32,000 nt of DNA, taken from positions 30,001-62,000 of the forward strand of contig NQJD01000008.1 in assembly GCA_004284765.1 (NCBI GenBank), in the 5' to 3' direction. Shown in pieces: positions 1 to 32,000 of the stretch. How positions within the stretch are numbered: the stretch's first letter is position 1; every line of letters starts with the position of its first letter. Source of the DNA: Candidatus Electronema aureum (GTDB lineage Bacteria; Desulfobacterota; Desulfobulbia; Desulfobulbales; Desulfobulbaceae). A model generated the notes under the pieces. That model was given only the letters and a program-made list of their open reading frames with translations. It had not been told where the DNA came from and did not search any database. The position numbers and the translations under genes are program-made.

Positions 1-560
1 AATACGCCCACGTCACCTATTTCTTTAATGGCGGGCGAGAAGAGCCGTTTCCCGGAGAAGACCGCATCTTGATCGAATCCCCCCGCGACGTGGCCACCTA
101 CGACCTCAAGCCGTCGATGAGCGCGAATGAAGTCGCCGACCGCCTGCTGGCTGCCCTTGCTCATGAGCAGGCCGCAGGCACACCCTATGATCTGGTCATC
201 CTTAACTTTGCTAACGGCGACATGGTTGGGCATACCGGAGTGCTGGCAGCCGCAGTGCAGGCCTGCGAGACTGTTGACCGCTGCCTTGGCCGCATTGCCG
301 AACGGCTGCATGAGCTGGGCGGCATCCTGGTCGTCACTGCCGACCACGGGAATGCCGAAGTGATGGTCAACCTAGAGACCGGCCAACCCCACACTGCCCA
401 CACCCTCAACCCAGTACCCTGCATCCTTGTCAGCGACAAGCACAAAGGCCGCAGCCTGAAGAGCGGCGGCGCGCTCAAGGACATTGCCCCGACCTTGATG
501 CACCTGCTGGGGCTGGAGCAGCCGGGGGAGATGGAAGGGGAAAACTTGATCGCACAATAA
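1..560 (+). CDS. gpmI: 2,3-bisphosphoglycerate-independent phosphoglycerate mutase, C-terminal part (5' end outside window)
   Basis: The frame is open from position 3. [28 protein letters not shown] and VTADHGNAE are the conserved iPGM C-terminal motifs. Stop at 558-560. Confidence 0.9.
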
Positions 561-605
561 CGGAGGGAGCAGGACTGTGGATGCAGTTCTGCTTGGTGAC
601 AAAAA

Positions 606-1187
606 ATGCCTTTCGAGAATCTGCTGAACATCTCAGTCAAGAAAGATTGGGTTGACTATCTTGCTGCGTTGCTCACCCCGACTATCGCTGTCGCTGGGCT
701 GTATATTGCTTTCAACCAAAGACGGATAGAGGAAGCGCGGCTCAGGCATGAACTGTTTGAGAGGCGTTATAAACAGTTTGATGCCGTTGTAAAATTTGCA
801 CTCTCAACCATGTCTCTAAGCATTGAAGCTGATGAAGAATGTGAATGTAGGCCGTTTGAGGCTAGCAATGAGCTTCGCGATGAAATTGCTGGAATTAAAT
901 TTATCTTTTCTCCAGATATAGATGAGTATGTCAATACTCATATCGTTAAGCTACACATAGAGATACAACATCTTCGCGCAGAAAGGAACAGGATGGAGCC
1001 TAGGGAAGAACGCCTAAAGAATGCAAAAAGGCAAACTGAATTCAAGAACAACTTGAGAAAGAACTTGGAGATATTTCACGAAAAGACTCTGAAATACATG
1101 CAGCTTCAGCAACCATCCTTATCTGCAAGAGAGCGGCTTAAAAAATTGGCAGCTCTTTTCGAGAAGATAAAGAACGCGGCAGATTGA
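606..1187 (+). CDS. hypothetical protein with one N-terminal TM segment and a charged helical C-terminus
   Basis: 193-codon ORF with ATG start. It has a hydrophobic stretch (WVDYLAALLTPTIAVAGLYIAF) followed by K/E/R-rich helix-like sequence. The region is AT-richer than its neighbours. I recognise no family. Confidence 0.5.
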   Translation: MPFENLLNISVKKDWVDYLAALLTPTIAVAGLYIAFNQRRIEEARLRHELFERRYKQFDAVVKFALSTMSLSIEADEECECRPFEASNELRDEIAGIKFIFSPDIDEYVNTHIVKLHIEIQHLRAERNRMEPREERLKNAKRQTEFKNNLRKNLEIFHEKTLKYMQLQQPSLSARERLKKLAALFEKIKNAAD

Positions 1188-1328
1188 ATAAATCCGCTGA
1201 AAAACGTTGGGGTCTTAACAACACTCCTTGGCTTATTAAGGATAGCGCAGCCAGCGGAAATGGAGGGGGTAGGGTTGATGAGGGATTGACTAAGCCCTTT
1301 GATCGAATTAGACAAAGAAAAAAATATT

Positions 1329-2111
1329 ATGAACATTCAATATTCAGAACAAGTTGTCTTGCTGCTGACACTGGGCCAGCCGGACTGGAAAGACGATTGG
1401 CAGGAAACATATCAGCAGCTTGGCTTCTCCAAAGAGCATATTCCCGATTTGATCAAGATGATTACAGATGAAAATCTGCTCAGGCTTGACTCAAAAAGCG
1501 ACGCAGTCTGGGCACCAGTCCATGCTTGGCGAATATTGGGGCAGCTACGGGCAGCTGAGGCAATTCCGGTTTTGATCGCTCAACTTTTTCGTATTGATGA
1601 AGATGATGATGACTGGGTAGGCGAAGAACTGCCAAAGGTTTTTGCCCTGATCGGCGAGCCTGCCATTCGTAGCCTTTCTCAATATCTTGCAGATGCAAAA
1701 AATCACCTGTATGCACGGGCAGCGGCAGCTAATGGATTGGCATACATTGCCAAGAGTCATCAAGAATTGCGGCAAAACTGCTCCATTCGGTTAGAAAAAG
1801 CATTAGTGCATTATGCCGAAAATGATAAGACACTCAACAGCTTTCTGGTCGCTCATTTGATTGACCTCAAAGCGGTAGAGACAATGCCTGTTATTCAGCA
1901 GGCATATAAAGAAGGATGCGTTGATTTGAGCATCTGCGGTGGCCTTGAAGAGGTGGAAATAGAATTCGGACTCCGGGAGCATCGCTCCACGCCGCGTCCG
2001 CGCCTCTGGATGCACAAGCTCTTTTCACCCGAAAAGAGCAAAGTTGGCAGAAATGATCCCTGCCCCTGCGGCAGCGGCAAAAAATACAAAAAATGCTGCT
2101 GGAATGAATAG
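1329..2111 (+). CDS. SEC-C metal-binding motif protein with a helical-repeat N-terminal region
   Basis: The C-terminus [21 protein letters not shown] is the SEC-C zinc motif. The first ATG is at 1329; the track ORF starts at a TTG at 1299. Confidence 0.8.
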
Positions 2112-2154
2112 CCAGCAGGCGCGTTCATCTTTGATTCCACCTTTCTGAATTCCC

Positions 2155-3552
2155 ATGCGCTACATCAGCACACGCGGCGGCATTGCGCCCATTGCCTTTG
2201 ATCAGGCTGTCATGATGGGACTGGCGCGGGACGGCGGCCTGCTGCTGCCCGAACGCCTGCCCTCGATTGAACCAGCCTTGCTTAATGCTTGGCAGACCCT
2301 TTCGTATCAGAACCTGGCCTTAGAGGTACTCTCGCTGTTCACTGGCGACCTGCCGCGTGCTGACCTTGATGATTTGATTGATCGGGCTTACAGCAGTTTC
2401 CGGCATCCGCAGGTGACTCCTTTGCGTATAACCGGCGACGGCCTCTACATCCTGGAGCTGTTTCATGGCCCGACCCTAGCTTTCAAGGATATTGCCTTGC
2501 AGCTCCTCGGCAATCTGTTTGAGTATGAGCTGAAGAAGAGCGGCGGCTTCATGAACATCATCGGCGCGACCTCTGGTGATACGGGCAGCGCAGCCATCTA
2601 CGGTGTGCGTGGCCGGAAGGGGATTAACATCTTCATTCTCCACCCGCATGGTCGTACCAGCCCGATTCAAGCCTTGCAAATGACCACGGTCACGGACGCG
2701 AATGTCTTCAACATTGCTGTGCGCGGCACCTTTGACGATGCGCAGGCTATTGTTAAGACGCTGTTCAGTGATCTGGCGTTCAAGGACAAATATCAGCTCG
2801 GTGCGATCAACTCGATCAACTGGGCGCGGGTGCTGGCGCAGGTGGTGTATTACGTCTTTGCGTTCCTCAAGCTGCGCAAGAGCGGCGTTGACTCGGTAGA
2901 TTTCTCGGTGCCGACCGGCAATTTCGGGGATATCTTTGCCGGATATGTGGCCAAGCGACTGCTGCCAGAAGGCTGCATCAACCGGCTCATCCTTGCCACG
3001 AATGCCAACGACATACTGAGTCGCTTTGTTAATCAGGGTGAGTATTCCATCGCCGGTGAGGTGGTGCCTACCTCCAGTCCCTCAATGGACATCCAGATTG
3101 CCTCTAACTTCGAGCGCTACCTCTACTATCTCCTGCATGAGGACGGCAGTAGCGTGAAGGCAGAGATGGAGAGCTTTGCTGCCACCGGGCGGATGGATTT
3201 AGCACGCTTCCAAGAGCAGGTACAGCGTGACTTTGCCGCCCGCGCGGTGTCTGAAGAGGAGACCATTGCTACGATCCGCCAGGTTTATGAGGAGTATGAC
3301 TATCTCATAGACCCGCACACCGCAGTGGGCGTGAAAGCTGCGCAGGAGCTGAAGCAAGACCGGCCTGTGGTTTGCTTGGCAACCGCGCATCCAGCTAAGT
3401 TCGGAGAAGCAGTGCAGAAGGCGATTGGTAAGGACGTGGAACTGCCGCCCGTGCTGGCTGGGCTGTCCAAGTTAGAGAGTCGCTGCTCGGTGATGGATGC
3501 GGATGTGGAGCAGATCAGGGCGTATGTGCAGCAACATGCACTACTGGGATGA
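2155..3552 (+). CDS. thrC: threonine synthase (long form)
   Basis: 465 aa. It has the PLP-lysine context HGPTLAFKDIALQ, a GATSGDTG glycine loop, and overall ThrC-like N- and C-terminal regions. Confidence 0.92.
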   Translation: MRYISTRGGIAPIAFDQAVMMGLARDGGLLLPERLPSIEPALLNAWQTLSYQNLALEVLSLFTGDLPRADLDDLIDRAYSSFRHPQVTPLRITGDGLYILELFHGPTLAFKDIALQLLGNLFEYELKKSGGFMNIIGATSGDTGSAAIYGVRGRKGINIFILHPHGRTSPIQALQMTTVTDANVFNIAVRGTFDDAQAIVKTLFSDLAFKDKYQLGAINSINWARVLAQVVYYVFAFLKLRKSGVDSVDFSVPTGNFGDIFAGYVAKRLLPEGCINRLILATNANDILSRFVNQGEYSIAGEVVPTSSPSMDIQIASNFERYLYYLLHEDGSSVKAEMESFAATGRMDLARFQEQVQRDFAARAVSEEETIATIRQVYEEYDYLIDPHTAVGVKAAQELKQDRPVVCLATAHPAKFGEAVQKAIGKDVELPPVLAGLSKLESRCSVMDADVEQIRAYVQQHALLG

Positions 3553-3564
3553 GTCAACATATAC

Positions 3565-3597
3565 AAGGGGCGAGCCGACGTAGTCGCCCTTTCTGTT
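3565..3597 (+). terminator. candidate intrinsic terminator after thrC
   Basis: AAGGGGCGA (3565-3573) pairs with TCGCCCTTT (3584-3592) around a 10-nt loop. A T-rich tail TTCTGTT follows. Confidence 0.45.
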
Positions 3598-3657
3598 CAG
3601 AGGAAAGGGGCAGACATAGAGGTCTGTTCCTACAACATCTGCATAAACACCACCACT

Positions 3658-4116
3658 ATGACTGAACCAACCACAACCGCAGCCGTGTCTTCCTTGGACA
3701 TCAAAGCGATACTCAACCTACTGCCGCACCGCTATCCTTTTATCATGATAGACCGGGTGTTAGAATATGAGCGCGGTAAGACCATTACTGGCCTCAAGAA
3801 TGTGTCGATGGGCGAGCCGTTCTTTCAAGGACATTTCCCCGGCGAGCCAGTCATGCCCGGCGTGTTGATGCTGGAAGGTATGGCGCAAACCGGGGCAGTG
3901 TTAGCCTATCTTTCAGCGGATACTATCGCGGGCAAGCTCTTTTATTTTGCTGGCTTAGAAGGGGTGCGCTTCCGCAAGATGGTGCGTCCGGGCGATCAAA
4001 TCATCTACAAGTTAGAAATGCTCCGACAGAAGGGCAAGCTGACCAAGATGGCAGGCAAAGCCTATGTTGACAACACTTTGGCAGTTGAAGCTGAACTGTT
4101 AGCCGCCTTTACCTGA
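3658..4116 (+). CDS. fabZ: 3-hydroxyacyl-ACP dehydratase
   Basis: LPHRYPFIMIDRV and HFPGEPVMPGVLMLEGMAQ are hot-dog fold FabZ motifs. Confidence 0.93.
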   Translation: MTEPTTTAAVSSLDIKAILNLLPHRYPFIMIDRVLEYERGKTITGLKNVSMGEPFFQGHFPGEPVMPGVLMLEGMAQTGAVLAYLSADTIAGKLFYFAGLEGVRFRKMVRPGDQIIYKLEMLRQKGKLTKMAGKAYVDNTLAVEAELLAAFT

Positions 4117-4136
4117 TTCCCTGCAAGGATGCAATA

Positions 4137-4937
4137 ATGGCTATCCATAGAGCTGCCGTGGTTGATTCCAAGGCAGAGATTCACGAAACTGCCTCCATCG
4201 GGGCCTATGCCGTGATTGGTGCTGATGTGGTCATCGGCGCAGACACGGTGGTTGATGCCCATGCAGTGATCTCCGGCCCCACGCGCATCGGCAAAGGCAA
4301 TCACATCGGCTCGTTTTCTTCAGTTGGCAGTCCGCCGCAGGACATGCACTATAAAGGCGAGCCAACTGAGCTGATTATCGGCGATAACAATTATATCCGG
4401 GAATACGTTTCCATTCACCGGGGTACGGTCTCAGGTCGAGGCAGAACCGTGATCGGCAATGGCTGCATGTTGATGTCCTACTGTCACGTTGCGCACGATT
4501 GCATCCTCCACGATCATGTGATTATGTCCAATGTAGCGACGCTGGCTGGGCATGTCGAGGTCGGCAGTTATGCCAACTTGGGTGGCTTGGTGGCCGTGCA
4601 TCAGTTCTGCCGCATCGGTGCTTACACCTATCTCGGTGGGATGTCTGGTATCTCAATGGACGTGCCGCCGTACATGATTCTGGCAGGCACCCGTAATCAG
4701 ATGCGGATCACCGGCGTGAATAAAATCGGCCTGCGCCGCAACGGGGTGAGCCGCGAGGCAGTTGATCGGATCGAACGGGCCTTCAAGATCATCTTTCGCT
4801 CTGCTCCAGACGTGGTGCTGCAAGACGCACTCGCTCAAACTGAACAGGAAATGGCCGACTCGCCAGAAGTGCTGCATCTGGTGGAATTCTTCCGCACCAG
4901 CAAGCGCGGCGTGGTCAAACGGACGGAAGAGAGCTGA
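4137..4937 (+). CDS. lpxA: acyl-ACP--UDP-N-acetylglucosamine O-acyltransferase
   Basis: Left-handed beta-helix hexapeptide repeats are followed by an LpxA-type C-terminal helical domain (GVNKIGLRRNG...AFKIIF). It lies directly after fabZ. Confidence 0.92.
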   Translation: MAIHRAAVVDSKAEIHETASIGAYAVIGADVVIGADTVVDAHAVISGPTRIGKGNHIGSFSSVGSPPQDMHYKGEPTELIIGDNNYIREYVSIHRGTVSGRGRTVIGNGCMLMSYCHVAHDCILHDHVIMSNVATLAGHVEVGSYANLGGLVAVHQFCRIGAYTYLGGMSGISMDVPPYMILAGTRNQMRITGVNKIGLRRNGVSREAVDRIERAFKIIFRSAPDVVLQDALAQTEQEMADSPEVLHLVEFFRTSKRGVVKRTEES

Positions 4938-5764
4938 TGATCGCTCCCATCGGCCTAATTGCGGGCGGAGGCCAGTTTCCGCTGCTCTTTACCGAGGCTG
5001 CCAAGGAACGCGGGCGCAGGGTGATTGCGGTCTGTCATCAGCACGAGACAGCACCGGAGCTGGAGCAACGCGCTGATACCTGTTGTTGGGTGAAATTAGG
5101 TCAGCTCGGTAAGATCATTAAGTTCTTCCACAGTCACGGCGTGACTGAAACCGTGTTCTGCGGCACTATCACCAAAACCCGCATCTTTCGTGATATTCTG
5201 CCTGATCTGAAAGGTCTGAGTTTGTGGAGCAAAATCGACAGCAAATTAGATGACGGGATACTGCGAGCCGTGGCTGCGGCGTTGGAGGAAGAAGGAATTC
5301 AGGTGCTGGCCTCAACCGGCTATCTGGAGCATCTGCTCTTTCCCCGAGGCATTCTCGGCAAGCGTAAGCCGACCGACGAGCAATGGGCGGACATCCGCTT
5401 TGGTTGGCGGATTGCACGAGAGATCGGCAGGTTAGATATCGGTCAATGCGTGGTGGTGCGCGAAGGCAGTGTCCTCGCGGTCGAGGCCATCGAAGGCACG
5501 GACGCGGCCATTCGTCGGGGCGGGGAATTAGCAGGCTCTGGAGCAGTGGTAATCAAGCTGAAGAAACCGGGGCAAGACTTCCGCTTTGACCTGCCTGCAA
5601 CCGGCGTACAAACCATTGAGACCTTGGCCTCGGTCAAGGGTGCAGTGCTGGCAGTGGAAGCGGGTCAATCCCTTCTCTTCGACCGCAAGGCCATGATCGC
5701 CGCCGCAGATAAAGCGGGGATTGCGGTGGTGGGAATGGAGGACGAATGTCACAATGCGCCGTGA
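4937..5764 (+). CDS. lpxI: UDP-2,3-diacylglucosamine pyrophosphatase, LpxI (DUF1009) type
   Basis: The start overlaps the lpxA stop (TGATG). GLIAGGGQFP, DIGQCVVV and EAIEGTDAAIRRG are LpxI-family hallmarks as I recall them. Confidence 0.8.
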   Translation: MIAPIGLIAGGGQFPLLFTEAAKERGRRVIAVCHQHETAPELEQRADTCCWVKLGQLGKIIKFFHSHGVTETVFCGTITKTRIFRDILPDLKGLSLWSKIDSKLDDGILRAVAAALEEEGIQVLASTGYLEHLLFPRGILGKRKPTDEQWADIRFGWRIAREIGRLDIGQCVVVREGSVLAVEAIEGTDAAIRRGGELAGSGAVVIKLKKPGQDFRFDLPATGVQTIETLASVKGAVLAVEAGQSLLFDRKAMIAAADKAGIAVVGMEDECHNAP

Positions 5765-5816
5765 TCTTATCCTGCGTAACTCCTCATCATTTTCCTTGCT
5801 CTGAGCGTGAACTATC

Positions 5817-7400
5817 ATGAACACTAAAAACATCGCCGTCATCGGCACAGGCTACTGGGGCAAGAACCTTGTCCGCAACTTCTACAACCTTGGCAGCCTG
5901 CACATGATCTGCGACAGCCGCCCAGAAGCGGTCAGCAGCTTTATGAGTCAGTATCCCGGTGTTCGCGGGGTGCAGGCCTTCAGTGAAGTGCTGGCGGATG
6001 ACGCGGTGCAGGGCGTTGCTCTTTCGACTCCGGCGGTTTCTCATGCCCTGTTAGCGCGCGAGGCTTTGTTAGCGGGCAAGGATGTGTATGTCGAAAAACC
6101 GCTTTGTCTGAGCGAAGAGGAAGGCGTGGAATTGATCGCGTTAGCAAAACAACAAGGCCGCATTCTGATGGTCGGCCATCTGCTCTGGTATCATGCGGCA
6201 GTGACCCGACTCAAGGAGTTGATTGATGCAGGTGAGCTGGGCAGGATTCAGTACATCTATTCTAACCGGCTGAATATAGGTAAGCTGCGGCGCGAGGAGA
6301 ACGTTCTCTGGTCATTCGCACCCCATGACATCTCTGTCATCCTTGGGCTGCTTGGCGAGATGCCAGAATCCATCCAAGCGCAAGGCGGTAACTATTTGCA
6401 CCGCAAGATCGCTGACACAACCGTGAGCTTACTCAACTTCGCCAGTGGAGTACGAGCGCACATCTTTGTTTCTTGGCTGCATCCCTTCAAAGAGCAGAAG
6501 CTCGTGGTAGTGGGTGAAGGCAAAATGGCGGTCTTTGATGACACGGTGCCTTGGTCGAAGAAATTAGCCCTGTATCCGCATTCAGTGGAGTGGTCTGGCA
6601 ACGTGCCGGTGGCGCATAAAGCAGAGGTGGAATACATCACCTTGGAGGAAAGCGAGCCGCTGCGGGCCGAGTGTCAGGCGTTTGTTGACGCAATTGCCTC
6701 GCGAAAACCGCCCTACACCGACGGCAAAGAAGGACTCAATGTGCTCAAAGTACTGAACCGCTGTCAGCAAGCTCTGGAAAGCGGAGCAACAGTCATCGTG
6801 GAGCAGCCTAAGGAGGAGAAAAACTACCAAGCTCATCCTACTGCGGTCATTGATAAAGCCGCAGTTATTGGTCAAGGTACGAATATTTGGCATTTCAGCC
6901 ATATTCTTGCTGGTTCTGAGATCGGCGCAGAATGTAGTATCGGTCAGAACGTGGTCATTGGCCCCAAAGCGCGGGTGGGTAAGGGTTGCAAGATTCAGAA
7001 CAACGTCTCTATCTATGAAGGCGTGACGCTGGAGGATTACGTCTTTTGCGGGCCGTCGATGGTCTTCACGAATGTCTATAATCCGCGCTGCGAGTTTCCA
7101 CGCAAGAATGAATATCGTCAGACCTTGGTCAAGCGAGGAGCAACGCTGGGAGCCAACTGCACGGTGGTCTGCGGGATAACCATTGGCAGCTACGCCTTTG
7201 TTGGCGCAGGCGCAGTCGTGAAAGACGATGTGCCGGACTTTGCCTTGATGGTTGGTTGCCCAGCTCGGCAGATCGGTTGGATGAGTCGTTTCGGCGAGCG
7301 ATTGGAACTGCCGTTGAGCGGCGACTGCGAAGTAGTTTGTCCGCACACTGGTGAGCGGTATCGCTTGGCTGACGGGAAGGTAAGTATTGTCAATGGATAA
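5817..7400 (+). CDS. fusion protein: Gfo/Idh/MocA sugar oxidoreductase (N-terminal) plus WbpD/WlbB-like hexapeptide N-acetyltransferase (C-terminal)
   Basis: The N-terminus has the Rossmann motif [12 protein letters not shown] and EKP. From about nt 6831 there is an LbH domain ([13 protein letters not shown]...[30 protein letters not shown]). It is a single uninterrupted 527-codon ORF. Confidence 0.8.
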
Positions 7401-8577
7401 GCAGCCTTTGAAGGTGCTGTTCCTGACCACCTCCTTTCCCCTGACAAGGGAATCACGGAGCGGTGTATTCATCCTCCGCATGATTGAGAATCTGCCCGCG
7501 CATATCCAACTAACGGTACTTACACCAGATGACAGCAGTACCCGACATTACACTGTTTCTGACCGTTACGCGCTGCTGCCTTTCCGTTATGCGCCGAAAA
7601 GCTGGCAAGGGCTGGCGCACGGAGACGGCGGCATCATGGCTGCGCTGGCGCAAAGCAGGTGGAATCTTCTGCTCATTGCGCCGCTGCTTTGTTCCTGCTT
7701 CCTTATGACCTGCTGGCACGCTCGCAAGGCGGATGTCATCCACGCTCATTGGTCCATCAACGGGCTGATTGCCGGAATAGTTGGGCTGCTCTGGAGGAAA
7801 CCAGTGATCACGACCCTGCGCGGCAGCGATGTTAATTCAGCAGCAACGTCTTGGTTGATGCGTCAATTAGCGGGCAGCTGTCTTAGTCACAGCAAATCCG
7901 TCGTTACTGTTAGTCCAGCTTTACGACAAGCACTGATTCAACAATTCCCGATTTACACGCACAAGATTAAAGTAGTTGCCAACGGCATAGCTCCGGCCTT
8001 TTTCATTGCTGGTGATACCAGAGCAGCAACAGATAGGACAGTGCATTTTCTTTATGCAGGCAATTTGATTGTAGGCAAGGGGGTGCAGGTGATTCTGGAG
8101 GCAGCAGCAGCTCTCTCTGCGGACAACTGGCTCTTAGACATTGTTGGCGAGGGGGCAGAGCGGGAAAATTTAGAAGCCTTTTGCCAAGAAAAGGGCTTGC
8201 AGAGCAAAGTACGCTTTCATGGCTCAGTTGCCCCAGAGCAGATGCCGGAGTTTATGCGGCGGGCGGATGTTTTTGTTTTTGCCAGCTTTGCTGAGGGTAG
8301 GCCCAACGTGGTGCTGGAGGCGATGGCAGCCGGTCTGCCCGTGCTGGCCAGCAGTATTCCGGCTGTGCAAGAGCTGATTGTTTCGGGCAAAGAAGGACTA
8401 CTTTTTCCGCCCGGCGATGCGCAGCTGCTGAGTGAACAGATGACGCGGCTTCTCAGTAATCCGACAGAGCTACGCAGCATCGGTGAGAACGCCCGCCGCA
8501 CAATCACCGCGTTGAACCTGAGCTGGCAGGAGACAGGCCGCCGCTACGCCGCGCTTTACGAGGAAGCAATCAATTAA
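7387..8577 (+). CDS. glycosyltransferase, GT4 (group 1) family
   Basis: The C-terminal domain carries the EX7E motif ([22 protein letters not shown]). It overlaps the upstream gene by 14 nt. An alternative ATG is at 7393. Confidence 0.85.
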
Positions 8578-8906
8578 TTAGGCATATCCTCAGCCGTGCC
8601 TAAGACCTTGGTCACGATCTTTCGTTTGGCCTCTGCGTCTGGCTCAGGTTCTTTCCAGCTGATGAATTGCTCAATCACCCGCATGTAGTCGCCATGATCC
8701 TGCTTACATTGGGTGCAGATCGATTCGGCTTGATCGCGATACATGATGATCTTACTGGCTGGTTCACCCGAAATGCTCACTGCTGCCATCTTTCGGCAAC
8801 CGCAATTCAACCGGATCACAGCCACACCCACGGCTTCTGGGCTGCCTTCAATAATACCTTCGATCATTGCTTTTTCGCCCTGCTCCGGGCTTCGTTGTGT
8901 TGTCAT
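8574..8906 (-). CDS. hypothetical small protein with CxC...CxxC cysteines
   Basis: An ATG at 8906 (MTTQRSPEQ...) lies 19 nt downstream of the ddl stop. It has NCGC and CTQC motifs. I recognise no family. The track ORF extends to a TTG at 8957 inside ddl. Confidence 0.45.
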   Translation of the reverse strand: MTTQRSPEQGEKAMIEGIIEGSPEAVGVAVIRLNCGCRKMAAVSISGEPASKIIMYRDQAESICTQCKQDHGDYMRVIEQFISWKEPEPDAEAKRKIVTKVLGTAEDMPN

Positions 8907-8925
8907 AACTGGAAGAATGCAGAGG

Positions 8926-9870
8926 TTAAATGGCCTGCCTTTCCATCGCCAGCTCAATCAACCGGTCGAGGAGAGCAGGGAAATCAAGCCCAATCTGCGC
9001 GGCAGCTTGTGGCAGCAGACTGGTGGGTGTCATGCCGGGGATAGTGTTGGTCTCCAAGAGAAAGATTTCACCGTCTGCTCGCACAATCATATCCGTGCGA
9101 CTGTATCCCCGCAGTTGCAAGGTCTTATGCGCCCGAATACCGTAGTCCTGCGCCTTATCTCGGATACTTTCATCGACTTGTGCTGGGCAGACTTCTCGCG
9201 TTGCGCCCGGCGTGTATTTGGCCTCATAGTCAAAGAAATCATAGCGGCTATCTGGGATGATCTCCACCAGCGGCAAGGCGGTGAGCTGCTCATTACCCAA
9301 CACGCCCACGGTGATTTCTCGCCCTTGAATGAACTCCTCTACCATCACCTCGCTGTCGTGTTCAAAGGCTTTAGCAAGGGCGGGGGCAAGTTGTTCAGGC
9401 TGCCGGACAATAGACATGCCCAGCGAGGAACCCTGCCGTACCGGCTTGACCACCAGCGGTAAAGCGAGTTTCGCCAAGAGCGGTGTGGGATCAGCAAGAT
9501 GCTCTTTTGCCGCCATCTCCCAAGTCGCCACCGGCAGACCGTGCAGTCGATACATGACCTTGGCCAAATTTTTATTCATGGCCAAAGCACTGCCCAGTAC
9601 CCCGGAACCTTGGTAAGGAATACCCAGCAATTCCAGCATTCCCTGCACGGTACCGTCCTCACCGTGAATACCGTGTAAAAGGATAAAGGCCACGTCTAAG
9701 CGGTCTGCGTCGGCAGCGAGCCGGGCTAGATCTGTGGCCGGGTCATAGCGCATCACCTCATATGTGTTCTTATGTAACGCCTGCTCCACCCCGGCAGCTC
9801 CGCGCAATGATATCTCGCGCTCCCCGGATGTGCCGCCTGCGATCAACGCCAGTCGTATTTTGTTCATCAT
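8926..9870 (-). CDS. ddl: D-alanine--D-alanine ligase
   Basis: MMNKIRLALIAGGTSGEREISL... shows the ATP-grasp pattern, with a C-terminal ETNTIPGMTPTSL motif. The ATG at 9870 is preferred over the upstream TTG at 10002. Confidence 0.9.
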   Translation of the reverse strand: MMNKIRLALIAGGTSGEREISLRGAAGVEQALHKNTYEVMRYDPATDLARLAADADRLDVAFILLHGIHGEDGTVQGMLELLGIPYQGSGVLGSALAMNKNLAKVMYRLHGLPVATWEMAAKEHLADPTPLLAKLALPLVVKPVRQGSSLGMSIVRQPEQLAPALAKAFEHDSEVMVEEFIQGREITVGVLGNEQLTALPLVEIIPDSRYDFFDYEAKYTPGATREVCPAQVDESIRDKAQDYGIRAHKTLQLRGYSRTDMIVRADGEIFLLETNTIPGMTPTSLLPQAAAQIGLDFPALLDRLIELAMERQAI

Positions 9871-10031
9871 CTTATTCTTCTGTAGTATTTCAATCAGCCG
9901 AAAAGTCCGACATCCTAACTGTGCGGTTTTTGCCGTCTCGTCATCATAGCGCATATTCCGATCTGTTTCATCTTTTTCAGAGCCACCGGAACATGCTGCC
10001 AAGTTTTGACGGAATGTTCTCTGAAATTTAC

Positions 10032-10157
10032 ATAGGAGTTACGCAGTTGAAATTAAAAATTCAATTATTACAGCAAATTGTTCAATTGTTCTTTTGCTGC
10101 ACAAATCGCCAGTTGAACAAAATCAACGGGTTGTAAAACCAACTGCGTAACTCCTAT
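10032..10157. repeat. 18-bp perfect inverted repeat enclosing 90 bp of AT-rich sequence
   Basis: ATAGGAGTTACGCAGTTG (10032-10049) is the exact reverse complement of CAACTGCGTAACTCCTAT (10140-10157). The interior has a second imperfect dyad, TTGTTCAATTG / CAGTTGAACAA. Confidence 0.8.
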
Positions 10158-10175
10158 TACAATGAAAGTCAAGTA

Positions 10176-10191
10176 CCCCCGGCAGAGCCGG
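10176..10191. repeat. copy 1 of the CCCCCGGCAGAGCCGG hairpin motif
   Basis: The same 16-mer recurs at 10364-10379. Both copies are followed within a few nt by ACTTG. Confidence 0.7.
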
Positions 10192-10363
10192 TGACTTGCC
10201 CCTCAAAGGGGGCCTGATCGCAACTGGAAGTGCTGCATGACGGGGAAATCTCTTTGCACCCGACAGGGGGGCTTCATAACCAAGAGGGAAAAGCGGATAT
10301 ACGCCGTCATGCCACTACCCCAATTGCAAAAAAATATTCCCGGAACTGTCAAACTTCGGGAGT

Positions 10364-10392
10364 CCCCCGGCAGAGCCGGGGGTTTACTTGTT
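10364..10392 (+). terminator. copy 2 of the hairpin motif; terminator-like on the plus strand
   Basis: CCCCCGG-CAGAG-CCGGGGG forms a 7-bp GC stem with a 5-nt loop. TTTACTTGTTT follows. Confidence 0.3.
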
Positions 10393-10610
10393 TAAATTAA
10401 TATACTTTTCAGATGCCGTCCGCTTTGTCACTTACGGTTCACTATTACCCTTGAGCGAGGCTCTCTCTCTCGACATTTTTTGCCGCCTTCGCTCGATTAA
10501 AAGTCTCCGCAATAGCTCTTGCATTGCGGAGCCAGCAAGCATCGGGTATATAAGGAGATGAACAGCAACCTTCTGCTTCCTTCGACAAAAAGCAACAGAG
10601 AACTGCCCCG

Positions 10611-11645
10611 ATGAAATACTCCCGCGTCTGTCTGCATAGCTTTGGCTACGAACTGCCGCCCAATGTTGTCACTTCCGCTGACCTTGAGCAGCAGTTAGCC
10701 CCAGTCTATGAACGCCTGAAATTGCCTGAAGGTCGCCTTGAGCTAATAAGCGGTATCCGTAGCCGCCGTTTCTGGGATGCTGGCACTAAACCCAGCGAAG
10801 GTGCAACCCTAGCGGGTCGCAAAGCCTTGCTTGCAGCGGGCCTGACTCCTGATGAAGTGGATTTCCTCGTCTTCACCTCGGTGAGTCGGGACATGATGGA
10901 GCCAGCCACGGCTTCCTTTGTCCACCGCAGTCTGGGCTTAGACAGCCGCTGCCAGATATTCGATCTTTCCAACGCCTGCCTCGGCTTTCTCAACGGAATG
11001 CTCATGCTGGCGAACATGATCGAGCTGGGTCAAGTGCGCTGTGGCTTGGTTGTGGCCTGCGAGACCGCTGAAGAGCTTATCCGTTCTACTGTGCAGCAAT
11101 TGCTGGCCGATACTGAATTAACCCGCAAGACGATCAAGCCCGCTTTTGCCTCGCTGACCATCGGCTCTGGGGCCGTGGCTTTGGTGATGACCGACCGCAA
11201 GACCCACGACAACGGCCATCGGCTGATTGGCGGGGCTTGCCAAGCCAATACCAAGCACAACGATCTCTGCCAAGGTGGCCAGAACAGCGAGCAAGAAACG
11301 CTGATGTCCACGGACGCAGAGCAGCTTCTCGAAAAAGGGATTGAGACCGCAGCGATGTGCTGGCAAGCGTTCCTTAAAGAAACTGGCTGGGACAAGGCAA
11401 GCATCCGCCGTTTCTTCTGCCATCAAGTGGGGCAAGCACACGCGCGTCAACTTTTTGCCAGCTTGGAACTCGATCCGGCGCATAATTTTGAGACCTTGGC
11501 TGTGCTGGGTAATGTTGGCTCGGTTTCCGCGCCGATCACTATGGCAATGGGGATAGAAAAAGGCAAGCTGAAGAAAGGTCAGCGGGCTGCCTTGCTCGGC
11601 ATTGGTTCTGGTATTAACTCAGTGATGCTGGGGATTGAGTGGTGA
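10611..11645 (+). CDS. oleA: thiolase-fold condensing enzyme, OleA-like (FabH superfamily)
   Basis: TSVSRDMMEPATAS, FDLSNACLGFLNGM (active-site Cys), CHQVGQAH, LGNVGSVSAP and C-terminal ALLGIGSGINSVMLGIEW resemble the Xanthomonas OleA sequence as I remember it. It is translationally coupled to an OleB-like hydrolase. Confidence 0.7.
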   Translation: MKYSRVCLHSFGYELPPNVVTSADLEQQLAPVYERLKLPEGRLELISGIRSRRFWDAGTKPSEGATLAGRKALLAAGLTPDEVDFLVFTSVSRDMMEPATASFVHRSLGLDSRCQIFDLSNACLGFLNGMLMLANMIELGQVRCGLVVACETAEELIRSTVQQLLADTELTRKTIKPAFASLTIGSGAVALVMTDRKTHDNGHRLIGGACQANTKHNDLCQGGQNSEQETLMSTDAEQLLEKGIETAAMCWQAFLKETGWDKASIRRFFCHQVGQAHARQLFASLELDPAHNFETLAVLGNVGSVSAPITMAMGIEKGKLKKGQRAALLGIGSGINSVMLGIEW

Positions 11646-12520
11646 TGCCCGCTTTAGCCGAGTATCCCTTTGCCCCAAAAACTTTCCACACTGCTGACGG
11701 ACATTGTCTATCCTATCTTGACGAAGGTAGCGGGCCAGCAGTGGTCATGGCACACGGCAATCCGTCGTGGTCGTATCTCTACCGGAATGTAGTCACTGCG
11801 TTCAAGGGTGAATATCGCTGCATTGTGCCAGATCATCTCGGCTGCGGCCTTTCCGACAAGCCGCAGGACTATCCCTACCGCCTCCGCAATCATATCGACA
11901 ACTTCACTGCCCTGTTGGATTATTTGCGCATTGAACGCTGCGTGCTGATCGTGCATGACTGGGGCGGGGCGATTGGCATGGGTTGGGCAGGACAGCATCC
12001 TGAGCGCGTCGCCGGTCTGGTGGTGTTGAACACCGCTGCCTTTCGCTCACGCCAGCTTGCTTTGCGGATCGCCGTCTGCCGCTGGCCGCTGCTCGGTGCG
12101 CTGTTAGTGCGCGGACTGAACGGCTTTGCATGGCCCGCTACTTTTATGGCCGTGTGCAAGAAGATGCGGGCAGAAGTGAAGACTGGGTTTCTGGCTCCTT
12201 ACAACAGTTGGGCGAACCGGGTGGCTGTGCATCGCTTTGTGCAGGATATTCCCCTGCAGCCAGCTCATCCCTCGTGGAGTACGTTGGTGGAGGTTGAGAA
12301 TTCTCTTGCGCAGCTGCACGACAAGCCAATGCTCATTTGCTGGGGCGGGCAGGACTTCTGCTTCAATGATCATTTCTTTGCGGAGTGGAAAGAACGCTTC
12401 CCTCAAGCAGACAGCCATTATTTCCCGGATGCCGGGCATTACGTGTTGGAGGATGCCTTGCCAGAAATAATGAATCTGCTGCCGTTATTTCTGGAAAACT
12501 GCTCTGGAAAGGTAGATTGA
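11645..12520 (+). CDS. oleB: alpha/beta hydrolase of the haloalkane-dehalogenase-like type, OleB-like
   Basis: The ATG overlaps the oleA stop (TGATG). It has HGNPSWSYLYR, PDHLGCGLSDKP and the nucleophile elbow VHDWGGAIG. Confidence 0.7.
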   Translation: MPALAEYPFAPKTFHTADGHCLSYLDEGSGPAVVMAHGNPSWSYLYRNVVTAFKGEYRCIVPDHLGCGLSDKPQDYPYRLRNHIDNFTALLDYLRIERCVLIVHDWGGAIGMGWAGQHPERVAGLVVLNTAAFRSRQLALRIAVCRWPLLGALLVRGLNGFAWPATFMAVCKKMRAEVKTGFLAPYNSWANRVAVHRFVQDIPLQPAHPSWSTLVEVENSLAQLHDKPMLICWGGQDFCFNDHFFAEWKERFPQADSHYFPDAGHYVLEDALPEIMNLLPLFLENCSGKVD

Positions 12521-12522
12521 GA

Positions 12523-12657
12523 ATGGAATATTGGCAAGAGATCAATAAGAAATTAATTCCTTGGATTGACACTTCGCTGAACAAGACAGTGCTTGATCTT
12601 TTTGCGGGCAGCGGCGGTCTTTCTCTTGGTTCTGAGGTAAACGCTTTAACATTATGA
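12523..12657 (+). pseudogene. N-terminal 44-codon remnant of a SAM-dependent (probably cytosine-5) DNA methyltransferase
   Basis: The fragment is MEYWQEINKKLIPWIDTSLNKTVLDLFAGSGGLSLGSEVNALTL*. DLFAGSGGLSLG is methyltransferase motif I. The reading frame ends 10 codons later, and its stop overlaps the next gene's ATG (ATGA). Confidence 0.5.
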
Positions 12658-13691
12658 ATAAAAGATATTCACGAACGGAAAGAATAGGAGTTAATGCGGT
12701 TGAAAGGATAGTGATTCAAGAATTAGGCTGGATATTCAGAGATCAGCCAATAGTTGACGTTGGCGTTGATGCAATAATTGAGCAGTGTGAAAATGGAAAT
12801 CCGACAGGAAAATTTATAGCTATTCAGATAAAATGCGGAGCGGGAAATTTCCATATTTCAGAGAAAAAGATAACTTATTACGATGTTTCGCATATTCATT
12901 ACCACTATTGGTTAGGACTTAATATTCCTATAATTTTAGTAGCACATCTACCAGATTCAGAAGAAACATACTGGCAGCACATCTGCAAAGATAATTTTAA
13001 GAAAACAGACACGAGATGGAAACTTGAAATACCAAAAAAACAGAGATTCGGAAAAGAATCAAAAGGAAAATTAACTCGTATCCTTTCAGAGAAAGGAAAA
13101 AGGAATTTTATTTTTGATTTATATTCAGGAAACATTGATGTTGAAAATGACGGTTTTGATTTTTTTGAAAAAGTAAATTGCATTGCTGAATCATCAATTT
13201 GTTTTGAAAATATCAGAAAGATATTTAATGATGCAGGAGAAAGAATAAATAAGTTTCACAGGGAAATATCGACAAGCAGTCATGATTACAAAATATATAT
13301 CAATGGCCTGTCGAGAGACTTTAATATCTATTCCAAAAGACTTGAATTTGAAATTGATATTTTTTCAAAATTATACCCGGAAGGATTCTTTGCTTATGAG
13401 CAATTTATTTTATTTAATTATTTAGTAAATAACGATACTGATCTGGTCAGAAATGCTGTTTATGAGCTAAACGAAACATCTAACGCTACTGATGAATTAA
13501 TAAAAGTCATATCATCATTAGAACATGCCATATCAGGATTTCATGAAGAATTTAAACCAATAGTAAATTGTTTTTTCGATATTTTAGGATTTATTCTCTT
13601 GGAATTATCTGAAGCGAGAGATATGACATCAGCACTGCTTCATAGAATTAACGAATATGCCCCCCATCACCAGCCTCCGCCAATATCTTGA
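12654..13691 (+). CDS. DUF4365-like (PD-(D/E)XK restriction-endonuclease fold) N-terminal domain fused to an unknown ~200-aa helical domain
   Basis: RIGVNAVERIVIQELGWIFRDQPIVDVGVDAIIEQ...KFIAIQIKCG fits the D...E/QxK nuclease core and my memory of the DUF4365 consensus. The gene is strongly AT-rich. Its last ~11 codons read into the duplicated ubiD 5' fragment. Confidence 0.7.
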   Translation: MNKRYSRTERIGVNAVERIVIQELGWIFRDQPIVDVGVDAIIEQCENGNPTGKFIAIQIKCGAGNFHISEKKITYYDVSHIHYHYWLGLNIPIILVAHLPDSEETYWQHICKDNFKKTDTRWKLEIPKKQRFGKESKGKLTRILSEKGKRNFIFDLYSGNIDVENDGFDFFEKVNCIAESSICFENIRKIFNDAGERINKFHREISTSSHDYKIYINGLSRDFNIYSKRLEFEIDIFSKLYPEGFFAYEQFILFNYLVNNDTDLVRNAVYELNETSNATDELIKVISSLEHAISGFHEEFKPIVNCFFDILGFILLELSEARDMTSALLHRINEYAPHHQPPPIS

Positions 13692-13719
13692 CATCCTCCG
13701 CCGCGAAGGCGAGCTGCTG
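13657..13719 (+). repeat. 63-bp direct repeat, copy A
   Basis: 59 of 63 positions are identical to 14449-14511 by my hand alignment. Confidence 0.85.
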
Positions 13720-13746
13720 GGACTGCGTCTGTTGATAACCAGCTAA
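13657..13746 (+). pseudogene. duplicated 5' fragment of the UbiD-family gene (29 codons)
   Basis: MPPITSLRQYLDILRREGELL... matches the MPPITNLRQFLDILRSEGELL start of the intact gene at 14449, then diverges to a stop. Confidence 0.8.
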
Positions 13747-13772
13747 CAGGCAAAGCAAAATTATTTTCTCGC

Positions 13773-14093
13773 ATGAACAAAGCGCATAAAGAACTACTCC
13801 GTCAATGTCTTGGTTTTGATTGGGACAAGGGGAATATCGAGAAAAATCAGATTAAACATAATGTCTCGCCATCAGAATGTGAGCAGGTATTTTTCAACAA
13901 TCCATTGCTGATTCATGATGATCTCCTGCATTCAGCAGAAGAAAAACGTTTTTATGCGCTTGGCCGCAGTGATCTGAACAGGACTCTTTTTGTTGTTTTC
14001 ACCATAAGGAACAGCATAATCAGAGTTATTTCCGCAAGAGACATGAGCCGCAAAGAAAGGAAGGCATACGGAGATGAAAAAGAAACCGCCTGA
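13773..14093 (+). CDS. brnT: BrnT-family (DUF497) toxin
   Basis: FDWDKGNIEKNQIKHNVSPSECEQVF...IRVISARDMSRKERKAY is the typical BrnT pattern. It overlaps the antitoxin gene by 20 nt. Confidence 0.85.
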   Translation: MNKAHKELLRQCLGFDWDKGNIEKNQIKHNVSPSECEQVFFNNPLLIHDDLLHSAEEKRFYALGRSDLNRTLFVVFTIRNSIIRVISARDMSRKERKAYGDEKETA

Positions 14094-14343
14094 ATTCAAA
14101 AATGAAAATGAGGAAATAGAGTTCTGGGACAGACATGATTCCACAGAATTCATTGACTGGAGCAAAGCGGAACGGATTATTCTGCCCAAGCTCAGGCCAT
14201 CGGTGAAAAGAATATCGCTCCGCCTTCCCGAGTCCATGCTGGAAGAGCTTAAATTTTTAGCCAGCAAAAGAGATGTTCCCTATCAATCGTTGCTGAAGAT
14301 ATTTCTTGCCGAGCGGATTAAAAAAGAACTGGGCACATGTTGA
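14074..14343 (+). CDS. brnA: BrnA-family antitoxin (RHH/CopG-like C-terminus)
   Basis: ISLRLPESMLEELKFLASKRDVPYQSLLKIFLAERI is the BrnA C-terminal ribbon-helix-helix signature. Confidence 0.85.
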   Translation: MKKKPPEFKNENEEIEFWDRHDSTEFIDWSKAERIILPKLRPSVKRISLRLPESMLEELKFLASKRDVPYQSLLKIFLAERIKKELGTC

Positions 14344-14448
14344 TATTCTGATGTTTTTTTAGCATAGCCCGTCGAGCGAAAACTGCATGACCGCTCAGTC
14401 TCCGGGGCACTTGTGAAGAGCCGACAATCCATATCACCAACATACTCC

Positions 14449-14511
14449 ATGCCCCCCATCACCAACCTCCGCCAATTCCTTGACATCCTCCGCAGCGAAG
14501 GCGAGCTGCTG
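14449..14511 (+). repeat. 63-bp direct repeat, copy B (true 5' end of the UbiD-family gene)
   Basis: See copy A at 13657-13719. Confidence 0.85.
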
Positions 14512-16224
14512 ACCATTGATGCCGAGGTCGATCCCTGCCTTGAAATCGCGGAAATCCACCGCCGAGTGATCGCTGCGGGTGGCCCGGCTTTGCTTTTCAC
14601 CAAGGTCAAAGGCTCAACCTTCCCGGTCGTCACCAACCTTTTCGGCACCAACCGGAGGCTGGAACTGGCCTTTGGCCGCAGACCGCTGGATTTCGTCCGC
14701 GATTTGGTGCGCCTGGCTGAAGAGATCATGCCGCCGACGCTCGGCAAGCTCTGGCAGTCCCGGTCAGTCGGCCTGCAAGCCCTCAAGGTCGGCCTGAAAA
14801 ACGTCAGCCGCAGCACCGCGCCCGTGCTGGAGCGGCTGCAAAAGCCCGCCCGCCTCAGCAGTCTGCCCATGCTCACCTCGTGGCACAGCGACGGCGGGGC
14901 GTTCGTCACCCTGCCGCTGGTCTATACCGAACACCCGGACGGACGCGGCCACAACCTCGGCATGTACCGCATCCAACGCCACGACGACAGCACCACCGGC
15001 GTGCATTGGCAGATTCACAAGGGCGGCGGTTACCACTACTTCGAGGCCGAGCAGCGCGGCCAGAGCCTGCCCATGACCCTGTTCATCGGCGGGCCGCCTG
15101 CCATGATGCTGGCCGCCATCGCGCCGCTGCCGGAGAACATCCCGGAGCTGATGCTGGCCTCGCTGCTTCAGGGCAGCAGGCTGGCGATGGCGGCTGATCC
15201 GCTGGGCGGGCATCGTCTCGTGGCCGAGGCGGAATTTGCGGTGAAAGGCGTGGTACCACCCAAGCTGCGGCGGCCCGAAGGCCCGTTTGGCGATCACTAC
15301 GGCTACAATTCGCTGGCCCACGATTACCCGGTTTTTCAGACCACGCACCTTTATCACCGCAAGGATGCGATTTATCCGGCCACAGTGGTTGGTCGTCCCA
15401 AGCAGGAAGATTATTTCATCGGCGATTTCTTGCAGGATTTGCTCTCGCCGATCTTCCCACTGGCCCTGAACGGAGTGCAGCAACTGAAAACCTTTGGCGA
15501 GACCGGCTTCCACTGTCTGGCTTCGGCCAAAGTCTATAACCGCTATCCCCGCGAGGCGTTTGCCGCCGGGCTGCGCATTCTCGGCGAGGGCCAGCTTTCA
15601 TTGACCAAATTCTTGATCATCACAGACGGCAGCCTTGATGTGGCGGATTTTCCACGGCTCTGGCAGCACGTTTTAGAGCGCGTGCAGTGGGAGCGAGATT
15701 TGTTTGTCTTTGCCAATGTCTCGCAGGACACGCTGGATTACACCGGCCCGTCGGTGAACAAAGGCTCCAAGGCACTGCTGCTGGGCTTGGGCGAACAGCA
15801 GCGCGAGCTGCCGAGGGAATTCAGCGGCAGCCTGCCGCCCGGCTGCGAGCGGCCCACGGTCTTTCTGCCCGGCACCTTGGTGGTGCAAGGAACAAGTTAT
15901 GCTGACAATCCGAAGCTGGGAGCAACGCTGGCAAACTGGCCCGGCGTTTCCGGCTGGCCGGTGATTGTGCTGGTGGATTCAACTACAGCGGCCACCGAAA
16001 ACATGCAGGAATTCCTCTGGACGTTATTCACCCGCTTTGAACCGGCGGCAGATATCCACGCCAGCGAGCAGCAGGCGCGCCGCTTCCATGTCGGCCTGAC
16101 TCCGCCCATCGTCTTTGACTGCCGGATGAAGCCTTGGTACACTGAGGTGCTGGAGGTTGATCCGGCCACTAAAGCTCTTGTGGACAGCAAGTTTGACAAA
16201 ATTATTCCGGCGAAGTGGAGATAG
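14449..16224 (+). CDS. UbiD-family (prenyl-FMN-dependent) decarboxylase with a C-terminal extension
   Basis: It is colinear with E. coli UbiD as I recall it (LRQFLDILRSEGELL, GGPALLF, NLGMYR, EGPFGDHYGY, DAIYPATVVGRP). The ATG at 14449 is preferred over the GTG at 14413. Confidence 0.88.
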   Translation: MPPITNLRQFLDILRSEGELLTIDAEVDPCLEIAEIHRRVIAAGGPALLFTKVKGSTFPVVTNLFGTNRRLELAFGRRPLDFVRDLVRLAEEIMPPTLGKLWQSRSVGLQALKVGLKNVSRSTAPVLERLQKPARLSSLPMLTSWHSDGGAFVTLPLVYTEHPDGRGHNLGMYRIQRHDDSTTGVHWQIHKGGGYHYFEAEQRGQSLPMTLFIGGPPAMMLAAIAPLPENIPELMLASLLQGSRLAMAADPLGGHRLVAEAEFAVKGVVPPKLRRPEGPFGDHYGYNSLAHDYPVFQTTHLYHRKDAIYPATVVGRPKQEDYFIGDFLQDLLSPIFPLALNGVQQLKTFGETGFHCLASAKVYNRYPREAFAAGLRILGEGQLSLTKFLIITDGSLDVADFPRLWQHVLERVQWERDLFVFANVSQDTLDYTGPSVNKGSKALLLGLGEQQRELPREFSGSLPPGCERPTVFLPGTLVVQGTSYADNPKLGATLANWPGVSGWPVIVLVDSTTAATENMQEFLWTLFTRFEPAADIHASEQQARRFHVGLTPPIVFDCRMKPWYTEVLEVDPATKALVDSKFDKIIPAKWR

Positions 16225-16226
16225 CG

Positions 16227-16517
16227 ATGGCGAGTAAAGAAAAGATTCTTTCCGTATTGAAAGGAAAAAGGGCATATCTGCAAAATCATTTTTCCGTGAG
16301 CAATATTGCGTTGTTCGGCTCACATGTCCGTGACGATGCGCATGAGGCCAGCGACATTGATATTCTGGTTTCCTTGCTTGAGCCGACCTTTGATCATTAC
16401 ATGGAGCTGAAATTCTATCTCGAAGAGCTGTTGGGCTGCCAGGTTGATCTGGTGCTAGAAAATACAGTGAAAAAACGTCTGCAAGCCGTCATTCAGCAGG
16501 AAGCGGTCTATGTATAG
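16227..16517 (+). CDS. mntA: MntA-like minimal nucleotidyltransferase (antitoxin of a HEPN/MNT pair)
   Basis: It carries the GS-X10-DxD motif (LFGSHVRDDAHEASDIDILV). The ATG lies 2 nt after the ubiD stop. Confidence 0.85.
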   Translation: MASKEKILSVLKGKRAYLQNHFSVSNIALFGSHVRDDAHEASDIDILVSLLEPTFDHYMELKFYLEELLGCQVDLVLENTVKKRLQAVIQQEAVYV

Positions 16518-16863
16518 AGATTGGCGAGTTTATCTTGAAGATATCATTGCTGCTGTTGAAAAAATAGAACGATATCTCCAAGGTCAGAGTCAGGAATTTT
16601 TCGTCCTGAATGAAGAAAAGCAGGATGCCGTCATCCGCAACCTCGAAATCATCGGCGAGGCTGCTGGAAAAGTACCTGATGCTGTCAGGGGAAATGCTCC
16701 TGTTGAATGGCGCAAGATTGTTGGCCTGCGGAATATTCTGATTCATGAATATTTCGGCGTGAGTGTGCCGATGGTCTGGGATATTGCGCAGAACAAACTT
16801 ACGCCGCTGAAAGTCGCCTGTTTGGAATTGCTGCACAGCGATGACGATTTTCAGCAACCTTGA
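16510..16863 (+). CDS. hepT: HepT-like HEPN (DUF86) toxin
   Basis: It carries the Rx4H HEPN motif in GLRNILIHEYFGV. It overlaps mntA by 8 nt. Confidence 0.85.
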   Translation: MYRDWRVYLEDIIAAVEKIERYLQGQSQEFFVLNEEKQDAVIRNLEIIGEAAGKVPDAVRGNAPVEWRKIVGLRNILIHEYFGVSVPMVWDIAQNKLTPLKVACLELLHSDDDFQQP

Positions 16864-16864
16864 C

Positions 16865-17098
16865 ATGCAGCTCACCATCTTGATCCTGCTTGTTGGCGTA
16901 GCTGCATTGCTGTTCTGGCTGATTTCATTTCCGCAGTACATCCTCTTTGAACTGACCGACAAGGGCACGGCAGGCGGAGTGAAAATCAGCAAACGGAAAC
17001 GCCGAGTGCATTTTTTCAAAGAGTTGCCTCTTTTTTCTGCTGCCAAATGCCGGGCGTGTTGTGGAAAAAAATCAGAAAACGATTTTTCTCCGGCCTGA
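16865..17098 (+). CDS. possible small membrane protein
   Basis: The ATG lies 2 nt after the hepT stop. It encodes one strongly hydrophobic segment (LTILILLVGVAALLFWLISF) and then a basic tail. I recognise no homology. Confidence 0.3.
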   Translation: MQLTILILLVGVAALLFWLISFPQYILFELTDKGTAGGVKISKRKRRVHFFKELPLFSAAKCRACCGKKSENDFSPA

Positions 17099-17272
17099 TC
17101 TGCTGCTACAAAGTACCGCATTATTCGGACCTAATCGGCGGAAAAATTCCGTTTTGGCTTTAATGGGCGATACAGCACAGATTGCGCTTTCCTTCCCTTG
17201 GCAGAAGCCCTGTCAGAATGAAGGTGATGAATGCGGAAGCATTAGCAGTTTTATTTACTGTAATGAAGTATC

Positions 17273-17587
17273 TTGCCCATCTTTGGAAATCGAATTGGAA
17301 GCGAAAGGAATGTAAAGATTGCAGGCAAACAGGCGCAAATTTATGAACTCAGCTCGTTGCCTGCTGTCTATCGCTGGGATATCTCAGCTGACAACGCAGG
17401 CGTATTTGTCCTGAAAATCACCGCAAAATTGTACAGTCGCCCGGACATTCAGCCTATTTATGCGGTTGCAGCGCAGACAGTCCGGGTAGTGCAAATTCCC
17501 TTTCTAACCGGTGGCCAAGCACGGATAGTAGCAGCGACATCTGCCGCGCTGGCCGCTGGATGTGCAGGCAAATTACTCTTCATGTGA
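17273..17587 (+). CDS. hypothetical protein with a hydrophobic C-terminal tail
   Basis: 104-codon ORF ending 3 nt before the rluB ATG. I recognise no family. It may be a remnant. Confidence 0.3.
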   Translation: MPIFGNRIGSERNVKIAGKQAQIYELSSLPAVYRWDISADNAGVFVLKITAKLYSRPDIQPIYAVAAQTVRVVQIPFLTGGQARIVAATSAALAAGCAGKLLFM

Positions 17588-17589
17588 AT

Positions 17590-18297
17590 ATGGAACGACT
17601 TCAGAAAATTATTGCCCGGGCGGGTATCTGCTCGCGGCGCACAGCTGAGGAGTACATTGCCGCAGGCCGGGTAACGGTGGACGGCCAGACTATCACCGAG
17701 CCAGGCTGCAAGGCTGACCCAGAGCGGGCGGTGATCACGGTCGATGGCAAGCCGCTTCGGCAGGAGGAGGAAAAGGTTTATCTCTTGCTCAACAAGCCGC
17801 CCGGCTACGTCACCACGCTGTCTGATCCACAAGGCCGCCCGATTGTTAGCGATTTGCTGCCTAAGCTCAAGGAACGGCTTTTTCCTGTGGGTCGCCTTGA
17901 TTTGGACAGCGAAGGTGCGCTGCTCATGACCAACGATGGCGAGCTGGCCAATAAAATTCTTCACCCAAAATTTGAGATAAAGAAAACCTATCAGGCCACG
18001 ATGCGGCAGCTACCCAGCGAAGCGGCCTTACAGCAGTTGGAGCAGGGTATTGTCATCGACGGCCAGAAAACTTGGCCCGCCCGTCTGCGGGTGTTGCATC
18101 AGGAAAAAGGCAGCGTGGTGATTGAAATTATTATCCACGAAGGCAAAAAACGGCAGGTGCGGAAGATGTTTCAGGCTGTCGGGCATCCGGTGCTGCGCCT
18201 GAAGCGAACGGCCTACGGTGGCCTGTTACTGGGCGATTTGGGAAAAGGCAGGTACCGCTTTTTGGGAAAAAACGATCTTGCAAACATTTTTTCCTAA
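17590..18297 (+). CDS. rluB: 23S rRNA pseudouridine synthase, RluB/RsuA family
   Basis: It has an N-terminal S4 domain (MERLQKIIARAGICSRR) and the catalytic motif GRLDLDSEGALLMTNDG. Confidence 0.85.
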   Translation: MERLQKIIARAGICSRRTAEEYIAAGRVTVDGQTITEPGCKADPERAVITVDGKPLRQEEEKVYLLLNKPPGYVTTLSDPQGRPIVSDLLPKLKERLFPVGRLDLDSEGALLMTNDGELANKILHPKFEIKKTYQATMRQLPSEAALQQLEQGIVIDGQKTWPARLRVLHQEKGSVVIEIIIHEGKKRQVRKMFQAVGHPVLRLKRTAYGGLLLGDLGKGRYRFLGKNDLANIFS

Positions 18298-18314
18298 TAA
18301 TTCATCAAAACCCC

Positions 18315-18343
18315 TTTACAATCAGAATGATACCTGCTTTAAT
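18315..18343 (+). promoter_or_regulatory. candidate sigma70 promoter upstream of the ihfB-like gene
   Basis: TTTACA (18315-18320), a 17-nt spacer, then TTTAAT (18338-18343). Confidence 0.35.
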
Positions 18344-18453
18344 AGTATTGATAACGATATTTGCCTAGGCTGCCTCAGTCGGGCGGGTACCAACAGATGA
18401 ACGCCGGGGCGGCCTACATGGCCTGTTTCCGAGAAATGGAGAGCGAGCTGACT

Positions 18454-18756
18454 ATGAATAAATCAGAACTAATTGAAACCTTATCCGAAAAGGTCAATCT
18501 GCCAGTACGCGAGACCGCCGCAGTCGCCAAAACCATTATCGACACGATGAGCGAGGCTTTGGTTCATGGCGATTCGATTGAAATCCGAGGATTTGGCAGC
18601 TTCACGGTCAAAAAGTACGGCTCCTACACCGGTCGTAACCCCAAATCTGGGGAGAAAATCGATGTAGCTCCGAAAAAATTGCCCTTCTTTAAGGTGGGCA
18701 AGGACCTGCGTGAGCGAGTAGATGAGGAGGCGCAGCAGGAACTGGGCAAGAAGTAG
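18454..18756 (+). CDS. ihfB: HU/IHF-family DNA-binding protein, IHF beta-like
   Basis: MNKSELIETLSEK..., IEIRGFGSF and GRNPKSGEKIDV...PFFKVGKDLRERV fit the family. The ATG at 18454 is preferred over the longer track ORF. Confidence 0.8.
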   Translation: MNKSELIETLSEKVNLPVRETAAVAKTIIDTMSEALVHGDSIEIRGFGSFTVKKYGSYTGRNPKSGEKIDVAPKKLPFFKVGKDLRERVDEEAQQELGKK

Positions 18757-18771
18757 TCTATGTGGGTGGAA

Positions 18772-20094
18772 TTAGGCAATGATCCCACCCACTAAATCGT
18801 AGGTATGAGCCTCGGCGATGCGTACTTTGACAATATCGCCGGGGTTGGCAGTGCCTTCATTGATGTAGACGCAGCCGTCGATCTCCGGTGCCTGAAAGCG
18901 GGCGCGGCCTTCCAAAAGCAACTCAGTTTCCTCGCTCACACCTTCTACCAGTACCTCCACCTCTTGGCCAACCAGTTGCTGGAGCCTTTTTTGACTGATT
19001 TCCGCCTGTAATTCCATCACCCGGACAAAGCGTTCCTGTTTTTCCTCTTCCGTCACCTTAGGTTGGAAATTTGATGCTGCCGCGCCTTCCTCATCTTCAT
19101 AAGGAAATACGCCGACATGATCTAACTGCCAGCTTGCTAAACATTCTAACAGCTCTGCCACATCTTGTTCGGTCTCGCCGGGAAAACCAACCATCATCGT
19201 TGTACGCAGGGCGCAGTGAGGAATCCTTTTCCTGATTCGGGCAATCAGCTGGTCTAAATCCTGTTGCCCGTAGCGTCGGTTCATCCGTTGTAGCACATTG
19301 CTGCTGACATGTTGAAAAGGGATGTCTAAATACGGTACGATACGCGGCTGTTCTGCCATCAAGTCTAACAGTTCATCGCTGACTGAGGCGGGGTAAAGAT
19401 AAAGCAGGCGGAGCCAAGGAATATCGGTTTCAGCCAATAGCTGCCGGAGCAACGCGGCAAGATTGCTGCCCAGATCAGTGCCGTAGGCGGTCAGATCTTG
19501 GGCAATCAGGGAGAGTTCTTTTACCCCACCCTGAGCCAACGCACGGGCCTCGATGGCCAGATCAGCAACAGACCTGCTGCGCAGATCGCCCCGGATGGAG
19601 GGAATCATGCAATAGGTGCAGCGATTATTACAACCCTCGGTAATTTTTAGCCAGCTGCGGAACGGCGGCGTGGACAAACGGCGCGGCATCGCGCTGCTGA
19701 TCAAAGAACGGCAAGGCTGCTGAAGCACAAGCCCGGCACAGCCCGGCAATGCACTGATCAATTCAGCTATCCGTTGCTCATCGTCAATGCCGACCCAAAG
19801 ATCAACTTCTGGCAATTCTTTATGTAACTCCGAGCCATAGCGTTGTACGAGACAGCCGGTCACGACTAATTTCTTGCTCGGATCAGCCTGCTTGTACTCG
19901 GCTAAATGAAGGATTTCATCGACAGTCTCTTCCACTGCTGGGCGGATGAAACCGCAGGTGTTGATCAGGAGTAATTCTGCCTCAGCTGGGTCTTCCACAG
20001 CCTGCCAGCCGCTGAGTTCCAAAGAGCCGAGCATCATTTCAGAATCAACTAAGTTTTTCGCACAGCCGAGGCTGGTGAGGTGCAGTGTTTTCAT
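18772..20094 (-). CDS. rimO: ribosomal protein S12 methylthiotransferase
   Basis: It has N-terminal SLGCAKNLVDSE, the radical-SAM motif CNNRCTYC, and a C-terminal TRAM-like domain. ATG at 20094. Confidence 0.85.
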   Translation of the reverse strand: MKTLHLTSLGCAKNLVDSEMMLGSLELSGWQAVEDPAEAELLLINTCGFIRPAVEETVDEILHLAEYKQADPSKKLVVTGCLVQRYGSELHKELPEVDLWVGIDDEQRIAELISALPGCAGLVLQQPCRSLISSAMPRRLSTPPFRSWLKITEGCNNRCTYCMIPSIRGDLRSRSVADLAIEARALAQGGVKELSLIAQDLTAYGTDLGSNLAALLRQLLAETDIPWLRLLYLYPASVSDELLDLMAEQPRIVPYLDIPFQHVSSNVLQRMNRRYGQQDLDQLIARIRKRIPHCALRTTMMVGFPGETEQDVAELLECLASWQLDHVGVFPYEDEEGAAASNFQPKVTEEEKQERFVRVMELQAEISQKRLQQLVGQEVEVLVEGVSEETELLLEGRARFQAPEIDGCVYINEGTANPGDIVKVRIAEAHTYDLVGGIIA

Positions 20095-20261
20095 GCTGAT
20101 AAAAGACAAGTGGAAGTATCTGAGGGAGTTCAGGAATGATACCTACCATGCCACCTTGGAGAAGTAAACCGGAAAAAGCAAGCCTCTGAATCCCCACGCT
20201 CTATTCAGAAGCCTATTTTTTTCGCATTTCATCCTAAGCATCCCTTGTAATCAGGAGATTT

Positions 20262-20292
20262 TTGCCCATTTTCCGCGCAGGCATGGTATAAT
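20262..20292 (+). promoter_or_regulatory. candidate gyrB promoter with an extended -10
   Basis: TGG-TATAAT (20284-20292) is a perfect -10 with an upstream TG. A weak -35, TTGCCC, lies 19 nt upstream. Confidence 0.45.
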
Positions 20293-20374
20293 ACGCCGCT
20301 TCCGGCAGGATGCTGTCTGTTGCATCGCAACTCTGCCGTTTTCCGTATTAATTTTTCATTCAGAAGGCAACCAA

Positions 20375-23317
20375 GTGAGCGAACAGGAAAACTCGTCCTA
20401 CGGGGCGGATCAGATCAAGGTTCTTGACGGGCTTGAGGCGGTACGCAAACGTCCGTCCATGTATATCGGCAACACGGCGGAAGAGGGGCTGCATCACCTG
20501 ATTTATGAGGTGGTTGATAACTCCATCGACGAGGCATTGGCCGGCTGCTGTGACCGGATCAGGGTGATCCTCCTCGAAGACGGCTCCTGCTCAGTCGAAG
20601 ACAACGGACGCGGCATTCCGGTGGACAAGCATCCGACCGAAAACATGACCGCTCTTGAGCTGGTGCTGACCACGCTGCACGCGGGCGGCAAGTTCGATCA
20701 TTCGTCCTACAAGGTTTCCGGCGGCCTGCACGGCGTGGGTGTGTCAGTGGTCAATGCGCTCTCCACCCACGTGACCGCTGAGGTGCGGCGCAACGGCAAG
20801 CTCTACCGGCAGACTTTCTCCTACGGCGCGAAGACCAGCGAGCTGGAAGTGGTCGGCACCAGCGAGCACACCGGCACCACCATCACCTTCAAGCCAGACC
20901 CGGAGATATTCACCCAGACCATTGCTTTCAAGTATGAGATCGTCCTCAACCGGTTGCGCGAGCTGGCCTTCCTCAACCGGGGCATTCACATTTCTCTGAA
21001 GGACGAGCAGAGCGGGGCTGAAGACCTCTTTCATTACGAGGGCGGCGTGGTTGAATACGTCGAGCACCTTAACCGCAACCGCACCCCGATTCATCCCCAG
21101 CCGATCTTTCTTGAAGGCGAGCAGGAGCAGGTGCAGGTTGAGGTCTGTCTGCAATACGTTGACAGCTACACCGAGCGGCTGGCCTCCTTTGTCAACAACA
21201 TCAACACGCGCGAAGGCGGCTCGCATGTGGCAGGTTTCCGCGCCGCGCTGACCAAGTGCATCAACAAGTACGCCACCGACGACATTGTGCCCAAGCACAT
21301 GAAGGAGAAGATGGAGGGCGACGATGTGCGCGAGGGGCTGACTGCGATCATTTCGGTGCGGGTGCCGAATCCGCAGTTTGAGGGTCAGACCAAGACCAAG
21401 CTGGGCAACTCCGAGGTGAAGGGCATTGTCGCTTCCATCTGCACCGAGCAGCTTGGTGATTATTTGGAGCGCAACCCGCAGGTGGCGCGGCAGATACTCA
21501 GCAAGGCGGTTGAGGCGGCGCGGGCCAGAGAAGCGGCGCGGAAGGCGCGGGATTTGTCACGCAAGAAGGACGGCATTTCTCTGCTGATGGCAGGCAAGCT
21601 GGCAGAATGCCAGTCGAAGAATCCGGCGGAGCGGGAGCTGTTTCTCGTGGAGGGCGATTCGGCGGGCGGCTGCTTTTCTGGCGAGACCAAAGTGGCTTTG
21701 GCTGATGGCCGCGCCTTGAGCTTTTTGGAGCTGATTGCCGAGCAGGAACAGGGGAAGGAGCATTTCTGCTACACCATTCAAGCTGACGGCAAGATTGGTC
21801 TGGAGCAAATTCTGCATCCGCGCCTGACTAAAAGGCAGCAAGAGGTTGTGCAAGTAACACTCGACAACGGCGAGCAGATTGTCTGCACACCCGATCACCG
21901 CTTCCTGCTCCGTGACGGGACGTATTGCCCGGCGGAACAGTTAGAGGCAGGCACCTCACTGATGCCGCTGTACCGCAAGCTGCCCGGCTCTGGCTGCGAA
22001 ATGATCTGGGAACCAAATGCTGGTCGCTGGAGATTCTTTGCTGATCAAGACGAATCAGCTTGGCAAGATGCGGAAGAAGAGGCTTTAGAAGCTGCTGCCG
22101 ACAACCACCGCGTTGTCTCCGTGGAAAAGCTGACCGAGCGTATCGATGTGTATGACATCGAAGTGCCGAACACGCACAACTTCGCTTTAGCCAGCGGCGT
22201 ATTTGTCCACAACAGTGCCAAGCAAGGCCGCGACCGCTCCATCCAAGCTATCCTGCCGTTGCGCGGCAAGATCATGAATGTGGAGAAAGCCCGCTTTGAC
22301 AAGATACTTGACTCTGAGGAGATCAAGCAGCTTATCGCCGCAATGGGCACCGGCATCGGGCGGGAGGAGTTTGACGCGAGCAAGCTGCGTTACCACAAGA
22401 TCATCATCATGACCGACGCGGACGTGGACGGCGCGCATATCCGAACTCTGCTCCTCACCTTCTTCTACCGCCAGATGCTGCCGCTGGTCGAGCAAGGCTA
22501 TGTTTATATCGGCCAGCCGCCGCTGTACCGCTTAGGCCGGGGCAAGAAGGAGCAGTATTTCCTCAATGAGGACGCGCTGAACAGCCACCTTTACGACCAA
22601 GCGGCGCAGTTTGTGCAAGTCCGCTTGGAGAACGGCAGCGTGCTGGCCGGGCAAGAGTTAGTCAGTTTGTTGAAGAAGCTCACCCTGTTCGAGCGCATCA
22701 GCACCTTCTTGGAACGGATGAACATTCAGGAGCAGCTCACCCTCTTCCTGCTTGAAAACGATGTGCATTCTGCCGATCAGTTTAAGGAGGAGGCGTTCCT
22801 GCACGGGCTGCTGGATAAGCTCGCCAGCATTGATGCGGTCACGAGCGGCATCCGCGTCTGCGCGACCCGGCCCAGTTGCTTTGAGGCGGAGGCGGCCTTT
22901 CAAGGCTTGGCCCACACCCGCGCGGTCATCGGGCCGCACATCCCGCTGATTCCCGAATATCGCCACGCTCTTGAGCTGCATCCTGCAATCAGGCAGTTCC
23001 TCGGCAGCGGCTTCACGGTCATCAAGGGCGAGGAGAAGGAGATTCCGGCGAAGAACTGGCGCGAGCTGATCCGCGTGGTGCGCGAGGAAACCTTCAAGGG
23101 CAGCCACTTGCAGCGCTACAAGGGTTTGGGCGAGATGAACCCGGAGCAGCTTTGGGAAACGACCATGAATCCGGCCAACCGCACCCTGCTGCGCGTCAGG
23201 ATTGAGGATGCTGAGGCTGCCGATGATCTTTTTGTCACCCTGATGGGCGATAAGGTGGAGCCACGGCGCGAGTTTATCCAGAATCATGCGCTGGAGGTTT
23301 CGGAGCTGGATGTGTGA
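20375..23317 (+). CDS. gyrB: DNA gyrase subunit B, interrupted by an in-frame mini-intein
   Basis: GTG start. Motifs present are YGADQIKVLDGLEAVRKRPSMYIG, YEVVDNSIDEA, GLHGVG, EGDSAGG|...|SAKQGRDR, PLRGKIMNVE, DADVDGAHI and YKGLGEMNPEQLWETTM. The ORF is 980 aa, or 799 aa without the intein. Confidence 0.95.
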   Translation: MSEQENSSYGADQIKVLDGLEAVRKRPSMYIGNTAEEGLHHLIYEVVDNSIDEALAGCCDRIRVILLEDGSCSVEDNGRGIPVDKHPTENMTALELVLTTLHAGGKFDHSSYKVSGGLHGVGVSVVNALSTHVTAEVRRNGKLYRQTFSYGAKTSELEVVGTSEHTGTTITFKPDPEIFTQTIAFKYEIVLNRLRELAFLNRGIHISLKDEQSGAEDLFHYEGGVVEYVEHLNRNRTPIHPQPIFLEGEQEQVQVEVCLQYVDSYTERLASFVNNINTREGGSHVAGFRAALTKCINKYATDDIVPKHMKEKMEGDDVREGLTAIISVRVPNPQFEGQTKTKLGNSEVKGIVASICTEQLGDYLERNPQVARQILSKAVEAARAREAARKARDLSRKKDGISLLMAGKLAECQSKNPAERELFLVEGDSAGGCFSGETKVALADGRALSFLELIAEQEQGKEHFCYTIQADGKIGLEQILHPRLTKRQQEVVQVTLDNGEQIVCTPDHRFLLRDGTYCPAEQLEAGTSLMPLYRKLPGSGCEMIWEPNAGRWRFFADQDESAWQDAEEEALEAAADNHRVVSVEKLTERIDVYDIEVPNTHNFALASGVFVHNSAKQGRDRSIQAILPLRGKIMNVEKARFDKILDSEEIKQLIAAMGTGIGREEFDASKLRYHKIIIMTDADVDGAHIRTLLLTFFYRQMLPLVEQGYVYIGQPPLYRLGRGKKEQYFLNEDALNSHLYDQAAQFVQVRLENGSVLAGQELVSLLKKLTLFERISTFLERMNIQEQLTLFLLENDVHSADQFKEEAFLHGLLDKLASIDAVTSGIRVCATRPSCFEAEAAFQGLAHTRAVIGPHIPLIPEYRHALELHPAIRQFLGSGFTVIKGEEKEIPAKNWRELIRVVREETFKGSHLQRYKGLGEMNPEQLWETTMNPANRTLLRVRIEDAEAADDLFVTLMGDKVEPRREFIQNHALEVSELDV
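21671..22213 (+). mobile_element. 181-codon mini-intein in the GyrB Toprim motif
   Basis: It begins with CFSGETKV (block A Cys), contains TPDHRF (block B TxxH), and ends VYDIEVPNTHNFALASGVFVHN followed by the +1 Ser. Removing it restores EGDSAGG-SAKQGRDR exactly. There is no room for a homing endonuclease domain. Confidence 0.9.
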
Positions 23318-23398
23318 AGGGAGGCGGCATCCCTAAATTCGGCAAACGACCGGGGCTGCGGAACGAATGCGCGGCCCCGCTAAACGAAAGTGCTTGTG

Positions 23399-23632
23399 CT
23401 TTTTTGAAAAGGAGGTCTCCGTTTTTCGATAAAACGTGCTCTCTTTTAAAGAGAGAGGTCTCTTTCGTAAAGAGTGGCTGCCTTTTTAAGAAAAGGACAT
23501 GGCCGTTCGTTAAAAGAAGATGCCTTTTTTAAAAAAGGAGAGGAGCTTTTCTTGAAAAGGCATGTCCACTTAAGAAAAGGGTCAGTCCTTTTTAAAAGAG
23601 GGCTTGAGCGCGGAAGAAAAGGAGGCTGCCTG
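23399..23632. repeat. eleven degenerate ~21-bp tandem units, each a T-tract/A-tract dyad (YCTTTT-N0-4-AAAAGR)
   Basis: The first G after each A-run falls at 23411, 23435, 23451, 23472, 23495, 23516, 23537, 23559, 23579, 23598 and 23621, a mean spacing of 21.0 bp. Perfect examples are CCTTTTTTAAAAAAGG (23523-23538) and CTCTCTTTTAAAGAGAG. Confidence 0.8.
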
Positions 23633-23778
23633 CCAACCTTGATGCAGGCACATCCGAATCAGTTGCGCGTCCAAGGGTAGGTTGGCGGTGAGGAAGTTTT
23701 GCAGCAAAGTTAAATAAGGCCAGATAATGGTATCTGCCCCCTATTATTTGTTCTTTCCACAGAAGAATGGAGGATGCC

Positions 23779-24408
23779 ATGAACGTGTCGAAGAATTATC
23801 TTTTTTTAGTTTTCCTGTTTGTAGTCAGCTTGCCGCTCTCTGGCTGCAACCAAGAAAATAAAAAACTTCAAGCAGAGAATTCAGATCTGCGTGTTAAGTT
23901 GTACCTGCTTGAGACTGAACTGACCAAACAACCCCGTAATCTGGACAGAAAAGATGCTGAAGAGATTTTGAATAGATATCTATCTACTCCTTCTGTGAAG
24001 AGAATAAAGTTTATGGCAAGCGGATTTGAGCTTGCAAAGACTAATGGTGTAATATCTAAAAATTCCGGAAAGGAATGGCCAGAATATCCTTGGATATTAT
24101 CCGAGAAAGGGAAAATGATTTTTGGAAGTATCGTAAATGGAGAAATTATAGAAAGTATAATAATTACACAAATCGAAGGAAATTACGTCTTCCGTCCAGA
24201 GATAGCAGAAAAAGTTGTGTCTATCAAAGGAATCAGCGATGGCCCATACCGAGGAACTAAGGTGGTGCAGGTTATAACAACCTACGTGCTTCCCTCTGAC
24301 GTTAATGAACAGGAAATTGCCAAATATATCTATATGGCAGAAAGAAAAGATGCGATACTTCGCCGATACGATGATGGCTGGCGCGTGGAAGAAATAAAGA
24401 GATATTGA
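23779..24408 (+). CDS. hypothetical lipoprotein
   Basis: It has a signal peptide with the lipobox LPLSGC (MNVSKNYLFLVFLFVVSLPLSGCNQ) and a GGAGGA Shine-Dalgarno sequence upstream. The gene is AT-rich. I recognise no family. Confidence 0.6.
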   Translation: MNVSKNYLFLVFLFVVSLPLSGCNQENKKLQAENSDLRVKLYLLETELTKQPRNLDRKDAEEILNRYLSTPSVKRIKFMASGFELAKTNGVISKNSGKEWPEYPWILSEKGKMIFGSIVNGEIIESIIITQIEGNYVFRPEIAEKVVSIKGISDGPYRGTKVVQVITTYVLPSDVNEQEIAKYIYMAERKDAILRRYDDGWRVEEIKRY

Positions 24409-24421
24409 ACACCGTACAATA

Positions 24422-25288
24422 ATGGAAAAACTCATCCGCTTTGATTGGGCCATCAAAAAGCTCCTGCGCGACAAGGCCAACTTTTCCGTGCTGGAAGGCT
24501 TTCTCAGCGCAGTGCTGAATGAAGACGTGACCGTGGTCAATCTCTTGGAGAGCGAAAGCAATCAAGAGGACAGCTTCGACAAATTCAACCGCGTTGATCT
24601 GCTGGTTGAAAACAGCAAGAAAGAGCTGCTGCTGATTGAAGTGCAAGTGAAATCGGAATACGACTTCTTCCATCGTATCGCCTACGGTGTCGCCAAACTG
24701 ATGAGCGAATACTTGGAAAAAGGGCAGCCGTACCGCGAAATCAAAAAGATCATCTCGGTCAGCATCACCTATTTCAGCCTTGGCATTGGCACGGATTATC
24801 TCTATTACGGCTCGACTAATTTTGTCGGCCTGCATACCGGCGACATCCTCGCGCTGACCGAGAAACAGCAGGAGCTGTTCGGCATCAGCGAAGTGCGGAA
24901 GATTTTCCCTGAGCACTATCTCATCCGGGTGGAGGATTTTCCTGACAAAGTGCAGTCTGCGCTCGATGAATGGATTTACATGCTGAAGCACAGCGAGGTG
25001 CGGCCTGACTTCAGAGCCAAGCATATTCAAGAAGCCTCAGCGCGGCTGCGGATTATGAATCTGGACGAGCCGCAGCGGAAAGCCTATGATGAATACATGC
25101 AGAATGTCTCGTATCAGCAGTCCATGCTCTGGTCTTCCCGTGAAGAGGGTAAACACGAGGAGAAAATTGCCATTGCCAGAAATCTGCTGGCGCATGGCAT
25201 TGCGCTGGAGGTTATCGCCGCCAGCACAGGCTTGTCCAGCGGGGAGATAGCCACTTTGCAAAAAGGAGAAGACCATGCAGTTCCTTGA
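24422..25288 (+). CDS. Rpn-family / PD-(D/E)XK (PDDEXK_2, putative-transposase-type) nuclease
   Basis: FNRVDLLVENSKKELLLIEVQVK gives the D...ExQ/K nuclease core. The family-typical C-terminal tail is IAIARNLLAHGIALEVIAASTGLS. Confidence 0.75.
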   Translation: MEKLIRFDWAIKKLLRDKANFSVLEGFLSAVLNEDVTVVNLLESESNQEDSFDKFNRVDLLVENSKKELLLIEVQVKSEYDFFHRIAYGVAKLMSEYLEKGQPYREIKKIISVSITYFSLGIGTDYLYYGSTNFVGLHTGDILALTEKQQELFGISEVRKIFPEHYLIRVEDFPDKVQSALDEWIYMLKHSEVRPDFRAKHIQEASARLRIMNLDEPQRKAYDEYMQNVSYQQSMLWSSREEGKHEEKIAIARNLLAHGIALEVIAASTGLSSGEIATLQKGEDHAVP

Positions 25289-26177
25289 CGTGAAAACCGA
25301 CTTCGCCTTCAAGCGGGTCTTTGGCAGCGAGCAGTCAAAAGGCATCCTGATTGACTTCCTCAACGCCATCATTGACTTCGGTGATGAGAGAATCACCGAT
25401 CTGACCATCGTTGATCCCTATCAAGTACCGCCGCTGAAAGGCATGAAGGACAGCTATGTTGATGTGAAGGCGGTGCTGTCTAATCGCGCCAAAGTCATCA
25501 TCGAGATGCAGGTGCTCAATGTCGAAGGCTTCGAGAAGCGGGTGCTGTATAATGCCGCAAAGCTCTACTCCTCACAGCTCAGACGCTCGCAGCAGTACGC
25601 GGGACTGGAGCCGGTCATCGCCCTGACCATCACCGACTTCGAGATGTTCAAGGATTTCGACAAGGTGATTTCCTATTGGAACCTGCGTGAGAAGGAGCAG
25701 CTTGTTCAGTACAGCGACGAGATCGAGCTGATCTTTGTTGAGCTGCCTAAGTTCAAGAAAGGCGAGGACGAGCTGCACACGGTCATGGACAAATGGATTT
25801 ACTTCATCAAAAACGCAGGCGCGCTCGACTTTATTCCCAAGACCTTCACCGAGCCGCCGCTGCTTGAAGCCTTTGATCTGGCCAACACCGCCGCCCTGAG
25901 CGAGGAGGAGCTGGAAGTGCAGTTCAAACGCCGGGACTTCATCATGCTCCAGCAGGGTGCTTTGATGAAGGCGGAGAAGGACGGGTTGGCGAAGGGTATG
26001 GAAAAGGGACTGCAAGAGGGAATGGAGGCTGGCATTAAGGAAGGTGTGAAAGAAGGAAAGCGCGAGGCAAAACTTGCCATCGCCCGCAGCCTGCTGGCGC
26101 ATGGCATTACGCTGGAGGTCATCGCTGCCAGCACAGGCTTGTCTGGCGATGAGCTGGCCAGCTTGCAGGAACAATAA
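25275..26177 (+). CDS. Rpn-family recombination-promoting nuclease / putative transposase (second divergent paralogue)
   Basis: MQFLDVKTDFAFKRVFG..., SYVDVKAV...VIIEMQV core and a repeated E/K/G-rich segment are followed by the tail LAIARSLLAHGITLEVIAASTGLS. It overlaps the upstream paralogue by 14 nt. Confidence 0.8.
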   Translation: MQFLDVKTDFAFKRVFGSEQSKGILIDFLNAIIDFGDERITDLTIVDPYQVPPLKGMKDSYVDVKAVLSNRAKVIIEMQVLNVEGFEKRVLYNAAKLYSSQLRRSQQYAGLEPVIALTITDFEMFKDFDKVISYWNLREKEQLVQYSDEIELIFVELPKFKKGEDELHTVMDKWIYFIKNAGALDFIPKTFTEPPLLEAFDLANTAALSEEELEVQFKRRDFIMLQQGALMKAEKDGLAKGMEKGLQEGMEAGIKEGVKEGKREAKLAIARSLLAHGITLEVIAASTGLSGDELASLQEQ

Positions 26178-26199
26178 CAACAACCAAGGGGGTGTTAAG

Positions 26200-26607
26200 A
26201 TGAGTCTGATAACTTGGGACGACAGCTTGAGCGTCAATGTGGCGGAGATCGACAGGCAGCACCAGAAGCTGGTGGCGATGATCAACGAGCTACATGACGC
26301 GATGAAAAGCGGCAAAGGAAAAGACGTGATGGGCAGAATAATCAGCGGCCTGATCAGCTACACCGACAGTCATTTTAAAGTGGAAGAGAAGTACTTCGCT
26401 CAGTTTAAATACCCTAATTCAGCGGCGCACATGAAGGAGCACACCGCCTTTGTCAAGAAGGTCTCTGAGTTCCACAGCGACTTTGAAGCAGGCCGTCTGA
26501 CGGTATCCATTGACACCCTCTACTTCCTGCGCGACTGGCTGCAAGGCCACATCAAGGGCACGGACAAGAAGTACAGCAGCTTCTTCCATGAAAATGGTCT
26601 GCGGTAA
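26200..26607 (+). CDS. bacteriohemerythrin-like protein
   Basis: MSLITWDDSLSVNVAEIDRQHQKL..., HFKVEEKYF, HMKEHTAF and DWLQGHIKGTDKKY give the His/Glu/Asp iron ligand pattern. AAGGGGG lies upstream of the ATG at 26200. Confidence 0.85.
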   Translation: MSLITWDDSLSVNVAEIDRQHQKLVAMINELHDAMKSGKGKDVMGRIISGLISYTDSHFKVEEKYFAQFKYPNSAAHMKEHTAFVKKVSEFHSDFEAGRLTVSIDTLYFLRDWLQGHIKGTDKKYSSFFHENGLR

Positions 26608-26664
26608 AGCGGAACTGTCTGCGTCCAAAGCACAACTCTATATAACTTCAGCAAGCGGAAAGGC

Positions 26665-29184
<2,520 letters not shown>

Positions 29185-29195
29185 TACCCGCCGCT

Positions 29196-29226
29196 GTATG
29201 GGCGGTTCGCCGCGAACCGCCCATAC
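29196..29226. terminator. 14-bp perfect GC-rich hairpin between the convergent gyrA and the 29250-29561 gene
   Basis: GTATGGGCGGTTCG - CCG - CGAACCGCCCATAC. There is no clear U-tract on either strand. Confidence 0.4.
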
Positions 29227-29249
29227 GCCCCGCAACCGGGAGATGCCGC

Positions 29250-29561
29250 TCAAAGCATTCCCGCCTCGTCGCAGTCAGGGCCTGTCAGACACTCCACCCA
29301 GCGCACGCGCCCGGCCTTGGGGCCGTCTGCCTTGTCCAGCTCTTTGTCCCGCCGTGCGCATTCTTCCGTCCGCACTGTCTCCCGTTCCGCTTCACCCTCA
29401 AACTTCAGCATCCTGCCGACAAAAGCCTCAGCCCGCTGCGCTGTCACGCAGTTCGCATAGCCTGATTTCTCCATCGGATTCATGCCGAGGACAAAGAACA
29501 TGAACAGCGCCATCCCTGCGGCCAGCACCAGAACAATTCCTGCGGTCTTCAAGAGTTTCAT
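29250..29561 (-). CDS. hypothetical single-TM protein with four Cys in the soluble part
   Basis: The N-terminal anchor is MKLLKTAGIVLVLAAGMALFMFFVL. It lies 23 nt downstream of the SLATT-like gene on the same strand. Confidence 0.5.
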   Translation of the reverse strand: MKLLKTAGIVLVLAAGMALFMFFVLGMNPMEKSGYANCVTAQRAEAFVGRMLKFEGEAERETVRTEECARRDKELDKADGPKAGRVRWVECLTGPDCDEAGML

Positions 29562-29584
29562 AGCATCTCAGCTTTAGTTGAATG

Positions 29585-30124
29585 TTATGCGCCGCTGTCT
29601 CGCTTTTGCTCTGCGACGTTCCCGGTGTCCTTCGGGGCAGCTTGGTTCTCAGTATCTGTCTTGACGGTCTGGCTCCACTTCTGACTGGATGCGCTGAGAA
29701 CAGCTTGCAGCTGGGCGAAACATTCGTCAAGCTGATCATTAGTAAGACCATCCGGCCCGCAGTATTCGAGTTTGCGGCGCATGTCGCAGAGCATATGGAA
29801 GATTCTCCGCTCAAGCATCCACAGTTCGGACGGCTTGTGGATAGTTTCCACAGCGACGACGACATTGGCTGCGGTCGTGACAGCAACGATGGCGAAACCG
29901 ACAGCGTCATGGTGGTCGGGGAGAACAAGGCTCGCGCTGCCAAGGACAGTGGCCAGAGCTGTCAGTCCTAAAGCGGCGTAGTGGAGCCAACGGTACAGAC
30001 GCTTGTGACCCGTGGACTCATTGCCAAAATGAGTGATCTCTTTCTCGATCTGACAGAGCAGACGCTTGCGCTTGTCAGTTATGCTGCCGCAGTCTTCGCT
30101 GTCTTTACAGTCTTTCTTTTCCAT
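29585..30124 (-). CDS. two-TM protein, SLATT/DUF4231-like (tentative)
   Basis: The ATG at 30124 has GAGAGGGGG 7 nt upstream and lies downstream of the predicted promoter. A TM hairpin (WLHYAALGLTALATVLGSASLVL / VGFAIVAVTTAANVVVAVETI) is followed by an ELWMLERRIFHMLCDMRRKLEY helix. Confidence 0.55.
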   Translation of the reverse strand: MEKKDCKDSEDCGSITDKRKRLLCQIEKEITHFGNESTGHKRLYRWLHYAALGLTALATVLGSASLVLPDHHDAVGFAIVAVTTAANVVVAVETIHKPSELWMLERRIFHMLCDMRRKLEYCGPDGLTNDQLDECFAQLQAVLSASSQKWSQTVKTDTENQAAPKDTGNVAEQKRDSGA

Positions 30125-30145
30125 GTCGTCGCCCCCTCTCGTTTC

Positions 30146-30173
30146 ATTATCACTCAAGACCGGCTGTTGTCAA
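30146..30173 (-). promoter_or_regulatory. sigma70-type promoter for the SLATT-like operon
   Basis: On the minus strand: TTGACA (30173-30168), a 16-nt spacer, then GATAAT (30151-30146). Confidence 0.5.
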
Positions 30174-30253
30174 ACTGAATCCTCAGCAGAGACGATGGTT
30201 GCCCGACCTGAGCAGGCGGTTCTGTCCCCAGCAGCCCGCAGGCACCCTCTGCC

Positions 30254-30364
30254 GGAGACACTACGGTGTCTCCAGTGGAGATACTAGGGTCACTCAGGGG
30301 GAGACACTATAGTGTCTCGGTGGGAGATACCGTAGTGTCTCTGACGGAGATACCATAGTGTCTC
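30254..30364. repeat. 5 x 23-bp tandem palindromic operator-like units, GGAGAYAC-N4-GTGTCTC
   Basis: Units start at 30254, 30277, 30300, 30323 and 30346, an exact 23-bp period. The centres are TACG, TAGG, TATA, CGTA and CATA. Unit 2 has a degenerate right arm, GTCACTC. Confidence 0.9.
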
Positions 30365-30372
30365 TTTTTGCG

Positions 30373-30386
30373 TCTCCAGCTGGAGA
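30373..30386. promoter_or_regulatory. 14-bp perfect palindrome TCTCCAGCTGGAGA next to the array
   Basis: It is built from the outer part of the array half-site (GGAGA / TCTCC) in the opposite relative orientation. Confidence 0.6.
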
Positions 30387-30427
30387 GGTTGGGGGACAGA
30401 TCCACTCTCGCCAGCCCGTTTTTCCAG

Positions 30428-30456
30428 TTGACAAAGACAGATATGCTGAGTAATAA
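30428..30456 (+). promoter_or_regulatory. sigma70-type promoter for the 2TM-TPR / caspase-like operon
   Basis: TTGACA (30428-30433), a 17-nt spacer, then TAATAA (30451-30456). Confidence 0.45.
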
Positions 30457-30511
30457 ATGTCTTTTCAGCTGTCATGCGCTGTATGTCATAATGAAAGATC
30501 ACTGAGGCGTT

Positions 30512-31201
30512 ATGGATCATCTCGTAGTAGTGGGGTTTCTCGTCTATGCGGCACTGTTTCGCTTGGCGATTATCGCCACAGGCGTTGCAGCTATCGTCCT
30601 CGGATACAAGCTGTTCTTGCGCGGCGTAATGGGCGAAGGCGGGACAAACGTCAACGCTGAGGCAGGGCCGATCAAGTTGACGCTTCATAACGCCGGGCCA
30701 GGCGGAGTCTTTGCGCTGTTCGGCGCGGGTATTATCATAGTCATGCTTTCGCAGGGCAGCCCGGAACTCTTGATGAAGGATATGTCTCAGCTGACTGTAT
30801 CTCCTCCTGATATGAACCAAAAGCCTGCGCATCAACAAGCATCTCAGCCTGAAAAAAGAGATGTGAGTACTGCTCTTCAAATACGCGGCGAAAATAACGA
30901 TGACAAAGAGTGGAGCAAGCTAAATGAAAATGTAACCATGTCTGAAGCAGCAGAACCGTTGAGCAGCATTGCTCGTGTTTGGCTACAAGAAAAACGTACA
31001 GGTGAAGCTGTGGCAATGGCAAGATTGGCAGCATTTTATGGTTCGGAGAAGGATAAAGCAAACTATCATGCGCTGCTCGGTGAAGCGCTTTTTGAAAATG
31101 GCGATAAACAGAATGCTGTTAGTGCAATGCAAAAGGCGGCAGAGCGCGATCCACTTTATCGTGCGGCTTTAGCTCGAATGCAAGAACGTTTAGCAGAATG
31201 A
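30512..31201 (+). CDS. membrane protein with two TM segments and a TPR-like C-terminal region
   Basis: The hydrophobic segments are VVVGFLVYAALFRLAIIATGVAAIVLGY and GGVFALFGAGIIIVML. The C-terminal ALLGEALFENGDKQNAVSAMQKAAERDP fits the TPR consensus. Confidence 0.65.
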   Translation: MDHLVVVGFLVYAALFRLAIIATGVAAIVLGYKLFLRGVMGEGGTNVNAEAGPIKLTLHNAGPGGVFALFGAGIIIVMLSQGSPELLMKDMSQLTVSPPDMNQKPAHQQASQPEKRDVSTALQIRGENNDDKEWSKLNENVTMSEAAEPLSSIARVWLQEKRTGEAVAMARLAAFYGSEKDKANYHALLGEALFENGDKQNAVSAMQKAAERDPLYRAALARMQERLAE

Positions 31202-31215
31202 GAGGATTAGAGAAA

Positions 31216-32000
31216 ATGGGTTGGTATAAGCAAAGGCAAGTCTTGTCGGTTCGGCTCGTGCTGCTTTTCGTTTTCCTTATGACAACAGCGGCAGTAAAAG
31301 AAGAGGCTGTCGCATCAAGTTTTGGTCGCTATCATGCTGTGGTGATTGGAAACCAAAACTATCAATATCTTGAGAAGTTGAACACACCTCTGAACGATGC
31401 ACGGGATATTGCACGGATATTGGAACAGCAGTACGATTTCAACGTGACGTTATTGCTGGATAAGAAGCGCGACGAGACAATGCGTTCCTTGTCAGAATTG
31501 CGTAGAACTATGGCCAAAGAAGATAATTTACTTATCTATTATGCTGGTCATGGAATTTTAGATGAAGATACTGATGTCGGCTACTGGCAGCCGATTGATG
31601 CTGACGATAGTGTTGTTAATTGGATTCCCTTTACTGATCTGATCACCTTGCTCAAAGGTCTTCAGGCGAACCATATTTTAGTAATTGCGGATTCCTGCTT
31701 CGCCGGTGCTCTTCAGATGACCAGAAACTCTGGGGCGGCTCTTGATTACGGCTCAGAGAGTTGGTTGCGTCGAATGCGTGAAAAGAAATCACGTACTGCT
31801 CTCACATCAGGCGGGATCGAAGATGTACTTGATGGAGGAGGTGGCAATCACTCGATTTTTGCAAAGGCTATCATTGATACATTACGAGAGAATAATACGA
31901 TATTGGATGGGCAAAGTCTATTTGATCAGGTCAAGCTGTTAGTTGTTAACAAGGCTGCTCAAACTCCAAACTATGATCCTATACGACTGACTGGCCACGA
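31216..32000 (+). CDS. caspase-fold (peptidase C14) protein with an N-terminal signal/anchor, 3' end outside window
   Basis: It is not in the ORF track because there is no stop before the window end. I translated it by hand and found no stop in 261 codons. Motifs are HAVVIGNQNYQYLEKLNTPLNDARDIA, YYAGHG (catalytic His) and LVIADSCFAG (catalytic Cys). The N-terminus is VLSVRLVLLFVFLMTTAAV. Confidence 0.85.
   Translation, partial: MGWYKQRQVLSVRLVLLFVFLMTTAAVKEEAVASSFGRYHAVVIGNQNYQYLEKLNTPLNDARDIARILEQQYDFNVTLLLDKKRDETMRSLSELRRTMAKEDNLLIYYAGHGILDEDTDVGYWQPIDADDSVVNWIPFTDLITLLKGLQANHILVIADSCFAGALQMTRNSGAALDYGSESWLRRMREKKSRTALTSGGIEDVLDGGGGNHSIFAKAIIDTLRENNTILDGQSLFDQVKLLVVNKAAQTPNYDPIRLTGH

Follow-up and report, generated by a model that had tools for sequence, protein, structure and literature searches.

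The region from position 29250 to the end of the analysed stretch of Candidatus Electronema aureum DNA (32,000 nucleotides; referred to below as the window) is probably a juxtaposition of three separate things, a SLATT unit, an array of 23-bp palindromes and a caspase operon, and not one system, because the SLATT gene, the array and the caspase operon occur apart from each other elsewhere. Judged by gene content and context, the true unit appears to be a widespread gene pair in ordinary housekeeping neighbourhoods, which encodes a small membrane protein with two transmembrane helices and a TPR-like tail (2TM-TPR) and a caspase. An earlier note on this DNA had proposed a single system with a shared control region, whose divergent units would co-occur in related genomes and whose caspase/TPR pair would be linked to the minus-strand genes. 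This proposal is not supported: caspase operons without a SLATT gene, SLATT genes without a caspase operon and dispersed copies of the array were found, the divergent units stand apart in the other loci, and the pair belongs to a widespread family with housekeeping surroundings. The four-gene “system” would thus be an accident of position and unfit as a template for defence-system mining.

Features of the region

The following features are given in coordinates of the window:

29250..29561, minus strand: 103-aa ORF, 23 nt 3′ of the SLATT stop
29585..30124, minus strand: SLATT ORF, 179 aa from ATG (190 aa if an upstream TTG is used)
30173-30146, minus strand: SLATT promoter TTGACA-16-GATAAT, 11/12 consensus matches in a promoter scan
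30254..30364, no strand assigned: array of 5 units with an exact 23-bp period, each an 18-bp imperfect palindrome GAGnnAC-N4-GTnnCTC plus a 5-bp linker
30365..30427, plus strand: conserved right flank of the array, TTTTTGC..CAGCTGGAGAGGTTGGGGGACAG.TCC.CTCTCGCCAGCCCGTTTTT
30428-30433 (−35) and 30451-30456 (−10), plus strand: caspase-operon promoter TTGACA-17-TAATAA, read by eye (the promoter scanner gave no call)
30512..31201, plus strand: 2TM-TPR ORF, 229 aa, stop codon at 31199-31201
31216..32000, plus strand: first 261 codons of the Peptidase_C14 caspase ORF, ATG at 31216 after a 14-nt gap from the 2TM-TPR stop
31549-31551, plus strand: catalytic His112 in the motif YYAGHG
31696-31698, plus strand: catalytic Cys161 in the motif ADSCFAG

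The descriptive part of the earlier note was confirmed: the single-TM, 4-Cys protein of 103 aa, the 229-aa protein with two TM segments and a TPR-like tail and the signal-bearing caspase-fold protease that runs off the window are present as described, and the two TTGACA boxes lie roughly symmetrically about the array, the −35 boxes being 80 bp and 63 bp from its ends. Proteins encoded in the window show 100% identity to proteins of Ca. Electronema aureum. The locus abuts gyrA (26665-29184), and the plus-strand genes are AT-richer than this flank (GC 0.45-0.51 versus 0.61-0.63 over gyrA). NTPase, cyclase or reverse transcriptase genes are not found in the window, and no named system has the same gene set.

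The 2TM-TPR/caspase operon

A caspase gene follows the 2TM-TPR gene at a distance of 0-17 nt in all eight loci inspected (8/8), which represent eight contexts from a family of several hundred clusters. The cable-bacterium operon consists of four genes encoding 2TM-TPR, the caspase and two lipoproteins, and occurs without a SLATT gene in four to five other cable-bacterium-type loci, including L006 (Ca. Electrothrix laxa), L007, L008 and L040, where it is located 3′ of the atp operon, an MNT/HepT pair, rnpB and cysS, respectively. Its promoter is conserved in L007, L008 and L040, the last of which is array-less. In L036, L037 and L039, distant 2TM-TPR proteins (31-41% identity) are likewise followed at once by a signal-peptide-bearing Peptidase_C14 protein, again without a SLATT gene and in housekeeping surroundings; these caspases carry SH3_3, VWA or FGE-sulfatase domains, so that across the eight loci the C-terminal region varies between helical repeats, SH3_3, VWA and FGE-sulfatase.

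In the 229-aa protein, a disordered linker joins the conserved 2TM domain at the N-terminus (residues ~1-85) to a three-repeat TPR-like tail. The tail is recognised by the Pfam model TPR_2 (E=1.4e-4), is modelled by AF2 as helices between residues 129 and 228 with pLDDT values >90, and retrieves the consensus TPR and the YbgF TPR as top Foldseek matches. No Pfam or NCBIfam model was found for the 2TM domain, whose family counts 719 cluster representatives at E<=1e-3 and which is characterized by the invariant residues Y12, R17, G24, G31, L34, F35, G64, F67, G71, M78 and P84. TPR repeats with no further Pfam domain are present in 85 of 134 representatives. Lys and Arg residues are concentrated behind TM1 (1.74 per sequence versus 0.15 before TM1 and 0.12 after TM2); by the positive-inside rule alone, the protein is predicted to reside in the inner membrane with its TPR tail facing the periplasm.

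The caspase ORF could be completed in the overlapping contig L001, where its full length is 433 aa; the C-terminal helical-repeat region falls outside the window. The protein matches Peptidase_C14 (PF00656) with 81.6-83.3 bits (cut-off 21.4), and its nearest solved structures are MALT1 paracaspase, metacaspase-4 and GSU0716. Its catalytic dyad is intact. The His and Cys motifs are kept in six of seven caspase relatives (L037 is without the Cys motif in a regex search), and an N-terminal signal peptide is present on all seven orthologues and paralogues examined, which points to a Sec-exported caspase-fold protease. In the wider caspase clade ankyrin, Sel1, TPR, PG-binding, LysM and Amidase_3 domains are found. 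In PADLOC, the locus gives a single match, between the protease and a generic ‘caspase’ model (34.6 bits); for the other three proteins, the models of known and candidate defence systems give none. In viral contigs no relatives were found.

For the mechanism of the pair we infer that the membrane-anchored TPR protein might physically dock or gate the exported caspase at the outer face of the inner membrane, whereas the variable C-terminal domain of the caspase might select the target or a location at the cell wall. The two lipoproteins of the cable-bacterium operon could be substrates or partners of the pair. The biological role would then be either envelope surveillance or conflict, or, alternatively, envelope maintenance.

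The SLATT gene and its surroundings

The 179-aa protein contains two hydrophobic segments (hydropathy windows centred near residues 58-60 and 81-87), and its AF2 model has four helices (18-67, 69-94, 98-122 and 129-161; mean pLDDT 65), in agreement with the previously described layout of N-terminal helix, 2TM hairpin and C-terminal helix. The assignment to SLATT/DUF4231, also made in the earlier note, stands with respect to the NCBIfam model NF033634 (SLATT_1), which is matched with 51.8 bits (cut-off 41, E=7.4e-14, model positions 5-131/132), but not with respect to Pfam, where SLATT_1 (PF18181, 14.3 versus 26.3) and DUF4231 (PF14015, 18.5 versus 24.7) remain below threshold. The NCBIfam model is matched by all 17 subfamily members (17/17), the UniRef name reads SMODS and SLOG-associating 2TM effector domain protein, and the helix KPSELWMLERR, C-terminal to the hairpin, is the best-conserved motif of the family. 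We therefore regard the protein as a stand-alone member of SLATT_1, in which the 2TM hairpin follows an N-terminal helix and precedes two C-terminal helices; its gene has a strong sigma-70 promoter of its own. SLATT proteins are predicted to be effectors of the pore type, which perturb membranes.

The adjacent 103-aa gene is probably co-transcribed with the SLATT gene. Its product has a single N-terminal hydrophobic segment (TM or signal) and four cysteines (C38, C68, C91 and C97), gives zero matches in Pfam, NCBIfam and PADLOC, and belongs to a 90% cluster of only three members, all E. aureum-type; it appears to be a lineage-specific exported or membrane Cys protein.

The SLATT subfamily is present in 21 genomes of Acidobacteriota, Proteobacteria, Planctomycetota, Bacteroidota, Ignavibacteria and Lentisphaerae. 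Homologues of Peptidase_C14, 2TM-TPR or the 103-aa protein were not detected by tblastn within 10 kb of the SLATT gene in the 21 genomic loci, nor does any neighbour recur among them beyond local synteny. Local synteny also dominates a Pfam census of 112 SLATT neighbours, with Patatin found in three. A SMODS, SLOG, TIR, GTPase or like nucleotide-signal partner is absent from the window and does not recur across the 21 loci. At L010, the locus of the closest homologue (64% identity), the SLATT promoter and 5′ UTR are kept and a terminator lies immediately 3′ of the SLATT gene. As the subfamily is inherited as a single gene without a fixed partner, the controller of SLATT is not encoded beside it.

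A metagenome contig, L009, has to be considered separately, as a SLATT relative with 49% identity is located there 118 bp 3′ of a co-directional Peptidase_C14 gene (28.2 bits versus the cut-off of 21.4). Together with the window, a caspase neighbour is thus found at two of 25 SLATT loci, which exceeds naive chance, and a loose association between SLATT and caspases may exist. One could go further and regard SLATT, the 103-aa protein, 2TM-TPR and caspase as one conflict or programmed-cell-death system co-regulated via the array, in which, for example, the exported caspase or the membrane TPR sensor triggers the SLATT pore. Besides the arrangement in L009, with the caspase directly 5′ of the SLATT homologue, this idea draws on the divergent arrangement of the units, whose two strong promoters lie 63-80 bp away from a common array, and on the occurrence of both SLATT and caspases in the effector repertoire of those conflict systems that are enriched in multicellular bacteria (Kaur, Burroughs, Iyer & Aravind 2020, eLife; PMC7159879). 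We nevertheless consider it highly improbable: the units are apart in 7/7 other caspase-pair loci and 23/24 other SLATT loci, the array is tied consistently to neither unit and also adjoins unrelated genes, the L009 caspase is of a different subtype (DCCHSGG motif), and the caspase is exported while the soluble parts of SLATT are not obviously periplasmic. The juxtaposition of separate elements remains the preferred reading.

The palindromic array

Four of the five units in the window are <=3 mismatches from GAGACACTATAGTGTCTC (expected 0, from 100 shuffles). Homologous arrays with 6-7 units each are present in L007, L008, L033, L034 and L035; all 38 units (38/38) are exactly phased at 23 bp without any indel. 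No variation occurs at G2, A3, A7, T14 and T18 or at the outer positions GAG..AC/GT..CTC; the linkers do vary. Alignment revealed the right flank to be common to the window, L007, L008 and the unrelated locus L034; the array-less L040 keeps only its promoter-proximal third. Neighbours of the arrays are a TIR/beta-helix gene (L033), PIN, NADAR and PRTase-CE genes (L034) and DUF2281-like and TIR-like genes (L035), and the same array family also adjoins HepT and rnpB genes. The array is missing 5′ of the caspase operon in L006 and in L040, although the promoter of the latter is the same. Only three further copies were detected in a JGI metagenome scan. Short-read Logan contigs of the strain break within the array on both sides, as would be expected of a sequence present in several copies. 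On this basis, the array seems to be one copy of a dispersed family of 5-7 units, limited to Electronema-like genomes and situated in intergenic gaps. It is most likely a multimeric protein-binding or selfish repeat element and not a dedicated operator of the locus, any effect on both flanking promoters being incidental at most.

The array might be a repeat of selfish or structural nature (REP/BIME- or MITE-like) that regulates neither unit and whose hairpins serve to terminate transcription or stabilise mRNA; this is possible though doubtful. It would account for the dispersal and the variation in copy number between 5 and 7 units, for the location at gene 3′ ends in L007, L033, L034 and L035, for the resemblance of the last unit plus T-run to an intrinsic terminator on the plus strand, for which it scores as such, for the assemblies broken inside the array, and for five units in which GAGACAC/GTGTCTC is changed to GAGTCAC/GTGACTC on both sides with pairing kept. 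However, one or two mismatches are present in the centre of a third of the units, none of the six arrays was seen to have a transposase or RAYT-like gene beside it, the array has no Rfam match, and the metagenome copies are few, with none in viral contigs.

Alternatively, the array might serve as an operator or UAS, bound by a dimeric protein that forms oligomers over the 5-7 phased sites and governs a conflict-gene regulon in Electronema (SLATT, caspase operon, TIR, PIN, HepT and NADAR), the two units then being co-regulated but not co-inherited. The strict phase over 38 units fits this proposal, and the invariant outer positions, combined with variation at 5/16 and 6/15 that lacks consistent compensation (13 A-A and 10 non-pairing combinations), suit protein recognition better than a hairpin. 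The distance from the array to the −35 boxes that it precedes is 63-80 bp in the window, L007 and L008, and every neighbour seen is a toxin/defence-type gene or a caspase operon. In L010, in addition, the same position 5′ of the same SLATT promoter is taken by another 5 x 23-bp palindromic array, with the half-site GAGCAA-N6-TTGCTC, so that such arrays may be genuine regulatory modules that accompany genes of either kind. We still rate an operator as rather unlikely, since the arrays in L033, L034 and L035 lie at the 3′ ends of convergent genes and not 5′ of promoters, that of L034 encodes the final ~30 codons of the NADAR ORF in an insertion-like manner, and no candidate regulator was found for six arrays in all. 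Still less credence can be given to an extension in which a single Electronema regulator acts via these operators on suicide/conflict genes (SLATT pore, exported-caspase operon, TIR, PIN, HepT and NADAR), and the SLATT/caspase juxtaposition, echoed by L009, is part of a programmed cell-death circuit. If true, the circuit could explain how ‘ghost cells’ form or filaments fragment in cable bacteria.

Significance and relation to known systems

To our knowledge, the functions and regulators of bacterial caspase homologues are largely not known. The small inner-membrane 2TM-TPR family, with hundreds of clusters and no domain model, is encoded immediately 5′ of a Sec-exported caspase in every context examined, and such a fixed membrane partner offers a concrete handle on both; the pair therefore appears worth study. 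Cable-bacterium filaments have a common periplasm and form dead “ghost” cells. A part in envelope remodelling or cell death can reasonably be proposed for the caspase operon, which both Electronema and Electrothrix have conserved. The array family is a small curiosity, which may account for assembly breaks in Electronema-like genomes.

With the SLATT_1 family (NF033634, PF18181; related to DUF4231) the 179-aa protein shares a full-length match above the cut-off, the flanked 2TM hairpin and the small size (147-179 aa); it differs in that the gene and its relatives stand alone in varied neighbourhoods without a nucleotide-signal partner. The array resembles REP/BIME elements and phased operator/iteron arrays as a tandem, intergenic, terminator-like and multi-copy set of short imperfect palindromes with variable copy number. 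In contrast to them, it has a strict 23-bp period without alternating orientation and an apparently very low copy number, and it is found in Electronema-like genomes only, with no RAYT or Rep gene seen; unlike iterons, its units are palindromic.

The caspase is related in design to the secreted or membrane-anchored prokaryotic metacaspases (orthocaspases) with accessory domains (Asplund-Samuelsson et al. 2012, PMC3501461), which carry Peptidase_C14 after an N-terminal TM helix or signal peptide, are often encoded in operons, and have C-terminal partners including FGE-sulfatase, TPR, Sel1 and peptidoglycan-binding domains. That survey, however, singles out no conserved upstream 2TM-TPR partner, and no description of the obligatory 2TM-TPR/caspase pairing (8/8) was found in the literature searched.

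The closest parallel is provided by the EACC1-caspase system (‘System 4’), a two-gene, membrane-associated system, in which the 5′ gene codes for a small, conserved membrane protein whose TM helix is rich in Gly (PMC7159879) and the 3′ gene for an N-terminal caspase with a highly variable C-terminal region (FGE-sulfatase/FGS, vWA or superstructure-forming repeats). These traits recur in the 2TM-TPR/caspase pair, which likewise occurs in a multicellular bacterium, and the window caspase partially matches NF047832, ‘caspase, EACC1-associated type’ (74.9 bits versus the cut-off of 140). In contrast, the 5′ protein described here has two TM helices and a TPR tail and no EACC1-named match; it has no non-TPR match at E<=1 in Pfam/NCBIfam, libraries which may not contain an EACC1 model. 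Moreover, the contexts found here look vertically inherited and housekeeping-like, and the Sec signal peptide implies that the window caspase, differently from the EACC1-caspase system, acts outside the cytoplasm. On the evidence of these comparisons, the 2TM-TPR/caspase pair appears to resemble the EACC1-caspase system in logic without being a member of it, and would carry over to the periplasm a scheme put forward earlier for EACC1 systems, the “constant membrane component plus variable caspase”.

Features of the locus

Proteins encoded in the window match those of Ca. Electronema aureum with 100% identity. This species is a cable bacterium from fresh water in the family Desulfobulbaceae, and its closed genome has been described (PMC10030654). 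All features listed for the locus in the earlier note were recovered, including promoters with TTGACA boxes on both strands, the 5 x 23-bp array and the ORFs as placed there.

Features of the locus in the window
29250-29561, minus strand: 103-aa ORF, 23 nt downstream of the 179-aa ORF
29585-30124, minus strand: 179-aa SLATT ORF
30173-30146, minus strand: promoter TTGACA-16-GATAAT, from the promoter scan
30254-30364, between the two units: array of five units, each an 18-bp imperfect palindrome, in exact 23-bp phase
30428-30456, plus strand: promoter TTGACA-17-TAATAA, read by eye (scanner silent) and kept in three related loci
30512-31201, plus strand: 229-aa 2TM-TPR ORF
from 31216, running off the window, plus strand: caspase ORF, 14 nt after the 229-aa ORF

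The SLATT, caspase and TPR calls made from the bare sequence were right. The 179-aa protein matches the NCBIfam model SLATT_1 over the full model length (51.8 bits, cut-off 41), as do 17 of 17 relatives; its matches to Pfam SLATT_1 and DUF4231 stayed below threshold. An AF2 model based on a shallow alignment contains four long helices (mean pLDDT 65), and the predicted fold is consistent with an N-terminal helix, a two-TM hairpin and C-terminal helices. Sequence searches retrieved no solved structure of a SLATT protein. The 103-aa protein is an orphan with no family match in profile searches, a cluster of three members and no homologue beside other SLATT genes.

The plus-strand genes are, as previously remarked, AT-richer than their surroundings (GC 0.45-0.51 versus about 0.61-0.63 over gyrA). 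The protease belongs to Peptidase_C14 (83 bits versus 21.4), and the motifs YYAGHG and ADSCFAG hold its His112 and Cys161, respectively. The complete protein, obtained from an overlapping contig, comprises 433 aa; it starts with a signal peptide and ends in a helical-repeat region that no Pfam model matches. The 229-aa protein has two TM helices that a disordered linker joins to a confidently predicted TPR-like domain of three repeats. Its 2TM domain was also considered as SLATT-like and rejected (hhalign probability 0.1%). The overlapping Logan contigs L001-L005, which extend the window in the 3' direction, stop in a 27-nt repeat of a lipoprotein gene. In this first lipoprotein after the caspase, a unit of 27 nt (9 aa) is repeated in tandem 5-8 or more times (L001:2416-2557; L007:3819-4012; L006:11523-11743); it reads GIGE(N/K)GGVT in Electronema, and short-read contigs terminate within the repeats.

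Separate occurrence of the SLATT and caspase units

The earlier note had proposed one four-gene system with a shared control region and suggested examining whether its divergent units co-occur. This relationship was assessed by starting from each unit in turn. For the caspase, full-length orthologues of 49-82% identity were located on their contigs, where the operon resides in the following settings.

Caspase operons outside the window
L006 (Ca. Electrothrix laxa): after ATP-synthase genes
L007: after an MNT/HepT toxin-antitoxin pair
L008: after the RNase P RNA gene
L040: after cysS

The gene order in these four contigs is 2TM-TPR, caspase and two lipoprotein genes, and no SLATT gene is present at any of these operons. 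For SLATT, the family alignment was used to scan genomes, which yielded 21 loci distributed over Acidobacteriota, several proteobacterial orders, Brocadia, Ignavibacteria, Bacteroidota and Lentisphaerae. Clustering of the neighbours and a Pfam census covering 112 proteins on the flanks revealed no recurrent SLATT neighbour beyond local synteny; Patatin was counted three times, and Nudix and an amidase-like protein two times each. Homologues of the caspase, the 2TM-TPR protein and the 103-aa protein were not detected by tblastn within 10 kb of the 21 loci, and a narrow caspase HMM built from 120 close homologues gave no match to the ORFs of the SLATT loci. Because this HMM also missed a divergent caspase in L009, tblastn, a motif scan and the Pfam census were added.

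L009, a short GC-rich metagenome contig, constitutes the exception: a SLATT homologue of 49% identity (819-1319) follows a Peptidase_C14 gene in the same direction, after 118 bp; the contig encodes the C-terminal part of that Peptidase_C14 protein, with a DCCHSGG motif (2-700). Altogether, a caspase neighbour was found at 2 of 25 SLATT loci, which exceeds naive chance, and we therefore retain a loose SLATT-caspase association as a minor possibility. An obligate system is excluded. The proposal of one four-gene system is not supported, since caspase operons exist without SLATT genes, SLATT loci exist without caspases and the array is not specific to the locus; the divergent units are found apart whichever of them is taken as the starting point.

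As side observations on the SLATT flanks, Patatin-like phospholipase genes lie one to three genes from SLATT in 3 of the 21 genomes (L014:8293-9942, L029:7432-9456, L032:3561-6251), and L014 and L032 have in common a 268-aa amidase-like gene directly downstream of SLATT.

A conserved 2TM-TPR/exported-caspase pair

For the 2TM-TPR protein, 35 relatives could be detected, most of them in Desulfobulbaceae. Pairing was analysed in the window, in L006-L008, in three distant relatives on long contigs (31-41% identity) and in one paralogue-like copy; a caspase gene follows next after the 2TM-TPR gene at 8/8 loci. In the distant and paralogue-like copies, a Peptidase_C14 protein with signal peptide starts 0-17 nt after the 2TM-TPR gene and the C-terminal domains are all different, namely SH3_3 (followed by an FGE-sulfatase gene), VWA, FGE-sulfatase and none. 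In the wider caspase clade, whose catalytic domains are about 50% identical, the C-termini include FGE-sulfatase, SH3, peptidoglycan-binding, LysM, Amidase_3, Sel1, TPR, ankyrin and other domains. Gene pairing, export signals, an intact catalytic dyad and domain variability are the features of the pair that the analysis shows.

The conserved portion of the partner is its N-terminal 2TM domain (FRLAII..G...IVLGYKLF.RG ... NA.PG..FALFGA...ML.QG.PE). Used alone as query, this domain retrieved 719 cluster representatives at E<=1e-3, nearly all of which are 200-300 aa long and carry it N-terminally. Among 134 representatives scanned, no Pfam model covered the 2TM domain, and 85 had TPR matches without any other domain type. 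Lys and Arg residues in the family cluster after TM1 and are nearly missing before TM1 and after TM2, from which, by the positive-inside rule, we infer that the TPR tail probably resides in the periplasm, on the same side as the exported caspase.

Relative to the window and its extension L001, L007 is 85% identical in the 2TM-TPR protein, 82% in the caspase and 96% in the lipoprotein, the corresponding values for L008 being 94%, 60% and 57%. The discrepancy between partner (94%) and caspase (60%) in L008 indicates a module mosaic with a constant 5' component, and suggests recombination close to the gene junction.

Interaction, topology and role of the two proteins can be put forward as a conditional scenario: the TPR protein in the inner membrane would dock or gate the exported caspase on the periplasmic side, the caspase might be steered by its variable C-terminal domain towards a target or the cell wall, and in cable bacteria the two lipoproteins might serve as partners or substrates of the pair.

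Individual copies show further peculiarities. The L040 caspase is distributed over two ORFs (6768-8016), a 324-aa catalytic part and an 82-aa C-terminal helical repeat, reflecting either a frameshift or a natural split. In L008, an AT-rich insertion of about 300 bp (~685-990) with terminal inverted repeats (CCTAATGTGCAACTC / GAGTTGCACATTAGG) sits between the TTGACA promoter and the 2TM-TPR start codon and looks like a MITE. Downstream of the operon in L006 (13021-15686) are three tandem paralogues of 287, 294 and 280 aa, 91-97% identical and starting with MRIANPIYDVVFKYLMEDRES, without Pfam match at E<=0.01.

The palindromic array

Shuffled sequence contained no 23-bp-phased units. Seven-unit arrays are located upstream of the shared caspase operon promoter in L007 and L008; the array is absent at L006 and L040, the promoter sequence nonetheless being kept in L040. 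A metagenome scan for two adjacent units added three arrays in different settings.

Arrays beside other genes
L033: 3' end of a TIR/beta-helix gene
L034: between a PIN toxin gene and a convergent NADAR/PRTase-CE pair, the array coding the last codons of the NADAR ORF
L035: between a DUF2281-like gene and a TIR-like gene

All 38 of 38 units are spaced by exactly 23 bp, with G2, A3, A7, T14 and T18 invariant. Two inner arm positions vary; both sides are changed in 5 units, one-sided changes being commoner, with 13 A-A mismatches. Pairing counts for an RNA or ssDNA hairpin are accordingly mixed, 5 compensatory changes standing against 13 A-A mismatches at one position. The right flank of about 63 bp is common to the window, L007, L008 and L034. 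Short-read contigs of the E. aureum strain stop inside the array from either direction, as would be expected of a de Bruijn assembler on multi-copy sequence. Rfam gave no gathering-level match in the window and only chance miRNA-like matches on the array. A phage or mobile origin was considered and discarded, neither the array nor a SLATT relative being present in viral contigs.

In L010, which contains the closest SLATT homologue (64%), the SLATT promoter is kept and preceded by a 5 x 23-bp palindromic array (205-325) with half-site GAGCAA-N6-TTGCTC; position and architecture match the window array, whereas the half-site differs. Arrays upstream of all SLATT relatives are not found, as the window and L010 are the only ones with 23-bp palindromic arrays. 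An unrelated perfect 3 x 20-bp tandem repeat (TCCGCTCAGCGAACGGCTGT) was noticed in L015 (6936-6996), where it precedes a SLATT homologue from Methylococcaceae by about 60 bp.

Homologous arrays adjoin unrelated genes and are lacking at the L006 and L040 operons, so that the array is not specific to the window locus. We conclude that it is one of a family of phased palindromic repeats that is confined to one lineage; its members may be regulator-binding sites or structural/selfish repeats. Diverged gene-end remnants (...RGNKE*) next to arrays (L033:3445-3790, L035:660-700) flank the element or follow another TIR-like C-terminal domain, and hint at a cassette-like swap of C-terminal regions.

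Other features of the window

The gyrB gene (20375-23317, plus strand) encodes 980 aa with an intein (Intein_splicing domain, residues 452-613) just ahead of the Toprim domain. The gap of about 3.3 kb between gyrB and gyrA accommodates, within 23767-26607, a gene for hemerythrin (about 26200-26607), a tandem of two PDDEXK_2/HTH_Rpn_C genes of the Rpn type (24422-25288 and 25275-26177) and a 213-aa protein without family. A 345-aa DUF4365 protein is encoded at 12654-13691 (plus strand) in a sharp low-GC island (0.34, the flanks being at about 0.53), which points to a recent acquisition.

Comparison with known systems

Cable bacteria have been described, in a recent paper on their ghost cells, to possess caspase-domain genes of unknown function (PMC12163305). 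PADLOC assigned only a generic caspase match to the window locus. A parallel is the two-gene EACC1-caspase system of Kaur et al. 2020 (PMC7159879), in which the gene of a small constant membrane protein precedes that of a caspase whose C-terminal region varies, and which is enriched in multicellular bacteria. The 2TM-TPR pair follows the same logic of constant membrane protein and variable caspase. However, the 229-aa partner is not EACC1 and the window caspase scores 74.9 bits against the cut-off of 140 for the EACC1-associated subfamily, which places the pair outside that system; moreover, the window caspase is exported and its surroundings resemble housekeeping regions more than islands. 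The catalogue by Asplund-Samuelsson et al. 2012 (PMC3501461) lists secreted metacaspases that bear accessory domains, without the 2TM-TPR partner. The interest of the locus lies in a conserved, unnamed 2TM-TPR/exported-caspase pair as a variant of two-gene caspase systems, and also in a small family of phased palindromic arrays.

Follow-up and report, generated by a model that had tools for sequence, protein, structure and literature searches.

The window, by which is meant the whole 32,000-nucleotide stretch of Candidatus Electronema aureum DNA that was analysed, is ordinary chromosome, in which gyrA is accompanied by an intein-containing gyrB, a hemerythrin gene and two Rpn-like PDDEXK_2 genes, as well as by lipid A, fatty-acid and cell-wall genes and a gene for an HU-like protein. 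The closest GyrA proteins, at 78-97% identity, came from metagenomes and from Ca. Electrothrix MAGs. Downstream of gyrA an intergenic array of short palindromes lies between two divergent promoters, and its surroundings are as follows (numbers with the prefix L denote the contigs and loci compared throughout).

26665..29184, plus strand: gyrA, a conserved core gene upstream of the array (Pfam)
29585..30124, minus strand: leftward flanking gene, 179 aa, weakly matching DUF4231 (SLATT-like) below the threshold; absent at the orthologous loci
30146..30173, minus strand: sigma-70-like promoter of the leftward gene, TTGACA-16-GATAAT, 11/12 matches (promoter scan)
30429..30457, plus strand: candidate promoter for the gene to the right, TTGACA and TAATAA with a 17-nt spacer, read from the sequence
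30512..31201, plus strand: rightward flanking gene, 229 aa, with weak sub-threshold TPR matches
31216..32000, plus strand: first part of a caspase-like (Peptidase_C14) gene, which continues beyond the window (gene calls on L001-L003)

The rightward candidate promoter (TTGACA at 30429) has a weak -10 hexamer, TAATAA, and the promoter scan made no call there. The product of the 229-aa gene, which is present on same-strain Logan contigs, appears by eye to have hydrophobic segments at its N-terminus, and the gene at 31216..32000 gave a PADLOC caspase match of 2.9e-9.

Five units are arranged head to tail in an exact 23-bp phase, starting at 30254, 30277, 30300, 30323 and 30346 and spanning 30254-30364, just as an earlier sequence-only reading of this DNA had described. 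They are preceded by a leader and followed by a perfect 14-bp palindrome, which the same reading had also pointed out.

30219..30253, plus strand: leader preceding unit 1, GTTCTGTCCCCAGCAGCCCGCAGGCACCCTCTGCC
30254..30272, plus strand: unit 1, GGAGACAC-TACG-GTGTCTC; matrix score 30.3 bits; hairpin -15.6 kcal/mol
30277..30295, plus strand: unit 2, GGAGATAC-TAGG-GTCACTC; matrix score 25.3 bits; hairpin -1.7 kcal/mol
30300..30318, plus strand: unit 3, GGAGACAC-TATA-GTGTCTC
30323..30341, plus strand: unit 4, GGAGATAC-CGTA-GTGTCTC, with its centre in mirror orientation
30346..30369, plus strand: unit 5, GGAGATAC-CATA-GTGTCTC followed by TTTTT; hairpin -9.1 kcal/mol; listed by the terminator scan
30373..30386, no strand assigned: 14-bp palindrome TCTCCAGCTGGAGA, resembling a unit-to-unit junction (..TCTCC-AGT-GGAGA..)

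Tandem Repeats Finder reported the array with a period of 23, 4.8 copies and a score of 94. When up to two mismatches were allowed, the pattern GGAGAYAC-N4-GTGTCTC gave 9 strand-hits in the window, every one of them inside the array, against a mean of 0.03 in the shuffle control, where 0/100 shuffles reached 9. A weight matrix trained only on 50 units from other loci (maximum 32.3 bits) scored the five window units at 25-31 bits, and the next-best site in the 32 kb reached 6.8 bits. The same matrix gave no unit score to the 14-bp palindrome at 30373-30386, which L087 retains in part (TGCCAAGCTGGAGA) and L007, L006 and L093 lack. Relic units that had been suggested by eye in the leader and beyond the T-run were likewise without support in the weight-matrix scan.

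The consensus proposed from the letters alone, GGAGA(C/T)AC-N4-GTGTCTC, fits 4/5 units but not unit 2, which has GTCACTC as its right arm and as a unit is without self-complementarity. This arm is the second commonest in the family (11/55 units), and a unit of the same type was found at the equivalent place in L006 and L087. GTCACTC in unit 2 is a standard, recurrent family allele rather than a random lesion. The centres, on the other hand, had been taken to vary freely, which was not borne out: across 55 units they are mostly TATG, TACG, CATA, CGTA or TATA, and most fit TAYG or, in mirror orientation, CRTA, both being versions of a single Y-R-Y-R core.

The sequence-only reading had left it to a search of the genome and its relatives whether the motif is unique to this locus. 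It is not, as the module recurs in unrelated intergenic regions of related genomes, and the array represents one member of a small repeat family that Electronema-like cable bacteria carry at several places in the chromosome. When 185,579 species, each represented by one genome, were scanned with a two-unit pattern for which our own estimate gave about 0.3 chance matches, 5 loci were found, all in Desulfobulbaceae / Ca. Electronema. One was in Ca. Electronema sp. TJ, one in Desulfobulbaceae UBA5173 and three in Desulfobulbaceae MAG S01.Bin068, where they lie on separate contigs and cover all three of the chromosomal positions described below. A metagenome scan contributed three additional arrays, its other six matches being unrelated repeats: L084, L088 and L090 are 21-bp repeats, and L086/L089 and L091 share the motif only. 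Two more arrays, L093 and L094, were obtained from close GyrA relatives (the L094 array also on contigs L095 and L096), in strains with 96-97% identical GyrA. All DNA relatives of the array belong to Desulfobulbaceae or Ca. Electronema, that is, to cable bacteria. Among viral contigs the two-unit scan gave zero matches; a single-unit scan gave 75 isolated matches and no arrays, and these were judged to be at chance level.

Within the lineage the occurrence is uneven. The region after gyrA has no array in Electrothrix (gyrA-gpsA) or in a relative whose GyrA is 88% identical, and contigs L098 and L099 stop too near gyrA for the presence of an array to be judged. Two closed genomes, those of Ca. 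Electronema sp. VV and Ca. E. halotolerans, have no array at gatB, a place taken there by an IS1 element and a restriction-modification pair. The TIR + beta-helix protein encoded beside some arrays was tried as a route to further loci and abandoned, the family being spread across many phyla with no usable cable-bacterium paralogues. Strict-pattern matches amounted to at most three loci per representative genome, a count made on MAGs with the strict pattern, which divergent or contig-end arrays would escape. Outside the arrays the motif was found only twice, as a solo unit in L006 and as a weak solo palindrome in L007, in the approximately 165 kb searched, which comprised the window and loci L004-L008, L085, L087, L092 and L097-L104 and represents the array-bearing clade and related cable bacteria. 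Three Logan assemblies of the same strain have their breaks exactly at unit 5, and there may therefore be further copies in that genome. The family is low-copy, patchy and lineage-restricted. Literature searches found no description of such a repeat in cable bacteria, and what is reported here is an undescribed family of interspersed intergenic palindromic repeats in these organisms.

All 11 arrays are intergenic and are built of 19-20-bp palindromes. Each copy is a module in which a leader of about 35 nt is followed by 4-7 units, the last two of them forming good hairpins. The units follow one another head to tail at 23 bp, except for three cases of 24 bp. The leader, which in the family ends in ..CYCTCTKSC, is homologous to the sequence before the array in L007, L006, L093, L004, L005, L008 and L085, and the BLAST alignment of L007 to the window begins at 30219. 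The order of the unit variants is also shared, window units 1-2 corresponding to units 3-4 of L006 and L087. Since leader, phase and variant order are common to the copies, the repeated entity is the whole module and not the single palindrome. Two types of flank were distinguished. Type I (window, L006, L007, L087, L093, L094) ends in TTTTT(T)GC or TTTTTTTAT, and type II (L004, L005, L008, L092, L085) has a conserved 60-nt segment abutting the stop codon of a TIR + beta-helix gene. The arrays occupy at least these three chromosomal positions:

Position A: downstream of gyrA (window, L006, L093, L094; possibly L087)
Position B: in the interval that separates the gatB promoter region from the 3' end of a TIR gene (L004, L005, L008, L092)
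Position C: after an XerC-like gene and convergent with a TIR paralogue (L007)

L085 has the flank type of position B, but gatB was not seen beside its array. The L087 array, on a contig where no gyrA was seen, may belong to position C rather than A; it lies 1.8 kb upstream of a hisD promoter module, and the locus has a DUF104-PIN cassette in common with L006.

Clustered short palindromes of this kind invite comparison with the REP/BIME elements of Enterobacteria and Pseudomonas, which likewise are imperfect, intergenic, lineage-specific, variable in number between strains and often 3' of genes, and which share with the array recognition by a sequence-specific protein (putative here) and a place at rearrangement hot spots. 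REPs occur in high copy number, bear GTAG or CGTC as an end tag, are arranged mainly as head-to-head or tail-to-tail pairs, with head-to-tail order rare, and are linked to RAYT genes (PMC3733652). Under such an explanation the units would be selfish palindromes, read as single-stranded hairpins and spread by a RAYT/IS200-like transposase, with incidental effects on mRNA 3' ends. The variable size of the clusters, their location at recombination junctions and their tendency to break short-read assemblies are all in keeping with this, as is the tolerance of mismatches in the middle of the stem, which REPs also show (PMC3733652). The array family nevertheless showed no more than three strict-pattern loci per representative genome, with its units in strict head-to-tail 23-bp phase, and only the solo unit of L006 and the weak solo site of L007 were found in addition. 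There is no GTAG/CGTC end tag, the units ending in GGAG / CTC(C) with GTAG only inside some centres, and no RAYT or other Y1 transposase was seen near any copy at the loci examined. Of the characters of REPs the imperfect extragenic palindrome was thus found, and high copy number, the end tag and head-to-head/tail-to-tail pairing were not. The sequence-only reading had reasoned that many unrelated intergenic copies would turn the array into a generic repetitive extragenic palindrome; recurrence elsewhere was indeed observed, but at a low copy number that is not REP-like. A REP/BIME origin was considered unlikely.

In general layout the module also recalls BOX of Streptococcus pneumoniae, which has the form boxA - boxB(n) - boxC with units of 45-59 bp and more than 100 copies. 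Both have a conserved head, a variable tandem middle and a conserved tail, are intergenic and can form hairpins. There is however no sequence relationship, and the units of the array are individually palindromic. Iterons and partition-site arrays of plasmids, with 4-7 repeats of about 22 bp, are similar in repeat number and period. Iterons are direct, non-palindromic repeats beside a rep gene and an AT-rich region, and a rep or par gene together with a plasmid or mobile-element context would be expected of such arrays, whereas the array is palindromic and stands at a conserved location in a chromosomal core context; a BLAST search of the array region against plasmids and phages gave no match.

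The genes around the array turn over. The gyrA region of the window aligned at 89% to L006 and at 90% to L093, and similarity ended within about 25 bp past the stop codon. Despite this loss of flank similarity an array is found 0.2-1.6 kb downstream of gyrA in the window, L006 and L093. The interval between gyrA and the array contains two leftward genes in the window, one of them weakly SLATT-like, a DUF104-PIN pair, a solo unit and an MNT/HepT pair in L006, and no genes in L093 and L094. The array is followed by the gene with sub-threshold TPR matches and the caspase-like gene in the window, by a gene for a DUF4469 protein in L093 and L094, and by NADAR and PRTase-CE genes in L087, of uncertain position. 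Downstream of gyrA the array is retained as an anchor in a neighbourhood where the genes on either side are replaced, among them PIN, MNT/HepT, TIR, caspase and NADAR genes.

The arrays themselves also change. In L006 an exact 36-bp direct repeat, CCCTCTGCC-GGAGACACCATAGTGTCTC-TTGC-GGAG, brackets the MNT/HepT segment of about 900 bp and covers the end of the leader, unit 1 and the start of unit 2, and the L087 array is without such an insertion. This duplication indicates that an insertion or crossover occurred inside the first units. Unit number varies from 4 to 7 per array, and the arrays of L093 and L094, despite the 96-97% GyrA identity of these strains, consist of a homogenised 46-bp super-repeat, AAAGACAC-CCTG-GTCKCTC, from which rapid turnover by slippage and conversion can be concluded.

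These observations bear on a possible recombination or attachment site, in which the units would serve as crossover points for the insertion and exchange of accessory cassettes. An anchor conserved between replaced gene sets is what would be expected, the direct repeat around the L006 insert, with no counterpart in L087, resembles attL/attR, and a gene for an XerC-like recombinase is located directly upstream of the L007 copy. Only a single bracketed insertion was seen, however, and homologous recombination between paralogous arrays accounts equally well for the duplication in L006. The toxin-antitoxin insertion of L004 and the two leftward genes of the window have their boundaries away from the units, and no recombinase is consistently linked. 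The overlap region of tyrosine recombinases is longer than 4 bp, and the 4-bp centre is too short for it. Integron attC sites have R''/L''-L'/R' core sites (RYYYAAC...GTTRRRY), occur one per cassette and have a linked IntI; the units lack the GTTRRRY core, the arrays are not one per cassette and there is no intI. That the units are dedicated crossover sites was therefore held to be very unlikely.

As measured again here, the array is 81 bp from the -35 hexamer of the minus-strand promoter and 65 bp from that of the plus-strand one, in agreement with the distances given in the sequence-only reading. The locus-specific operator set for two divergent operons which that reading proposed did not stand up to comparison, since the module recurs in unrelated intergenic regions and the flanking genes are not conserved with it. 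At the orthologous arrays downstream of gyrA (L093, L094, L006) no minus-strand promoter or gene adjoins the array, no divergent promoter is found beside it in L087 (position uncertain), and at the gatB and xerC positions it lies between or beyond gene 3' ends. The two divergent promoters beside the array are a feature of the window genome only. Across the loci the flanks contain PIN, MNT/HepT, TIR, caspase, NADAR, PRTase-CE, XerC-like, gatB and gyrA genes, and no HTH or RHH protein is encoded beside any array examined.

A dimeric regulator which cooperatively controls the promoters at 30173 (minus) and 30429 (plus), or loops between them, would still be in line with the symmetric 7-4-7 sites under base-identity constraint and with the distances to the two -35 hexamers. 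It could also draw on a -35 of the form TTGACAAA, which in the window as well as in L093 and L094 follows the array at a distance of 42-65 bp; GTTGACAAA of the rightward candidate promoter recurs at this distance in the latter two. A related promoter module precedes hisD in L007 and L087, and in L007 a solo family-type palindrome, GAGACAGCCTGCTGTCTC, is found about 40 bp upstream of it. Flanking genes which differ in every genome leave no conserved regulated target though, the leftward promoter and gene are missing elsewhere, the gatB and xerC arrays face gene 3' ends, and there is no linked regulator gene at any locus. Local control of the two promoters by the array was consequently regarded as quite improbable. 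Lambda OR/OL, where three operators of 17 bp lie at intervals of about 23-24 bp between divergent promoters, and Tn3 res are similar in presenting a row of symmetric dimer-type sites with a spacing of about 23 bp, and the window copy too has divergent promoters on its two sides. Those systems overlap the promoters they control, adjoin the gene of the binding protein and are single-locus, whereas the array stands 65-81 bp away, lacks a linked regulator and is repeated at unrelated loci. Half-sites defined by base identity were the one operator character found, and promoter overlap and a cognate regulator at the locus were not. A sigma-54 promoter or enhancer was also discarded, no correctly spaced GG-N10-GC being visible by eye in either flank.

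Which property of the units is maintained was assessed from their variation. Positions G2, A3, G4, A7, C8, T14, C17 and T18 were invariant in 55/55 units (44 distinct sequences), a figure inflated by the fact that the units are related by descent, as orthologues or paralogues, and are not independent samples. C19 differs in one unit, and G13, the base needed for a full mirror image, is replaced by C in 10/44 distinct units. The constraint is not universal, as units of L093/L094 break the GAG/CTC invariants (AAAGACAC, GTCTCTT). In the five position-B-type copies 41-48% of the flanking intergenic columns vary, and the eight unit positions are invariant in 30/30 units. Positions 5 and 6 in the inner arm vary without compensation, pair 5:16 being unpaired in 20/44 distinct units and pair 6:15 in 16/44. 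The covariation score was 0.100, against 0.100 in shuffled data (243/500 shuffles were as high), the paired cells amounted to 83.2% versus 82.6% when shuffled, and mean within-unit pairing was 5.84/7 versus 5.82 with randomly re-paired arms. Invariance without covariation indicates that the constraint is on base identity in a symmetric half-site, GAGnnAC, and not on pairing. The pattern of the units probably favours recognition by a symmetric protein over selection on an RNA or DNA stem. The earlier view that the arms are conserved as for a dimeric DNA-binding protein and not as for an RNA loop is in this respect supported by the 55 units, so that the model it belonged to was partly right on the kind of constraint and wrong on uniqueness and target.

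Hairpins are best developed at the end of the module, where the last unit folds well in 11/11 arrays; of the internal units, 25/44 are weak (above -5 kcal/mol). A run of TTTTT follows the last unit in the window, L006, L007, L087, L093 and L094, with T5-T7 across type I, and the gatB-type arrays are without a T-run. Well-formed terminal units fold better on the plus strand by virtue of G-U pairs, at -8.5 versus -3.6 kcal/mol. In the window, unit 5 with its TTTTT looks like an intrinsic-terminator-like hairpin for rightward transcription. Co-oriented genes are situated upstream of the array in L006, L007, L087, L093 and L094, and the array end could thus terminate their transcription. In the window the genes left of the array are on the opposite strand, so that a terminator role there would concern read-through only, and the promoter scan found no obvious promoter reading into the array on either strand. 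A Rho-independent terminator is resembled in that the last unit of type I arrays folds into a hairpin of 8 bp with T5-T7 behind it; the difference is that one hairpin suffices for such a terminator, against 4-7 here, and that the gatB type has no T-run.

The polarity of the module, from leader over units to a terminator-like end, and the better plus-strand folding of its terminal units could alternatively point to a structured RNA, such as a multi-hairpin 3'-UTR element, a 3'-derived small RNA (possibly a protein sponge in which each unit supplies one motif) or an mRNA-stabilising block. Multi-repeat sponge RNAs have few paralogous copies and a variable repeat number, and in both respects the family is similar, with 1-3 paralogues at conserved sites and a number of repeats that differs between arrays. 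Such an RNA is nevertheless very doubtful given the absent covariation and the weak folding of most internal units. No conserved promoter precedes the leader, upstream sequences are unrelated between loci, and in the window there is no obvious promoter into the array. An Rfam search of the window region and ten related loci gave no match on the arrays, a sub-threshold mir-616 match being noise. A CsrA-type sponge in particular was dismissed on the ground that the first G of GGA is not conserved, as shown by units with TGAG and AGAG.

The explanation that best accounts for these observations as a whole, and which is put forward tentatively at a little short of an even chance, is a repeat module at core/cassette junctions that is read by an unlinked dimeric factor and works as a terminator or insulator. 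The module would have been inherited at fixed positions (gyrA, gatB, xerC) within a subclade of Ca. Electronema-like cable bacteria, and the surrounding accessory genes, among them toxin-antitoxin, TIR, caspase, NADAR and PRTase-CE genes, would have been exchanged around it. The putative factor, unlinked and acting genome-wide, would read the GAGnnAC half-sites, most likely on duplex DNA. As the half-sites alternate in orientation every 11-12 bp, adjacent dimers could coat about 110-160 bp. The terminal hairpin and its T-run would end rightward transcription and make the module a terminator in cis or an insulator block, and the number and sequence of units would change by slippage and conversion. 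Several ordinary explanations are compatible with the array, and we infer its function, including protein binding, a terminator or insulator role and any part in cassette exchange, from sequence comparison. In a bolder version of the preferred explanation, which we regard as rather unlikely, the arrays would be chromosomal landing pads for the dimeric factor, forming with it a nucleoprotein block that would mark and insulate the few sites of defence and toxin-antitoxin exchange and maybe promote exchange at the unit centres. Crossover at unit centres is hinted at by the duplicated 36 bp of L006.

Cable bacteria have not been brought into culture, and little is known about the biology of their genomes. 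Should the array merely represent decaying tandem copies of a terminator, it would still explain the breaks in assemblies and serve as a variable-number marker for strain typing, and in either case co-regulation of the two promoters of the window through the array is not to be assumed. If the preferred explanation is true, GAGnnAC-N4-GTnnCTC would be a defined bait for the binding factor, and the module would provide a compact and readily recognisable DNA signature of conserved sites where genes of conflict systems (TIR, caspase, SLATT-like, PRTase-CE and toxin-antitoxin) turn over in the genomes of cable bacteria.

The contigs L001-L003, three Logan assemblies made independently from short reads of the same strain, match the window with 0 mismatches over 1656 nt and run past its end. 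All three have window position 30345 as their position 1, the first base before unit 5 of the array. That three independent assemblies begin at exactly one base suggests a branch in the assembly graph, and such a branch in turn suggests either that this genome holds another copy of unit 5 with its T-run or that the population varies in length here.

Within the window, further features lie upstream of the array, as follows.

Window 12654-14093: low-GC islet, GC 0.34 versus about 0.54 elsewhere
Window 13657-13719 and 14449-14511: 63-bp direct repeat, 93.7% identity
Window 20375-23317, plus strand: gyrB with an intein (Intein_splicing domain, residues 452-613)
Window 24422-26177, plus strand: two tandem Rpn-like PD-(D/E)XK 'transposase' genes (PDDEXK_2), between gyrB and gyrA
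Window 29196-29226: near-perfect 31-bp inverted repeat with a GGGCGGTTCGCCGCGAACCGCCC core, shortly 3′ of the gyrA stop codon

In the islet lie the genes for a DUF4365 protein and for BrnT, a toxin. One copy of the 63-bp repeat overlaps the DUF4365 gene at its end and the other overlaps ubiD at its start, which suggests that DNA was inserted at the ubiD 5′ end. Further along, the Intein_splicing domain splits the Toprim region of gyrB, and no intein match was present in the 799-aa gyrB product of L099, a gyrA-region contig from a relative. The two PDDEXK_2 genes share an internal repeat of approximately 118 bp (25143-25260 versus 26050-26167, 80.5% identity) and are represented by one or two copies in relatives. 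The inverted repeat at the gyrA stop codon lacks a T-run and is kept in the related array-bearing loci L093 and L094.

Repeats of other kinds were encountered as well. The 21-bp repeat arrays (GGAGACACCGGGGTTTCTC-like) of the metagenome contigs L084, L088 and L090 occupy the entire contigs, about 1.3 kb, and are unrelated to the 23-bp palindrome family; since their period is divisible by 3, they may be coding. Past the window end, the gene 3′ of the caspase-like gene (L001 2205-2555) has a product with tandem GIGE(N/K)GGVT nonapeptide repeats.

Around the arrays of relatives, the following elements were located.

L093 5997-6045, L007 7682-7730 and L087 2684-2720: promoter module GCAACAATCCCRTTGACAAA...GCCGCGCTTTA
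L006 (reverse-complement coordinates) 6479-6514 and 7381-7416: exact 36-bp direct repeat that includes unit 1
L085 (reverse-complement coordinates) about 106-180: remnant, approximately 75 bp, from the 3′-terminal part of a TIR + beta-helix gene, left of the array

The promoter module lies 3′ of the array in L093 and before hisD in L007 and L087. In L087, module and hisD are separated by an inserted PIN-like gene, and a 60-nt segment 3′ of the module is duplicated at the contig start. The 36-bp repeats of L006 flank an MNT/HepT segment of approximately 900 bp, at the start of which 27 codons of a DUF104 antitoxin gene survive as a remnant. In L085, the remnant on the left of the array together with a full TIR + beta-helix paralogue on its right suggests that array-plus-TIR units once stood in tandem, or that such units recombined with each other.
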